A DNA stretch of 62,620 bases, the filler included, from Malassezia furfur (lineage: Eukaryota), in NCBI GenBank assembly GCA_052055015.1. It is 17 parts of 17 records of this genome, joined end to end, with 100 filler letters (N's around TTAATTAATTAA, not from the genome) between each part and the next. Parts side by side here need not be neighbours in the genome. Positions count along the whole stretch, not along the records: positions 51,845 to 55,371 come from JBQJIT010000760.1; 16 more parts are not named here. One strand, 5' to 3'. The translations under genes were made by a program, and so were the position numbers. Below the pieces are notes generated by a model, which was not told the origin of the DNA, did no database searches, and worked only from the letters and a program-made list of their open reading frames with translations. How positions within the stretch are numbered: position 1 is the first letter of the stretch; every line of letters begins with the position of its first letter. Below, in pieces: positions 1-62,620 of this stretch.

Positions 1-757
1 AGCCGATCTGCTGGTGCAGCGCGACAAACGTCTTGAGCTCCGCCTTGCGGTACGTCGTGCCGTACTCCTCGCCGAGGCAGTAGTCGAGCAGCTTCGCCGT
101 CGGCCACGCGACGGGCGCCATCAGGATCATGGCGAGGTGCACGAGCGGCGCACACATCGCGCCGATCTGCAGACCGTAGCGCGCACAGATCGACTGCGGC
201 ACAATCTCGCCAAAGATGACGATGAGCACCGTCGAGACAATCACCGCACTCAGCCCCGAGCCAAACTCGGACAGGAAGATGGGCAGCGTCTCGTTGACAA
301 TCACGTTGCCGAGCAGCAGCACGACCAGCACCCAGTGCCGCCCGCGCTCCAGCAGGCGCATCACCTTGGCCGCGTTCTTGCGCTCCTGCTCGCTCCCAGA
401 CGTCATGAGCACCTGCAGGTTGACCATGTCGAGACCCATCAGCCCGAGCGTCAGGCCGGCGAAAATGCCGCCCAGCAGCACGAGCGCGCCGATCATCACG
501 AGGTCCAGCGACTTCGCCAGCGCCGTCTTGGCCGCCTTCTCCGCGTCGTCGTCGCCGCCGCCGCCGTGCGCAAAGAACGAGGCGGCGGCCTCGGGCCGCA
601 CGACGCCGGCGGCGTACGACTGCGCCGCCGGCATCGCACGCACACTCGAGACCAGTGCGTGCATTGCATAGCTGCCTAGCAGCAGGATGCGTTTCGTAAC
701 TGCATGGGACGCCGCGCCCGCGCGGGGCACGCCGCTGCTTGCCCAAGCACCTGCCAT
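1..757 (-). CDS. MAM3: CNNM/DUF21 metal-homeostasis membrane protein (Mam3-like), 3' part off window
   Basis: Not in the ORF track; my minus-strand translation gives LVLLGGIFAGLTLGLMGLD...HWVLVVLLLGNVIVNETLPIFL...IVIFGEIVPQSICARYGL, the DUF21 signature. In-frame ATGs at 757 and 664. Confidence 0.88.
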   Translation of the reverse strand, partial: MAGAWASSGVPRAGAASHAVTKRILLLGSYAMHALVSSVRAMPAAQSYAAGVVRPEAAASFFAHGGGGDDDAEKAAKTALAKSLDLVMIGALVLLGGIFAGLTLGLMGLDMVNLQVLMTSGSEQERKNAAKVMRLLERGRHWVLVVLLLGNVIVNETLPIFLSEFGSGLSAVIVSTVLIVIFGEIVPQSICARYGLQIGAMCAPLVHLAMILMAPVAWPTAKLLDYCLGEEYGTTYRKAELKTFVALHQQIG

Positions 758-862
758 CAACTTTCTTCGGCAGGCCGGCCGCGGCCCTCCCCAGGCACAC
801 GCACGCCCCCCGGCCGCGTCGGCCGAGGCCTTCTTCGCTCACTCCACTTGGCGTCAAAAAAG

Positions 863-2039
863 ATGGTAGGTAGCGCCCCAGCGGCTCATGGCAGACGACC
901 GTGCAACGCATCAAAGAGGTCGAGGATGAGATGGCCCGTACGTGACGCACTCACCCAGGCACGCAAAAGAACAAGGCGACCGCGTACCATCTCGGCCAGC
1001 TGCGTGCGAAGCTCGCGAAGCTCAAGCGCGAGCTCATTGCGCCGAGCGGCGGCGGCGGCGGCGGCGGCGGCATGGGCTTCGACGTCGCACGCACCGGTAT
1101 CGCGAGCGTCGGGTTCGTCGGCTTCCCGTCCGTGGGCAAGTCGACGCTCATGTCCGGCCTGACCGGCACGACGTCCGAGGCCGCCGCGTACGAATTCACC
1201 ACACGTACGTGCTTTTTGCTCACGCAGTCACCACCGTGCCCGGCACCATGACGGTGCGTGGCGCCAAGATCCAGGTGCTCGACCTGCCCGGTATCATCGA
1301 GGGCGCCAAGGACGGCAAGGGCCGTGGTCGCCAGGTGATCGCCGTCGCACGCACGTGCAACCTCATCTTTATCGTGCTCGACGTGGGCAAGCCGCTGAAG
1401 GACAAGCAGATCCTCGAGGCGGAGCTCGAGGGCTTTGGCATCCGGCTGAACAAGCGCAAGCCCAACGTGATCGTCAAGAAGAAGGACAAGGGCGGCCTGT
1501 CCATCACCAACACCGTCCCGCTCACCAAGCTCGACCACGACGAGATCCGCGCGGTGATGAGCGAATACCGCATCGCGAACGCCGACATTGCGTTCCGCGA
1601 GGACATCACCGTCGATGAGCTGATCGACGTCATCGAGAACAACCGGATATACATCCCGTGCATCTACGTGCTCAACAAGATCGACAGCATCTCGATCGAG
1701 GAGCTCGACCTGCTCTACAAGATCCCGCAGTCGGTGCCGATCTCGTCGCGCATGTGGCTCAACGTCGACGAGCTGGTCGACAAGATGTGGGACGAGCTGA
1801 ACCTCGTGCGCATCTACACCAAGCCGCGCAAGTCGCCGCCGGACTACACCGCGCCGGTGGTGCTGCGCCGCGACAAGTGCACCATCGAGGACTTCTGCAA
1901 CGCCATCCACCGCGAAATCTTCAAGCAGTTCAAGTACGCGATGGTGTGGGGCACCTCGGCGAAGCACGCGCGCGGCCAGCGCGTCGGCGCCGACCACGTG
2001 CTGGAGGACGAGGACTGCGTGACGATCTTCAAGCGCTAG
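863..2039 (+). CDS. RBG1: DRG1/Rbg1 ribosome-interacting GTPase, 4 exons
   Basis: Splicing introns 866-894, 938-958 and 1205-1227 gives [30 protein letters not shown]...[12 protein letters not shown]...YEFTTLTTVPG...DLPGIIEGA...NKID and a TGS domain. Confidence 0.95.
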
Positions 2040-2104
2040 CGGCGCGCCGCTGTACCCTACGGGTCTATAGTACATGGTAGGCCCCACGAGCCCGCGCGCA
2101 TGCG

Positions 2105-3193
2105 CTACCACGCCGGCGCCGCGCGCACGCCCTCCCACCGCGGGATGGTGCGCCCGATCGCGCCGTCGGCCGCCTGCTTCGCGTGCCGCGCCTTGTCGGA
2201 GCGCACGCCGAGCGCCGGCGTGCCGCGGTTGAGCGCCTCGAGCAGCACGCACGCCTTGCACAGCTCGTTCGACGACAGGTAGCCGCACCGCATGCACGTG
2301 CGCTGCACCGCGCGCTTCACCTGGCCCGCCACATGCAAATTCTCGCCGGCGTGGATGATGTCGATGATGCTCGACGCCCGGATGCTCTCGAGGTCCTTGA
2401 GGAAGGTGCGTGCGTAGCCGCGGTACGCGTTCGGCGAGTAGATGCACTCGGTGCTGAAGTAGTCGAGCTGCTTGAAGTAGGCATACATCACGATCTCCTT
2501 CTCGTACGCATACTTGAACGGCTTGCTCCGCTTGATGCCACTCCCGCCGAACGACGCACCGCCGCCGCACCCGCCGGCCTCGTCGTCGCCCTCGGGGCCC
2601 TTGGTGAGGATCTCGGTGCAGCGCTCGAGGCGCGCAATGTCGCCGCGCAGCACGTTCATCAGGATCGTCTCGGCAATGTCGTCCGCATTGTGGCCCGTCA
2701 CGATGTGGTCCACGCCGAGCGACGCCGCGCCGCGGTCGAGCGCCTGCCGCCGGAACACGCCGCAGAACGTGCAGTTGTTCTTGCGGCCGACGCTCGCCAC
2801 GATCTCGTCCATGGACCAGCCGTAGAGCTCCTTGTAGCCCAGCACGGTGAGCGGCATCGCATACTGCGCCTGGTTGCGCTTGACCGTCTCGAGGCTGTCG
2901 TCGCGGTACCCCGTGATCCCCTCGTCGATGCTCAGCAGGATGAGGTGCAGCCCGTAGTCGTAGCGCTCGTTGAGCGTCTTCATGACGTGCGCCAGCACCG
3001 TCGAGTCCTTGCCGCCGCTCGCGCCGATCGCGACGCGGTCGCCGCGCTGGAAGAGGCGCGCCTCGGTGATCGTGTGGTGCACCTCGGTCTCGAACACGTA
3101 GAAAAAGCACTCCTTGCACACCATCTGGCCCGTCTTGGGGCGCCTCAGCACGGCGCGCGCCTCGCCGCACAGCACACACGGCCGCGGCGCCAT
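2105..3193 (-). CDS. NCS6: Cytoplasmic tRNA 2-thiolation protein 1 (Ncs6/Ctu1)
   Basis: PP-loop [26 protein letters not shown] and terminal CxxC zinc fingers; ATG at 3193. Confidence 0.95.
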
Positions 3194-3241
3194 CAAAAAA
3201 ACGAAGCAGGCGCGCCGCTGAGTCAGCGTGGGGAAACGACG

Positions 3242-3646
3242 ATGCTCGCGCTCCGCCGCTCCGCGGGCCTCGCGCGCCGCGCCCTGCACACGACCGCGCG
3301 CCTGCACATCGACCGCCACGCACACGAGGAGCACGAGCGGCCGGGGTACGCGATCCCCACGCCGTTCTGGGAGCGCGCACTCCTCGGCGTCGGCAGCGCC
3401 CTCGGCCTGCTCGTCAACCCGAGCCGCGGCGACCTGCTCTCGGTGCTCACGCAGGTGTCCTCCTTCCCGAACATCGACCAGCTCGTCGAGCAGATGCGCG
3501 CCACGCACGAGGGGCGCCGCCTGCTCGTCGCGCGCCCGTCGATCAACTCGCGCACCGTCGACCTCGAGGCGCTCTGGGCGCTGCCCGACCACACGTTCGG
3601 CAAGGAGTGGGTGCGCTGGCTCCGCGCGAACCGCGTCGGGCCCGAC
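3242..3646 (+). CDS. COQ4: Ubiquinone biosynthesis protein Coq4, truncated by contig end
   Basis: Presequence [18 protein letters not shown], then NPSRGDL...[34 protein letters not shown]. Confidence 0.85.
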
Positions 3647-3746
3647 NNNNNNNNNNNNNNNNNNNNNNNNNNNNNNNNNNNNNNNNNNNNTTAATTAATT
3701 AANNNNNNNNNNNNNNNNNNNNNNNNNNNNNNNNNNNNNNNNNNNN
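3647..3746. other. Artificial contig linker N44-TTAATTAATTAA-N44 (first of 16)
   Basis: Identical 100-nt linkers start at 3647, 7386, 11118, 14848, 18576, 22303, 26021, 29721, 33417, 37096, 40765, 44427, 48088, 51745, 55372 and 58998; the core has stops in all six frames. Confidence 0.99.
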
Positions 3747-4870
3747 GCGAGCGCGGCGGGCTGCCCGTCGGCGTGTCGACGCCGTGGCGGTACGGCTGGA
3801 TGGTGTCGTAGGGGATCTGCGAGAAGAGCACCGAGACGCTCTCGCCGTAGTGCGAGCGCCGGATCGTCTCGGCCAGCAGGTGGCTGATGTCGATCTCCTC
3901 GAGCTTCGGGCAGCGCCGCTTGTTCTCCTCCTGCGGCAGCGTATTGGTGACGATCAGCGCCTCGAGCTCGCTGTTCGCGATACGCTCCAGCGCGGGCGGC
4001 GACAGAATGCCGTGCGTGACGATCGCCAAAACACGCTCCGCGCCGCTCTCGCGCAGCTGCCGCGAGGCGAGCTCGAGTGTGCCGCACGTGTCGGCCATGT
4101 CGTCCACGAGGATCGCGATCTTGTCGCGCGCGTTGCCGACGAGCACCATGCGCGACACCTCGTTGGCCTTCTTGCGCTCCTTGTGGAACAGGGCAAAGTC
4201 CACGCCAAGCTGGTCAGCCAGCGCCGTCGCACTGCGTCAGGGTCGCGACGTACCGTTTCGCGCCGCCCGCATCGGGCGACACAATCACCACACGGCTCGT
4301 GTCGAGCATCTCGCGCACGTACTGCAGCGCCGCAGGCTCCGAGTACAAGTTGTCCACCGGCACGTTGAAGAAGCCCTGGATCTGCGACGCGTGCAGGTCC
4401 ATCGTGATCACATGGTCGCACCCCGCCTGCTCGAGCATGTTGGCAATCAGGCGCGCCGTGATCGGCGCACGGCTCTTGTCCTTCTTGTCCTGCCGCGCAT
4501 AGAAAAAGTGGGGGATCACCGCCGTGACACGCCGCGCACTGGCCGTCTTGCATGCGTTGATCATGATGAGCAGCTCCATGAGGCTCGTGTTCGGCGAAAT
4601 GGCGCTCCCATCTGCACCGTGCGACACACACGACGTGTTGATGATGTACACGTCGTGCTCACGCACCGACTCGCCCATGCGCACGATCGTCTCGCCCGCC
4701 TCGTTCTTGGTCACGGTCGCATTGCCGAGCGGGATGCCAAGCCTGTGTCAGCGCACCGACCTACCGCTTGCACACGAGGTTCGCGAGACCCCGGTGACTC
4801 GTTCCTGTGGTCAGCCGCGCGCTTGCGCGCACGTACCGCTGAACACCTTGATATCCGCCAGCGTCGCCAT
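3747..4870 (-). CDS. PRS: Ribose-phosphate pyrophosphokinase (PRPP synthetase), 4 exons; C-terminus continues on contig 7
   Basis: Introns 4805-4836, 4743-4764 and 4232-4253; motifs [57 protein letters not shown]. Confidence 0.95.
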
Positions 4871-5170
4871 GTCGTCGTCCGTGCCTAAGCGGCACCCGAA
4901 AGCATTTTTCGACTTAATTCCCCGACCCACGCCGGCGCTCGGGGGCAGCGGCGCACGCGCCCGGCGTGGCCCTCCGCCGGTGGGCGCCGCACGCTTGTAT
5001 TGCGACGCGGGCGTCGCTGCGTGCGAAGCGCGCCGCACCCACGCACCTCGCGCCCGCCCACCGGCGTATTGACGCGCCCTGAGGCCCATCGGGCCCATTC
5101 CCACGGCCACACTGCCATGCATAATACAGGATTCACTGGCTGCTCTACCTAGGCGACATCGTCGTGCTCA

Positions 5171-5757
5171 TCACGGCCGGCCACGGCCACGGCCACGCAT
5201 CCCGCGGCCACGCCCACGGTCGCCACGGCCCCGTGCGGCCGGCGCATTGGGGTCGCGCTTCGATTTCGGCCGCGGCGCATCGTCGACCAGCAGCGTATCG
5301 AGCGGCAGCGCATCGGGCAGGATCCAGTACCGCGTGTTGTTGCCTCGGATCGAAAGCGTATCCAGCATGATCGGCTCGCGCCCACGCACCGTGAGCTTGA
5401 CGTTTTTGAGGTGGGTATTCATCTGCACATCGACACCTGTATCAGTAGGGAGCGGGCGCGGCGCGCGGCGCGCCGCGCACACTGCGTGCGTGTGCCACTG
5501 TGTGGCACGACATCGCGCCTGTGCTTGCGTGTCCGGCTGCCGCACGACGTGCGCGGCGATGCTGCGCGGCGCACGTCGCACACGCGCATGCGACGCACGA
5601 CGGCGCACGGCGGCGCACGCGCGCGCCCGCTCCGGCGTACGTACCAGTGACCGTCCCATGCACAATCGTCCCGTTCTTCAGCTCGATCGTGACGCTCTCA
5701 TTGTTGAGCTTCATCAAGAAGCTGCGTTAGCGCCCCCACCTACCGAACCAACTTCAT
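5171..5757 (-). CDS. SMD1: snRNP core protein Sm D1, 3 exons
   Basis: Introns 5722-5743 (22 nt) and 5437-5644 (208 nt) give [40 protein letters not shown]...SIRGNNTRY... with an RG tail. Confidence 0.95.
5449..5633 (-). repeat. Perfect 12-bp inverted repeat closing SmD1 intron 2
   Basis: GGAGCGGGCGCG (5449-5460) is the reverse complement of CGCGCCCGCTCC (5622-5633); pairing extends inward with bulges. Confidence 0.85.
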
Positions 5758-5786
5758 CTTGGTCGCAGGAAGACGTCGACGGCCCG

Positions 5787-5796
5787 GTCACGTGAC
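5787..5796. promoter_or_regulatory. Palindromic GTCACGTGAC E-box (Cbf1-type bHLH site) in the SMD1/EXO1 divergent promoter
   Basis: Lies in an 88-nt gap between divergent ATGs; the same core recurs at 8306, 36202, 42479, 51989 and 53846. Confidence 0.6.
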
Positions 5797-5845
5797 AATA
5801 CAGCCGCGCGGGGCTCGACGCGTCGCGAACGCTACGCGTGCCGCG

Positions 5846-7385
5846 ATGGGCATCGCCGGGCTGCTCCCCCTGCTGAAGGACATCCAGGAGGCGACGCATG
5901 TCGAAAAGTACCGTGGAAAGACGGTCGGGATCGACGCGTACGTGTGGCTGCATCGCGGCGCGTACGCGTGTGCGTCCGACCTGGCACTCGGTCGGCCCAC
6001 GACGCGCTACGTCGCGTACGCGGTGCACCGCATCCGCATGCTGCGGCACTACGGCGTGATCCCGTACGTGGTGTTTGACGGTGGACCCCTGCCGAGCAAG
6101 GCACACACCGAGGCGGAGCGCGCAGCGTACGTCCCTCTTCACTCACCCAGGAAACGCGCCGAGCACCGTGCCAAGGGCCTTGCGCTGCACCAGCAGAACA
6201 AGGGGTCGGCGGCGCGCGACGCGTTCGTGCGGTGCGTCGACGTGACGCCTGCGATGGCGCACGAGCTGATCCGCGTCTTGCGTGCCGAGGGCATCGCGTA
6301 CGTCGTTGCGCCGTACGAGGCCGACGCCCAACTCGCCTACATGGAGCGCCAGGGCCTCATCGACGCAATCATCACCGAGGACTCCGACTTACTGGTGTTT
6401 GGGTGCAAGACCGTGCTGTTCAAGCTCGACACCTACGGCCACTGCGTCGAGGTGCAGCAGGCGCGCTTCGCGTCCACGCAGCAGATCTCGCTCGAGGGCT
6501 GGGGCGCCGACGAATTCCGGCGCATGGCCATCCTGTCGGGCTGCGACTACCTGCCGTCGATCGTCGGCATGGGGCTCAAGAATGCGCACCGCTTCCTGCG
6601 GCGCTATGAGTCCGTCGACAACGTGCTGCGTGCGCTGCGGCTCGAGGGGAAACTGCGCGTCCCGCCGAGCTATGCGGACGACTTCCGCCGCGCCGAGTTC
6701 ACCTTTGTGCACCAGCGCGTGTGGGACCCGCGCGGCTGCGGGTGCATGACGACGCTCACGCCGCTCCCGGACGACGTCGACGACGCACTGCTCACGTTCA
6801 TCGGCGCGCCCATCCCGTGGGAGCTCGCGCGCCAGATCGCCGCCGGCGACGTGTGCCCGATCGACAAGACACCGCTCGGCCGCGCACCGCCGCTGCAGCG
6901 CGCCGCGTCCGCACCGCAGCGCGGCGCACAGGCGTCGCTGCACGCCTTCTTTGCCAAGCCCGCCGACGCGCCGCCCACGCAACACGCGACGCCCGCGCCG
7001 CGCCGCGTCCTGGGCGAACTCGACGTGAACCGTGCGGGCCTCGATCCTGGTGCGCAGCGCACGCGCACGCCGCGCGCCGCCAGCTGGCACACGCCGCCGG
7101 GCCACGCGCCGCCACACACCCCGACGCCCTCCGCGGCGGTGTCGGTTGCGCCGACGTCGACGCCGCAGTCGTCGCGCTTCTTCGCACCGCGCACCGACGC
7201 CGCGCCGGACGCCGCGCCGGACGCCGCCGAGTCCCACAGCAGCGACGTGGGCACCCCCCAGACGTCGCCCCGCACCGATGCCTCGCTTGGTGTGGGCGCC
7301 TCGCCGCACCGCAAGGACGCCTGGAACGACGGCGTATCGAGTCCCGTATCGTCGCCGGGCGCCTCGCCGACGCGCGCCATGCCGG
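5846..7385 (+). CDS. EXO1: Exonuclease 1 (XPG/Rad2 family), truncated
   Basis: MGIAGLLPLLK, GIDAYVWLHRGA, VVFDGG, APYEADAQLAY, ITEDSDLL, LSGCDY; probable in-frame 24-nt intron at 6127-6150. Confidence 0.95.
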
Positions 7386-7485
7386 NNNNNNNNNNNNNNN
7401 NNNNNNNNNNNNNNNNNNNNNNNNNNNNNTTAATTAATTAANNNNNNNNNNNNNNNNNNNNNNNNNNNNNNNNNNNNNNNNNNNN

Positions 7486-7669
7486 AGGTGCTCGCGCGCC
7501 CGCGCCTGCGCCCGCGCCCACGTCGCCCGCGGCGCGCGAGCACCTGCAGGTGCCCGGCAGCGAGCGCAAGCGCCTGTCGTTTATGGCGTACTCCGACATT
7601 GTCAACGAGCGGCCCGAGCAGCTCGTCGACCTGGACGAGTCGGTGCACCTCCAGATGCAGGAGGAATAG
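7486..7669 (+). CDS. 3' end of an unidentified fungal protein
   Basis: Frame ending ...RKRLSFMAYSDIVNERPEQLVDLDESVHLQMQEE-TAG with coding-like codon use. Confidence 0.45.
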
Positions 7670-7738
7670 TGCGGCGCGTGCGGGCGCGCGCGGTGGCGCG
7701 GCCAGACTACCTGTGTACATACGTGCCGTAGCCCCGGC

Positions 7739-8293
7739 CTAGGCAAAAAACGCGTCGTGTGCGTAGGCGGCGTACGCCGGGCGCTCGACCGACGCGCGGC
7801 CGACGCGCTTGTCCGTCTCGATGTCGTCGATGAGGGCGTCTGCGTCAGGGTGTCACCTACCGAGCGAGTCGTACTTGAGCTCCGGGCGGATGTAGCCCAG
7901 GATCACCACGCGCATCGCCTGGCCGTAGAAGTCGGCGTGGTAGGCGTGGAGGACGTGCACCTCGACGGTCTTTTGCGTGTTGGCAAAGTGCGGGTTCCAC
8001 CCGACCGACATGACCATCGGGTGCACGGCGCGGTCCGCGTCCGGCACCGCGGCGTCGTCCTGGGCGAAGCGCACCTGCGCAAAGCCAAAGTAGACGCCGG
8101 TCTGCGTGAGGCTGTTCTGCGCCGCCTCGGCGTCGAGCGAGGCGACGGGCAGGTTTGCGGTCGGGCAGTTGAGCTGCTTGCTCCCGCGCCCGAATCCGTG
8201 CTCCACGACCCCGCGCAGGTACACCGGGAACGGCGCCTCGACCGTCTCCGTGCCGCACACCGCCGGGCGCCGCGCACTGTCGTAGGCGGCCAT
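7739..8293 (-). CDS. FMN1: Riboflavin kinase, 2 exons
   Basis: GFGRGSKQLNCPTANL, GVYFGFA, MVMSVGWNP, GYIRPE; the 21-nt intron 7840-7860 restores YDSLDALIDDIETD. Confidence 0.93.
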
Positions 8294-8332
8294 GGCAACA
8301 AGACGCACGTGACACCCCGGCTTCCCACCAGC

Positions 8333-9907
8333 ATGAAGTATTTGAGCACGCGCGGCGGCGACAAGCTGCTCACCTTTGAGGAGGCCGTGCTCCGGGGCCT
8401 CGCGCCGAACGGCGGCCTGTACATCCCCGAGCACATCCCGCAGCTCCCGAGCGACTGGCAGACGCGCTGGGCGTCGCTGAGCTTCCCCGAGCTCTCGTAC
8501 GAGATCGTGTCGCTCTTTGTGCCGCCCACCGCCGAGGAGGGCGGCATCCCGCCCGCGGACCTGCGCGCGCTCATCAACAAGGCGTACGGCACGTTCCGCA
8601 GCGCGGACGTGACGCCGCTCACGCGCGTGAGCGAGTACGAGTACTGCCTCGAGCTCTGGCACGGGCCGACGTTTGCGTTCAAGGACGTGGCGCTCCAGCT
8701 GCTCGGCAACCTGTTTGAGTACTTCCTCGCGCGCAAGAACCGCGCCGAGGGCAAGGAGCACGCACACCACATCACCGTCGTCGGCGCCACGAGCGGCGAC
8801 ACGGGCAGCGCCGCGATCGCCGGCCTGCGCTCCAAGGCGAACCTGGACATTTTCATTCTGCACCCGCGCGGGCGCGTGAGTCCGATCCAGGAGGCGCAGA
8901 TGACCACGGTGCTCGACGGCAACGTGCACAACCTTGCGGTCGAGGGCACGTTCGACGACTGCCAGGACATCGTCAAGGCGCTGTTCAACGACGTCGAGTT
9001 CAACGCGGCGCACCACCTCGGCGCGATCAACTCGATCAACTGGGCGCGCATCGTGTCGCAGATCGTGTACTACTTTGCGGGCTACTTTGCGCTCCGCCGG
9101 CAGCAGCCGGAGCTCGACATGGCCGCGGTGCAGTACGTCGTGCCGACGGGCAACTTTGGCGACATCCTCGCGGGCTACTACGCCAAGCGCCTCGGCCTGC
9201 CGATGCGCCCGCTCGCCGTGGCGACCAACGCCAACGACATCCTGCAGCGCTTCTGGGCCACCGGGCGCTACGAGAAGGAGGGCGCCGGCGAGGTGCACGC
9301 CACGCTCTCGCCCGCGATGGACATCATGGTCTCGTCCAACTTTGAGCGTCTCTTGTGGTACCTTGCGCACGACACCTCCGACGCGCCCACCGAGAAGGAA
9401 AAGGCGCGCGAGGCCGGCGTCCAGGTCGTCGCCTGGATGGAGGCGCTGCGCGCCCAGGGGACCATGCACGTGTCCGAGGCGCAGCTCGCGCTGGCGCGCC
9501 GCGACTTTGTCGCGGAGCGCGTCTCGAACGACGAGACGCGCGCGGCCATCCTGCGCTACTACCGGCCGGAGGGCGAGCGCGCGTCGTACCTCGTCGACCC
9601 GCACACCGCCGTCGCGTTCGAGGCGGCCAACCGCCTCGTGAAGAGCGAGAAGTACCCGCAGGTGATCCTCTCGACGGCGCACCCCGCCAAGTTTGCCGAG
9701 GCGGTCGTCTCGTCGATCGCCTCGGCAAGCGACGAGGCGTCCGCCCAGCGCTTCTTCGAGACGCGCGTCCTCCCGAAGGAGATGCACGGCCTCCTCGAGC
9801 GCGAGCGCCGCGTCACGCCGGTGGAGCCCGCGGAGCAGGGCGCCACCAAGCTCGACCGCCTCGTCGCGCGCACCAAGGAAATCATCGAACAGAATGTGTC
9901 TCTGTAG
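8333..9907 (+). CDS. THR4: Threonine synthase
   Basis: MKYLSTRG, GLAPNGGLY, HGPTFAFKDVAL (PLP lysine), ATSGDTGSAA, NSINWARI, STAHPAKF. Confidence 0.97.
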   Translation: MKYLSTRGGDKLLTFEEAVLRGLAPNGGLYIPEHIPQLPSDWQTRWASLSFPELSYEIVSLFVPPTAEEGGIPPADLRALINKAYGTFRSADVTPLTRVSEYEYCLELWHGPTFAFKDVALQLLGNLFEYFLARKNRAEGKEHAHHITVVGATSGDTGSAAIAGLRSKANLDIFILHPRGRVSPIQEAQMTTVLDGNVHNLAVEGTFDDCQDIVKALFNDVEFNAAHHLGAINSINWARIVSQIVYYFAGYFALRRQQPELDMAAVQYVVPTGNFGDILAGYYAKRLGLPMRPLAVATNANDILQRFWATGRYEKEGAGEVHATLSPAMDIMVSSNFERLLWYLAHDTSDAPTEKEKAREAGVQVVAWMEALRAQGTMHVSEAQLALARRDFVAERVSNDETRAAILRYYRPEGERASYLVDPHTAVAFEAANRLVKSEKYPQVILSTAHPAKFAEAVVSSIASASDEASAQRFFETRVLPKEMHGLLERERRVTPVEPAEQGATKLDRLVARTKEIIEQNVSL

Positions 9908-11117
9908 TCGCACGCCATACGCGCACCGTCTGATCGTCGCTCGCCGACACGAGCGTCGGGCCGTCGTCGCTGAGACCCCATGCCACGCCGTTCACCTCGG
10001 CACTGCGTCAGAAGCCTCACGTACTTGGCCGCATGCGCGCGGGGCAGCACCGCCGCGCGCGCCGAACCGCGCGCCGCCGTGTCCCACACCACGACGTCGC
10101 CCGTGTTGCACCCGAGCGCCAGGAACCGCTCGTCGCAGAGCGCAAGGCGCGCATACAGCGTGTTGTGCCGCTGCGCCGCATCCCACAGCACGCGCGGCTC
10201 GTCGGGGTGCAGCGCGTCACCGAGGTGCGCATCCAGGGGGTATACACTGCGTCAGCCCACCACGCACCTTCCGTCCGTGCACGCCGCATACAGCCGCGCG
10301 CGGCTCGGCGCGTACGCCACCGACGACACGCCGTGCGGGCGCGTATTGCCGGCGCGGCTCAGCGACACGTCCGCGCTCGCGGCGCTCGGGCGCTTCGGCG
10401 CGCGCCAGTCCCAGCTGTGCAGCACCCCGTGCTCGCTCGCGGCGCTCACCAGCTGCCCGTCGTTGCGGAACACGAGCGAGGTCACACCCGCGGAGCGCAC
10501 GCCGCGTTTCGTGCGCGGCAGGCGGTGCGCGTGCGGGATGTGCACCGCGGGCGCGGCCTGCCGCACGTCCCACAGGTAGATGGCGCCGTCGCGCGCGCCG
10601 CTCGCAAGCAGGCGCCCGCCGCCGTGCGGGTCCCAGGCCAGCGCACGCGCACTGCCCTCGTGCGCGTCGTAGGACGCGACGCACACCTCGTGCTGCACGT
10701 CCCACGCAGCGACCGAGTAGTCGCTCCCGCCGAGCGCAAGCACCACGTCGTCCGCGCGCCAGTCGAGCGCAAACACGGAGCCGTGCACGAGCGGACGGGT
10801 GGTGTGCCGGACATAGGCTGCGTGAGAAGACGACGTACGTTGGTCGAGCGCGTCGGCAGGCACGCGCGTGTCGAGCAGGTGCACGCGGCCCTCGTCGTCG
10901 CCCACCGCAAGGCACGGCAGGGGGTCGTCGGCGTCGCTCGCGCGGTGCATGTACGCGACACACAGGGGGCTCGCCATGGCCAGCGGCACCTCGGATTCCA
11001 GGGTATAGGGGTACGCCTCGCGCGTCGCCATCCGCGCGAAGAACGGCGTGAGCGCCACGGGCGGCGGCGGGGCGAAGCGCGGCGCACGCGTGCGCGCGCG
11101 GTGCAGCACGGCGCTCG
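9882..11117 (-). CDS. CDT2: WD40 protein, Cdt2/DTL-like; start uncertain
   Basis: Introns 10818-10838, 10247-10267 and 10003-10024; LAVGDDEGRVHLLDT, SGARDGAIYLWDVR, LYAACTDG, HNTLYARL, SASDDQTVRVW follow the DTL repeat order. Confidence 0.75.
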
Positions 11118-11338
11118 NNNNNNNNNNNNNNNNNNNNNNNNNNNNNNNNNNNNNNNNNNNNTTAATTAATTAANNNNNNNNNNNNNNNNNNNNNNNNNNN
11201 NNNNNNNNNNNNNNNNNCGTGGCGGGCGGCCCGGCGGGCGGGAAGGTGCCGCGGCGGAAGGAGCCGCACACCGCCCACCCACGACGCGCCTTGGCCCGTA
11301 CCCTCGTACTATAAACATCACACATCTAGTCCGGGTAT

Positions 11339-14300
11339 CTATGAATGCGCATCGGTAAACACATTCGGCGAGCGCGCGCCGTTCATCTCGCGCGCATCGA
11401 GGTCGAGGTCGTAGTCAAGCCCATTCGCGCCGGTCATCACCGACGTCTGCTGCATCTCGGCATCGAGCATATCGTCGTCCACGCGGATCTGCGGCCCAAC
11501 CGCCGCGGCGTCCGCCTCGAACAGCTCGTCGGCGGTGTGGAGCGTGTCGACAACGCTCGTGGGCGCGGCCGTCTTGTCCTCGCGCTCGTCGTCCGCTGCC
11601 AGCACCAATGCGTTTTCGAGGTACGCGGCAAAGGCCACGTCGCGCTCCGTTGGCACATGCGGTGTGTTGTGCACGCTGGGGTAGCGCGGCAGCGTCTCTG
11701 AGTCGTCCACGAGCCGCGAGCCGTCCTCGCGGAAGAGCTGGATGTAGGCAGGGAGGTAGGGCACGTCGCCCTCGGCACTCGGCTTGAATGCCGCATGCGT
11801 CGCCTGCGTGTACGCCGCTGGGACCGGAACGTTGGCCTCGCCTTCGGCGGGCACGCACTTTTGCGCCGACGGGGGGAAGATGATGGGCGCCGCCTGCGCA
11901 AGCGCCTCGGGCGGCGGCGACTCGGTGAAGCGCACAGGGACACACATCACCAGGCTCTGGGTGCCTGCGTTGAGCGCAAGCTGACTCGCGCCGTACCCAA
12001 AGCGCAGCTTGACCTTGAGCTTGTGGCGCACACGCACGTGCGGGCTCTCGTAGTCGGGGAGCAGCTGCGTCGTGCCGCTGCGGCTCGCTGCAATGCCGTT
12101 CGAGGGCACCATCGGCAGGCTGAACGACAGGCGCACCTTTTTCGTGGAGAGCGCCATGCCGAACCCGTCGGAGCCGTCAAACACATACGACGCCTTGGGG
12201 TTCTCGTGGCCCGAGTGCGGCGCCGCCGAGGGCGGCGGCAGGACGAGCGACTCGGCGGGCACCGCAGGCGGCGTCGCGCGGCCGTCGTGTTGCTCGCGGT
12301 TCGACGAAAACATAGAGAAGCGCGAAAACGGAGCGGTGAGCGACTTTTTCTTGCGCGTCGCCGTGCTTTGCTGTGCACTAGGTGTGCCGCTCGGCGTGGG
12401 CGTCGGCGCGGGCGGCGCAGGCGGCGCGGGCGGCGGCGGCGGCGGCGGTGCGTCGCGCTGCTTCTTCTTGCCCTTGGCGTCGGTTTGCGGCAAGGGGCCG
12501 ACGGTGTACGAGCGGTAGCGCTCTGCGTGGTTGCGCCGGTCGGTCGGGGCAGTGCCCGCGCGCTGCTGGCGGATGCGGCCCTCGAGGAGCGCGCGGTTGT
12601 ATGGGTAGGCCGCGGCACTCGAGGTACCCGCGGGCGGTGCGTGCGGCGCACACGATGCCGCGTCGAACACCGGCAGCTGTGTGGCGTTCACGTCGCCTTG
12701 CAACGGCAGCGAGAATGCCGTGCAGTAGCTGCGCGAAAGCGTCGAGCTGTACTTTTCCATCTGGACGCACATGGCCTCCAGCTCGCACAAACGCAGGTCG
12801 CTCCACATTTTGCACTGCGCCCACAGCGGATCCAGCTCCACCTGGAGGCCAAACACGAGCGGCGCCTGCTCCTTGTCGCTGTCTGAGTGAGTGCTGGTGT
12901 GCGCGGGGACCGACAACGTGAGCTTCAGCGGGAGATGCTCGTACACCTTGCCTTCGATCACCACCGGCACCGGCAGGGGAATCTTGGGCACGTGCGAGAA
13001 GTGGCGCAGCGGCACCCGGCTCGTCATGCGCCGGTGTGTCTCGCGTTGCGCGGCCGCGGCGTGGTCCTTGGCACCGCCGCTCGCGTGCCGAATGTGCGAT
13101 GCGACGTTGTGCAGAAATGGGTTGCGGCTCGACACGCTCCGGAATGGGTTGGTGTTGCGTAGAAACGGATTCGCGTGGTGGTGCGTAGCCTCTGCCTTGG
13201 GTTCCGGCACGTCCTCGCCCGTGAACACGGCAAGCTGCGCGACGGGGATCGGCACCATGTCGCGACTGCGGCTTATGCGCACGAGGAGAGGCGAGCTGCG
13301 CACCTCGGCAACACTACGCGCGCCCGACGGCGCCTGCTCGGCGATCGTCGCCACAGCCTCAAGACTGTAAAAGGTGCTCGCGGAGCGCGACACAAACGAT
13401 GCGGGCAGCCACCCAGGCACAAACAGGTCAAAATCCACCTCGAAGCGCGCGTGTGGCGCAGCGCTGGGGAAAGGCGTCACATTGTGCACCAGCTCCTGCT
13501 TTACGTCGCAGATGCGCACGGACGAGAAGCGCGCCGAGCTGTCGACGTACATCGAGTAGCCTAGCAGGTGCACGTCAAGCGTGCACAGCTCCAACACCTC
13601 ATTGCACACGGGTAGCTCGAGCGTGACGCGGCCCGAGAGCGAGTAGTGCGACGCAACCTGCAGCGGGCCAAACATGTTGATGTGTGTCGCCATCGGCGCG
13701 ACGCGCACGACCACACGCTCGGCAGAGGAGGGCATGCGCGGCGCCTGCACCACCTCGCTGATGCCGAGCGGCGACGCCGAGCGCGGCACCTCGTCCCCCA
13801 GCATAAACAGCGGCACGGGCGTCGTCGTGCCGCTCGAGCGCGGCGACCCCGGGCCGGGGAACACATGCAAGCCGGGCGACGCCGCGCGCTCCGCATGTGC
13901 GGCGGCACTCGCGCTCGCGCTGCTGTAGCTGCGCCCGCCGCCCATGCGCGTCGCAGCCTCGCCCGTCTGTGCCGAGCCGCGGCGCAAAAAGCTAGGGCGG
14001 TGCCGCATCGAGGGCGCCGAGTCGCTGCCGGATAATGCGCGCGACGGCCCACGTTCACTGTGTGCGCCAAAGCTGTCGGACGACGGTACAGACAGGCCCA
14101 CGTCTGCTTCACGCCGACGGTCCGACGTAAAGACCATCGACGATACACGCGACAGCGAGCGGAGCGACAAGGGCGATGTGGCGCGCCGCGGTGCCGGTCG
14201 TGCGGTCGATGTCGCATCACGCACCGGTGTGCTCGCCCCAGGATAGGCGCCCGCGATGGGTGGCGGTATGTCGTACCGCGAAGAGGCACGCGCCGGGGAC

Positions 14301-14608
14301 GAGGATGGACCGCGCGGCGAATCGTACATGTCGGTGCGCGTCGACGCGCGCTGCGTCACGGGGGGGGCAAGGGTGCCTGTCTCATGCACTTCGGTTATCG
14401 ATGAGGCACGCTCGCGGGGGCTTCCGCGCATGCTCAGGTTGCGCGTGAGCATCGAGAGGCGGCGGGGAGAGGGGTTCGACCCCTCTTCCTGGGCACCTGC
14501 GCCCATTTCGGGCGACGCCGCCCCGCCAAAGGTCGAGAAGCGTCGGCGGATCGCGTGAGTGTCTCCGAACGGCGTCGATGGCAGTGCCATCGTCACCATT
14601 GGCAACAT
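11339..14608 (-). CDS. Large alpha-arrestin-like adaptor with C-terminal PY-type motifs
   Basis: SLSGRVTLEL...FDLFVPGWLPASF...FYSLEAVA (arrestin-N-like), LLPDYESPHVRVRHKLKVKLRF (arrestin-C-like), LPAY and LPRY; first ATG at 14608. Confidence 0.6.
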   Translation of the reverse strand: MLPMVTMALPSTPFGDTHAIRRRFSTFGGAASPEMGAGAQEEGSNPSPRRLSMLTRNLSMRGSPRERASSITEVHETGTLAPPVTQRASTRTDMYDSPRGPSSSPARASSRYDIPPPIAGAYPGASTPVRDATSTARPAPRRATSPLSLRSLSRVSSMVFTSDRRREADVGLSVPSSDSFGAHSERGPSRALSGSDSAPSMRHRPSFLRRGSAQTGEAATRMGGGRSYSSASASAAAHAERAASPGLHVFPGPGSPRSSGTTTPVPLFMLGDEVPRSASPLGISEVVQAPRMPSSAERVVVRVAPMATHINMFGPLQVASHYSLSGRVTLELPVCNEVLELCTLDVHLLGYSMYVDSSARFSSVRICDVKQELVHNVTPFPSAAPHARFEVDFDLFVPGWLPASFVSRSASTFYSLEAVATIAEQAPSGARSVAEVRSSPLLVRISRSRDMVPIPVAQLAVFTGEDVPEPKAEATHHHANPFLRNTNPFRSVSSRNPFLHNVASHIRHASGGAKDHAAAAQRETHRRMTSRVPLRHFSHVPKIPLPVPVVIEGKVYEHLPLKLTLSVPAHTSTHSDSDKEQAPLVFGLQVELDPLWAQCKMWSDLRLCELEAMCVQMEKYSSTLSRSYCTAFSLPLQGDVNATQLPVFDAASCAPHAPPAGTSSAAAYPYNRALLEGRIRQQRAGTAPTDRRNHAERYRSYTVGPLPQTDAKGKKKQRDAPPPPPPPAPPAPPAPTPTPSGTPSAQQSTATRKKKSLTAPFSRFSMFSSNREQHDGRATPPAVPAESLVLPPPSAAPHSGHENPKASYVFDGSDGFGMALSTKKVRLSFSLPMVPSNGIAASRSGTTQLLPDYESPHVRVRHKLKVKLRFGYGASQLALNAGTQSLVMCVPVRFTESPPPEALAQAAPIIFPPSAQKCVPAEGEANVPVPAAYTQATHAAFKPSAEGDVPYLPAYIQLFREDGSRLVDDSETLPRYPSVHNTPHVPTERDVAFAAYLENALVLAADDEREDKTAAPTSVVDTLHTADELFEADAAAVGPQIRVDDDMLDAEMQQTSVMTGANGLDYDLDLDAREMNGARSPNVFTDAHS

Positions 14609-14947
14609 CGTGCGCACACAGAGGGCCACCCGTAGCGCCCCCGGTCGTCGTCGCGGAACGAGGAGGTGCCCACCACGCCCGATCCTGGCGACCGCGTGGC
14701 CGCCCGATCGGCCGCGCCAGATTGGCCCGTGGCACGGCGCCGCAGGCGGAGACGGGGCCGGTACGCCGCGAGGGGCCACACAGGGGTACGTACAGCGAAC
14801 AGTCTATAGAAACCAGGGAGGGGCGGGGGTCGTCACCGTAATCTACCNNNNNNNNNNNNNNNNNNNNNNNNNNNNNNNNNNNNNNNNNNNNTTAATTAAT
14901 TAANNNNNNNNNNNNNNNNNNNNNNNNNNNNNNNNNNNNNNNNNNNN

Positions 14948-15355
14948 CTGCACACCGCCGCGCGCGAGCGCCGCACGCCGCGGCACGTGCCGCCGCCCGT
15001 GTGGAGCGTCGAGCGCACCGTGCGGGCGTCGCAGGACGAGGTGCGCGCGATGCACGGCCGGGCGCAGCCGCTGTCGCCCGACATGCTGCGCCACCTGCAC
15101 CGCCTTGCGGCGCTGCCCGTGCCCGACGACGCGGCGCTCGCGCGCCTCGCGCACGAGCTCGAGCCGCTCGTCGCGCTCATCCGCAGCGTGCGCGACACAG
15201 CGAGCCATGTGCCGCGCGCGCGCGACGAGCCGCTGTTTGTCACGACGCCCGCGCCCGACACGGCGCTGGCGGCGCCGGGCACCGCGCCGCTTGCGCGTGA
15301 CGCGCTGCTCGCGCGCACGCCGCGCCACCGTGGCGGGTTTTTGTTGGCGCTCTAA
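14948..15355 (+). CDS. Mitochondrial Glu-tRNA(Gln) amidotransferase small subunit (GatC/GatF-like), 5' truncated
   Basis: PVWSV...LRHLHRLAALPVP...LEPLVALIRSVRD...LLARTPRHRGGFLL resembles the fungal GatC/F pattern. Confidence 0.6.
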   Translation: MHTAARERRTPRHVPPPVWSVERTVRASQDEVRAMHGRAQPLSPDMLRHLHRLAALPVPDDAALARLAHELEPLVALIRSVRDTASHVPRARDEPLFVTTPAPDTALAAPGTAPLARDALLARTPRHRGGFLLAL

Positions 15356-15361
15356 TCGTAG

Positions 15362-16375
15362 CTACTTGACATGGAGGTAGCGCACCGCGCGCCGCGTAAA
15401 CGCGTACGTCAGACCCGTGTACACCGTGGTGCCCGCGACGACCCACTCGAGCGCGTCGCGCGTGCGCGTGACGTGCGGGTGGATCTGGTACGCCTCGGGC
15501 AGGCACGGGTACACGGTCAGCACCGCGACGAGCACGAGCTGCAGGAACGTGTTGTACTTGCTCAGGCGCGTCGGGGACACCTGCACGCTCGGGTACCGCG
15601 GGTCCCAGTACCGCGCCCACGTGCGCGGCTTCGGCAGCGAGCGGTAGCGCATGTAGAACGCGAGCAGCATCAGGTACACGTCGCGGCCCAGGATGACCGC
15701 CGCGAGCGGCCACGGCATCTGCCCGTTCGCCGTGAGCGCCACGACCATCGTCGCCATCAACAGCTTGTCCGCGGCGGGGTCCGCGATGCTGCCAAACACC
15801 GTGTAGCTCTTCCAGCGCCGCGCGATCCACCCATCGAGCAGGTCGGTCGACGCCGCAACGGTCAGCAGGCCGACGGCCCACACCGGGCGGTGCGTCAGCA
15901 CCGCCCACCCGATCACGGGGCACAGCGCGATGCGGCTCATCGTCAGTACGTTCGGCACGGTCAGCAGGTCCTCGGCGACGCGCTTCCCGGTGCTCGGCGG
16001 CGGCGGCACGGGCGGGACGTGCTGCTCGGCGCCAGGGCGCACGTCGTGCTCGGCCGCTTCGCCGACGCGGTCGACCGACGGGCCGACGGTGCCCTTGGTT
16101 ACGGCGTTGCGCACGTCGGTCGCGCCGTTCACCACGACGTCGCGCTTGGGGTCGGACGCGGCGCGGCGCGGCGCGTCCATCGAAAAGGCGGCGCGGCCGG
16201 CGCAGCGCAGGGGCCCGCACAGGGCGTCGGGCGCCGCCCATGCACCGGTGCGTGCGCTGTGCGCCGGCAGACCGGTGCGCGCCGTAGACCACAGGCGCCC
16301 CGTGTGCGCGGCAACGCGCGCGTGCGCGCGCAGCAGGTGCGCGGCTGCACCGCACGGCCCAAGCGGAACGTGCAT
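15362..16375 (-). CDS. CRD1: Cardiolipin synthase (CDP-alcohol phosphatidyltransferase)
   Basis: LTVPNVLTMSRI, DLLDGWIARR...FGSIADPAADK, VSPTRLSKYNTFLQ; presequence-like N-terminus. Confidence 0.92.
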   Translation of the reverse strand: MHVPLGPCGAAAHLLRAHARVAAHTGRLWSTARTGLPAHSARTGAWAAPDALCGPLRCAGRAAFSMDAPRRAASDPKRDVVVNGATDVRNAVTKGTVGPSVDRVGEAAEHDVRPGAEQHVPPVPPPPSTGKRVAEDLLTVPNVLTMSRIALCPVIGWAVLTHRPVWAVGLLTVAASTDLLDGWIARRWKSYTVFGSIADPAADKLLMATMVVALTANGQMPWPLAAVILGRDVYLMLLAFYMRYRSLPKPRTWARYWDPRYPSVQVSPTRLSKYNTFLQLVLVAVLTVYPCLPEAYQIHPHVTRTRDALEWVVAGTTVYTGLTYAFTRRAVRYLHVK

Positions 16376-16461
16376 CGTCGTCGCGGGCGGGTGGGGCAGG
16401 GGGGGACGGCCTCGGACGCTGACTAAGACGGCGCCTGCGCGCGAGCGCCGCTCCGCTCGCC

Positions 16462-18322
16462 ATGGTGCCGACGCAGGCGCCGCACCCCGCGCGCTTCCAG
16501 CCGGTCATCTTCAGCGATGCGGGCTCCAACCTATACCCACTGTGCGAGACGCCGACCGAGATGCTGCCCAAGGCGCTCGTCCCCGTGCTCAACCGGCCGA
16601 TGATTGCGTTCCCACTGCAGTGGATCGTCGCCGCCGGCTTCCGCACCTGCCTGCTCGTCGCGCCCGTCGCCGAGCACGCGGCGCTCGCGGCGGCGCTGCG
16701 CACGCTGTGCCTTGTGCCGCCCAACGTGGACGCCGCGGACGTCGGCACCAAGTCGAACGTCGCCGTGACCGCGAGCGCCGCGAGCTCGGCCGTGCCCGGC
16801 GCCGACACGCTCAGCTCGTCGCCGTCGTCGCCCGTGCTCACCGTCGAGCTCATCCCGTACGGCCCCAAGGTCGGCGAGACGGTGCGCAGCCTGCTGCACC
16901 CCAACGAGAGCGTGTCGCGTGTGCGCTGGGGCACCGCGCAGCTGCTCTACTGGCTTGCCGCGACGCGCAAGCTCGAGCGCGACCCGCTGGTGGTGCCGGT
17001 CGACCTGATTGCGCCGCACATGCCGCTCGCGGCGCTGCTCGGCACGCACCTCGCGTCGACGCCCGAGCCGCCGACCGTGTCGTGCCTGTTCTACGAGCGC
17101 GGCGCCGGCGAGGGCACCGGCAAGGAGCGCGAGCGCGACGGGCCGGCGAACCTGTTCACCGCGTACACGCGCGCGCCCATCCGCGTCCAGGAGGGCGTGG
17201 GCGCGTACCAGCACGGCGTGCCGAGTGCGCTCCCCGTGTACAACCCGCTGCTCATCATGGACTCGGACGACGTGTCGGACAAGAATGCGTCGGACCTCGA
17301 GCTGCGCATGAGCCTCCTGTGGAAGCACCCGCACGCGCGCATCAGCACCACGCTGCTCGACTCGTACGTGTACGTGCTGCGCCTCGCGCCGCTCCTCCCG
17401 CTGCTCGAGACGCACCCCGAGCTCAACTCGATCACCGGGCAGCTCGTGCCGTTCGTGGTCAAGTGCGGGTGGCAGACGCGCCTGAGCGAAAAGGCGCAAT
17501 GGTACGTCCCGCCGCACGCGCGCGCGGACGACGCGCTCGCGGAGCGCCGCGGCGCCGACCTGGGCGCGTCGATGCCCGCGCCGTGGATGAGCGTCAGCGA
17601 GGCACAGCTCGCGACGCACCAGCCGTACCGCCCGCGCGCCGAGATGATTCTGGCGCGCCTCCACCCGGAGCCGCAGCGCCCCCTGCCGCCCTCGGCGGCG
17701 CCCGCGGCGGACAGCGACAAGGCGCGCGCAAGCGCCGCGGCAGACGAGGCGTTCATGGCGCGCGCCAACACGGTGCCGACCTACCTCGAGTGCAACCGCT
17801 ATGTACGTACCGTGCACACTCACCCAGCTCCTGCGCCAGGCGGCCGCCGACTCGCCGCTCCTGCGGCACTACCCGCTGCCCGTCGTCGCGGGCAGCGGCG
17901 CGGTGCCGTTCGAGATGCCGCGCGACGCGGGCGACGCGGCGCCGATCCACGCGCGCGCACAGCTCTCTGCCGACTGCATGGTCGGCGCCGGGACGCAGAT
18001 CGACGAGCGCGCCACGATCAAGCACTCGATCCTCGGGCGCCAGTGCGTCGTGGGGAAAAACGTGCGCATCATGCGCTCCATCCTCATGGACGGCGTGCGC
18101 GTCGGCGACAACGCCAAGCTCGAGAACTGCATCGTGGGCACCCAGGCGGAGATCGGGGACCGCGCGCAGCTCAAAGAGACCGACGTCGGGCCCTACTACG
18201 TCGTGCCGCGCGGCGCCGAGTCGAAGAACGAAAAGCTTGTCGCGTACGACGACGACGCCGACGACGACGACGCCGACGCGTCGAGCAGCACCGCGAGCGC
18301 CGCGGACGTGGATGCGCCCTAG
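16462..18322 (+). CDS. GCD1: eIF2B gamma subunit, 2 exons
   Basis: GSNLYPL...PKALVPVLNRPMIAFPL and LRMSLLWKHP...LLDSYVY; the 25-nt intron 17803-17827 joins the left-handed beta-helix domain. Confidence 0.9.
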
Positions 18323-18575
18323 CGTGCGCCGTCGCTCGCCTCGCGGTCCCGGTAGGCAAGTACGTAGGCCTTGAGCTGCTGCCGCTCGTGCGCCTCTTCC
18401 TCGAGCTGCTGCCGCACGTGCACCGACAGCGCTGCCGTCGCGGGCACATGCACCGCCTGCGCATGCGCGCGGTGCCCGCGGCGCGACAGCAGCGAAAACA
18501 CCATGGTGTCGTCGCCGGCGCGCGCCGCCCGCGACCGCCGAGGAGATCGAGGCGCTCGAGCACGAGCAAGAGGCC
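18319..18575 (-). CDS. UPF2: C-terminus of NMD factor Upf2
   Basis: MVFSLLSRRG...VHVPATAALSVHVRQQLEEEAHERQQLKAYVLAY matches the pattern of the Upf1-binding tail. Confidence 0.65.
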
Positions 18576-18908
18576 NNNNNNNNNNNNNNNNNNNNNNNNN
18601 NNNNNNNNNNNNNNNNNNNTTAATTAATTAANNNNNNNNNNNNNNNNNNNNNNNNNNNNNNNNNNNNNNNNNNNNCGCAAGCGGTGCGTGCGGTCCTACG
18701 TGCCAGTAACGCGGTGGAGCGCAAGAGCGAGCAGACCCGCGCGCGCCGCCGCGGAGAAGCCCAAGGGGCCGCCGCACAAGCCCCGCCCTGCATACATCCG
18801 CACGTGATGTGTCTGGGCGCTTACGTGGCGCGTACGGGCCGACCGGCGCGCCACGGCGCGTGGCACGCACGCACGCGCCTGCTCGTGCGCGCGGCCCCGG
18901 CATTGGTC

Positions 18909-19841
18909 ATGGACGAGACATGGTCGTGGGCCCAGGCGCGTGCGCCGCGGCATGCGCTTGAATCGGACGACGAGGAGGACGATGGGATGGGCGCCAGGTC
19001 GACGCCGCGCGTCGTCGACGTGACGCTGCGCCCAGCATGGACGCCCAGCACCGCCGCTGCGCCGCCGCTCGTCGTGCTGCTCGGCGACGTCGGCGCCGCC
19101 GTGCTCGCGATGCACGCGCCGCGTGCCGATCAATTCTATGCGGTGGCCAGCACCGTAGAGGTCGATGGCCATGCGGCCGCATACGTAGCGCCGCCCCCAA
19201 GCGCGGGCGATGCGGCGGTGGTGCTGGTGCCACGCCCCGAATGGCTCCCGACGGACGCCTGTGCACCGCTCGCCGAGGCCCTGCTGGGTGCGCTTGCACC
19301 GAGCAGCGTCGCGGTGGTGCACAGCTACGTGCCAAGCACGTACATCGAGGAAGCGCGCGCGCCAGCGGCCGAGGCGCCGCTGCGGTTCTTGGCACAGGTG
19401 CCGGCCGGCGAGCATGCGCCCCAGCCGTGGTCCGTGGCGCCGCACGCGGCGTATGCGCCCTGGGCTGTGCCGAATACGGTGACGGGCGTGGCCGCGGCGC
19501 TCTTTGCGGAGGCCTTGCACCGCCGTGTGCCGGCGCTGCTGCTGCTGGCGCCCGACGCGCGGCATGTGCCGCCGCCCGCGGGGTGGACCCCGCAGCGGCT
19601 TGTGGTGCCGTACGAGGTGCGGCACATAGACGAGCGCGAGGCGCACGCGCGGCTCGCGCACCTCGCGCCTGCGCTGTCCCCCCGGTGGGCGCGCGAGGTG
19701 TGCGCGCTGCTTCCGCCGCCCTCGGAGGGTGCGGCGCCCTCTGCGCAAGACACGCTGCACCGCGTCGCGACGCAGTACCTGTACGCTGCGCAGTCGCACG
19801 CCCACGCCGGGCACATCGGCGACGGCGGGATGTACATATAG
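18909..19841 (+). CDS. Proteasome assembly chaperone PAC1/Pba1-like
   Basis: N-terminal PRHALESDDEED, internal PNTVTGVAAALF and a C-terminal HbYX motif (GGMYI*). Confidence 0.6.
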   Translation: MDETWSWAQARAPRHALESDDEEDDGMGARSTPRVVDVTLRPAWTPSTAAAPPLVVLLGDVGAAVLAMHAPRADQFYAVASTVEVDGHAAAYVAPPPSAGDAAVVLVPRPEWLPTDACAPLAEALLGALAPSSVAVVHSYVPSTYIEEARAPAAEAPLRFLAQVPAGEHAPQPWSVAPHAAYAPWAVPNTVTGVAAALFAEALHRRVPALLLLAPDARHVPPPAGWTPQRLVVPYEVRHIDEREAHARLAHLAPALSPRWAREVCALLPPPSEGAAPSAQDTLHRVATQYLYAAQSHAHAGHIGDGGMYI

Positions 19842-19925
19842 GAGGCTTCCGCAGCCACACGTGCAAGGCAAGGCGGTGGTGCGTCGAGGCTACCTGGGTA
19901 TGTGCTACGACCGAGCGACGCCGCG

Positions 19926-22302
19926 TCACGCGCGACTCGACTCTGGCTTGAGCGGCTTGACCTTGAATTCGGCCAGCATGCAGATATGGCTGCGGGGTTA
20001 GTCGCGCATGCGCTGCGCCATACGTACTCGGACGGGAAGTGGGCGTTGGGGAACCCCACGACGCGCGAGAGGTACGCGGGGTCGACTTCGCCCAGCACCC
20101 CCGTGTTGGCGAGGGTGTTGGACGAGTACCAGATATAGTCAATCACCCCCCGGAAGCCTGGGGTCCAGTTGGTGACGGGTAGTTCGCCAATGTTGCCGTA
20201 CGCGCTGCGCAGCGCGTAGTTGTGATGGAGGCCCTCAGAGGTGTAGGTGCCGTACGTGTGGTCCATAAAGTCGGGGTGGTCCGGCGCCGTGTCGCCGCGG
20301 CTCAGGAACTCGTATACGCCGCTGTCCGGCGTCGAGTTGAAGTCGCCGCAGATCACCATGGGGATCTGCTTGCCGTTGGCGTACTTGGGCGGCACCACGC
20401 CCGGCTCGAGCTGCGTCTGGGTCGGCATGCGCGCAAAGCGGTTGCCGATCGTCTCGAGCTGCTCCATGAGCATTGCGGCCTGCACCAGCTTCACATCACG
20501 GAACTCGGGGTCCCAGTGGACGTGGGCGTTGGCGAGCAGCAGCTTGGCGCCGGTCGCGCGGTGCTCGAGCAGGGCAATCGCCGCGACGTTGTCCTTGGTC
20601 ATGACGCGATTGAAGATGTCCTCCGTCTTTTTAAAGTCGGGGCGCTGCAGCGCGATCTGGTTGAACTCGATCAGCTGCTTATCCACGAGGCGGTACTGGC
20701 GCGTGTTGAAAAAGGTCGCGCACCCGTCGACGTGCTTGCGCTCGTCCTCGCGCATCGTCCGCGCACGTGACTTGGGCCAAAAGAGGCCCTCGTAGTCGCT
20801 CTGCTGCAGCTTGGGCGCAAAGTAGTCTTCGTACTGGCCCATCTCCACCTCTTGCAGGCAGCAAATGTCGGCGTTGTAGCTCATGATCTCTTGCAGGATA
20901 AACTCCTTGCGGTAGTCCCACACGAGCGCCCAGCTCGGCGTGTAGCCGTACATTTGTCGCGTTGCATACTTTTCGCACAGCACGTTGTACGACAGCACGG
21001 CAAACGTTGTGTCCGGCTCGTCGTCGCCCGGGGGCGGCACGTCATGGTCGATCGCGATCCACTCGCGCTCCGGCGGCGGCACCGACACGGGGCAGGAGTC
21101 GCGGAGGAACGCGATCAGCGCCGGGGTCCCCTCGTGCTGCACGAGACTCATGAGGTTCTCTTGCAGCGGGTTGCCCTCGATGCCCAGCATCTCGAGCTGG
21201 TACAGCGTGCCGAGCTCGGGCGGAAGCACAGTGAGGCAGTTGTCGAACAAGAACAGTGCCTTGAGCTCGATCAGCATGCCGAGCTCCGGCGGAAGCATCA
21301 CCAGCTTATTGCTGCTCGCGTCCAGGATGGTCAGGTTGCGCAGCTGCACGATCGCCGGCGAGAGCGTGGTCAGGTTGTTGTGGTTAATAAAGAGCGACGT
21401 GAGGAAAGTGTAGCGGAACACCTCGGCGCCCAAGTTCTTCAGGCTGAGGCCGCCCATGTCGATGATCGACCACGACTGCTCCAACTCGTCCTCGTCGGGC
21501 TTGATCGGCGCAGTGCGCTGCCCGGGCGGCTTCGACGGGCTCGCCATGACGCTTGCATCGTCGCCTGCCCTGCTGGCGTCCGGCTGCAGCGGGAACGACA
21601 GCCCGTTGGCCGCTGCCCCCGCCGGAAGCTGGATCGCCTTTTTGGGGTCCTGCCCAGCGCTCGCCGAGCTCCGTGCGGCAAGCGCGGCGGCGCGCGCGTG
21701 GTGGTGCGGCGCAAAGGACTGCCGCGAGATCTCAGCACAGTACAGTTGCTGCTGCCACTCGGGCGCCGTGCCGACGGCTGCGCTGGGCGTGCTCGTCGTG
21801 CGCGGCTGTGTGCGCGGCGTCGCAGCGGGCGACATGCCAGCCGACATCATGGCAGCCATGTGCGGAGACGACGCCATGGCAGTCGTGTACCCCGGTGACG
21901 ATGGCACGCCGCCGGCGCTCACCGCGTGCCCCAATGACGGGGGCAGCGACGAGAGCGGCGGGGTGTTGGTGTTCTGCGCCAGGTGCGTCTGGCGCGACGG
22001 ATAGCGCGACATCCAATTGATGTTGGCGCTGTCGTAGCGCGCACCGCCGAATTGCGACGCGTGTCCATACGCACCCGCGTTCGCGCCGGGCACCCCGGAC
22101 GACGCGCCGCCGGCCCCGGCCCCAGTGGAGGAGGCAGGCACGGCGCCGGCGCCGCTCAGGACGCCGAGATCGTTGAGTGACACGGTGTTCCCGAGCGAAC
22201 CGAGATGGTGCGACTGGGAGCGTGGGGTGAACGTATTAGACGCGAGTTGTTGCGGGTGGTTGAGGTACACATACGCATTCGACGCCGCGCCGGGCGGGGG
22301 AG
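19926..22302 (-). CDS. CCR4: Ccr4 deadenylase (LRR + EEP nuclease), 5' truncated
   Basis: LRRs, SYNVL, CLQEV, ICGDFNS, IDYIWY; the 38-nt intron 19990-20027 restores the catalytic PSDH and ends the protein at KPESSRA-TGA. Confidence 0.95.
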
Positions 22303-22402
22303 NNNNNNNNNNNNNNNNNNNNNNNNNNNNNNNNNNNNNNNNNNNNTTAATTAATTAANNNNNNNNNNNNNNNNNNNNNNNNNNNNNNNNNNNNNNNNNN
22401 NN

Positions 22403-22585
22403 ATCCAGCCGTACCGCCACGGCGTCGACACGCCGACGGGCAGCCCGCCGCGCTCGCACGCCGGCACGCCGCTGCCCGCGGCGCATATGCCCGGCGCCGT
22501 GCACGAGGCGCACCCCGCCGAGCCGCACGCGGCGCCGGCGCCGAGCCCGCTGCGCCACGTCTCGGGTGGGGCCGCGGCAGAGTAG
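22403..22585 (+). CDS. PRS: C-terminal tail of the PRS gene broken at 3747
   Basis: 22403-22457 is the exact reverse complement of 3747-3801; the frame continues [21 protein letters not shown]...GGAAAE-TAG. Confidence 0.9.
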   Translation: MQPYRHGVDTPTGSPPRSHAGTPLPAAHMPGAVHEAHPAEPHAAPAPSPLRHVSGGAAAE

Positions 22586-22614
22586 ACTGGTAGCGCCTAC
22601 AAGAGAGTCACTAG

Positions 22615-24360
22615 CTAGCCCGCGCGTACGACGTCGCGCGCCGAGGGCAGGTTGTGCCGCAGCCGGTCGACCAGGTCGGTGAGGTGCGGCGAGTGCGGCG
22701 ACTGCGGTGACTGCGGCGACTGCGAGTGCAGCGGCGAGTTGGTCCCGTCGTGGCGCCCGGACGCCTGGCGCAGCGGGCGCGTCGGGTCCGCCTGCTGCGC
22801 GAGGTGCCCGAGATTGTGTACAATCTTGTCCCAGCGCTTGCGTGCGACGTTGGAGCGCTGCCGCGACGAGTCGTCCGTGAGCGGCGGCGAGGGCGGCAGC
22901 CGGTTGTCGGTCGTGGGCCCCAGGTGCCCCTCGAAGAGCTCGTCGATGAGCTGCTCCGTGTTCGTGTCGCAGTACGCCATGCGTGGGCCCGAAGCGTCGC
23001 CCGCGATCAGCCCGAGACACCCCTTCATCGGGCACAGCGCCTCGCGGTCGCTCGCCAGCAGATGCTCCCGCGGCACCGCCGTCGAGCGGTACAGCTGCGA
23101 GGTCGGCAGCTTGTAGTGCCACTCGAGCCCCGGCGCGTCGTTCAGTGCGTCGTCGCGCTCGCTGCGCAGCACCGCGTCCGCATGGCCCGCGTCCTCCGAG
23201 AGGCCCGCGACGTCGCCTGCGCCGGGCGTCATGATGCTCGCCAGGTCGACGATGCCGTCGCGGATCGGCGGCACGCGGTACAGCACGGGCGTCGTGCCGA
23301 GGAAGCGCATCTCGACCGTGATGCGCAGCAGCACGTTCGCCAGGCACTCGTCCAGCAGGTACTGCCGCGTCTCGGTGCGCGTGCCGCTCGTCGACATGCC
23401 GCTGTGCGTCGAGGACGCCGAGGACGCCGGCGGCGCCGCAGGCGACTCGGGCGCGTACTCGGCCAGGTTCAAGTGCACCGTGCCGAGCGTCGACTGCTCC
23501 TCGCCCGCCTGGGAACGGACGCCGGTGACGACGCGCACCTGCTGCAGCACCTTGATCGCCAGCTCCGCGTCGCCCAGGAGCCCCGCGGTGGGCGAATCCA
23601 CCCGTGGGCTCCGCGTGCCGTCGGCGTCGCGCTCGCGCTCGCCCTCCACGGGCGCCACGCGCTTCCCGATCGGGACACGTATGACTACGTCAAACTTGCG
23701 GTCGAACTTGGCCGTATGGTCGTGCACGCGCGCAAACGACGTCTGGCCCCGCGGCTCGGTCGGCTGCGCCGAGAGCGTGCTGCGCCCCGACAGCGAGCCG
23801 GCGCGGTGCCGCATGCGCCGCGACTCGTTGCACTCGCGCAGCTGCCGCAGGCGGTGCCACGTCGGCTCCTGCGGCGAGCGCGGCGCGTCGGGCGCCGCCT
23901 CGGCCAGACTCTCCGCGGAGCGGTTCGTCGGCGTGCTTGGGCTCGTAGGGACCGCGCTCGGTGGGCCCGTGCGCGGCGTCATGCCGAGATCGCGCGCCGC
24001 CGCGACCACCGGGGACCCAGGCACGGGGCTCGTGGGCGCCGAGCCCTCGGCGGCCCGCAGACCGTCGCTCGACACGGACTCGGGGCTCTGGACCACACGC
24101 GAACTATCGGAGCGGCGCACGCCCAGACTCTCGGTCGATGTATTGACCGAGAGCTTCGGCGACCGGTCGTCGTGCTCGTTGACGAGCTGGTGCGACAGGT
24201 GGCCCTTGCGTCCGGAGCTCGATGCGGCATGCTGCACCTTCCACGTGAGCCCAAACTCGCCCTGGAGCAGCGGGATATTGATGAGCTCATGCAGCGTGAT
24301 CGTCGCAGAAAAGTAGGCGTGCTTGTGCCCGTGCTGGAACGGGCTCAGCAGCGAGCTCAT
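22615..24360 (-). CDS. NT-C2 (EEIG1/FAM102-type) domain protein
   Basis: YFSATITLHELINIPLLQGEFGLTWK...LGTVHLNLAEYA...TRQYLLDECLANVLLRITV. Confidence 0.75.
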   Translation of the reverse strand: MSSLLSPFQHGHKHAYFSATITLHELINIPLLQGEFGLTWKVQHAASSSGRKGHLSHQLVNEHDDRSPKLSVNTSTESLGVRRSDSSRVVQSPESVSSDGLRAAEGSAPTSPVPGSPVVAAARDLGMTPRTGPPSAVPTSPSTPTNRSAESLAEAAPDAPRSPQEPTWHRLRQLRECNESRRMRHRAGSLSGRSTLSAQPTEPRGQTSFARVHDHTAKFDRKFDVVIRVPIGKRVAPVEGERERDADGTRSPRVDSPTAGLLGDAELAIKVLQQVRVVTGVRSQAGEEQSTLGTVHLNLAEYAPESPAAPPASSASSTHSGMSTSGTRTETRQYLLDECLANVLLRITVEMRFLGTTPVLYRVPPIRDGIVDLASIMTPGAGDVAGLSEDAGHADAVLRSERDDALNDAPGLEWHYKLPTSQLYRSTAVPREHLLASDREALCPMKGCLGLIAGDASGPRMAYCDTNTEQLIDELFEGHLGPTTDNRLPPSPPLTDDSSRQRSNVARKRWDKIVHNLGHLAQQADPTRPLRQASGRHDGTNSPLHSQSPQSPQSPHSPHLTDLVDRLRHNLPSARDVVRAG

Positions 24361-24556
24361 ATTGGGGCCCGGGCGACGTCGCGCGCGCAATCAGGGCTCG
24401 TGTCCAGCGGGGCGTGCAGGCAACCTGGGTGGAGGCGCCCTCCGGGGGTGGTGTGGCAAAAGAGGCGCAGGGCGCGCCTCCACCTTGGGCGCGCGCCCAG
24501 GACCAGGGGCGGGGGAAGCAGGGGGAAGAACACAGGAACACCACCACGTACATAGA

Positions 24557-26020
24557 CTACGACTTCTCCTCGAGCACGACCGACTTGCGCGCAGCTTTCG
24601 GCTTCTTGGAGCCGCTCTTGGTATGCTTGCGCCGCCGGTCTTCCTTGACGCGCGCCGCCTCGGTCATGGTATGCTGCAGCTTCTGCGCACTGCGGATCGG
24701 CTTGGGCACATGGCGCTGGCGCTCGATCTTGGCCACGTCGCCCACAGAGCTCCAGCGCTTGCGCAGCGCCTGTGCATAGTCGCGGCTCGCGCGCTCGCGG
24801 CCCGACACGATCCCGAGCTTGTCGCTAGCCTGCGCCTTCCAAATACGCAAATTGCCGTCATCGCTGCCGCTCAGCACAAAGCGCGCATCGAGCGTGTAGG
24901 ACACGGCAAACACCTTCTGCATGCGCTTCGTGTGGTAGATATCGCGCGAGCGCGCACCCTTGCCGACGTCCCACAGGCGCACGGTGCGGTCGTACGAGCC
25001 GGTGACGAGCCCCTGGCCCGTCGGCGCATAGTCCACCGACATCACCGCCCCGACGTGGCCCTTGTAGATCTGCGTCGCGGACGACAGGTTGCGCATGTCG
25101 AACGTGTACATGTTGTGGTCCTCGCTCGCGACCGCAAACGTCGTCGGCTCGAGCGGCGACCACGCCAAGTCGTTCGCGCGCATCGACAGCACCACCTTGG
25201 TCAGCGGCTTGCCGCTGCGCAGGTCGTACAGCGTAATGCCGCGGTCCGCGCCGGCGCTCGCCAGCACATCCGTCTCGCTCTGGTTGAAGCGCACGACATG
25301 CACCGGGTCGGGGCCCATGGCCATCGTCGTCAGCGCGTCCGAACCGCCGCCGCGGTTCAGGTCCCAGACCTGCACCGCGTTCGACGCCGAGGCAAAGCGC
25401 GGGAGATGCGCGTGCGTCGAGAGCGAGTTGAACGCCGACTTGCCGTTGTACACCGTAAGCGGCTCGCTCGGCGGCAGCTCGCGCGGCTGGATGCTGAACA
25501 GGTTGGGGTCGCGCGTGCCCGACACCTCGTCGTCGCTCTCGTCGTCGTCGTGGGTATACTCGGCAAACTCGCCCACCGAGTCCGAGACGGGGTCGGCGTT
25601 CCATACTTTGACGGTGCGGTCCACCGAGCACGACAGCATGCGCTTGCCGCCCGGCGCGTCGTGCGCGGATGCGCCGCCGTTGAACGTGAGGGGGGAGATG
25701 GTCAGCGACGAGATGATGCCCGCGTGGGCGCGCCGGTAGGTGTACAGGCACCGCTGGTGGTTCAGGTCCCAGAGCCGGATTTCTGCGTCAGCGCTCGCCG
25801 AGGAACGTACCTCCGTCGCCACTGCCGCTCGCCATGATATCCAGGCGCTTCGGGTTGCGGCACAGCGAGTAGATGCCGTCGATGTGCCCCTCGAGCGCGG
25901 CCACAAACGGCTTCGCAAACAGGCGGTCGAGCTTGGCCGCATTCAGCGCACGCGTGTACTCGCGCGGCTTCTCAAACGGGTGCATATTCGGGTCGAGATT
26001 GCGCTGCACCGGCGCCGCAT
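24557..26020 (-). CDS. SOF1: Sof1/DCAF13 SSU processome WD40 protein, 5' truncated
   Basis: HPFEKPREYTRALNAAKLDRLFAKPF, YHTKRMQKVF, SGSDDGNLRIWKA; 28-nt intron 25783-25810. Confidence 0.96.
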
Positions 26021-26120
26021 NNNNNNNNNNNNNNNNNNNNNNNNNNNNNNNNNNNNNNNNNNNNTTAATTAATTAANNNNNNNNNNNNNNNNNNNNNNNN
26101 NNNNNNNNNNNNNNNNNNNN

Positions 26121-26484
26121 GCCCATCCCCGGGAGGCGCAAACCAGGGTGGAGGTTCCCCCGCGCGGTGCGGCGGTGCCGATGAGCGACGCGTTCCCGAA
26201 CCCGACCGCCCCGCCTGCGGCGCGCGCCGAGCCGCACGGCGGGCGGTATGTGGGACGCTGTGCCACGAATGTGCGTACCCTTGGCCTATGCCGGATCGCG
26301 TGTCTATCCTGTGTGTGCTATGTGACGGGCCGAGATCGCAGCGATCTGTGGTTAGTGCTGCTCTTGGCACGCGAGAGTCAGGTCGAATGGTTCGTCGACG
26401 CCCCAGAGGAGCTCGGATAATGTGGATAAGATTAAAGAATAGATCATCCCATCGACGCCATGGACTCGGACACCTACCTGTCAT
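26121..26484 (-). other. Spliced snoRNA host transcript (coding status unknown), divergent from RRP40
   Basis: ATGACAG|GTAGGT...CTAACCACAG| (intron 26346-26477), exon 26279-26345, second donor GTACGC at 26278; the spliced peptide MTDRCDLGPSH... is not recognisable. Confidence 0.6.
26375..26453 (-). ncRNA. Box C/D snoRNA, snR62/U34 (SNORD34)-like
   Basis: C box GGGATGA (26450-26444), guide CTTATCCACATTAT, D' CCGA, stem-loop GCTCC-TCT-GGGGC, C' TCGACGA, D box CTGA (26381-26378). The guide is complementary to the conserved LSU segment AUAAUGUAGAUAAG (recalled) at all but one position. Confidence 0.75.
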
Positions 26485-26570
26485 GGACGGCAAGAGGCAC
26501 GCGTGCAAAGAAAAAAGCGCGAATTCGCCGAAATGCGGCGCCTCCACATCACGCCCGTCGTCCAGCCAGC

Positions 26571-27395
26571 ATGGTCGTGGTGCTGCCGGGCGATGTGATA
26601 CCCCAAGCGAGTGAGGCGGTCAAGTTGGGCCCTGGCGTGCTGTACACGCCGACGCAAGCGCGCGCATCGGCGGACGAGCTCTCGCTTACTGCGATCCAGG
26701 GCGGTGCGCTGGGCCATGTCGAGACGAAGCAACGAAGCAAGGCGCCGAAAGGCGAAAAACGCGCGGCGGGCGCCGCGCCCACGACCGTCCATGGGTGGTG
26801 GGTCGACAGCCCTGCGCGGCGGTACGTCCCAGCGGCAGACGACCTGGTGATTGGCCAGGTGACGAACCGCGGCGTCGAGTCGTACACCGTGACGCTCTTT
26901 TCCGCGCACAGTGCGTCGCTGCCTGTGCTGGCGTTCGAGGGCGCGACGCGGCGCAACCGGCCGAACCTGGAGGCGGGCGCGCTGGTGTATGCGCGTGTCG
27001 TGAGTGCGGAGCCGTGGGCGGAGCCGGAGCTGAGCTGCGTCGATGCGGTGAGCGGCAAAGCCGAAGGCCTCGGCGAGCTCAAACGCGAGGCGGAGCAAGG
27101 CGTGACGATGGTTTGGCCCGTGAGTCTGCGCCTGGCGCACGCGCTGTACAACCCCAAGCATACGCTGCTTGCGCACGTCGCGTCGCACTTTCCGTTTGAG
27201 GCGGCGATCGGTCTGAATGGCCTCGTGTGGGTGCGGACGGCGACGCCGGCGCAGGCGGTGGCGCTCGGTGCGGTGCTGCGTGCGGCGGACGCCGCCGAGG
27301 CGCCTGCGGAGCCCATGGAGGACGATGCGCCGGTGAGCGGTGCGCGGCTGCGGGGCGAGCTGCGTGCCGAGGAAGTAGCGCGCTACCTTTCGTAG
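26571..27395 (+). CDS. RRP40: Exosome subunit Rrp40
   Basis: VLPGD, KLGPG, RRYVPAADDLVIG, LAFEGATRRNRPNL...LVYARV, FEAAIGLNGLVWV. Confidence 0.93.
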   Translation: MVVVLPGDVIPQASEAVKLGPGVLYTPTQARASADELSLTAIQGGALGHVETKQRSKAPKGEKRAAGAAPTTVHGWWVDSPARRYVPAADDLVIGQVTNRGVESYTVTLFSAHSASLPVLAFEGATRRNRPNLEAGALVYARVVSAEPWAEPELSCVDAVSGKAEGLGELKREAEQGVTMVWPVSLRLAHALYNPKHTLLAHVASHFPFEAAIGLNGLVWVRTATPAQAVALGAVLRAADAAEAPAEPMEDDAPVSGARLRGELRAEEVARYLS

Positions 27396-27396
27396 A

Positions 27397-29720
27397 CTAT
27401 GGTCGTTGCGAGCGTCCGAGGGCGGCGCCGAGCATGCTGCCGAAGCGCATCCAGTCCGGCAGGCGTGCGGCCGCCGCGTTGGTGGGCGTGGTGGGCGTGA
27501 GCGAGGCGGTGGCGTGCGCCGAGCCGTCTGCGTCGTGGGCGTCGTCGCGTGCGGTGCGGCGCTCGCTCGGGAGCTCCGGGGGGGCGTAGGTGTCGGCCGC
27601 GGGGTCCATGGACCAGTGCGAGAGCGCCGAGGTGGTCGGCAGCGGCTCGGGCTCGCGGTCGATCGCCGCGAGGAAGGCCTCGACGAACGGCGTCTGGTCG
27701 AGGCGCTTGAGGCCCTTGAGGTCGAGCACCTTTTGGAAGTTGCCGAGCGACTGGTCGTGGAGGTGCGTACGGTAGGCGTGCACGAGCGCGTCCGGCTGTG
27801 GCGCGTCGTCCGGCACGGCCGCGAGCACCGCGAGCACCGGCGCGACGCGCGCGATCTGCTTGTCGACGATGCGGTCGTACGCGGCGTGCATCGCGGCGAG
27901 GTTCGGCGTGCCGCTCCAGACGTGCGTGCCGAACTGCGGCAGCTCGCGCAGGAGCGTCGCGAGCGCGTCGACGTCCGCGCGCAGCTGCGCCGCGACGCAC
28001 TGGCGCACGGGCCGCAGGCGAACGATCGTGTGCACGAAGCGCGTCACGACGATCGCGACCGCCTTGTCGCACCAGCTGCGCACCACGCGCTTGTTCTCTA
28101 CCTCGTGGCGCACCACGACGCCGACGTGCTCGAGTGCGGCGGCGAGCGCGTCCATGTACGGCGAGCGCTCCGTGACGTGCTCGACGTGCGCCCACGGCAC
28201 CTCGGGGCGGAGCATCTGCTGGAACGCGGCGTCCGTCGCGTGGTGCAGCGCGCGGCACAGGTGCTGCAGCGCGCCGGCGACCACTGCGTAGAACGCCTGG
28301 CGCTCGCCGTCGAGCGACACGGGGTGGGTGTCGGCGTCGCGCACCTTTTCGTTGAGCTTCTGCTCGAGCTGTGTGCAGGTGGTCGCGCAGTAGTCGGCCG
28401 TGTTCAGCGCGACGCACACGGCGCGGACGTGCGCGTCGGCGTCTGCGTGGCGCTGGGCGAGCGCCGGCTGGAGGACGTCGGCGACGTAGCGGCGCAGCCA
28501 GCGCGCGAAGAGCGCCGCGAGCTCGCGGAACGGCGCGTGCTCGCCGAGCTGTGCGCACCGCTCGAGCGTCTGCCGGTAGAACCAGAACAGCTCGGTGGAC
28601 GAGAGGAGCACCTTCATGGGCTCCTCGGCGTGGTGTGCGACCTGGGCCTCGAAGCTGCCGGCGGGCGCCTCGCTGGTGGAGGCGTGCGCCCCGAACTGCG
28701 CAAAGAGCTCGCCGAGGCGCCGCTCCTGCGCGTCCACGAACACGTGCAGGTACGGCGTGAACGACGCGGTGATCGTCAGCGGCTGCCCGGCGGCGGCGGC
28801 GGCGGTGCGGTGCGCCGCGACGACCTCGGCGAACGGTCGCGCGTACTGCCGCGCGACCTGGGCCTCGAACTCGTTTGTGGCGTTCAGCGCGCCGAGCAGC
28901 AGGTCGGCGTCGAGGCGCGGCTGCTGCCGCACCAGCACGCTCTTGAGGTCGTCGCGTGTGATCTCGGCAAAGAGCGACAGGAGGCGCTGGTCGACGTGCC
29001 ACGCCGGCAAGAACGCGGCGCTGTGCTCGTCCGCGTACGTGCGGAGCACGCGGCGGATCCACGCGTAGCGCCGCGCGACGTTGTCGAGCTGCCCCGCCTC
29101 GTCGACCGCGCGGAAGACGCGGCGGTACTCGCGGAGTTGGCGCGCGCAGTACCAGTCGATGAGCGCGGTGCGCGTCTCGTCGCCGAGCGCGTCAATCGCG
29201 CGCGCGGCGTCGGGCAGCGGCGTGTCGCTCGCGTCCCAGTGCGGGCGCGCGCTCTGGAACGCGTGCTCGTACGCGTGCATGGCCTTGCGCCGGAGGTCGT
29301 CGCGCAGTTCGTCGACGCGGCGCCGCTGCTGTGCGACGACCTCGACGGCGCTGTACGGCGCAAAGTACTCCAGGAGCGCCTGCACCGCCTGCAGCGTCTG
29401 GGCGGCGCTCGCAAACGCCTCGGCGGCGCACAGCTGCTCGAGGTGGAAGGTGGAGTTGACGAGCATCTGGAGGCGCTTGAGCGTCACGATCGAGTGCGCG
29501 ACGTTGCGCTTTGCGGTGTCGAGCCAGCGGATCTCGGCGGTGATGTCGCCGACGCTCGCCTCGGCGCGCGACGCGTGCGTCTCGAGGCGCGCGAGCGTCG
29601 CGAAGAGGGTGTCGGCGGCCTGGGCGCGTGCGGCGGTGTCGTGGAGCGCGCCGTCGGCGAGGCGCGTGCGCAGCTGCGCGGCCTCTTGCCGGTTCGCGTC
29701 GATGCGCGCGTCGAGCGCGG
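27397..29720 (-). CDS. VPS53: GARP complex subunit Vps53, 5' truncated
   Basis: LDTAKRNVAHSIVTLKRLQMLV, DEAGQLDNVARRYAW, LNTADYC, NFQKVLDLKG. Confidence 0.92.
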
Positions 29721-29820
29721 NNNNNNNNNNNNNNNNNNNNNNNNNNNNNNNNNNNNNNNNNNNNTTAATTAATTAANNNNNNNNNNNNNNNNNNNNNNNN
29801 NNNNNNNNNNNNNNNNNNNN

Positions 29821-31183
29821 GGCCAGGGATGGTATCGTACTGCGCCGCAGCGCCCTCGGGCTCGCGGCGCGCAAGCCCAGGGATCGCATCGTCGCCCCAG
29901 TCGTCCCAGCGCTCCTCTTGCTGCTCGCCCTTGGCGTCCTCCTGCGTGTTTTCGCCGGGACGCGAGCGCGACCAGAAGCGCGTCGAGTGGTCGTTGCTGC
30001 CCGACGCGAGCATGTGCCCGAGCGGGTGCCACGCAAGGCTCCAGATGTTCGACTCGTGCGCCTCGTCGGTGGTGTGCAGCGGCGTCGTGGGGTTCGACGC
30101 ACGCAGCGACCAGTGCAGCAGCGAGCCGTCGGACCCGCCCGAGGCAAGCAGGTCGTGGTGCACGGGGTGCCACGCGAGCGAGCACACCTCCTTGGCGTGC
30201 CCGCGGAATACGTAGAGCTCCTGCATTGCACGCACGTCGTAGATGCGGATCGACTGGTCGCGCGACGCGGTCGCGACCAGGTTCCCGTCCGGGCTCCATT
30301 GGCACGCTTGCACGGTGTTCTTGTGGCCGTGGTAGGTGCCGAGCTCGGTGCCTGAGCGCGGGTCCCAGAACTTGACGAGGTTGTCCTTGGAGCCGGACAC
30401 GAGCAGCGACTGCCACGGGTGCCAGTCGACGCACTTGACCTCCCAGCCGTGCCCCTTGAGCGTGGACTCTTCCTGTGCCTCGTCAAAGCTCCAGATCTTG
30501 AGCGTGCTGTCGTCGCTCGCACTCACGAACCGCTGGTCGTCCGGCGAGAAGCTCAGGCCGCGCGCCGCGTCGCGGTGGCCCGCAAACGCCTGCACGTTGT
30601 TCATGTTGTGCTGGAAGTACTTGATCTGCCCGTTCTGGTCCGCAGAGATGAGCCACACGCCGTTGTGCGACCACTCCATGGCACGCACCGCCGAGTCGTG
30701 CGCCTGGAGGATGGTCTCGAAGTGGAAGGTGAGGCCGTTCCACAGCGTGAACTCGCCGCTCGTCGAGCCCGTGAGCAGGCGGCGCCCGTCGGGGAGCCAG
30801 CACACCACGTTCACGGGGCACCGGATCTTGTTCGTCGACGTGTGCACGAGGACACTCGCGACCGACGAGGCAGACTCACCATACGCGTACGGCGGGAGCA
30901 GGCGTACCACCTGGTTGGGGCTCGGACGGAGGAAGACGTCGTTGCGTGCGCTCGCGCGCGTCGCGCGTGCGTGTGCCCAGGTCGGCAGCGTGCCCCAGTA
31001 GTCGACGGTGCGGCGCTGGAGGAAGCGGCGTGCGCGGCGCGGCTCAAAGCCGGCGGCGAGCGCCGTCGCGGTCGCCGCGGCCTCTTCGCGCTCGCGCGTG
31101 TCGAGCGGGGGCGCAGTGGGCGCGTCCTGGAACGCACGGGGCGCCCAGCGCGGCGTGGCCCGCGCGGCGAATTCGGCAGGCAT
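29821..31183 (-). CDS. PFS2: Polyadenylation factor Pfs2/WDR33, 3' truncated
   Basis: RRTVDY, HTSTNKIRCPVNVVCWLPDGRRLLTGSTSGEFTLWNGLTFHFETILQAHD, LASGSNDHSTRFWSR. Confidence 0.95.
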
Positions 31184-31338
31184 TCCCAGCGGCCCCGCGG
31201 CGAGCGCACCAAAGTGGAGGGGGGTGGCGCGCCGCAAAGCGCCGCCCGCCCGGCGCCTTCCTTCCACGCGAGCTTAGCTAACCAACACAATACGACGCTG
31301 CATTCCGAGTATGGATATTATTAGATCACGACCAAAAT

Positions 31339-33118
31339 CTACGAGGTCTCGTCCTCGACCGCGTCCTTCACCGAAGCCTTGGCGCCCAACGTCGAGGTCG
31401 GCGCGGCGTCCTTGGCCTCCTTCTTCGGCTCGGCCTTCTTCTCAAGAGCGTAGCCGTTCGAGCCGACCTGGATGTTGGAGCCCTGCGAGGGCGCCGTGTA
31501 CGCCGGGGCGCGCCTGTCGTCGAGCACCGTGACGGGCGCAGCCGAGGTGACGGTCGAGGGGATCGCCGGCGCAGCACCGTAGTGGTGCGACACCGTAGGC
31601 TCCTCCATCTCGATCTCGCCCTGCTCGTACTCGTCGTCCTCGATCGAGCTGCCGTCGTCCTCCTCGTCGTCCTCCTCGTCCTCGCTGCGGTAGCCCGCGG
31701 CGCGCACGGCGGCGGGCACGGGGCCCGAGCGGTCCATCTGCTCCGAGGTGGTGAGGTATACCTTGGAGAGCTGCTTGATGTCGTTCCACCACTCCATCAG
31801 CTCGTCGTGGCTGCGCGCGCGGAAGGTGTAGGCGTACTCACGGCCGAGCGAGAAGCCACCCGACTGCGCACCGCCGAGCTTGCGGCCCTCGATGTGGAAC
31901 TTGTGCGTCTGCGCAGCGGCGGTCGACGGCGCACCCAGCGTGCACTCGGGCAGGAAGAGCGACAGGACGGGCGTGGGGTTGCGCGTCAGGTCCGACGACG
32001 CGTGCTCGTGCAGGTAGCCGGCGGGCGTCAGCACGTAGAACGACTCCTTGTACGACTTGGTGAAGCGCTTCTTGCGCTCCAGGATGCCCTGGTGCACGGG
32101 GATCACCGACGGGTCCTCCTTGCCGGGGTAGTCGATCGTCTCCGGGTTGCGCAGCGGCGTGTCGGGGTCGAGCAGGTGGTCCGAGCGCGAGGCGAACGCG
32201 ATCCACTCGGCGTTCGGCTCGAGCGAGCGCATGTGCATGCCGAGGCCGAGCCACGTGTCCTGCACCTGCGCCGACATGCGGCCGCTCCACTCGTCAAAGG
32301 TCTGCCACGCGCTCTGGATCGAGCGGACAATGCCCTCCTCAAAGTGCGCCGAGTTCTGCTGCATAATGATGATGCTCTTCTGCAGCGCGTTCTCCTCGTT
32401 CACCTGGCGCTGGAGCTGCAGCGCAACCGCCTGGTTCGCCGCGTACGGGTCCTCGCGCGCGCTCACGCTCATCGGCGTGTTCTTCAGCAGGGTGATCGAG
32501 CGGGCCAGGTCCGAGATCATCTTGGTCGACAGCTCACGCTCGCGCGCCACCGAGTTGGCGAGCTTGCCGGTGTCCTGCTGGATGTTGCGCAGGTGCGCCT
32601 TGATCTCGGTGCGCAGCTTCTGCAGGTGCTGCACAATCGAGCCCTCGACCGTCTTGGCCAGGTTCGCGTGGTGGTCCGCAATCGTGCGCGTCTTGTCACG
32701 GATGCTGTAGAACACGTCCTGGATACCGTCCTCGCCGAGGAACTGGTTGCCCTGGCGGAACGGCACCTGGATCACACCACCGAGCTTGGCCATCTCCTTG
32801 GCCGTGTTGTACTCAATGTCGGCAATGCCCTCAAAGTACGAGATGAGCATCTTGGTGATGTCCTTCCAGCCTGTGTGTTAGTCTGTCCTCCGCCTCCGCT
32901 GGGAAGGCGGCGCGCGCCCCGCAACCGCACAGCGGCAATCACGACAGCGGCCCCACCCCCCATGCCAACGTACCCGTGAAGCGCTCGATCAGGATGTCCG
33001 ACGGGCGCAGCTCGTTGGGGCCCGTGTTCTTCTTAATCAGCGAAGCATTGCGGCTAGCAATCGTGGACTTGCGACTCGCGGTCGTAGCCCGGGTAAGGGT
33101 CGATTGGGCGTCAGTCAT
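31339..33118 (-). CDS. Slm1/2-like BAR-PH domain protein, 2 exons
   Basis: The 103-nt intron 32871-32973 gives RPSDILIERFTGWKDITKMLISYF; PH domain GILERKKRFTKSYKESFYVLTPAGYLHE...WWNDI. Confidence 0.8.
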
Positions 33119-33516
33119 CGTGACGGATGTTGGTGGTGGGATGCGTAGATCACCGCGGTTTTGCCCCCCAGGCGGCAGCTCCCAATCGTGTTTACCGACA
33201 CGCACGACTGCGCATCCAGAGCGAATCAGCGCCCGGCACCACCCGCACTGCGTCTCCCCGCGAAGCCGGCCCACGCACAATGCGGAAAGTGGGGCCTGCG
33301 GTACGGCATTTGCCCTTACGGCATGTCGTCGAGCCAATCATCGTAGTTGCTGAGGTAAGCTTGCAGTATCGCGGCAAAAATAGTGCTGCACGCACCGGCA
33401 GGCACCCGCCGGGCGCNNNNNNNNNNNNNNNNNNNNNNNNNNNNNNNNNNNNNNNNNNNNTTAATTAATTAANNNNNNNNNNNNNNNNNNNNNNNNNNNN
33501 NNNNNNNNNNNNNNNN

Positions 33517-35272
33517 TGTACACGCGCCGCCCGTGCGCCTTGGCGATCTTGATCGCCTCGGGCGCCATGTAGTTGGGCGTGCCCACAATCGCGTCGCGCG
33601 AAATGTGGATCGTGCCGAGCGGGATCTTTTGCGCGATCCCGAAATCAATCAGCTTGAGCCGCTCGCGCACCAGCAGAAAGTTGGCCGGCTTCAGATCGGT
33701 GTGCACCAGATTGCCCTTTTCGTGCACAAAATGCACCGCCTCGAGCATCTGGCGCCAGTACACACAGATCTGCGCGTGCGTCAGTGGGCCGTGCGCCTTG
33801 AGCACCGAGCTGAAATCCATCTCGCCCAACTCGAGGAGCTGTGTCAGCGCGCGCTCGCCACGTACAATCTTGAGCGTGTCCTTGTTGAGCCGGTGGCCAA
33901 AGTAGCGCAGGATGTAGCGCTCGTGCCCCGGCTGCTGCGCAAGCTGCTCAAGGAGCTGCGCCTCTTGGATCAGCTCGTCGCGCGACTCGGGCTCCAGCCG
34001 CCGCAGCGACACCTGCTTCATCGCAAAGTAGCCCTGCCGCGACTCGTCCACCTCCTCCATGCGCACCACCTCGCCGCCCTGCTCGGCCGCAGGGATCGCC
34101 GTGGGGCCACGCACTTGCCAGACGGTCGAGAAGCCGCCCTCGCCGGCCCGCTGCACTTTGAGGAACCGGCATCCACGGAACTGCGTGTGAGCATCCCACA
34201 TACCGTCGTCTCTTTCGCCATCGGCTTTTGGCCGGCACGCTTCGGGGGGGTATACTGTGCACGGCCCTGGCGCTCGGCCTCGACCAGCATCTGGTGCAGG
34301 AAGTCGACCGGCTCGGGCGACGGCGCGCTGCGCTCCGCATCGCGCGCCGGTTTGATGGGCGCCGCTGGCGCCGGCACCGCGGCACTCGGCACATTCGCTA
34401 TCTCGGCCAGCGGCGCACGCTCACGCGGCGGACTGCGCAGCTGCGTGGACGACGACCGCACTGCCCCAGCGGGCGCACGCACGTCGCTTTTCGCCGCAAT
34501 CGAGCTGGAAACGCACGGCGACGAGACACTGCGTGGGTTCGCGTCGAGATCGCGCCGCCCGGGGACGCGCAGCGCACCTTCTTCGCGCGCCGCTGGCACT
34601 TCGTCGGGCCGTGCAGCGCCCGCAGCCGACGCTGGCGGCGCGGGCGGCAGCGGCGGAGAGTGGTCCTGCCGCGCCGCTGCAGCATGGCCCGGCTGGTTCT
34701 CGTCGTCCTCGGCCTCCTCTTCGTCCTGGTATCGAAGTACGCGCCGCGCGGGCACATGGACACTGCCTGTGCGAACGGCCGATCCTGCGTGAGTGGGCGC
34801 ACGTACGTAGTTTCCGCAGGCCTGTGCCGACGCCGCGCGGCCCTGTATGTGCTGTCGCACTGCTGCGCAGCGTGCGCGCCGTTGTGGATGTGTGCGGTGT
34901 GCTGTGCTCGCGCGACTCGGCGTCGGTCCGAAGCGGGCGTGCCGTGGGTGTATTGGGCTCGTCCTGCCCCGCCGCGTACACATGGCTGAGCCGCGGCGGC
35001 GTGGGCAGGGGGCTCGCGTCCGCATCGGTAAGGAGCGCATCGCGAGGCGGTGTCCTGGGCACAGCGCCGACCGCGGTGTCCATAGCGTCCCAATGCGCGG
35101 CCGCTCCACTCGTGTTGATGTGTTGTGTCAGGCAGGGAATTTTGGGCACGCGCTCCGCGCGACACGTGGGCGAGCCTACTGGGTCGACTTCGCAGGGGGG
35201 CTGGATGGGTGCGCGCCTCCTCGCGAGCGAATACCGGCCAAACGCATCGTAAGAGCGTGTATGCGGCACCAT
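33517..35272 (-). CDS. MPS1: Mps1/TTK-family protein kinase, 3' truncated; start uncertain
   Basis: Introns 34785-34806, 34181-34203 and 33839-33865; GEGGFSTV, YWRQMLEAVHFVHE, HTDLKPANFLLV, IDFGIA, RDAIVGTPNYMAPE. Confidence 0.85.
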
Positions 35273-35451
35273 ACCAGCCTTGTACAGATCGGCTTGGCTA
35301 GTGTGCACCGCGCGCCGTGCTTGGGGGCCGCCACGGTGCGCGACGAAAGCGTGCTCTCTCGCGTATGTCGCGTCCTCGCGGCTCTGCCGTCCGTCCACGG
35401 CCCCACGCCGCCTTCTTGCTCATCCACCGACATCGGAGATACCTAGCTATG

Positions 35452-36127
35452 CTAATTAAACGGCCCCAAGTAGTCCTCCTTCATGGTCCCAATCGCAAAC
35501 TGTGTGAGCAGCGTATACATACGATTTCGTTGGCGTCCACGCGCGTACCGACGATCCGGATCCGGACTTTGCGTCCCTTGACGATATTCTGTGGTCAGCC
35601 ATGCGCGCGCGCACGTACATCACTGGGCGACACAAATTCCGGCGGGTTCGCGTCCGGCTGGAACTTGTAGTCGATGGGGAGCAGGTGCGACGACACAAAG
35701 ATGCTCAAGGGCCCGACCTCGGCGAAGAAGCCCATTTTGTTGACGTTTGTGACCGATGCGTCCATGACCTCGCCATTGAACTGCGCGTGAGTGCGTGCGA
35801 CGTACCGGCTTCAGCACAATCGCCTGGTATTTGCTGCGGAACTCGGCCAGCCCCGTGCCGGGCATGACGCGGCCCTGCCCGACGTCCATGATCGAGACGA
35901 CCTTGATGATATAGCCCTGCGCGGGTCAGTGGGGTGCAGCATACATATTTGCCCGTGCAGGTGCCCTCGACGTCGTCCTTCAGCTTGCGCGACACTGGGT
36001 GAGCGGGGCCGGCACGTACGGAATTCGATCATCGACGGCCCATAGAACGACGGATGCAGCTCTGTCCGGTGATCGAGGTTTTTCTGTGTGAGATGCGCGG
36101 CACGCGCGCACGTACAAGGAAGAACAT
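35452..36127 (-). CDS. RPB7: RNA polymerase II subunit Rpb7, 7 exons
   Basis: Introns 36084-36115, 35995-36019, 35917-35944, 35781-35805, 35589-35618 and 35500-35522 give MFFLKNL...LHPSFYGP...VEGTCTGKYGYII...KPFNGEV...FAIGTMKEDYLG. Confidence 0.95.
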
Positions 36128-36224
36128 TGCGCGCTCCGCCGCGGCGCCGGGGTCAAAGCGTGTCGGCACGGCGCAGCGCGGAGGCGGCGGCCGCCGTCGG
36201 CCACGTGACGTACCTCCACCGGCC

Positions 36225-37095
36225 ATGGTACGTCGTAGGCGGGGGCTGACCGCAGGGAAACGACGGTGGCTCGATCGCGCGGCGCGACGACCTCGTACGC
36301 ACCAAGGCGTCGGTCGAAACCGCAGATAAGGACGAAGTGCGCCATGCGCTCTGGACGCAGTGCCGCCTGTCCAAGGCGCGGCTCGCCAAGCCCGTCATGG
36401 TCGATCGGCTGGGGCAGCTCTACAACAAGGACGGCGTCATCGAGTACCTGCTGCGCCGCGGCCAGGGCGAGGCGAGCGCGTCGGAGAACCGCGTCGCAGG
36501 ACACCTCAAAGGACTCAAGGTGCGTGCGCACGGCTGACGCAGGACCTCCGCGAAGCGACGCTCACCCCTGCCCCCACGACGCAGGACCGCAGCGACACGG
36601 ACGCATACCCCTTTGTGTGCCCCCTGACGCAGCGCGCGCTCAACGGCAAGTTCCGCGTGGTGTGCTTGTGGCCGTGTGGGTGCGTCCTGAGCGAGTCGGG
36701 CGTGCGCGAGACGACGGGCGTGTCGAAATCGAGTGCCGCGCCGACGTCGCCGTGCCCGGTGTGCAATGTGCCGTTTGCGCATGCGGCGCTCGTCGAGCCC
36801 CACGCCCCGGCAGTCGACAGCGACGTGGTGTGGGTGAACCCGCCGGCGGAGGAGCAGGCGGCGCTGCGCGAGCAGCTCGCCGCGCAGAAAAAGACGAAAC
36901 GCAAAAAAGCGGACGCCGCCGCTGGCGCCGAGAAGCGTGCGCGTGTGCAGGCGCCCACGCTGAACGACGCGGCGCCCGGCGCGTACGCCGCGAACCAGGT
37001 GCGCCGTGCACAGGAGAACGCGGCGCGCAACGCACCGCCGACGCGCGACAGCGAGGCGGTGGCGTCGCTGTACCGCAAGACGCCGTCGAAGCGCG
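36225..37095 (+). CDS. RTF2: Replication termination factor Rtf2, truncated
   Basis: Introns 36228-36255 and 36520-36542 give MGNDGGSI...LGQLYNKDGVIEYLL...HLKGLKDL...FVCPLT...WPCGCV...CPVC. Confidence 0.92.
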
Positions 37096-37195
37096 NNNNN
37101 NNNNNNNNNNNNNNNNNNNNNNNNNNNNNNNNNNNNNNNTTAATTAATTAANNNNNNNNNNNNNNNNNNNNNNNNNNNNNNNNNNNNNNNNNNNN

Positions 37196-37656
37196 ACAAA
37201 GCGCACGCCCGCGCGCTGCAGGCCCACAAACTCCACCGGGCGCAGCTCGCGCAGGCGTACGGCACGTGGCTCGGCCACGGCGCGCTCAGCCTGCACGTGC
37301 TGCGCCCGGTGGAGTTTGTGGGCCTGCAGCGCGCGGGCGTGCGCTTTGTGCAGCGCCTGCTCATCGCGATGCTCCTCGCGACGCAGACGCGTGCGCCGAT
37401 GCTCACCGACGCCGTGCGGCGCCGCCTCGCACAGCCGCCGACGGCCGCGGACAAGAGCGCCGTGGAGCGCGCCGTGGTGCACGGCACCGCCGGCCACACG
37501 CCGCTCGCGCAGGGCCTGCTGGTGTTCGTGCAGCAGCACGTGCGCAAGCGCGACGTCGCCGCGGTGCTGGGCGCCGACGAGCCCGCGTGTGCGCGCGTGC
37601 AGTGGGCCGCTCGCGTGGCACGCGACACGCTGCGGGTGCATGCGACGGCGGCCTAG
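37196..37656 (+). CDS. C-terminus of an Sgd1/NOM1-like protein
   Basis: LAQAYGTWL...LSLHVLRPVEF...LAQGLLVFV...VQWAARVARDTL resembles the Sgd1 C-terminal region. Confidence 0.5.
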
Positions 37657-39272
37657 CGCGCGGCGTCGGTGTGCTTGCGGCGCTTGCTCGCCTGCACCAT
37701 GTCGCGCTGGCGGTGTGCGAGGCGGCGCCCGAGCGTGCTGGAGCCGGCGGCGGTGCGCACGTCGCGGCGCGCGATGGGCGCGTTGCGCAGCTTGCGCTTG
37801 AGCATTTTCGAGGGCTTGGGCAGCTTGAGCATCCACTCGGGCACGTCGCAGCCCGACTGGCGCATCACGTTCACGACCGACTTGAGGTAGGGCGCGTCGT
37901 CGCGCGTAAAGTAGGTGATGGCGCGGCCCTGCTTGCCCGCGCGGCCCGTACGCCCGATGCGGTGGATGTAGCTCTGGACGGTCTGGGGGAAATCGTAGTT
38001 GATCACCAGGTTGACGCCCTTGAAGTCGATGCCGCGCGCCATCAGCTCGGTACAGATCAGGATCCAGATCTCCCCGCGCCGGAACGCCTGGATGACGGCC
38101 TCGCGCTGCGCTTTCGGGCGCTCCGAGTGGATCACGTCGACGTGCAGCCCGTCGTACACCAGCTCGTGGAAGAGCTCGCGCGCGCGCTGGATCGACTGCA
38201 CAAACAGCAGCACGGGCGGCTTCATCCCGCCGCTCTGGATGAGCGCGCGCAGCGCATGCAGCTTGCCGTCCTCGGCGCCGCAGAACTCGAGGCGCTGGTC
38301 GATCGTCGTGGTCGCCGCGTCTTTGGGGCCCACAAGCACGCGGCACTCGTCCACCATAAACGTCTTGGCGAGCGCCTCGACGCCCGCGGGCAGCGTCGCG
38401 GAGAAGAGCGCCTTGCGCAGGTTGGGGTTCGAGCACGCCGCGAGGATCGTGTCGGTCTGCTCCAGGAAGCCCTGCTCGAGCAGCCGGTCGGCCTCGTCCA
38501 TCACGAGGTACTCGACGCGCGACAAGTCCAGCTCTTCGTGCTCGATCGCGTGCACGAGCCGCAGGGGCGTCGTGATCAGAATGTCGTTCTTCTTCTTGAG
38601 CTGCGCCTGCGCCTTGCTCCCCGACTTTGTCAGCAGGCACGTCCGGAACGCCTGGCCCCGCGCAAGCTTCGCGAGCTGCTCGTCAATCTGCTGCGCCAGC
38701 TCGCGCGTGGGGCTCACAATCACCGCACGGATCCCGCGGCTTGCGTGCGCGCCCAGGAGCTGCAGGATCGGCAGCAAGAACGCCAGCGTCTTGCCCGAGC
38801 CTGTCGGCGCGCCCGCGAGCAGATCGCGGCGGCCCAGCATCACACTGATCGCGCCGCACTGGATTGGCGTCGGCTCCGGCCACTGCCCAGCGAGCAGGTT
38901 GTCGTACAGCCACGGCGCAACCTTCCACCGCGTCTCGAGCTCCGCCCAGGACCGGAGCGGCAGCGGCACGTCGGTGCCGGTCAGCTTCAGGTGGTGCGTG
39001 CGCAGAAACTCGGGCAGCTCGTCGCGCCGCATCGGCTCCGCCGTGGGGCGCGCAGCGGGCGCCGCTGCCGCGTCGTGCTCCGCGGCCGCCGCTCGCTCGT
39101 CGGCGTGCGTATTGAAAAAGTCGAGCGACTTCGGCACGGCCGCCGGCGCGCTCGACGTGCTCGCCTCGGGCTCCTTGCGCGCACGAGGTGCATTGAACAC
39201 CGCCATGTCGCCCGCAAACCGCTTCTTGTCGAAGCGCGCGCCGCCCGTCACCAGCGAGCTAAAAATGTCCAT
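37653..39272 (-). CDS. ROK1: DEAD-box rRNA helicase Rok1/DDX52
   Basis: APTGSGKT, PTRELA, DEADRL, FSAT, PPVLLFVQSIQRA, YIHRIGRTGRAG; N-terminal GARFDKKRF. Confidence 0.93.
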   Translation of the reverse strand: MDIFSSLVTGGARFDKKRFAGDMAVFNAPRARKEPEASTSSAPAAVPKSLDFFNTHADERAAAAEHDAAAAPAARPTAEPMRRDELPEFLRTHHLKLTGTDVPLPLRSWAELETRWKVAPWLYDNLLAGQWPEPTPIQCGAISVMLGRRDLLAGAPTGSGKTLAFLLPILQLLGAHASRGIRAVIVSPTRELAQQIDEQLAKLARGQAFRTCLLTKSGSKAQAQLKKKNDILITTPLRLVHAIEHEELDLSRVEYLVMDEADRLLEQGFLEQTDTILAACSNPNLRKALFSATLPAGVEALAKTFMVDECRVLVGPKDAATTTIDQRLEFCGAEDGKLHALRALIQSGGMKPPVLLFVQSIQRARELFHELVYDGLHVDVIHSERPKAQREAVIQAFRRGEIWILICTELMARGIDFKGVNLVINYDFPQTVQSYIHRIGRTGRAGKQGRAITYFTRDDAPYLKSVVNVMRQSGCDVPEWMLKLPKPSKMLKRKLRNAPIARRDVRTAAGSSTLGRRLAHRQRDMVQASKRRKHTDAAR

Positions 39273-39328
39273 CGTCGCGGTGGCCAACCAATTTTTTGTC
39301 TTCGCCACGCACCTCCACTTGGCGCGCC

Positions 39329-40764
39329 ATGGCCAAGCGGTACGCGGAGCTGGACGCCGCCCCGCCGGCCAAACGCCGCGGGCGCGGGCGGCGCGCAGCA
39401 CACACGGTGCCTACGTTTCTCACCCTCTCTGACGAGTGCTTGCTGCTCGTCTTGTCCCACCTCGGTGCGCACGACCTCGCACACGCGCAGCAGGTGTGCA
39501 CACGCCTCAACGACCTCGCGCGCCACGGCCGCCTGTGGCGCCACTGCCTCTTGCGCGACTTCTTGACGCAGCGCGTCGACGCGCCGAAACTGCCCATTGC
39601 TCCCCTGGAGCCGCTGCTCACCCGCACGGACGCGGCACGCGCCCTTGCGCGGCTGCCGGCGCGCTACCACCGCGCCGCGCGCGGCGATCTGGTCCAGCCA
39701 GACTGGCAGCGGCTGTATGTTCTATGGCACAATTGGCACCGCGGGCGCATCCGTGTCGCGGCACTTGCACACGATGCGCCGCGGCCGTCGTCGCCGCCTC
39801 TGTGCGCGCCTGTGGGTACGGCAGACGCCGCCCCCGCCTCGATACCCCCACTTCTGGCGGGGCCAGACGCGCCCGACGCCGCGGCCGACACCCTAGTCCA
39901 AGCGTCGGTCAACCTCGTCTTCACCGCGCGGCGGACCCACGGCGTGTCGTGTACGCCGACCGACGCGGCGTCCGTAGCGGCAGCGATGCCGCCGCTGTCC
40001 ATCTACCTCGCCGATACGCCACGTGCGTCGCAGCGCCACCTGCCGCTCGCCGTCGTGCAGCCCACGGCGCTTGCCGAGCGCATCGCCGACGCGGCGCGGC
40101 ACGACACCGCACTGGCGCATCACCTCGCGACGCACGGCGTGGTGCTCACCGAGATGCGTGTCGACGACGCCGCCGAAGAGGCGTGGTCCGTGCGCCTAGC
40201 CCTGTGCCTGGCGCCGGGCATCCTCGCCGTGCTCCGCATCGCCGTAGGCGCCGCACCCGCAGTGCACGTCGAGCACGTGTGGTTTGAAACGGGGCCCGCG
40301 CGCCGGCACCCCGTGCGCCAAGCCGCACTGTGTGGGCCCACGCTCGTGACGTGCACCGACGACTTCCGACTGCACATTTGGCGCCTCGCACCGGCGCCGA
40401 CGCTCGTACGTGCGCTGCGCAGCCACAGCACGCGGTGGCCCGCATGCCTCACGCTGCGGCGCATGAACCCCACACTCGACCGCATCGCGGTCGCCTCGGT
40501 CGCGCCCACGCGCGGAGCGACGGCACGCGTCGTGCTTCAGACGTTCGACGTGCACGACGTGCACGGCACGACGTCGGTCACGAGCCGCGTTGCGCACGCC
40601 CATGCGCCGTGCGTTGCGGGTGGCGCGGTAACGAGCGTCATGTATGACGCGCCTTACCTTGTGCTCGGCACGACCGCCAACCTGCTCGACGTCTACCGCG
40701 TCGAGGAGCCGAGCGCTCCGGCGCCCGGCGCCGGCGCACGCGTGGGCCGCGCGGCGAGTGCGAC
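39329..40764 (+). CDS. F-box protein, truncated
   Basis: FLTLSDECLLLVLSHL...QVCTRLNDLARHGRLWR (F-box) and DWQRLYVLWHNWHRG linker, followed by a beta-rich region. Confidence 0.8.
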
Positions 40765-40864
40765 NNNNNNNNNNNNNNNNNNNNNNNNNNNNNNNNNNNN
40801 NNNNNNNNTTAATTAATTAANNNNNNNNNNNNNNNNNNNNNNNNNNNNNNNNNNNNNNNNNNNN

Positions 40865-42435
40865 GCGGCGGCATGGGCGGCGGCGGCGGCGGCGGCCCCG
40901 GCGGCATCTTTGGCATCGGCAAGAGCCGCGCCAAGATGTTCAACCAGGAGACCGACGTCAAGACCAAGTTTAGCGACGTCGCGGGCATGGACGAGGCCAA
41001 GGAGGAGATCATGGAGTTTGTGAGCTTCCTCAAGAACCCCGAGAGCTACGAGCGCCTCGGCGCCAAGATCCCCCGCGGTGCGATCCTGTCTGGCCCCCCG
41101 GGTACCGGCAAGACGCTCGTGGCCAAGGCGACGGCCGGCGAGGCGGGCGTGCCGTTCCTGAGCGTGTCGGGTTCCGAGTTCGTCGAGATGTTTGTCGGTG
41201 TCGGCCCGTCGCGCGTGCGTGACATGTTTGCGAACGCCAAGAAGCACGCGCCGTGCATCATCTTTGTGGACGAGATCGATGCGATCGGCAAGGCGCGTGG
41301 CAAGGGCGGCAACTTTGGCGGGAACGACGAGCGCGAGAGCACGCTGAACGAGCTGCTCGTCCAGATGGACGGCTTCGGCACGAACGAGCACGTCGTGGTG
41401 CTCGCCGGCACGAACCGTCCGGACGTGCTGGACCCGGCGCTGATGCGTCCGGGGCGCTTTGACCGGCACATTGCGATCGACCGCCCGGACATCAGCGGGC
41501 GCAAGGACATCCTCAAGGTGCACCTCAAGCCGCTCAAGCTGGCCGAGGACGTCGACCTCGACCTGCTCGCCGAAAAGCTCTCCACGCTCACGCCCGGCTT
41601 CAGCGGTGCGGACCTGGCCAACGTCGCGAACGAGGCGGCGCTGATTGCGGCGCGCGCCGAGGCCGCCGCGATCGAGGAGCACCACTTTGAGCAGGCGATC
41701 GAGCGTGTGATTGCCGGCCTGGAGCGCAAGAGCCGCGTGCTGTCGCCCGACGAAAAGATTACGGTGGCGTACCACGAGGCGGGCCACGCCGTGTGTGGCT
41801 GGTTTTTGGAGCATGCCGACCCGCTGCTCAAGGTGTCCATCATCCCGCGCGGCGTGGGTGCGCTGGGGTACGCGCAGTACCTGCCCAAGGAGCGCTACCT
41901 CTTCTCCACGGAGCAGCTGTTTGACCGGATGTGCATGACGCTGGGCGGGCGTGTCTCGGAGGAGATCTTCTTTGGGCGCATCACCACCGGTGCGCAGGAC
42001 GACCTGTCGAAGATCACGCGCCTCGCGTTCGAGATCTGCGCGTCGTACGGCATGAACGACGAGCTGGGCCCCGTGTCCTACCGCACGGACCAAGAGTCGA
42101 TGCACAAGCCGTACTCGGAGCGCACCGGCGAGATGCTCGACGAGCAGGTGCGCAAGCTCGTCGTGGCCGCACACACGCGCACCACCGAGCTGCTCGAGCA
42201 CCACAAGGAGGACGTCGAGAAGATCGCCAAGGTGCTGCTCGACCGCGAGGTGATCACGCGCGAGGACATGACCAACCTGCTCGGCAAGCGGCCGTTCAAG
42301 ACCGCCGACGAGGCGGACGAGTACCTCGACAAGAAGGGGCGCCTCAAGCGCAAGGGCGAGACCAGCGCGCCGCCGCCCCCGGAGGAAATCGACCCGGAGC
42401 CCACGGTGGCCAGCTCGCCGCCGCCCCGTCTGTAG
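40865..42435 (+). CDS. Mitochondrial m-AAA protease (Afg3/Yta12, FtsH family), 5' truncated
   Basis: [21 protein letters not shown], zinc motif [15 protein letters not shown]. Confidence 0.96.
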
Positions 42436-42501
42436 CGCGCCGCGGCGCCGGCGCCGGCCGTAGTGCATACCATCCCTTCACGTGACTTCGCCTGCCCCAC
42501 G

Positions 42502-44426
42502 ATGGCCGACGCCGCGCACGGCGCACGCCGCGCGGCGCGCGCGCCCGGCGGCTCGCAAGCGGGCGAAGTCGAGCACGAGTGTGCTGGAGGTGAGCTGGGC
42601 ACGTCGGTCGACTCGGGCTACGCGTGGGCGGACACGAGGGCGGAGATGGCGGACGAGCCCCTGGGGCCGGCGCCTCTTGTCGACGCGCAGGGGGCCGAGG
42701 ATGCACGCGGGGCCGACGACGCGCACGACGCGCACGACGCGCGCGACGACTCCGCCACGCCTGCCGCATCCACCGCCCCCGCCGCGCCCGCCGGCACCGA
42801 CGTCGACGACGTACCGCACCCGCCGCTCTATCCCGCGCCTCGGCGCCCACCGCAGTTCGCGGCGATGCACCGCCTGCGCTCGCCGTGGAGCGCGAGCAAC
42901 TCGCTCGCGCGCCTCGCGATGCACCGCAGCCAGTCGGGCTACGCGTCGTCGACCGTGTCTGCGCCGCCGTCCGCGCTCGAGGCCGTCGTCGACACCCCCC
43001 CGACGTCCGAGACGCCGAGCGTCCACACCGACGCCGCGGACGCGCGCGACGACGACGCACCCGAACCGATCGCGCGCCCGTTTCTGCACCTCGCGCTGCT
43101 GCGCAAGATCACCGAGGCGTGCATCGACGCGGCGTCGACGGTGCCCGACGGCGCCCACACGGCGCTCGGCACGCCGTGCATGCTGCAGGTGGGCGGCGGC
43201 CTGATTGCCGTCGGCACGACGCTGGGCGCGACGCTCGTGTTCGACCTGTCGCAGCGCCTGCGGTGCGTGTGCCGCGCACGCGCCATCGGTACGTCGCGCC
43301 GCACTCACACAGAACCCACGCACCCGGTCGTGACCGCACTGGCGCTCAGCAGCGACGCCTCGTACGTCGGCGTCGCGCACGCCTCGGGCGACATTTTCCT
43401 GTACGACGTCGCGGACGCCGAGGTGCCGGTGCGCCACGTCGTGCCCGTGCACGCCGCGGACGTCGCGGCGGGGCGCAGCGAGGGGCACCTCGCCCACACC
43501 CCCGTGACGCACCTCGCGTTCGTCGGGCGGCGCAAGACGGCGATCGTCAGCGCCGACACACACGGCCTGTGCTTCTACCACTCACTCGGGCGCGTGCTCG
43601 GCATGGCATCGCACGACACGCTGCGCGTGTACGGGCGGTACCCCGGCGCGAGCGCCGCCGAGCCGCTGCTCGACGTCGCGCCGCTCCCCTGCGGCACGGC
43701 GGCGCACGGCGCAGACGCACACAAGTTTGTCGCGCTGCTTTTGCGCGGCAAGCTGCTGCTCCTCGGCCTCGCGCCCGCCGCGCAGACCTGGTACCGTAGC
43801 CACGCGCCGCCCGGCGCCGACGCCGCCGCACACGACACGGGCGCGCTCGCGTGGTTCCCGGCGACCGAGGAGGCTGGCACGACGCACGCGCCGCAGCTCG
43901 CGTACGCGTTCGGCCGCACGCTCCACATCCTGCGCCTGCGCGCCGTGCGCGTGCGGCCGCGCGCGGGGCGCGCGCCGAGCGAGACGGGCATCGCGATCCA
44001 CGAGACGCACCTCGCCACCGCGCCGCACGCCATCGTGCGCCTGCAGTGGGTGCACCGCGAGCTGCTGCTCGTCGTGACCACCGACGCGTGGCTCCTGTAC
44101 GATGCGCAGCTCCGCGCGTTCTCCGAGTGGCAGCCGCACGACCCGGCCGTCGCGCACCTCGGCGCGGCGCACGCGGCGACGTGGCGCGCGGCGCTGCACG
44201 TGTGGCACAGCAAGGTGTTCTGCCTCGCGTACGGCGACGTGTACGTCGGCGACTTCCTCGCGTGGGACACGCGCCTCGCGCAGCTCGAGCGCGCACACGA
44301 CTACCTCGGCGCACTGCACCTCGGCCTCGCGCTCTACCACGGGCGCGGGCTCGGCTCGGGCATCGGCCTGCCGCGCGCCCCGGCCGAGCAGCGCGCGGCG
44401 ATCGCCGCGCGCCTCGACACGCTGCA
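42502..44426 (+). CDS. VPS8: CORVET subunit Vps8, truncated
   Basis: GLIAVGT...VFDLSQRL, VTALALSSD, FVGRRKTAIVSAD..GLCFYH, RVYGRYP, GALAWFP; probable in-frame intron 43289-43312. Confidence 0.85.
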
Positions 44427-44612
44427 NNNNNNNNNNNNNNNNNNNNNNNNNNNNNNNNNNNNNNNNNNNNTTAATTAATTAANNNNNNNNNNNNNNNNNN
44501 NNNNNNNNNNNNNNNNNNNNNNNNNNCGATAGGAAATAAGCACATATTTCCACTTAGTGATCGGTGCGCGTACGCGTTGAGGCGACGTCGCCGGGGCATT
44601 GGCCTAGCAACC

Positions 44613-45545
44613 ATGTCGGGGTCGTACGACCGAGGTGCGTAATAACGCGTCGAAGTGGATGTGTACTAACTTGCGGTGTAGCGCTCACTGTATTCTCACC
44701 GGATGGTACGTTTTCCAACGCGCGCTCACACCAGGCCATTTGTGCGTTGCCTCTTCTTCTCACCCAGGTTCCAGGTCGATTATGCGCTCGAAGCAGTGCG
44801 CAAGGGCACGTGTGCTGTAGGCATTCGTGGCAAGGATGTGGTGGTGCTGGGCGTGGAGAAGAAGAGCCTGCAGCAGCTGCAGGACCCGCGGACGGTGCGC
44901 AAAACGGCGATGCTGGACGACCATATTTGCCTGGCGTTTGCGGGTCTGAACGCCGATGCGCGCATCCTTATTGACAAGGCGCGGATCGAGTGCCAGTCAC
45001 ACCGGCTGACGGTGGAAGACCCGACGACGGTCGACTTCATCACGCGCTACATTGCCGGGGTGCAGCAAAAATACACACAGTCGGGCGGTATGCGGCCGTT
45101 TGGCATTTCGACGCTCATCATTGGCTTTGACCCGCACGATGATGTGCCGCGCCTGTACCAGACCGAGCCATCCGGGATGTACTCGGCGTGGAAGGCAAAT
45201 GCGATCGGCCGCTCGTCCAAGACCGTGCGCGAGTTCCTCGAGAAGAACTACAAGGACGGCATGTCTCAAGAGGAGACGATCAAGCTGACGGTCAAGAGCC
45301 TGCTGGAGGTGGTGCAGACCGGCGCGAAAAGTACGTGCAGCGAATCTCACACCAGACATCGAAATTGCAGTCATGACGGGCTATGGTCAAGTGAGGGTAG
45401 GTGCGCATGGCTCACCCAGAATCTCGAGTTGTCCGAGATCGAAGAGGTCGTCAAGGTCATCGAGGCGGAGCAGGAGGCCGAGGCCGAGCGTCGCCGTACG
45501 CGCCTTGCGGCCACCGCAAGTGCTGAGGCGTCGATCAATGAGTAG
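44613..45545 (+). CDS. PRE6: 20S proteasome alpha-4 subunit, 6 exons including a 7-nt microexon
   Basis: Introns 44635-44681, 44706-44734, 44742-44767, 45331-45355 and 45397-45419 give [27 protein letters not shown]...[17 protein letters not shown]. Confidence 0.96.
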
Positions 45546-45652
45546 AAGTAGCCTGGCACGGTTTTTATCCTAGGCCGTGTTGCACCGCGTATGGTGTGTG
45601 GGGTGGGAGCAGCGAGGAGGCTGTGATAGTATACAGGGCATGCGAAGGCGGC

Positions 45653-46972
45653 TCAGGCCGCTCCATCGTCAAAGGCATGTGTGCTCGCCAGCGTCGGCAT
45701 GGTCTGCAGTGCGCGATGCGATCCAGCATCGGTGGACGGCATATTCCGCCATGCCGACACCGAGTCGCTCAGTTCTTCTTCGCTATCCTCAGCGACCTCG
45801 GCAAAACCCTCGGCGCGCTGGCGCCAATGTGGGTGGATTCGAGCTAGCAGGGGCTGCAGCATGGCGTGGATGCGTTGGCGCCAAGGTGATGGGTCGGTGA
45901 CGAGGTGGATCGCGCCTTGCGCCTCGCCGGCATCCTCGGGCGGCTGCACGTACCGCTTCACCAGAATCGGAACGACCATGGCAATGCCGCAGACCAGCAT
46001 GATCAGCACGTTCTTGAAGCTGAACATGTGAAAATCCGCCGAGCTCGTCATGTCGCCCAGCTCCTCGCCGATGGCTGTGTGGACGAGCACCATAGAGATT
46101 ACGCCAAGGAAACACGACACCCAAAACAAGCCAATGTCAATGCCAAGGTGGGGCGCGACAATGTTGAGCATAAAGTCGGGCGGAACAGGCATCATTCTGT
46201 GTGAGGCAACCAAGACGTACCGGAGCAGGGTCATGTACCACGTCATGTTTTGATCGTACTGCTGGACGACGGCGCGCCACGACTGTACGCGCTGTTCCCA
46301 GTGGGGCAGGAGGAGCAAGCACTGTCCTGCCGAGCGGCTCAAGAGGTAGCACAGCGTGGAACCTGTCGCGATGCATGCACACACCCACGGCACAGCGATT
46401 GGCATCCCCCACATGGCGCCGGCCAGGATGTTCATGTACATCGAGCCGGGCACCGAGAAGGTTTGCAGGCTGGGTCAGATGGGTGGTACGTACAAGAGGT
46501 AGATGGACGTCCATGCGATCATAACGCGGATAAAGTGGGTATGGCTGTAATGCTGCAGTGCATCGTTCAGGACCTTGAGCTGCTCGAAGTTGCGCGGAAT
46601 GCGAATGGCGGCGCGGTCCTCATCGGCAATCACGGGCAGCGCCAGTCGAACGGTGACGATGAGCGCAAGGATAGCGCCGCCGAGCAGCACGGCCAGGTAC
46701 GCCAGTGTGCGTACAAACAGCTGGCGCCGTTCATGCGCCGACAGGGGCGGTGCGGCGTGGACGTCGTTATGCGACGGTACCGACTGCCACGCGAGGGACG
46801 ACGGCAGGAACGGCGTGCTGAGGTGAATTTCGCCGTCGGTCTCTTCCGCCCAGGCATTGGCACCGAGGTCTTCTTCCTCAACCCCCACGTCGGAGGCCAT
46901 TTCAATGTCGGATTGCGGGAGATCCCGGGGCTGCACAGGCTTGGCGCGTGATCGTGGATCAGACCCCGTCAT
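45653..46972 (-). CDS. TMEM41/VTT (DedA superfamily) membrane protein, 3 exons; start uncertain
   Basis: IPRNFEQLK, YLFLQTFSVPGSMYMNILAGAMWG, GSTLCYLLS, LRMMPVPP; introns 46470-46493 and 46197-46220. Confidence 0.85.
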
Positions 46973-47161
46973 CCTCGGCGCGGGGCTGTGGAGGTACGAG
47001 GCGTGGCTCGTGCGAGCGGGTCGGGCCGCGCGGAAGCGTCCGCTGTGGTTGGTGCCTCGGTTCGGCCCGCACGCGGCCGGTCTGGGAAGGAGCATGATGG
47101 TGTGCACTGGCCGCAGAATGCGCGCTATATAGCGAGGCAGAAGGACTATGTAGTGGGGCGC

Positions 47162-48087
47162 ATGTCGGACCCAGGATCCAGTCCGTGCCCCTCGCCGCGG
47201 TTTGACGTGCCGGCAGCGCCCGGTGGCTATGCGACTGAGTCGACGCCGACGACGTGGCCGAGCACCAGCAGCAAGTCGCGCACGAGGTCGAGTACATCGG
47301 CATGTGCCGAGGGCCTCGAGCGCCGCGTTGCGGCGCTGGAGCGGCGCATCGCGCGTTTGGAAGAGGAGGCCCTGGCCGGTGCGATGCCGCCCGTGCTCGT
47401 TCCACCGCGGTCGGGGGCCGAGACGCCCGACGAATTCAATCCATTTTGGGACGACGCTCCACCCAGCATGCATCCGTACGGGGTGCATGCATTCCCCGAA
47501 AAAGTGCTGCAGAACCGCCAGATGGCGACGATTGGGACGCCGTTCGAGGAGCAGTGCACACTATTCGGGGTGCCGTCGCGCATCGACTGGGCGCGCGCCG
47601 TCCGTGTCCCTGATCCGCCGCCCGAGGCACAGCCGGTGCGCGATGTCGTAGACGCATCCGAGTTGGTGCGCCAGGTGCTGGTGCAGCACAGCGGAGCAGC
47701 GTGCATCGCGCTGCAACACTGCCTCAAGGATGATGCGCGCGCACCGGAGGTGGTGCCTGCGGTGCGGCGGCGGCTCATCCCTCTGGCCACGGACGCCTAT
47801 GGCCGGTTTGTGGTGCATCGTGCGTTGGGCCGTGAGCCGGCCTTGGCATGGCAGCTGCAGGGCTCGTTTGCGATCCTGGCGCTGTCCCCCCACGGTGCGT
47901 TGGTAGTGCAGCGGGTGCTCGAGGTGGCCGCGGATGTTCGTTTCGCCGTGCTGCACGAGCTGCTGCAGACGCCGCTGGCCCAAACGCTGCTGCGCTCGTG
48001 TGCAGCACCCGTGTGGCAGACGGTGTGGGCGCTGCCGTGGGACGCCGAGGTGCGTGCGCACATCGCCGCGGCGCTCCACGCGCACCT
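47162..48087 (+). CDS. Divergent Pumilio (PUF) repeat protein, truncated
   Basis: Repeats ACIALQHCL, LATDAYGRFVVHRAL, LALSPHGALVVQRVLE and AAPVWQTVW at PUF spacing. Confidence 0.7.
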
Positions 48088-48242
48088 NNNNNNNNNNNNN
48101 NNNNNNNNNNNNNNNNNNNNNNNNNNNNNNNTTAATTAATTAANNNNNNNNNNNNNNNNNNNNNNNNNNNNNNNNNNNNNNNNNNNNCCGACACGTCGAG
48201 GCACCGCAGCATCGCATTGGTCGCGAGGCCCGTGTTGAGCGC

Positions 48243-51200
48243 GCCGGCACCGAGCCGCCCTGCAGCGCGGCGGCCAGCGCCGAGCGCCGCAGCGGCGTGT
48301 ACACATTCTTGCGCGCCGCGTCGGTCGTGGCGCGGTCGCGCGCCGCGTCGGCGTGCGCAAGGCACGCCGCGTACATCTTTTGCGCGATGGCGACCTGCTC
48401 CTCGTCGTGCACGTCCACCGACACGTCGAGGCACCGCAGCATCGCATTGGTCGCGAGGCCCGTGTTGAGCGCCAACAGCCCCACGCGCCCGATCGGGTTG
48501 TGCGCGACGTCGAGGTGCAGCAGGTGCTTGGCGTCGGGCAGGCACTCGGCGAGCGCCACGGCGCCCTCGGCGGTGAGCTGCGTGTCCGCGAGAAAGACGC
48601 GGCGCAGCTTGGGGTGCACGCCGAGCGCCTCGCGCAGGCGCAGCACGCCCACGAGGTTCGCGCCGCCACACGGGTTGTGGCTCACGTCGAGCGTCTCGAG
48701 CGTGGTGTTGTAGCGCAGCGCATCGGCGAGCAGCGCCAGCGCGGGCGCGTCCAGGTCGTTGTCGCTCACACTCAGCACGCGCAGCGTCGCGTTGCGGCGC
48801 ACCGCCGCGGCAAACGGCGCCATGTACGTGCGCAGCGAGTTGCTCTTCACGTCGAGCGTCTGCAGCGCACTGCAGTGCGGCAGGCGCGACAGCTTCGCGC
48901 CGTACGCGAGCGCCTCGCGCTGCAGCGCGAGCCGCCGCTCCTCGTGCGCCTGCGTGCGCCGCACGGGCGTGCCGTGCAGCAGCGCGCGCGCCACCGCCGC
49001 GTCCGACGCGCCGTACAGCTCATGCGTCGGCTCGCTCATGCGCTGCCACTGCAGCTCGGCGGCCTCGACGTACGGCTGCGCGCGGTCGTCAATGTCGCGC
49101 AGAAGCAGCGCGAGCGCCCCGACCGCCTGCCCGCCGATGCGGTTGCGCCGCAGCGACACGTGCCGGATGCGCGACGTGCGCACCGCCGCGGCCACCGCCT
49201 CGAGCGACGCGGCACGCAGGCCGCACTGCTCCATGCGCACCGTCTGCAGACTCGCGGGGCGCGCAAAGATCGCACGCACCGCCGACTTCGACAGCACGTT
49301 CTCCGACACGTCCATGTTCTCCACCACCCCGGCGCCAATCAGGCGGCCGAGCGCGTCCCAGCCGCGCGCACGCACCAGCGGGTTGCACGCCACGCTCAGC
49401 ACGCGCACACTCGGCTCGACACGCAGCGCACGCAGCACCGCCTCCGCACCCGCGTCGCTCAGATTGCAGTCCTCGAGCACCAGCCGCGTGAGGCCCATCG
49501 GCGCGCCCAGCATGTCCGCCAGCGGCAGCGCCGCATGCTGCAGATCGATCGTCGTCAGGTCGAGCGCACGCGCGTCCGTCCACGTCGCCGCCTGCTCGAG
49601 CGTCGCAAGCACCGCAGCGTGCGGCACCTCTTCGCGCGCACGGCAGCACATCCTATACAATCCTTGCAGCTCGCTCGGCGTCCACGCCCGCCCACGCAGC
49701 CGCGCCATGCGCTGCGCACACTCTTGCTCGACACGCGCACGCGTCGCCTGCTCGGTATGCGGCGCCTCGGCGTGCGCAATGGGGTACGTGTGCACAAGGT
49801 CCTCGACGCGGAAGTGCACGTGCGACCGCCGCCGCTGCTCGCGCGCACCGTCGGGCGCCGGCGTCCAGCTGCCCGACGTCCGCCGCAGTCGTGGAGCTCA
49901 GCCGACGCAGCACACCGGACAGCATCGACATGGCGCCCCCCGTCGACATGGGCATGCGGATCGGTAGACTCGGTAGGTTTTGCTGTGCCAGCCGGCTGTT
50001 GAGGCTGTACACGAGCTCCTTGCCGAGCCACAGCGCATTGTTGCTCTCGGACGGCGGCTCGCGCAGGATGCCTCGGCTGGGGCGCGGGCGGCTCGACGAG
50101 GGAGGGAAGCGCGGCGGGTCGGCCGCGGCGCTTGGGTCGGCGCTTGGGTCGGCGCTCGGCTGGGCGCTCGGTTTGGCGCTCGGTTCGGCGCTCGGATCGG
50201 CACTCCGTGCGGCGCTCCGTGCGGCGCTTGATTCAGCGCTCGTCGCGGCGCTTGGTTCGGTACTCGGTTGGGTGCTTGGTTCGGCGCTCGGTTTGGCGCT
50301 CGGTGCGGCGCTCGGTTCGACGCTCGGTTTGGCGCTCGGTTTGGCGCTCGATTCTGCGCTCGATTCTGCGCTCGGTTCTGCGCTCGATTCTGCACTCGAT
50401 TCTGCGCTCGGTTTGGCGCTCGATTCTGTGCTCGATTCTGCGCTCCGTGCGGCGCTCGATTCTGCGCTCGGTTTGGCGCTCGGCGCAGCAGCGGGCTCGT
50501 CCGCGCCCGCATCGGAGCGATCCGCGGCCTGCTCCGTGCCAACGGCCGAGGGTCCTGCATCGGCACGATCCGCGGCACGATCCGAGGCGCTCCCCCGATC
50601 GGCCGCGGACCGCGCAGCATCGGATCGTGCCGAGGCGCCCTGTGCGTCGCCCGCGGCCGCGGTCGCGGCACCCGCCCCANNNNNNNNNNGCGCTCGATTC
50701 TGCGCTCGGTTCTGCGCTCGATTCTGCACTCGATTCTGCGCTCGGTTTGGCGCTCGATTCTGTGCTCGATTCTGCGCTCCGTGCGGCGCTCGATTCTGCG
50801 CTCGGTTTGGCGCTCGGCGCAGCAGCGGGCTCGTCCGCGCCCGCATCGGAGCGATCCGCGGCCTGCTCCGTGCCAACGGCCGAGGGTCCTGCATCGGCAC
50901 GATCCGCGGCACGATCCGAGGCGCTCCCCCGATCGGCCGCGGACCGCGCAGCATCGGATCGTGCCGAGGCGCCCTGTGCGTCGCCCGCGGCCGCGGTCGC
51001 GGCACCCGCCCCACCGGCAGGCCCCTCGTTGGCTCGCGCCTCCCCCGCACCGGATTCTTCTTGCTGGCTTGGTAGCCCCTCGTCCCGCGCGTCGTCCTCG
51101 CTGTTGGGATCGCGGGGTGCCTCGGATGTTGATGCTGCGGATGCGGCAGACGCGGGCGAGTCGGACGGCCCCATGGGCGACGCAGGCGCCGCGCCGTCCA

Positions 51201-51405
51201 CGTCGTGTTCGGGCTTCGCTGGTCTGCCGCTCATCTCCGCGCCGTGCCGTGCCGGCTCGGGCGCCGGTGCGTCCTGCTCGTGCGCAGGCCCGTCTCCCGG
51301 GTCGATTGCGTCGCGAGCGCGCGCCGCGCCGTCGTCCGCGCGCGCCGTGCCGTCGTGCGTACGCACGGCGCGGTCGCCCACGTCGTCCGGCCGGTCACTT
51401 GCCAT
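48243..51405 (-). CDS. RNI-like LRR protein (Mhp1/PPP1R37-like) with a repetitive N-terminus; disrupted in this assembly
   Basis: RGIL, HVHF (RVxF-like), YRMCCRAREE and LRRs such as LRRNATLRVLSVSDN and LRYNTTLETLDVSHN; duplicated block at the 10-N gap and a frame jump near 49820-49900. Confidence 0.7.
50127..50484 (-). repeat. Coding minisatellite with a 12-nt unit (SAES/SAKP/SAEP tetrapeptides)
   Basis: About 30 degenerate plus-strand units such as GCGCTCGATTCT, GCGCTCGGTTTG and GCGCTCGGTTCG. Confidence 0.9.
50356..51013. repeat. 324-nt direct duplication flanking a 10-N scaffold gap (assembly artefact)
   Basis: 50356-50679 matches 50690-51013; Ns at 50680-50689. Confidence 0.9.
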
Positions 51406-51426
51406 GGCGGCGTAAGCATATTTCCC

Positions 51427-51744
51427 CTACGAGCCAAACGTTTTCAGTGCAATGCGCGCTTCGCCGCGCGGCGCTGCGCGGGGCCCGTGCGCGCCTCCAC
51501 TGGCGGGCCGCAGCGCGTGCTGCAGCGTGTGCCGCGCGGCGTCGGGCAGCGCGCCCGTGGCCGCCTTGAGTGCCGCGGCATGCGTCTGCGCGGTGCGCAC
51601 GACGTACGCACCCACGTACGCGTGCAGCGCGGGCGCGAGCTGTGCGTCGCGCACGCGCTCGAGCACGTCGACGAGCACGGGCAGCACGACGCCGAGCGCG
51701 CCCGCCGCGTCGGCCGCGACGCCGGGCAGCGCGCCAAGCACGTC
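51427..51744 (-). CDS. C-terminus of a HEAT-repeat protein (Laa1/HEATR5-like)
   Basis: Helical ...ALKAATGALPDAARHTLQHALR...RIALKTFGS* resembles the HEATR5 C-terminus. Confidence 0.5.
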   Translation of the reverse strand, partial: DVLGALPGVAADAAGALGVVLPVLVDVLERVRDAQLAPALHAYVGAYVVRTAQTHAAALKAATGALPDAARHTLQHALRPASGGAHGPRAAPRGEARIALKTFGS

Positions 51745-52060
51745 NNNNNNNNNNNNNNNNNNNNNNNNNNNNNNNNNNNNNNNNNNNNTTAATTAATTAA
51801 NNNNNNNNNNNNNNNNNNNNNNNNNNNNNNNNNNNNNNNNNNNNGGACGTGGGCGCCGACGCCGGCGCTGCCGCCGGCTTACGCGCGGCACTCGATGCGG
51901 CCGCCGCGCGCGGCACGTAGCTCGACGCGTGGCGCACCCCCGCACGCAGAAGCACAGACCCCGGCAAACGACCGAGGGCGGACATGGTGTCACGTGCAGA
52001 ACGCCGGCGAACGCGCTGCGCGTTTTTTTCTTCGAATAAAGCGCCCCCACCTCCGCAAGC

Positions 52061-53767
52061 ATGGCACGAGGGGTCCGCGTCGTGGACGCCGCAGACGACG
52101 CGCCGACCAACGAGGGCAAGACGCGCATCGCAGGTGATGAAGAATCGGTCGACTCGCACACGCTTGTCGCGCGCGAGCTCGGCGTCTCGACGCAGTATGA
52201 GCGCCAGGTGCTCCTCGTGAACAAGGCGCTGAACGAGGAGATCGGGTTCGGCGCGTTCCAGATCAAGCTCACGTTCCTCGCGGGCTTCGGCTGGCTCGCC
52301 GACAACATCTGGTTCGAAATCCTCGCCATGACCCTGCCGCAGGCCAAGCTCGAGTTCCAGCCGACGCACGTCGCGTTTGCGACCTTCTCGCTGTACTGCG
52401 GCCTGCTCGTCGGCTCCACGTTCTGGGGCCTGTGCTCGGACATCATCGGACGTCGGCCCTCGTGGAACATCTCGCTGTTCCTCTCGGCGGCGTTCGGCAT
52501 CGCCGTCGGCGGTGCACCCAACTTCCCCGCCATGTGCATTCTGCTCGGCTGCCTCGGCCTAGGCCTCGGCGGTAACCTGCCCGTGGACGGCGCGATGCTG
52601 ATCGAGTACATCCCAGGGCCTTACCAGTGGATCCTGACCTTCCTGTCGCTCTTTTGGTGCCTCGGCCAGCTCTTCGCCGCGGTAATCGGCTGGGCATTTA
52701 TCACCAACTTCCACTGCACCACCGCCGACGACTGCACGTGGAAGGGCAACGCAGGCTGGCGCTACTCGTGGTTCCTGCTGGGCGGCGTGGTGCTGCTCAT
52801 GTGGGTGATCCGGTTCTTTGTGTACCCGATCCCCGAGTCGCCCAAGTACCTCCTCGCGACGAACCGCGTCGAAGAGGCGTTCGAGGTGATCGAGTTCATT
52901 GCGCGCGAAAACAAGCGCACCACCACGCTCACTCTCGAGAAGCTGCGCTTCGCGGGGCTCGGACACACCGTCGACGTCGACCGCGACCGCACGGCGTTCG
53001 AGGCGGCGTGCGCCGAAAAGGAGGAAAAGGCCGCCGCGTCCACGCTGCAGGTGCGCCCGCCCAAGCCCAAGCGTGGCCTGCTGTACGAGACGATGGCGTG
53101 GAGCGACGCGCTGCGCCCGAGCCGCATTGTGCAGACCTACCGCGCGATGCACCGCTCGCCGATCTCGGCGCTGTTCGCCTCGCCGAAGATGACGCTCAAC
53201 ACGCTGCTGATCTGTGCGTGCTGGGGTGCGATCGGCCTGTCCTACCCCCTGTACAACTCGTTCATTGCCATCTACTTGCAGCACGCGGGCGTCAGCGACG
53301 GCGCCAACACGCTCTCCGACGAGTACCGTCAGCTGGTCGAGATCGCCGTGTGTGGCATCCCCGGCAGTCTGATGGCCGCGGCGATGGTCGAGCTGCCGTA
53401 CGCCGGGCGCCGGTGGAGCATGGCCTTCTTCACGGCGCTCACCGGCGTGTTTTTGTTCCTGTTCACCACGGCCAAGACGTCGAGTGCCGTGCTGGGGTGG
53501 AACTGTGCCGCGAGCCTGACGCAAAATGCCATGTACGCCATCCTCTATGCCATCACCTACGAAGTGTTCCCCGCACCGCAGCGCGGCACGGGCGACGGAC
53601 TGTCGATGAGCACACAGCGTGTGTTTGGCGTCGTGGCCACCATCATTGCCGTGTACAAAAGCGAGGAGTTCACGGCGCCGATCTACATCTCGGCGTCCTT
53701 CTTCCTCCTCTCCGCCGTCCTGATGGTCTTCCTTCCCTATGAGCCCCGTGGCCACGACGCATTCTGA
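52061..53767 (+). CDS. MFS transporter (SV2/sugar-porter-like)
   Basis: About 12 hydrophobic segments; SDIIGRR, GGNLPVD, PESPKYL, YEVFPAPQRGTG. Confidence 0.93.
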   Translation: MARGVRVVDAADDAPTNEGKTRIAGDEESVDSHTLVARELGVSTQYERQVLLVNKALNEEIGFGAFQIKLTFLAGFGWLADNIWFEILAMTLPQAKLEFQPTHVAFATFSLYCGLLVGSTFWGLCSDIIGRRPSWNISLFLSAAFGIAVGGAPNFPAMCILLGCLGLGLGGNLPVDGAMLIEYIPGPYQWILTFLSLFWCLGQLFAAVIGWAFITNFHCTTADDCTWKGNAGWRYSWFLLGGVVLLMWVIRFFVYPIPESPKYLLATNRVEEAFEVIEFIARENKRTTTLTLEKLRFAGLGHTVDVDRDRTAFEAACAEKEEKAAASTLQVRPPKPKRGLLYETMAWSDALRPSRIVQTYRAMHRSPISALFASPKMTLNTLLICACWGAIGLSYPLYNSFIAIYLQHAGVSDGANTLSDEYRQLVEIAVCGIPGSLMAAAMVELPYAGRRWSMAFFTALTGVFLFLFTTAKTSSAVLGWNCAASLTQNAMYAILYAITYEVFPAPQRGTGDGLSMSTQRVFGVVATIIAVYKSEEFTAPIYISASFFLLSAVLMVFLPYEPRGHDAF

Positions 53768-53895
53768 TTCGTCCGCGCCAATGGTGTGCGCGGCGCCTCT
53801 TCTTGTACCATACATAGCGGGCGCGGGGCCCTCGATGTCGCAATTGTCACGTGCACGGAAGACGAGCCGCCCGGCGGCGCTCCCCCTCGTCCACG

Positions 53896-55371
53896 ATGAT
53901 GCTGCTCGGTGCTCGGCAGATGGCCCGCCCGCGTGCGGGCCTCGCACACCTCTTTTCCACGTCGGCGCTCGCCACGGACGCTGCCCACAAGGTGGTGGTC
54001 GTCGGTGGCGGCACGGCCGGCCTCACCGTCTCGTCGGAGCTGCTGCGCTCGGGCAAATTCGCCGCGAACGACATCGCGGTCGTCGACCCGAGCCAGTGGC
54101 ACGACTACCAGCCCGGCTGGACGCTCGTTGGTGGCGGCCTGACCGACCGCGAGCGCCTGCGCCGCTCTGAGGCGTCCCTGATTGACCCCAAGATCAAATT
54201 TTACCAGGAGCGCGTCACGTCCTTTGCGCCGGAGCAGAACCAGATCGCGACCGCCTCGGGCGAGAAGCTGACCTACGACCAGCTCATCGTCGCGCCCGGC
54301 TTTGAGATCCGCCTCGATGCGATCAAGGGCCTCCAGGAGGCGCTCGCCAACCCCGCGTCCAAGGTGGCTTCGATTTACACCTACGACACCGTCGACAAGG
54401 TCTACGGCAAGATCAAGGCGCTGCGCGAGGGCCGCGCCATCTTTACGCAGCCCGCCACGCCGATCAAGTGCGCGGGCGCGCCGCAAAAGATCATGTGGCT
54501 CGCGCTCGACACCTGGAAGCGCGCGGGGCTCTTTAAGGCGCACGACCCCAGCTCCCCGATCCAGATCGACTTTGCGACGGGCATGCCGACCATGTTCAGC
54601 GTGCCCAAGTACAGCGAGGTGCTCAACCAGCTGCGCGAGGAGCGCGGCGTCGGCGGCTACTTCAAGCACGACCTCGCCGCGATCGAGGACAACGGCACCA
54701 CCGCCGTGTTCAACGTGCCGGACCAGGCGCCGGTGCGCCTCCCCTTCGACTTCTTGCACGTGACGCCCAAGATGAGCCCGCCCAAGTTCGTCCAGGAGTC
54801 GGCGCTGGCCAACGCCGCGGGCTTTGTGGACGTCGACCAGGGCACGCTGCAGCAGGTCAAGTACAAGAACGTGTGGTCGATCGGCGACGCGAGCTCGCTG
54901 CCGACCAGCAAGACCGCCGCGGCCATCACCGGCCAGGCGCCGGTGCTGGTGCACAACCTGCTCCAGGCCATCGACGGCAAGGCGCCCGACGCGCAGTACG
55001 ACGGGTACACCTCGTGCCCGCTGCTCACCGAGTACGGCAAGGTGCTCCTCGCCGAGTTCCAGTACGGCGCCAAGCCCAAGGAGACCTTCTCCAAGTTTGG
55101 CCTTGACCAGGCCAAGCCGCAGCGCGCCTTCTACTACCTCAAGAAGGACTTCTTCCCGTGGGTGTACTACAACTCGATGGTCAAGGGCACCTGGCAGGGG
55201 CCCAAGGGCTTCAAGTTCGGCACGCGCTCCTTGACGACGCAGGCGCCGGCACACGGCCGCCGCACGCTGCACACGAGCGCCCGCACGCTCCGCAACGCGC
55301 CCGCGCGCCGTCCGCGCGACCCGCTGGATGCCGCCGAAGTCGCGCGCTTCCCGCTGCGCACGGGCGAGACG
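53896..55371 (+). CDS. SQR: Mitochondrial sulfide:quinone oxidoreductase with an open C-terminal extension (possible fusion), truncated
   Basis: VVGGGTAG, YQPGWTLVGGG, IKCAGAPQK, PTSKTAAA, YDGYTSCPL; after the usual end (WQGP) the frame stays open to the contig end. Confidence 0.93.
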
Positions 55372-55471
55372 NNNNNNNNNNNNNNNNNNNNNNNNNNNNN
55401 NNNNNNNNNNNNNNNTTAATTAATTAANNNNNNNNNNNNNNNNNNNNNNNNNNNNNNNNNNNNNNNNNNNN

Positions 55472-55991
55472 CGTGAGGCGCGCCCAGTTGTGCGGGCACG
55501 CCGCCTGGCGCACCGGGCACTGGCGCCGTGCCCGGTGGCATGCTCTGCAGCGGCGGCTGTGCGCCCTGCGCGTGCGGCATGCCCTGCGCGTGGTTCATCT
55601 GGGGCGGTGCCTGCTGTGCGGGTGCGGGCTGCGCCGCGGCGGCGCCCTGCGCCTGGCGACGCTTGTGTTCTGCGTCGTGGACCGCAAGCACGATGCGCGA
55701 GCCGGACTGCAGGCCGTACTCGTACAGCGGCACGCGATCGTCCTTGAGCACCATGCCGCGGTACAGAATCTTGACCTGCTGCACGGGCAGCGAAAAGACC
55801 TGCGCGAGTTCCTGCCGCAGATCGCGGAGAAGGATGCCACCCTGTACCCGCGAGAGCGAGACCTGGTATCTGGATCAGCGCGCGCGCACGTACAGCTGCC
55901 GCTCATACACCACTTCGACCCATTCCACATCGGACCAGCCGTGCGCACTGTTATTATTCCAACGGTTCCACTGATTCGAGAACCAAGACAT
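55472..55991 (-). CDS. Ubiquitin-like domain protein (BAG co-chaperone-like), truncated
   Basis: The 24-nt intron 55870-55893 gives MSWFSNQW...LRDLRQEL...VKILYRGMVLKDDRVPLYEYGLQSGSRIVL; no BAG domain is visible. Confidence 0.7.
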
Positions 55992-56086
55992 TATGGACGT
56001 TCGTTACAGACCGCCCGATCGGCGTGGGTCGCACGGGTCCCCACGTGGCGGAGCGGCGCGCCCCTCCACGCGTGCCCTGGGCGCCG

Positions 56087-57337
56087 CTACTGCGGCGGCA
56101 GCGAAAAGAGCGGCGTGGCCACGGCGTGCGACAGGTTTGCCGGCCGTGGACGTGCGCGCGGCCCCGGCGGCGTCGGCTTGGTCGCGGGCCGCAGCGGGCT
56201 GCGGTGGTGCATGGGCAGCGCCTCGGCGTCCTGGCCCGGCACGCCGCGCGGCGTCTGTGCGTCGTTTTTGCTTTGGTTGTACAGGTAGCTGCGTCAGGGG
56301 AGGGGGGTACGTACAGCCCGAGGAACGTGAGAAAGATGCCGGTCCACTGCACGTAGGTCACATGCTGTCCGAACCAGACCTGGGTAAGCCGCGCCACGTA
56401 CGATCGCCAGCAGGATCACAAACACGCGCTTAAACAGGTTCGCGATGCTGTACGTCACGGGCGAGACGTGCGCCAGCACCTGGAATGCGAGCAGGTTCTG
56501 CGCAAAGTGCACGCCGCCGTTGGCCCAGAGCAGGTACAGTGCCCGTCCGCCGATGCGCGGTGCGTCCGGCTGCATCATGCGCGGCACGTCGTAGTAGAAG
56601 CACATCGGCAACATGAGCACCACTGAGCACACGCTCGAGTAGAACAGGATGTTGATCTTGTCGAGTTTTTCCGGCGTGGCGGTTGACACGCTCGACGACG
56701 GCTTGAGCAGCTTTTTGGAGTAGATGTTTTGCGCGACAAAAATGAACGTGCTGCCGAGCGCCGCGGCGAATCCCACCAAATCGTCGGTGCTGCTCGACAG
56801 CGAGCTGCACGCGAGCACCACGCCCAGCATCAGCGGGATGAGCGAGACGTACGTCCGCAGCGAGTAGGACACGTGGAAGAGGTAGGCGTACGAGAGCACC
56901 GTGAACAGCGGCGAGAGCGCCTTGATCGTGTGCACCATGCTCACCGGCACGCGGCTGATCGCCAGCGAGCTGAGCGCATGACCCACCACGTTGAACACGC
57001 TGATCTGCCCCACCTCGCGGAGCTGCTGCGGTGTCATGCGCACGAGCCGGCGCGACAAGGTATATTCGCCGAGCAGGTGGCGCCGCGTGCCTGCGTAGCA
57101 GTACGCATTCACAAACACAAACTGGATGAGCGTCAGCGTGACCGGGTACGGGAACAGTGCGGGGCTGCGCTCGCCCGTCGGCAGCTTGTGCTTCGAGAGG
57201 AGCCCCTTGCTAGTGTTGGACGAGAGCGCCGACGACAGGTACCACAGCAGGCACAGGCCGACCAGCAGCACCGTCGACGCCGTCGTGTGCGTGTGTGTGT
57301 GCGCCGCCGCCGCGTGCGCGCCGCGTGCGCCCCCCAT
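56087..57337 (-). CDS. Triose-phosphate-transporter family protein (Sly41/SLC35E-like), 3 exons
   Basis: CLLWYLSSALSSNTSK, FPYPVTLTLIQF, VHTIKALSPLFTV, VSPVTYSIANLFKRVFVI; introns 56380-56401 and 56289-56314. Confidence 0.9.
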
Positions 57338-57400
57338 GCCGTGGCTGGTGTGTGCGTCGACGTCCACGGCAGCACGTGGACGTGTGGAGGTGGGTATCTT

Positions 57401-58997
57401 CTATGGACGCTGCAGGAGACGCGCCGTCGCGTCGTGCTCGGTTGCACGCGCCCACCGGTGGACGCGGGCGGGGGCATGCATGCACGCAAAGTAGTTGGAC
57501 AGCTCACGCATGCGTGTGGGTGCGGCCTCGCGCGGCAGGGCGCCGCACGCCGCCCACACCATCGCGCGGCACCGGTGCGGGTCGTCGACCACCGCGGCCC
57601 ACGCGCGGTGCGGGAGGTGCGGCGTGCGCTGCACGGCCTCGGCGAGCACCGGGAGTGCCAGCGCGAGGAACGGCCAGCCCGTAGCGGCGTGCGCGGCGTC
57701 GGGTGCGGCGGCGTGCGGCTGCTTGTCCTGCGCCCAGAGCGCCAGCAGCCGCGCCCAGAGCTTCGGCAGCGTGCGCCCCGCGACGCCGTGCCACAGCCGC
57801 GCCGCGCTGCCATACACGGTGGCGATGCGCAGCAGCTGCAACAGTGCCATGGGGCGCTCGGCGCGGGGGCGCCGGCTGGCGGTCGCAAACAGCGCCAGCA
57901 CCGTGCGCCGCTGCCGCCGGGCGAGGGCCGCGGACGGCGTCGAGGCCGCGAGCCACGCGGTGAGGTGCGCGAGCGCCGCGTCCATCTCGCCGCATACGCC
58001 ATCCAGGCGGATCTCGAGGCTGTCGAGCAGCCCGTCGTCGCCGCGCAGCGCCGAACGCACCGCATGCACACGCCGCCGCATGGCGCCCGTGTGCCGCGCC
58101 GGGACGTGCAGTGCGCGGGCGCGGTGCGTCTGCGCGTGGTATAGTGCCTCGATGGTGTCGAGCTGAACGTGGAGCAGCGTGCTGAGCGACACGCGGTACT
58201 GCGCACAGTGGGCCTCGCTGGCGGTGCACAGCCAGTCAAACAGCCCGTCGAGCATCGTGTGCACCGAGGCGGCGGTGCGTACGAGCGGCGCGCCACGCAA
58301 GCCGGATGCCTGCGCGTGGCGCACGGGCGCTCCGAGCGCGTACACAAGCTCGGCGAGCAGCGTGTCGTCGAGCATGCGCTCGTCGCGCTGCATCTGCTGC
58401 AGGATGCGGTGCATCGCCGTGGGCAGCTCGTGCGGCGACTCGTGCTGCAGCCGGAGGAGCGCGTAGCGGTACGCGTCCACCGGCACGGGTGGCGTGCGCG
58501 CCGCACACACCGCCAGGCCGTCGGCGACGCGCGCCCAGTCGTGTCGGAGCGCGTGGGCGTCGAGCAGGGCGCGCCAGACGCGCGCCGCGTCGCGCGGCTG
58601 GGCGTGCGCGACGAGGTAGCGGTGCAGACGCGCGCGCGTGCGCTGCCAGCCGTGCACGCCTGCGCGCGCCGCGACGTGCACGAGCAGCTCGTCCGGGAGC
58701 TGCGCGTCGGCGGTCCACATGGCACCGAGCAGCTCCGAGAGGAGCACGTCGCGGTGCACGCTGCCCGTTTTCATCCTGAGCACCGCGTTGAGGAGGCGTG
58801 CGTGCACGCTATCGTGTGCGAGCGCCGCGCCGGCGCGCGCGCGCTCGCGGTGCAAGAGGGTATCCTGGACGACGGACGCGCAGAGCGTCTGTGCGTGGTG
58901 CGCCGTGAGGCGCTGCTGCGCGGCCGCGGTGAGCGTGTCTGCGAGCGGGGCCCACGCGGGCGGCGCCACAGTGCACGCGATCCGCCGGCGCCCCACG
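57401..58997 (-). CDS. Hypothetical alpha-helical protein, 5' truncated
   Basis: 531-codon open frame, Ala/Leu-rich and helical, TAG stop; no family recognised. Confidence 0.6.
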
Positions 58998-59097
58998 NNN
59001 NNNNNNNNNNNNNNNNNNNNNNNNNNNNNNNNNNNNNNNNNTTAATTAATTAANNNNNNNNNNNNNNNNNNNNNNNNNNNNNNNNNNNNNNNNNNNN

Positions 59098-61156
59098 CGG
59101 GCGCCGCAAACGGGTCGTCGCCCAGCAGGTCGCCGAGCGCGCCGAGCTGCTGTGCGGCGCCGTGCGCCTGCGTGGCGGCGGCCGCGTCGTCGTCGCCGAG
59201 GTCGAGCAGGTTCTCGCTCTTTTCGCCCTGCGCGACGGTGGCGATCGCGCGCGTGCGCGCGGCCTCGTCGCTGTTGACCGCGAGCGCGGCCTGGAGGCTC
59301 TGTGCGCTCATGCGCCCGTGCCCGATGAACGAGGACGCCGGCTTGTGGTACACGCTCGAGAGCAGCGACAGCTCGTGGATGAGCTCGTTGAGCAGCGCGC
59401 GCGACACGGACGTGGGCGGCAGCGTGATGGGCGGCGGCGGCGCGAGCACGACGCTGCGGGCCGCGTCGCTGTCCGCGCTCGAGAGCAGGCGCCAGTAGAT
59501 GTACGCGCGGTCGCGCAGGTCGGCGTTGTCGCACTCGCGCGTCGCCTTGGTGAGCACGTCCTGGACGATGCGCTGCGCGAGCTCCGAGTCGGGCTTCTTG
59601 AGGAAGAGCTTGACGATCGCGGTGAGCGTCTGGAACTGCACCGCAGGCACGTCGTCGGTGAACTCGGCGAGGCACGCCGCGAGCTGCTCCTCGGCGTTGC
59701 TGATGCGCTCGGCGTACTCGCCGATGATCCAGATGAGCGACGCCTTGGCCTCCGGCTCGTCGATCGCGTCGAGGTTCGCACACAGCGCGGGGATGATGCG
59801 CGTGTACTGGTTGGGGTACTTGCGGAAGATGTCCTTCACGACGACGGTCGCCTCCTGCACGACGTAGCTCACGCGCGAGTTGATCAGCTCGAGCAGCACG
59901 TACACGCAGCGCTCCGCGGCCGCCTCGATCGCGATCGCGCACTGGCCGATCGCGCGGATGGCGCGGCGCACAAAGTCGACGTCGATCTCGGCCGCGTACT
60001 CTTTGAGCTCGCTGAGGAGCATGTCGACGTTGTTCTCCTTGGCGAGCTTGATCATCACGTCGACCTTCTCTGCCTTGACGTACGGCGGGTCGTTGTACTT
60101 GCAGAAGAAGATGCGCAGCTCGTTCGACAGAATCTCGGGGTACTTTTGGAGGATGAGGTTGATGTTGCGCAGCGCGACCCACTGCACCTCGGGCTCGGAC
60201 GAGACGAGCGTCACGAGCGGCGGCGCCATCTTGCGCACGAGCTGCTGCACAAACTCGGGCTTGTGCGTCGCCTCCATGTGCACCAGCACGACCTTGACCG
60301 CGCCCAGCACCACGGCGCCGTTCGCGTGCTGGAACTGCGGCATGATGCGCTCGCAGATGTGCTCGGCCTCGCGCTCGTCCGCGCTGCGGTACGTGCCAAG
60401 CGTGTTGAGGATCACGATGCGGCCCCACTCGGTGCACTCGTTGAGCGCCACGAGCAGCTTCATCAGCACGTCCGAGTCCAGCACAAACACGGGCGAGCCG
60501 CCGATGTGCACGTCCTGCGCGGCCTCGTGGATGTCGTTCAGCGCCGCGACCGCGTTCGCGACGACCATTGGGTTGTTGTCGGCGATCATCGCCTTGACGC
60601 GGTCGACGAACCCGCGCTCGAGCGCCAGCTCCGGCTTCAGGTTGAAGAGCTTCGCGACACAGATCACCGCCGTCTTGCGCACGTACGGGTTGTCGTCGTC
60701 CAGGCACCGCTCCAGCGGGTCCGGCAGGTAGTCGATGATCTTTTCCGCACGCAGGCAGCCCATCGTGCGGATCGCCAGCGCGCGGATGAGCGCATTGGGG
60801 TCCTCGGTGTCTTTGACAAACGTGTTCACGGCGAGGATCACAAGCTCCGGCTGCGTCTTCGCGTAGTTCATCAGGTAGAGGTACACGAGCTTCTTCTGCT
60901 CGAGGTCCTCGGTCTGCATGTTTTTGAGCACGTCGGGGAAGAGCGCCGAGACGTCCTTGCCGACGGTCATGTTGGCGATCACGCGCTTGATGCCATCCTT
61001 GCGCTTGTCGCGGTACTCGCTGTTCACTGGGGTCAGTGGGGAAAAAAAAACATACGGTCTGCACGCAGCTCAAAGGTCTCGCCTGGCGTTAGTGGCGCGT
61101 GCGCGCGCGCGCGACGTACCTTTGCGCTGCGCCCCGAAGAACCCCGGTCGGCTCAT
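59098..61156 (-). CDS. APL2: AP-1 complex beta-adaptin, 3' truncated
   Basis: Introns 61083-61119 and 61027-61055 give [50 protein letters not shown]; also [13 protein letters not shown]. Confidence 0.9.
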
Positions 61157-61241
61157 CGCGGCGGGTGGAGGAAGGAGCGCTGCACCACACGCGCGTCGAG
61201 CCCATTATAGGCGCCGGAGCGCGTGCACATCTCGCTTTGCC

Positions 61242-62428
<1,187 letters not shown>

Positions 62429-62441
62429 TGTACAGTAGCGG

Positions 62442-62620
62442 CTACGAGGACCACGCGGCCACAAGGTGCGCCACGAGCGCCGCGTCGTGCGGCCACAGGC
62501 GGCGCAGCACCGCCGCGCCGAGCGCCGCGCCGGTGCGCGCGTAGTGGGCGCGGAGCGCGCAGAGCGTCGCGTACGGCGGCGCGCCGAGCTGCGCAAGGAC
62601 GTGCGCGCCCGCGGGCGACA
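62442..62620 (-). CDS. 3' end of an unidentified protein
   Basis: Open frame ...VLRRLWPHDAALVAHLVAAWSS-TAG, convergent with DIM1. Confidence 0.4.
   Translation of the reverse strand, partial: SPAGAHVLAQLGAPPYATLCALRAHYARTGAALGAAVLRRLWPHDAALVAHLVAAWSS

Follow-up and report, generated by a model that had tools for sequence, protein, structure and literature searches.

A 208-nt intron in a Malassezia SmD1 gene and its predicted fold-back towards the size of the tiny introns around it

Results

The SmD1 gene carries one tiny and one oversized intron

The gene encoding the Sm protein SmD1 lies on the minus strand at positions 5171 to 5757 of the window, i.e., the whole stretch of DNA analyzed here (62,620 nt with filler, Malassezia furfur, GCA_052055015.1), which has a G+C content of approximately 67%. 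The gene consists of three coding exons separated by two introns:

5744..5757, minus strand: SmD1 exon 1, 14 nt, with the ATG at 5757-5755; MKLVR runs on into exon 2 as in the Malassezia SmD1 proteins P0125 and P0129
5722..5743, minus strand: SmD1 intron 1, 22 nt, GTAGGT...CTAACGCAG; this intron position is shared by three relatives (L001, L002 and L003)
5645..5721, minus strand: SmD1 exon 2, 77 nt, ending in phase 1 after ...HGTVTG; the exon 2/3 junction is unbroken in P0125 and P0129
5437..5644, minus strand: SmD1 intron 2, 208 nt, 75.5% G+C, GTACGT...TACTGATACAG, with a TACTGAT branch motif and an ACAG acceptor
5441..5447, minus strand: branch-site motif TACTGAT in intron 2; the presumed branch A is at 5442, 5 nt before the last intron base
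5171..5436, minus strand: SmD1 exon 3 including the stop codon, supported by its translation and by an LSM domain match (Pfam)

In its splicing signals, intron 2 fits the U2-type tiny-intron class of Malassezia, with a GT[AG]NGT donor (GTACGT) and a TACTGAT-ACAG 3' end, and these donor and branch signals are common to the 41 other introns found in the window. The spacing of TACTGAT, on which the presumed position of the branch A is based, equals that of the CTGAC/CTCAC/CTAAC + N + CAG pattern of the window's tiny introns. The length of intron 2 is not divisible by 3 and read-through from exon 2 leads to a TGA within the branch motif; removal of intron 2 is therefore needed to make SmD1. Its removal restores the reading frame and creates a junction that is unbroken in the two named Malassezia SmD1 proteins, and both frame and homology suggest that the intron is indeed spliced.

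Intron 2 is predicted to fold back more strongly than expected by chance

A preliminary description of this locus reported a 208-nt second intron in SmD1 with a perfect 12-bp stem (5622-5633 with 5449-5460) that leaves 11 and 12 nt unpaired at the intron ends, and all of this is found in the sequence exactly as described. The segments outside the 12-bp stem are GTACGTACGCC (11 nt, donor side) and CTACTGATACAG (12 nt, acceptor side). In the MFE structure, nearly the entire insert between these segments forms one branched hairpin, with the following parts at its base:

5622..5633, minus strand: 5' arm of the perfect 12-bp stem, intron positions 12-23, 100% complementary over 12 nt to 5449-5460
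5449..5460, minus strand: 3' arm of the perfect 12-bp stem, intron positions 185-196, pairing with 5622-5633
5602..5633, minus strand: 5' side of the extended basal helix (31 bp with small bulges, MFE structure), intron positions 12-43
5449..5482, minus strand: 3' side of the extended basal helix (MFE structure), intron positions 163-196, holding a (GCGGCGC)x4 micro-repeat

The basal stem starts 11 nt past the donor, and it ends 1 nt ahead of the branch motif and 7 nt ahead of the presumed branch A. In the folded intron, the predicted distance from the donor to the branch A is about 19 backbone steps, which is within the range of ordinary introns of 21-29 nt.

The fold was compared with that of shuffled sequences in which the donor hexamer and the branch-to-acceptor tail were held fixed and unpaired, while the interior of the intron was dinucleotide-shuffled. 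A perfect terminal stem of at least 12 bp appeared in 2 of 200 such shuffles, and an outer helix of at least 31 bp in 4 of 200. The MFE of intron 2 was -135.1 kcal/mol, as compared with -119.0 +/- 4.0 kcal/mol for the dinucleotide shuffles; a separate fold run gave a z of -3.28, with 1 of 200 shuffles equally stable. Random intergenic or genic segments of the window, placed as an interior of the same length, folded at -86 +/- 15 kcal/mol, and the observed MFE was matched by none of the 100 segments in each set. The helix of intron 2 exceeds chance, and a fold-back of this strength is unusual.

The effective length of the folded intron does not differ from that of shuffled sequences

The preliminary description had also used the effective length of the folded intron, 23 nt, as an argument. 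The end-to-end path through the MFE structure of intron 2 was 24, as compared with a median of 23 for the shuffles, and 59.6% of 500 shuffles had a path that was equal or shorter. Over Boltzmann samples, the mean path was 23.9 versus 24.2, with 44.5% of 200 shuffles equal or shorter, and random genomic interiors likewise brought the ends of the intron together (median path 26, pD 0.44-0.47). Since shuffled interiors close the ends equally well, an effective length of 23 is uninformative for G+C-rich RNA, and the value of 23-24 found for intron 2 has no statistical weight. It is a general rule for long folded RNAs that their ends lie near each other, and these results agree with it.

With regard to placement and effective length, stems in shuffled G+C-rich introns were thus placed as well as the natural one, an outcome that the preliminary description itself had named as evidence against its proposal. 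A more general caution follows, as in G+C-rich RNA any sequence will yield an effective length that equals the normal intron size, and claims of this sort need helix stability, conservation or mutagenesis as support.

Every intron of at least 30 nt found in the window has a predicted hairpin

Introns in the window were found with a codon model trained on long ORFs and a splice-aware gene finder, followed by curation by eye, on the basis of sequence signals and coding context. A total of 42 introns were accepted, each with a GT[AG]NG[TC] donor and a CT/TTNAY branch motif shortly 5' of YAG; this count pertains to introns in coding regions, as introns in UTRs are invisible to the method. Among these, 34 are 21-29 nt long, and the other eight measure 30, 32, 32, 37, 38, 47, 103 and 208 nt. 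Some of the short introns are ambiguous in their exact ends (donor 36228 or 36235; 3' end 55870 or 55863) or in frame (43289-43312), and the coding context is weak for those at 866-894 and 34785-34806. In addition to SmD1 intron 2, the longer introns are:

4805..4836, minus strand: intron 1 of PRS (ribose-phosphate pyrophosphokinase, gene confirmed by Pfam), 32 nt, with GCGCGC-AA-GCGCGC
19990..20027, minus strand: intron of CCR4 (gene confirmed by Pfam), 38 nt, with GCGCA-GCGCA-TGCGC
36084..36115, minus strand: intron 1 of RPB7, 32 nt, with TGCGCG...CGCGCA (from the intron census)
35589..35618, minus strand: intron of RPB7, 30 nt, with a (GC)5 run (from the intron census)
61083..61119, minus strand: intron 1 of a beta-adaptin gene (APL2-like, adaptin confirmed by Pfam), 37 nt, with a 13-nt alternating GC run
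32871..32973, minus strand: intron of an Slm1-like gene (BAR_4 and PH domains, Pfam), 103 nt, the second-longest found; the junction ERFTG/WKD is unbroken in P0002 and in orthologs
44635..44681, plus strand: intron of a proteasome alpha-subunit gene (subunit confirmed by Pfam), 47 nt, with a 44% G+C interior and a 7-bp hairpin

The gene listed as RPB7 is a putative assignment, made solely from an Rpb7-like N-terminus. Over 260 aa, the Slm1-like protein matches a protein named as from Malassezia brasiliensis at 100% identity, and its next matches are from other Malassezia species. The window's threonine synthase gene, looked up in a protein atlas, points to Basidiomycota. A number of other candidates were rejected. 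These include a 44-nt candidate at 3407-3450 that lies within a continuous ORF, candidates of 304, 431, 510 and 539 nt that are joining artefacts, and a 108-nt call in APL2 that is false. Under looser branch rules, 25 further donor/acceptor pairs were obtained, most of which reuse ends of introns listed above while the others are coding-like, and none was convincing.

A hairpin was predicted in all eight introns of at least 30 nt, and no structure was predicted in 31 of the 34 shorter ones, the longest unstructured intron being 29 nt. After folding, end-to-end paths were 18-32 for the introns of at least 30 nt, as compared with 17-28 for the short ones. For the eight longer introns, the same paths were obtained from shuffled and random interiors, and the combined p for effective distance was 0.89 against dinucleotide shuffles. 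The claim that the mid-sized introns of CCR4 (38 nt), RPB7 (32 nt), PRS (32 nt) and APL2 (37 nt) behave like SmD1 intron 2 was borne out in part. All four are present with the motifs that had been quoted, and each has a predicted hairpin, but individually they are no better than dinucleotide shuffles (pE 0.16-0.79 across the introns of 30-38 nt). Specifically, for the introns of 30, 32, 32, 37 and 38 nt, p values for stability against these shuffles were 0.70, 0.16, 0.31, 0.79 and 0.19, respectively, and p values for path were 0.39-0.84. Against random intergenic inserts, the two 32-nt introns were more stable (p = 0.005 and 0.010), and those of 37 nt (p = 0.085) and 38 nt (p = 0.060) were marginal.

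The two remaining introns gave different results. The 103-nt Slm1-like intron was not distinguished from shuffles (pE 0.33), and its path of 32 was longer than that of 94% of shuffles. The 47-nt proteasome intron, the only long intron that is richer in A+T, had an MFE of -8.8 versus -2.7 for shuffles, with none of 300 shuffles equally stable. When the eight longer introns were taken as a set, stability exceeded that of dinucleotide shuffles (Fisher p = 0.0065; p = 0.043 without the 208-nt intron) and that of intergenic inserts (Fisher p = 2.4e-5; p = 2e-4 without the 208-nt intron). The extra sequence of the longer introns is therefore self-complementary to a modest degree, as an aggregate signal to which composition contributes much. 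In this comparison, made on the longer introns of one window along the lines that the preliminary description had proposed, helix and stability stood above the controls in aggregate while effective length equaled them.

Short as well as long introns are enriched in alternating GC runs

Alternating GC runs of at least 7 nt were found 10 times in 1354 intronic nt, as compared with 2.4-2.9 per kb elsewhere, which represents an approximately threefold enrichment (Poisson p = 0.0024). Three of these ten runs are located in introns that require no shortening (24, 27 and 29 nt), and intron length and interior G+C content showed no correlation (rho = -0.02). In SmD1 intron 2, the hairpin arms hold micro-tandem repeats, namely (GCGGCGC)x4 and (CGCACGACGG)x2.6. 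Perfect inverted repeats of at least 12 nt, with loops of up to 300 nt, occur 23 times in the window. Since GC runs are also enriched in introns of normal size, the hairpins may be a by-product of intron growth; equally, it may be that only insertions with such hairpin potential survive.

The insert is absent from the orthologous intron of three relatives

A metagenome scan with SmD1 exon 3 identified 80 loci, of which the three closest (L001, L002 and L003) show 83-88% identity and are located on contigs of 32-486 kb; orthologous introns were compared within +/-1.5 kb of SmD1 in these three. The structure of the SmD1 gene is the same in all three relatives as in the window, and intron 2 occupies the same phase-1 position:

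L003: G+C 0.65; SmD1 intron 2 of 23 nt; intron 1 of 23 nt
L001: G+C 0.60; SmD1 intron 2 of 28 nt; intron 1 of 27 nt
L002: G+C 0.52; SmD1 intron 2 of 57 nt; intron 1 of 41 nt

Neither the 185-nt insert nor the stem is present at intron 2 of SmD1 in these relatives. When the hairpin is taken out of the window's intron 2, a core of 23 nt with normal form is left, and the L003 ortholog is exactly 23 nt long. Because introns of 23, 28 and 57 nt occupy the same site in the three relatives, the insert would appear to be recent and lineage-specific, and the stem, for which conservation across species had been suggested as a check, is not conserved. A similar difference in length was found in PRS intron 1, which is 24 nt long in L003 and lacks the GCGCGC-AA-GCGCGC palindrome that the 32-nt intron of the window contains.

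The longer introns of L002 do not show a comparable fold. The stability of its 57-nt intron is no better than that of shuffles (pE 0.86), and virtually no structure is predicted for its 41-nt intron, which has an effective path of 34; these poorly structured introns are evidence against a strict ruler that operates throughout the genus. Closer to the window's own lineage, P0122, a gene call on short contigs, has an exon 3 that is 99% identical to that of the window's SmD1. Upstream of this exon, the frame of P0122 stays open for 34 codons within the 3' portion of the intron, where it bears a weak collinear resemblance to intron 2 of the window. This suggests that an intron that is both long (at least 102 nt) and rich in G+C is present at this site in one or more very close relatives as well.

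Discussion

A probably recent insert that may be tolerated through looping-out

The reading that we favor, tentatively and with slightly less than even confidence, is that SmD1 intron 2 represents the permissive looping-out of a recent insert, rather than a conserved regulatory device or proof of an exact 23-nt ruler. Under this interpretation, intron 2 would consist of an ordinary 23-nt intron of the Malassezia type (GTACGTACGCC + CTACTGATACAG) into which approximately 185 nt of G+C-rich, low-complexity and self-complementary DNA was recently inserted. In the pre-mRNA, this insert would fold into one long hairpin and be looped out, which would leave about 19 backbone steps between the donor and the branch A, i.e., the geometry of introns of 21-29 nt. 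[quoted passage not shown] We infer that the hairpin may form in vivo and that splicing may need it; the fold-back in the sequence is real and its role probably permissive, and an exact "ruler" is unproven.

A stricter version of the same idea was put forward in the preliminary description, according to which the spliceosome needs a fixed short distance between donor and branch and tolerates long introns only when they are looped out. In its general form, this would mean that the Malassezia spliceosome pairs donor and branch only across an effective distance of about 15-25 nt and that all introns longer than about 30 nt survive by virtue of stable hairpins. We consider this doubtful. The strong fold-back of SmD1 intron 2, the hairpins in eight of eight longer introns and the aggregate stability (p = 0.0065) are in its favor, but the effective distance (p = 0.89), the introns of L002 and the 103-nt intron of the window are not.

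An alternative that must be taken seriously, and that we regard as quite possible although it falls short of being our preferred one, is that the hairpins are neutral by-products. The introns would have been lengthened by slippage, or by palindromic expansion, in low-complexity DNA rich in G+C (for example, (GC)n runs and GTGCGC-like repeats), and the resulting hairpins would have no role in splicing; any sequence of this kind would fold in silico, and the spliceosome would tolerate introns of 100-200 nt whether folded or not. Several observations are consistent with this alternative. Interiors that were shuffled or taken at random from genomic sequence yield an effective length no different from the observed one, the SmD1 hairpin has micro-tandem repeats in its arms, GC alternation is overrepresented across intron sizes, and perfect inverted repeats of 12 nt or more are not rare, with 23 in the window. 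Moreover, the 103-nt intron has no more structure than its shuffles, and L002 carries weakly structured introns of 41 and 57 nt. However, the basal helix of SmD1 intron 2 is longer and more perfect than those of 98-99% of shuffles, and its base closely flanks the intron core, with 1 nt between it and the branch motif. Taken as a set, the longer introns also surpass shuffles in stability, with and without the 208-nt intron (p = 0.0065 and 0.043, respectively), and they surpass random genomic inserts by far. Finally, none of the eight introns of at least 30 nt in the window is without a hairpin, while random inserts of the same lengths would, by a rough estimate, all fold about one time in eight.

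The insert could also represent a foldback or miniature inverted-repeat mobile element that entered a tiny intron, with the stem as its terminal inverted repeat. The perfect 12-bp inverted repeats are located exactly at the ends of the 185-nt insert, its excision restores a normal 23-nt intron, and it is missing from the orthologous introns of three relatives, all of which would be expected of such an element. A target-site duplication is not visible at the insert junctions, however, and a second copy was not found by blastn in either the 62.6-kb window or the 80 loci, where the best other matches were 18 nt (window) and 20 nt at 90% identity (loci). As the interior furthermore consists of low-complexity micro-repeats rather than a distinct element, we judge a mobile origin to be improbable.

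The location of the intron within an Sm gene had led to the suggestion that the hairpin is autoregulatory, with Sm proteins or snRNPs controlling the splicing of SmD1 pre-mRNA. This genomic context, along with the fact that ribosomal-protein genes of yeast have been reported to be autoregulated through intron structures, is what speaks for the suggestion. Intron 2, on the other hand, lacks runs of three or more T as well as any match to an Sm site (purine-A-U4-6-G-purine) or similar motif, no Rfam family scored above threshold in it, and the element is missing from the three related contigs; autoregulation is thus very improbable. Even less credible is that intron 2 is long because it hosts a small non-coding RNA (a snoRNA or hairpin RNA), as long fungal introns often do for snoRNAs, given that an Rfam scan of 5300-5800 yielded only two sub-threshold matches at chance level (mir-6579, 20.1 bits versus a gathering score of 47; sR55, 16.2 versus 35), that no C/D or H/ACA box arrangement was seen when the intron sequence was read by eye, and that the insert is not kept in relatives.

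Comparison with structured introns in other eukaryotes

Shortening of introns by stems has been described before, as the preliminary description noted for Giardia. In Giardia lamblia, Spironucleus spp. and Trichomonas vaginalis, the longer cis-spliced introns have been reported to form extended stem-loops that bring the folded distance between splice sites near to the length of short introns (Hudson et al. 2019, PMC6679479). According to the same report, T. vaginalis introns are either approximately 25 nt or more than 50 nt long, the latter having stem-loops that restore a short spatial length. The introns of the window resemble those of these organisms in that most are short and a few are longer; in both, the branch site is also near the 3' splice site (PMC6679479). 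The longer introns of the window have predicted hairpins, with end-to-end paths that equal those of shuffled interiors. The two systems differ in several respects. The window is from a basidiomycete yeast in which introns are far more numerous, whereas the metamonads have a handful of introns and a reduced spliceosome, and the short class of the window (21-29 nt) is not strictly uniform, unlike the uniformly short metamonad introns. Trans-spliced introns were not seen in the window. Shuffle controls were used here, and the passages of PMC6679479 considered here contain no mention of them for the structured metamonad introns.

A second precedent is found in the zipper stems of S. cerevisiae, e.g., those of RPS17B and RPL7B, which have been published as stems that shorten introns (PMC12350175; 10.1101/2025.03.14.643126). 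The yeast zipper stem is reported to be more stable than shuffled controls and poorly conserved in sequence, and to occur in scattered orthologs only (PMC12350175). By the definition given in that paper, the SmD1 stem agrees with a zipper stem in its helix (12 perfect bp, 31 bp when extended) and in its donor-side spacing (11 unpaired nt before the stem), and it departs from one in its linkers, as the stem is 1 nt from TACTGAT and the linkers total about 18 nt (PMC12350175). Steric constraints would rule out linkers of about 18 nt in the yeast A complex. Linkers of this size match the geometry of the window's 21-nt introns, and the mismatch with the yeast definition may reflect the different steric conditions in a spliceosome able to excise introns of 21 nt.

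For Malassezia itself, M. sympodialis has been reported to have 5350 introns with a mean of 30 bp, 99% of them supported by RNA-seq (PMC5389616). The introns of the window belong to the same class as these tiny Malassezia introns: they have GT[AG]NGT donors, their branch motif lies within a few nt of CAG, and their most common size is in the twenties. The terms "secondary structure" and "hairpin" have 0 occurrences in PMC5389616, and no account of intron folding or intron secondary structure in Malassezia was found in searches of literature outside subscription journals, in agreement with the preliminary description, which knew of none in this lineage. The fold-back principle is already known, and the Malassezia lineage appears to be new for it.

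Implications

If the fold-back is not needed for splicing, SmD1 intron 2 would represent an ordinary, lineage-specific expansion of low-complexity DNA within an intron. If a strict distance limit does hold, intron growth in Malassezia would be channeled through (GC)n or palindromic insertions, and the genus would provide an independently evolved fungal counterpart of the Giardia/Trichomonas rule, with SmD1 intron 2, at approximately 8 times the modal size, as its extreme. The idea that donor-branch distance is constrained has so far rested mainly on a handful of introns in protists that are hard to manipulate. Should the fold-back be needed, Malassezia, as a genetically tractable fungus with thousands of tiny introns validated by RNA-seq, would be a good system in which to study how the spliceosome measures the distance between donor and branch and how introns grow under such a constraint.

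Junctions and repeats

The window is interrupted at regular intervals by masked stretches, each of which has the form N44 - TTAATTAATTAA - N44, where TTAATTAATTAA is a 12-nt six-frame stop spacer flanked by two N blocks. These stretches break several ORFs and also generated false palindromes in repeat searches; they look like an artefact of window preparation rather than biology.

3647-3746, 7386-7485, 11118-11217 and so on: masked stretches, spaced approximately 3.7 kb (17 sites)
37196-37246 and 37299-37349: perfect inverted repeat, 51 bp, with a loop of 52 nt
50126-51013: minisatellite with a 12-nt unit, CGGCGCTCGGTT / GCGCTCGATTCT

The 51-bp inverted repeat, which is surrounded by coding-like ORFs on both strands, is the immediate neighbour of a masked block and could be connected with the masking junction. 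The minisatellite lies within a stretch of approximately 1.1 kb that lacks a clear coding frame. Approximately 30 copies of its 12-nt unit are found in 50126-50483 and approximately 11 further copies in 50690-50816, and the minisatellite is arranged as a higher-order unit of 334 nt, repeated twice with 100% identity.

Introns and alternating GC runs

Two genes with small introns are an RPB7-like gene and a gene encoding a proteasome alpha subunit.

35500-36115, minus strand: RPB7-like gene with six introns (32, 25, 28, 25, 30 and 23 nt)
44706-44734, plus strand: proteasome alpha-subunit gene, intron 5' of the micro-exon (29 nt)
44735-44741, plus strand: proteasome alpha-subunit gene, micro-exon GCCATTT (7 nt)
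44742-44767, plus strand: proteasome alpha-subunit gene, intron 3' of the micro-exon (26 nt)

With six introns per approximately 700 nt, the RPB7-like gene has an unusually high intron density compared with the other genes of the window. In the proteasome gene, a 16-residue motif can only be read if the 7-nt micro-exon is included; the motif read through this micro-exon is presumably a conserved one.

P0122, a protein encoded outside the window, bears on the long G+C-rich intron 2 of SmD1; its gene was called on short public contigs. P0122 shares 99% identity with SmD1 exon 3, and its ORF extends 34 codons into the intron upstream of that exon, which indicates that a very close relative likewise has a long G+C-rich SmD1 intron 2, whose branch region differs.

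Alternating GC runs of at least 7 nt are enriched approximately 3-fold in introns throughout the window.

55878-55887, 35603-35612 and 61101-61113: examples of intronic alternating GC runs

These runs are often located immediately 3' of a GTACGT donor, and introns of normal size are among those that carry them. The runs may represent slippage-prone seeds for intron growth, or they may be a portion of an extended donor context.

Follow-up and report, generated by a model that had tools for sequence, protein, structure and literature searches.

The region analysed, referred to here as the window, was a 62,620-nucleotide stretch of Malassezia furfur DNA made up of 17 joined pieces, mostly of about 3.6 kb, with joints of the form N44-TTAATTAATTAA-N44. 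The contig at 51845-55371 carried an MFS-transporter gene and, downstream of it, a plus-strand frame (53896-55371) that opened with ATG at 53896, encoded a whole sulfide:quinone oxidoreductase (SQR) and then remained free of stops to the contig end. The earlier note had claimed that the SQR ended without a stop and that the frame ran on from 55219, and this was borne out by translation, with 55219-55371 giving GTRSLTTQAPAHGRRTLHTSARTLRNAPARRPRDPLDAAEVARFPLRTGET in the SQR frame. A run of N began after 55371, and since the window is a chain of joined contigs this position was taken as a true contig end; the unstranded joint that follows (N44 + TTAATTAATTAA + N44, 55372-55471) is artificial and not genomic. 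The gene described below is therefore truncated, because its contig stops at 55371.

The SQR half began with a putative N-terminal mitochondrial presequence, MMLLGARQMARPRAGLAHLFSTSALATDAA (53896-53985, plus strand), which ended just 5' of the FAD-binding HKVVVVGGGTAG. In an alignment of fungal SQRs (A1) the N-terminus was variable and basic and a [RH]-x-F/L-[SA]-T motif was kept in every sequence; the segment is a candidate targeting signal. The mature enzyme, a type II, eukaryotic SQOR-like SQR, was assigned to residues 31-441 (53986-55218, plus strand) by homology and by a PF07992 (Pyr_redox_2) match at residues 32-148 (E 1e-12). The glycines G37, G39 and G42 of the GxGxxG motif in HKVVVVGGGTAG were invariant in A1, and C192 (IKCAGAPQK) and C374 (YTSCPLL), which we take to be the active-site (trisulfide) cysteine pair after human SQOR, were invariant in 14 of 14 A1 sequences. 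SQR sits in the inner membrane as a monotopic enzyme, bound there through helices at its C-terminus. Ascomycete SQRs of about 447 aa were 62-68% identical over 83-89% of the query (E about 1e-180), and two of them, P0045 and P0060, stop at the column of residue 441 (nucleotide 55218), in agreement with the SQR boundary that had been proposed.

Following a junction linker, residues 466-492 (RNAPARRPRDPLDAAEVARFPLRTGET, 55291-55371, plus strand) were assigned by a profile match to the start of the mitoribosomal protein mL58 (MRP-L20), which is incomplete at the contig end and lacks about 125 codons beyond 55371 as judged from P0001. When all six frames of the window were searched with an mL58 profile (A3), the SQR tail was the sole match (E 4.3e-7). 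The 51-residue tail alone gave no PF12824 match at E <= 0.1 because it is cut by the contig end. The protein P0001 (617 aa), with 94% identity to the window protein, goes on "...GETFVARTPPT..." and has MRP-L20 at its C-terminus. Both PF07992 and PF12824 were present in P0001, P0003 and P0024, the latter domain at E 1.3e-29, 1.4e-26 and 3.2e-28, respectively, and with a score of 104 bits in P0001 against a gathering cut-off of 30.4. The second domain that the earlier note had named, mL58/Mrpl20, was thus recovered in the orthologues, as was its predicted FIxRPPP-like continuation, which reads FVARTPPT in P0001 and FIVRPPPS in Ustilago-type proteins.

A comparison with PDB chains, for which the query was a profile (A2) of the short relatives P0121-P0123 and not the window sequence, matched the yeast mL58 chains 5mrc_a (E 1.4e-15) and 3j6b_a (E 1.5e-15) and the Neurospora chain 6ywe_a (E 4.8e-12). 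Yeast mL58 has 177 aa in the 5mrc chain versus 195 aa in the 3j6b sequence, a gap consistent with loss of an N-terminal leader. The alignment of fused and stand-alone mL58 spans RN.P.RRPRDPL through the C-terminal ...RR.LW. The AF2 model of P0001 featured two confident modules, the SQR core (pLDDT 80-95) and residues 540-617 (pLDDT 75-89), and pLDDT fell below 50 over residues 408-469, including the linker-equivalent 427-469.

PF12824 was found in 54 of the best 120 SQR matches, among which the named fusion carriers comprised seven Malassezia species names together with Ustilago, Sporisorium, Moesziomyces, Pseudozyma, Testicularia, Melanopsichium and Thecaphora; eight named smut genera in all share the architecture. 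A metagenome scan identified five loci, four at full length on contigs of about 50% GC (L001-L004) and one as a contig-end fragment (L005). An early stop past the contig end had been named as an outcome that would overturn the fusion, and none was seen: each of the four full-length loci held one unbroken SQR-linker-mL58 frame ending ...RRALW and then TAG. The MFS-transporter gene upstream of the fusion in the window was also upstream in L001 and L003, and these three loci were for that reason regarded as orthologous.

The openness of the frame was itself rejected as evidence of fusion, since 51 codons would stay open by chance at 66.5% GC with P = 0.32 and five of the six frames over the tail were stop-free. 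What raised the tail above chance was its GC3 of 0.92 against GC1 of 0.75 and GC2 of 0.71, a pattern present in this frame only, together with the mL58 profile match and the identity to P0001 given above. Over linker and mL58 together, L001 and L003 differed by 24 synonymous and 10 non-synonymous changes, a dN/dS of 0.119, against 0.071 for SQR, and the fused frame is under purifying selection; within the linker alone the same pair differed by one synonymous and two non-synonymous changes, which are too few to judge constraint. The continuous frame from SQR to mL58 is confirmed.

The junction linker, a putative internal presequence (GTRSLTTQAPAHGRRTLHTSARTL, residues 442-465, 55219-55290, plus strand), was basic and acid-free and contained two MPP-type motifs on the same strand, R444-S-L-T-T (55225-55239) and R456-T-L-H-T (55261-55275). 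The basic, acid-free start of the tail described by the earlier note was reproduced, with eight R/K and zero D/E in its first 33 residues, and the Coq4-like RRALHTT to which it had been likened was located in the window ORF 2081-3691. Across 44 parsed proteins the linkers were 20-59 residues long with +4 to +9 basic and 0-1 acidic residues, and every one held at least one MPP-type motif while 33 of the 44 held at least two. All 32 sequences in the alignment of fused proteins (A4) kept the second linker Arg as part of R-x-F-[S/A]-T-S, and the F, T and S positions were each at least 90% conserved. In 30 of the 32, the internal 20-residue segment that a crude home-made score ranked as most presequence-like overlapped the linker.

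Stand-alone mL58s, including Exobasidium rhododendri P0277, Agaricomycete proteins and further stand-alone records, have an N-terminal leader of 15-60 residues that closes with R-x-[FY]-[SA]-[TV] in columns identical to those of the fused-linker motif. At the level of aligned residues the linker proved homologous to the stretch that closes the presequence in stand-alone mL58, and the R-2/R-3-type motif originally noticed at the junction proved to be conserved among the fused proteins. The MPP consensus is given as R[AFR][FLY]↓[AKLS][HSTQ] in the relevant passage of PMC5063612; the R-x-F-[S/A]-T-S of the linkers is compatible with it, and the second motif of the window, R-T-L-H-T, has L in place of F and an H at +1 that lies outside [AKLS].

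The history of the fusion appeared to be complex. In the mL58 tree, which was built on only 157 columns and has many open forks, at least three to four switches between the fused and stand-alone states were required when short ORFs were taken as labelled, and a single clean fusion event was therefore unsupported. This followed from the placement of the fused P0135 with the Exobasidium-type stand-alone clade and of four short proteins (P0122, P0123, P0134 and P0136) within the fused clade or next to it. When the C-terminal 184 aa of P0001 served as query, a word-based search returned three proteins only (P0121-P0123); P0121 is an internal-Met fragment of a fused ORF as in L002 rather than a separate gene, and P0123 (168 aa, starting MRLFSTT...) falls within the Ustilago-type clade and bears SQR as its source name. 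With the divergent fused P0139 as query, only generic SQR clusters were matched in a protein cluster search. Some species of the fused clade could still carry a stand-alone mL58 copy. The most likely origin of the fusion is a joining of SQR to an mL58 gene whose own presequence was retained, and the fusion has been maintained in Malasseziomycetes and Ustilaginomycetes.

We consider it probable that SQR-mL58 is a tandem mitochondrial precursor cleaved by MPP at a retained internal presequence. Because the junction resembles a retained import and cleavage signal, the fusion is likely to be split into its halves once it has been imported; transport as a single chain, processing by MPP and the precise positions of the cuts are our inference. 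One gene would encode, in order, an N-terminal presequence, SQR, the retained internal presequence and mL58, and the N-terminal signal would lead the whole chain via TOM/TIM23 to the matrix, where it would be taken off by MPP. A further MPP cut at R-x-(F/L)↓(S/A/H)-T-S, just upstream of RN[TA]PxRRPRDPL, would then part the halves. In species with two motifs an extra cut nearer the SQR end could excise a short spacer, and Icp55 may trim one more residue afterwards. The expected products would be SQR at its normal length, bound to the membrane, and about 150-160 residues of free mL58, which would join the mitoribosome.

Tandem precursors known from mitochondria are a handful, listed in the available text of PMC8734313 as Arg5,6, Atp25, Etp1, Rsm22-Cox11, SPAC22A12.08c and rice RPS14. 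For Etp1, Rsm22-Cox11, SPAC22A12.08c and rice RPS14 the same text describes a presequence-like internal segment together with an MPP motif at the junction, and internal cleavage by MPP is reported for Arg5,6 (PMC8734313) and Atp25 (PMC5063612). In Saccharomyces cerevisiae, Atp25 (Rsf + M domain) is a composite precursor with three MPP cuts (PMC5063612) and, like SQR-mL58, places two unrelated matrix proteins in one ORF, one of them acting on or within the large mitoribosomal subunit. As described there it has a complete internal presequence with two MPP sites around an excised spacer, and the two-motif linkers would suggest the same arrangement for SQR-mL58. The ribosome-related half is N-terminal in Atp25 whereas it is C-terminal in SQR-mL58, in which the partners are SQR and a structural ribosomal protein, and cleavage has been demonstrated for Atp25 whereas that of SQR-mL58 is deduced from sequence.

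Arg5,6 of yeast and arg-6 of Neurospora share with SQR-mL58 an N-terminal MTS, an internal R-2 type site, predicted Icp55 trimming and a tandem layout conserved over a large fungal clade, according to the sections of PMC8734313 that deal with them. The halves of Arg5,6 act one after the other in a single pathway and associate into a complex, whereas SQR and mL58 have no known functional link. Rsm22-Cox11 of Schizosaccharomyces pombe and rice SDHB/RPS14, like SQR-mL58, combine a mitoribosome-related with a respiratory-chain-related protein and have an MPP motif at the junction (PMC8734313). These two cases involve other proteins in other lineages than SQR-mL58. The rice RPS14 chimeric precursor arises via alternative splicing inside the SDHB gene, whereas the SQR-mL58 frame is continuous in genomic DNA. 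Rice RPS14 borrows the N-terminal targeting signal of another protein (PMC8734313). Stand-alone fungal mL58/Mrpl20 (PF12824; 3j6b_a, 5mrc_a, 6ywe_a) is the orthologue of the fused C-terminal half, in which the usual N-terminal leader is now internal, behind a 441-residue enzyme.

It is unlikely, though the best of the alternatives, that the fusion stays wholly or partly uncleaved, so that mL58 in the large subunit carries SQR and the linker ties the enzyme to the membrane-facing side of the ribosome. The membrane-binding helices of SQR and a linker of such length that is predicted to be unstructured would suit this arrangement, as would the position of mL58 in a membrane-facing protuberance with mL44, mL50 and mL57, as placed in the structural descriptions of PMC7947838 and PMC11345376. 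However, a mere tether would have no need of an invariant Arg within an R-x-F-[SA]-T-S whose homologue in stand-alone mL58 closes the cleaved presequence, the two motifs in most linkers recall the excised spacer of Atp25 (PMC5063612), and every experimentally studied tandem precursor in the available text of PMC8734313 is cleaved. It is improbable that a fraction is deliberately left uncleaved as a covalent tether of ribosome to membrane, with the C-terminal membrane anchor of SQR lying immediately ahead of the flexible linker. Such a tether would bring translating mitoribosomes next to a sulfide sensor that reduces quinone and would couple sulfide load to the biogenesis of the respiratory chain, and the proportions of tethered and free protein would be governed by the MPP site.

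Equally doubtful is the production of the two halves separately from one locus, by an internal transcription start, by alternative splicing at TTGACGACGCAG (55231-55242) or by internal initiation, with the linker serving as the mL58 presequence. Separate products would fit the existence of short proteins such as P0123 and the way the linker resembles the leader at the N-terminus of stand-alone mL58, but the 51-residue tail of the window has no Met, no conserved Met column occurs among the linkers, and at least one of the short "stand-alone" records, P0121, is a fragment of a fused ORF. The splicing route that the earlier note had kept as an option found no support, the stretch at 55231-55242 being kept as in-frame protein in P0001-P0004, P0007 and P0009. 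An intron ending at CAG 55242 was rejected, as the sole nearby GT donor (55160) would give an intron of 83 nt with a frameshift, and removal of 55160-55242 would delete SQR residues invariant or near-invariant in A1. An artefact in which two neighbouring genes were merged through a sequencing error, missed stop or missed intron and then spread by gene predictors is highly improbable and largely refuted, for although the open codons are expected by chance at this GC and P0032 (one Ustilago hordei strain) has no mL58 domain because its C-terminus diverges past FIVRPPP, the same unbroken frame occurs in the window and in four independent metagenome contigs, 47 protein records of differing source and pipeline show it too, and the fused frame is under purifying selection and alone has the high GC3.

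Gene models of the SQR-mL58 fusion are already public, and a literature search found no paper describing the pairing. Databases give the fused proteins one of two names, "sulfide:quinone oxidoreductase" or "54S ribosomal protein L20", with the consequence that Malassezia and smut proteomes seem to lack mL58 and that SQR seems about 170-200 residues overlong.

A tandem precursor of SQR and mL58, if true, would add to the known ones a natural and well-conserved example of a structural mitoribosomal protein placed behind an unrelated respiratory-chain enzyme, and it would strengthen the remark made in PMC5063612 that most tandem precursors deliver mitoribosome proteins. The stand-alone mL58 of Exobasidium and of mushrooms, in which the same motif closes an ordinary N-terminal presequence, provides natural controls, and the case would therefore capture a presequence turning internal and possibly the reverse as well. 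Ustilago maydis, which is amenable to genetics, offers a system for testing the case.

The window consisted of 17 joined pieces, mostly of about 3.6 kb, with joints of the form N44-TTAATTAATTAA-N44, and because it was pieced together from contigs, features ending at a joint represent truncated genes rather than gene ends. An additional N10 gap was located at 50680-50689. The contig at 51845-55371 carried an MFS-type transporter ORF (52040-53767, plus strand) directly upstream of the SQR-mL58 ORF (53896-55371, plus strand), which starts with the ATG at 53896 and is open through the final contig base. Its first 441 residues, to nt 55218, encode a complete sulfide:quinone oxidoreductase (SQR) with a PF07992 match (E 1e-12) and an invariant GxGxxG motif, Cys192 and Cys374 in the SQR alignment. 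Ascomycete SQRs (~447 aa) were 62-68% identical to the window ORF, and their C-terminal ends align with its residue 441.

The remaining 51 codons (55219-55371, plus strand) read without a stop exactly as the earlier note gave them. By itself this open frame is no more than chance, with P = 0.32 for 51 codons staying open at 66.5% GC and five of the six frames stop-free over the tail. The tail is placed above chance by its third-position GC peak in the SQR frame (0.75/0.71/0.92 by codon position, with the same peak in the SQR part, 0.61/0.44/0.94), by a profile of mL58 sequences (A3) whose sole match in a six-frame translation of the whole window was the SQR-mL58 ORF (E 4.3e-7), and by the best database relative, P0001 (617 aa, 94% identity across 98% of the query). 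P0001 continues past the window's contig end as "...RTGET-FVARTPPTAP..." to a C-terminus of "...RRERRALW" and carried the mL58 domain MRP-L20 (PF12824) at residues 505-617 (E 1.3e-29) alongside PF07992. Both domains were likewise present in P0003 (named Malassezia yamatoensis) and P0024 (named Ustilago trichophora). A profile of the C-terminal part matched the mL58 chains in yeast and Neurospora mitoribosome structures (5mrc_a, E 1.4e-15; 3j6b_a, 1.5e-15; 6ywe_a, 4.8e-12). Both the likeness to mL58 and the FIxRPPP-like sequence expected after GET, which P0001 reads as FVARTPPTAP, had therefore been called correctly in the earlier note.

A scan of metagenome contigs with an mL58 alignment gave five loci, four of which (L001-L004) were each one uninterrupted SQR-linker-mL58 frame closing with ...RRALW then TAG, while L005 was a contig-end fragment of such a gene. 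Since these loci have about 50% GC, their open frames of 630-670 codons are not explicable by composition. The window's transporter gene also lies directly upstream of SQR-mL58 in L001 and L003 (715-2481 in both), making these and the window locus orthologous. This gene order was kept despite the GC gap, 66% vs 50%. Downstream of SQR-mL58 was a 324-aa ORF (L001 5159-6133; L003 5161-6135; minus strand) whose N-terminal segment is rich in Cys (KLACATCIQGHRASSCKH...RGRP) and which may resemble copper-fist transcription factors. Between L001 and L003, dN/dS was 0.071 for SQR (41 synonymous and 11 non-synonymous differences) and 0.119 for linker plus mL58 (24 and 10), the latter indicating that the mL58 half is translated in the SQR frame and under purifying selection; the linker alone had one synonymous and two non-synonymous differences, too few for judging selection. 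That SQR-mL58 is a real, conserved single-ORF fusion is close to certain.

Linkers were parsed by anchors in 44 of 47 fused proteins, the motif being visible by eye in the remaining three. The parsed linkers ranged from 20 to 59 residues and held 4-9 basic and at most one acidic residue, and all 44 contained at least one R-x-[FYLM]-[SATH]-[TSVN] motif. Two were present in 33, as tandem R-x-F-S/A-T copies 11-30 residues apart, and a single motif was found in the short-linker Malassezia proteins (P0005, P0006, P0008, P0013-P0019) and in L001-L004. The window linker has its motifs at 55225-55275, the second copy within a 12-residue insert of this species, and this mixture suggests that duplication or loss of the motif happened more than once. 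In an alignment of 32 fused proteins (A4) the second-motif Arg was invariant and the subsequent F, T and S were each at least 90% conserved, followed by the block RN.P.RRPRDPL. By a crude home-made score, the most presequence-like internal 20-residue segment fell in the linker for 30 of the 32 proteins. An AF2 model of P0001 from a 32-sequence alignment (mean pLDDT 72.7) had a confident SQR core and a confident, helical C-terminal module (540-617), with pLDDT below 50 at residues 408-469 between them.

Stand-alone mL58s have a Met start and a leader of 15-60 residues closing with R-x-[FY]-[SA]-[TV] just before RN.P.RRPRDPL. Most tellingly, this leader-end motif occupies the same alignment columns as the motif inside the fused proteins, which indicates that the linker is the old end of the mL58 presequence retained within the fusion. 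The basic linker, the conserved motif and these shared columns support the internal presequence that had been claimed to join SQR to a second protein. The linker motif also fits the consensus of the mitochondrial processing peptidase (MPP), R[AFR][FLY] | [AKLS][HSTQ], as quoted by Woellhaf et al. (PMC5063612), and the window's own R-T-L-H-T fits it less well (L for F, H at +1). The RRALHTT cited for comparison is present in the Coq4-like ORF at 2081-3691 (plus strand), whose N-terminus has a presequence end of the R-x-L-H-T-T type, the type set against the SQR linker in the earlier note.

PF12824 and PF07992 occurred together in 54 of the best 120 matches to the whole ORF (602-683 aa), the named ones being Malassezia under six species names (yamatoensis, pachydermatis, vespertilionis, equina, cuniculi and sp. 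CBS 17886) and the smut genera Ustilago, Sporisorium, Moesziomyces, Pseudozyma, Testicularia, Melanopsichium and Thecaphora; ascomycete SQRs among these matches had PF07992 only. An exhaustive HMMER search for mL58 gave 437 matches at E <= 1e-3, with stand-alone proteins of 166-240 aa. The best 150 included three long proteins, of which P0135 (660 aa) and P0139 (730 aa) were fused and P0125 was a fused fragment; P0131 and P0132 were shorter fragments still containing the SQR end. Among the best 120 of 243 matches in a profile word search, named stand-alone mL58s came from Agaricomycetes, except for one from Exobasidium rhododendri (P0277, 195 aa), and none was named Malassezia or smut.

A quick-method tree built from the mL58 portion (41 rows, 157 columns) had three groups, Agaricomycete (12 stand-alone, none fused), Exobasidium-type (eight stand-alone, one fused, P0135) and Malassezia plus Ustilaginomycetes (four stand-alone, all short records, and 16 fused). 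Four state changes were needed, three of them forced by well-supported branches alone, so the history involved at least two fusion or fission events, unless some of the short records are fragmentary. One of them, P0121, corresponds to part of the L002 ORF, read from an internal Met. P0123 (168 aa, mL58-only, starting MRLFSTT...) fell within the Ustilago-type fused clade (SH-aLRT 98) and represents either a secondary fission, with the internal signal now serving as a very short leader, or a truncated gene call. The naming of its JGI record as sulfide:quinone oxidoreductase suggests that annotation was transferred from fused proteins. P0032 (named Ustilago hordei, 593 aa) had no PF12824 match and diverged past FIVRPPP into a proline-rich tail; other U. 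hordei records (P0033, P0035, P0040; 661 aa) were intact. The loss seems to stem from a frameshift, either in the assembly or in the gene model behind P0032.

The most interesting rival is an uncleaved fusion with SQR still tied to mL58. SQR is a membrane enzyme, which counts in its favor. So does the position of mL58 in a membrane-facing protuberance, according to PMC7947838 and PMC11345376, but a mere tether would not need a conserved cleavage motif, and we consider cleavage at the linker likely. Separate expression of mL58 through an internal start lacks a start codon, Met being absent from the window tail and no Met being conserved in the linkers, and for the alternative splicing raised in the earlier note there is no plausible intron. 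The TTGACGACGCAG given in that note does lie at 55231-55242. An artefact is excluded by the same frame in independent metagenome contigs and by purifying selection.

Two-domain gene models are already public, named for instance "sulfide:quinone oxidoreductase" or "54S ribosomal protein L20", and the architecture can therefore be seen in databases. A full-text search of the main text of openly accessible papers gave no account of the pairing, in line with the earlier note, and it was unmentioned in the available parts of the tandem-precursor papers PMC8734313 and PMC5063612, one U. maydis H2S paper and three mitoribosome papers. The observation is confirmed and its interpretation supported.

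Internal MPP cleavage of Arg5,6 was demonstrated by Friedl et al. (PMC8734313). The composite precursors they list, which carry a presequence-like segment and an MPP motif where the two proteins join, are Atp25, Etp1, Rsm22-Cox11, SPAC22A12.08c and rice RPS14, a list without SQR-mL58. Atp25 undergoes three cuts that excise its internal signal, as described in PMC5063612, where it is also remarked that most tandem precursors supply mitoribosome proteins, perhaps sparing cytosolic ribosomes from disturbance. Whereas cleavage of Arg5,6 and Atp25 has been demonstrated, SQR-mL58 is known here from sequence and its cleavage is presumed. We infer import as one chain, cutting by MPP and cutting at these residues, and the best explanation of SQR-mL58 is a putative MPP-type tandem mitochondrial precursor. 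The N-terminal SQR presequence would carry the whole chain into the matrix, where MPP would remove that presequence and cut the internal site or sites, and the outcome would be free SQR and free mL58.
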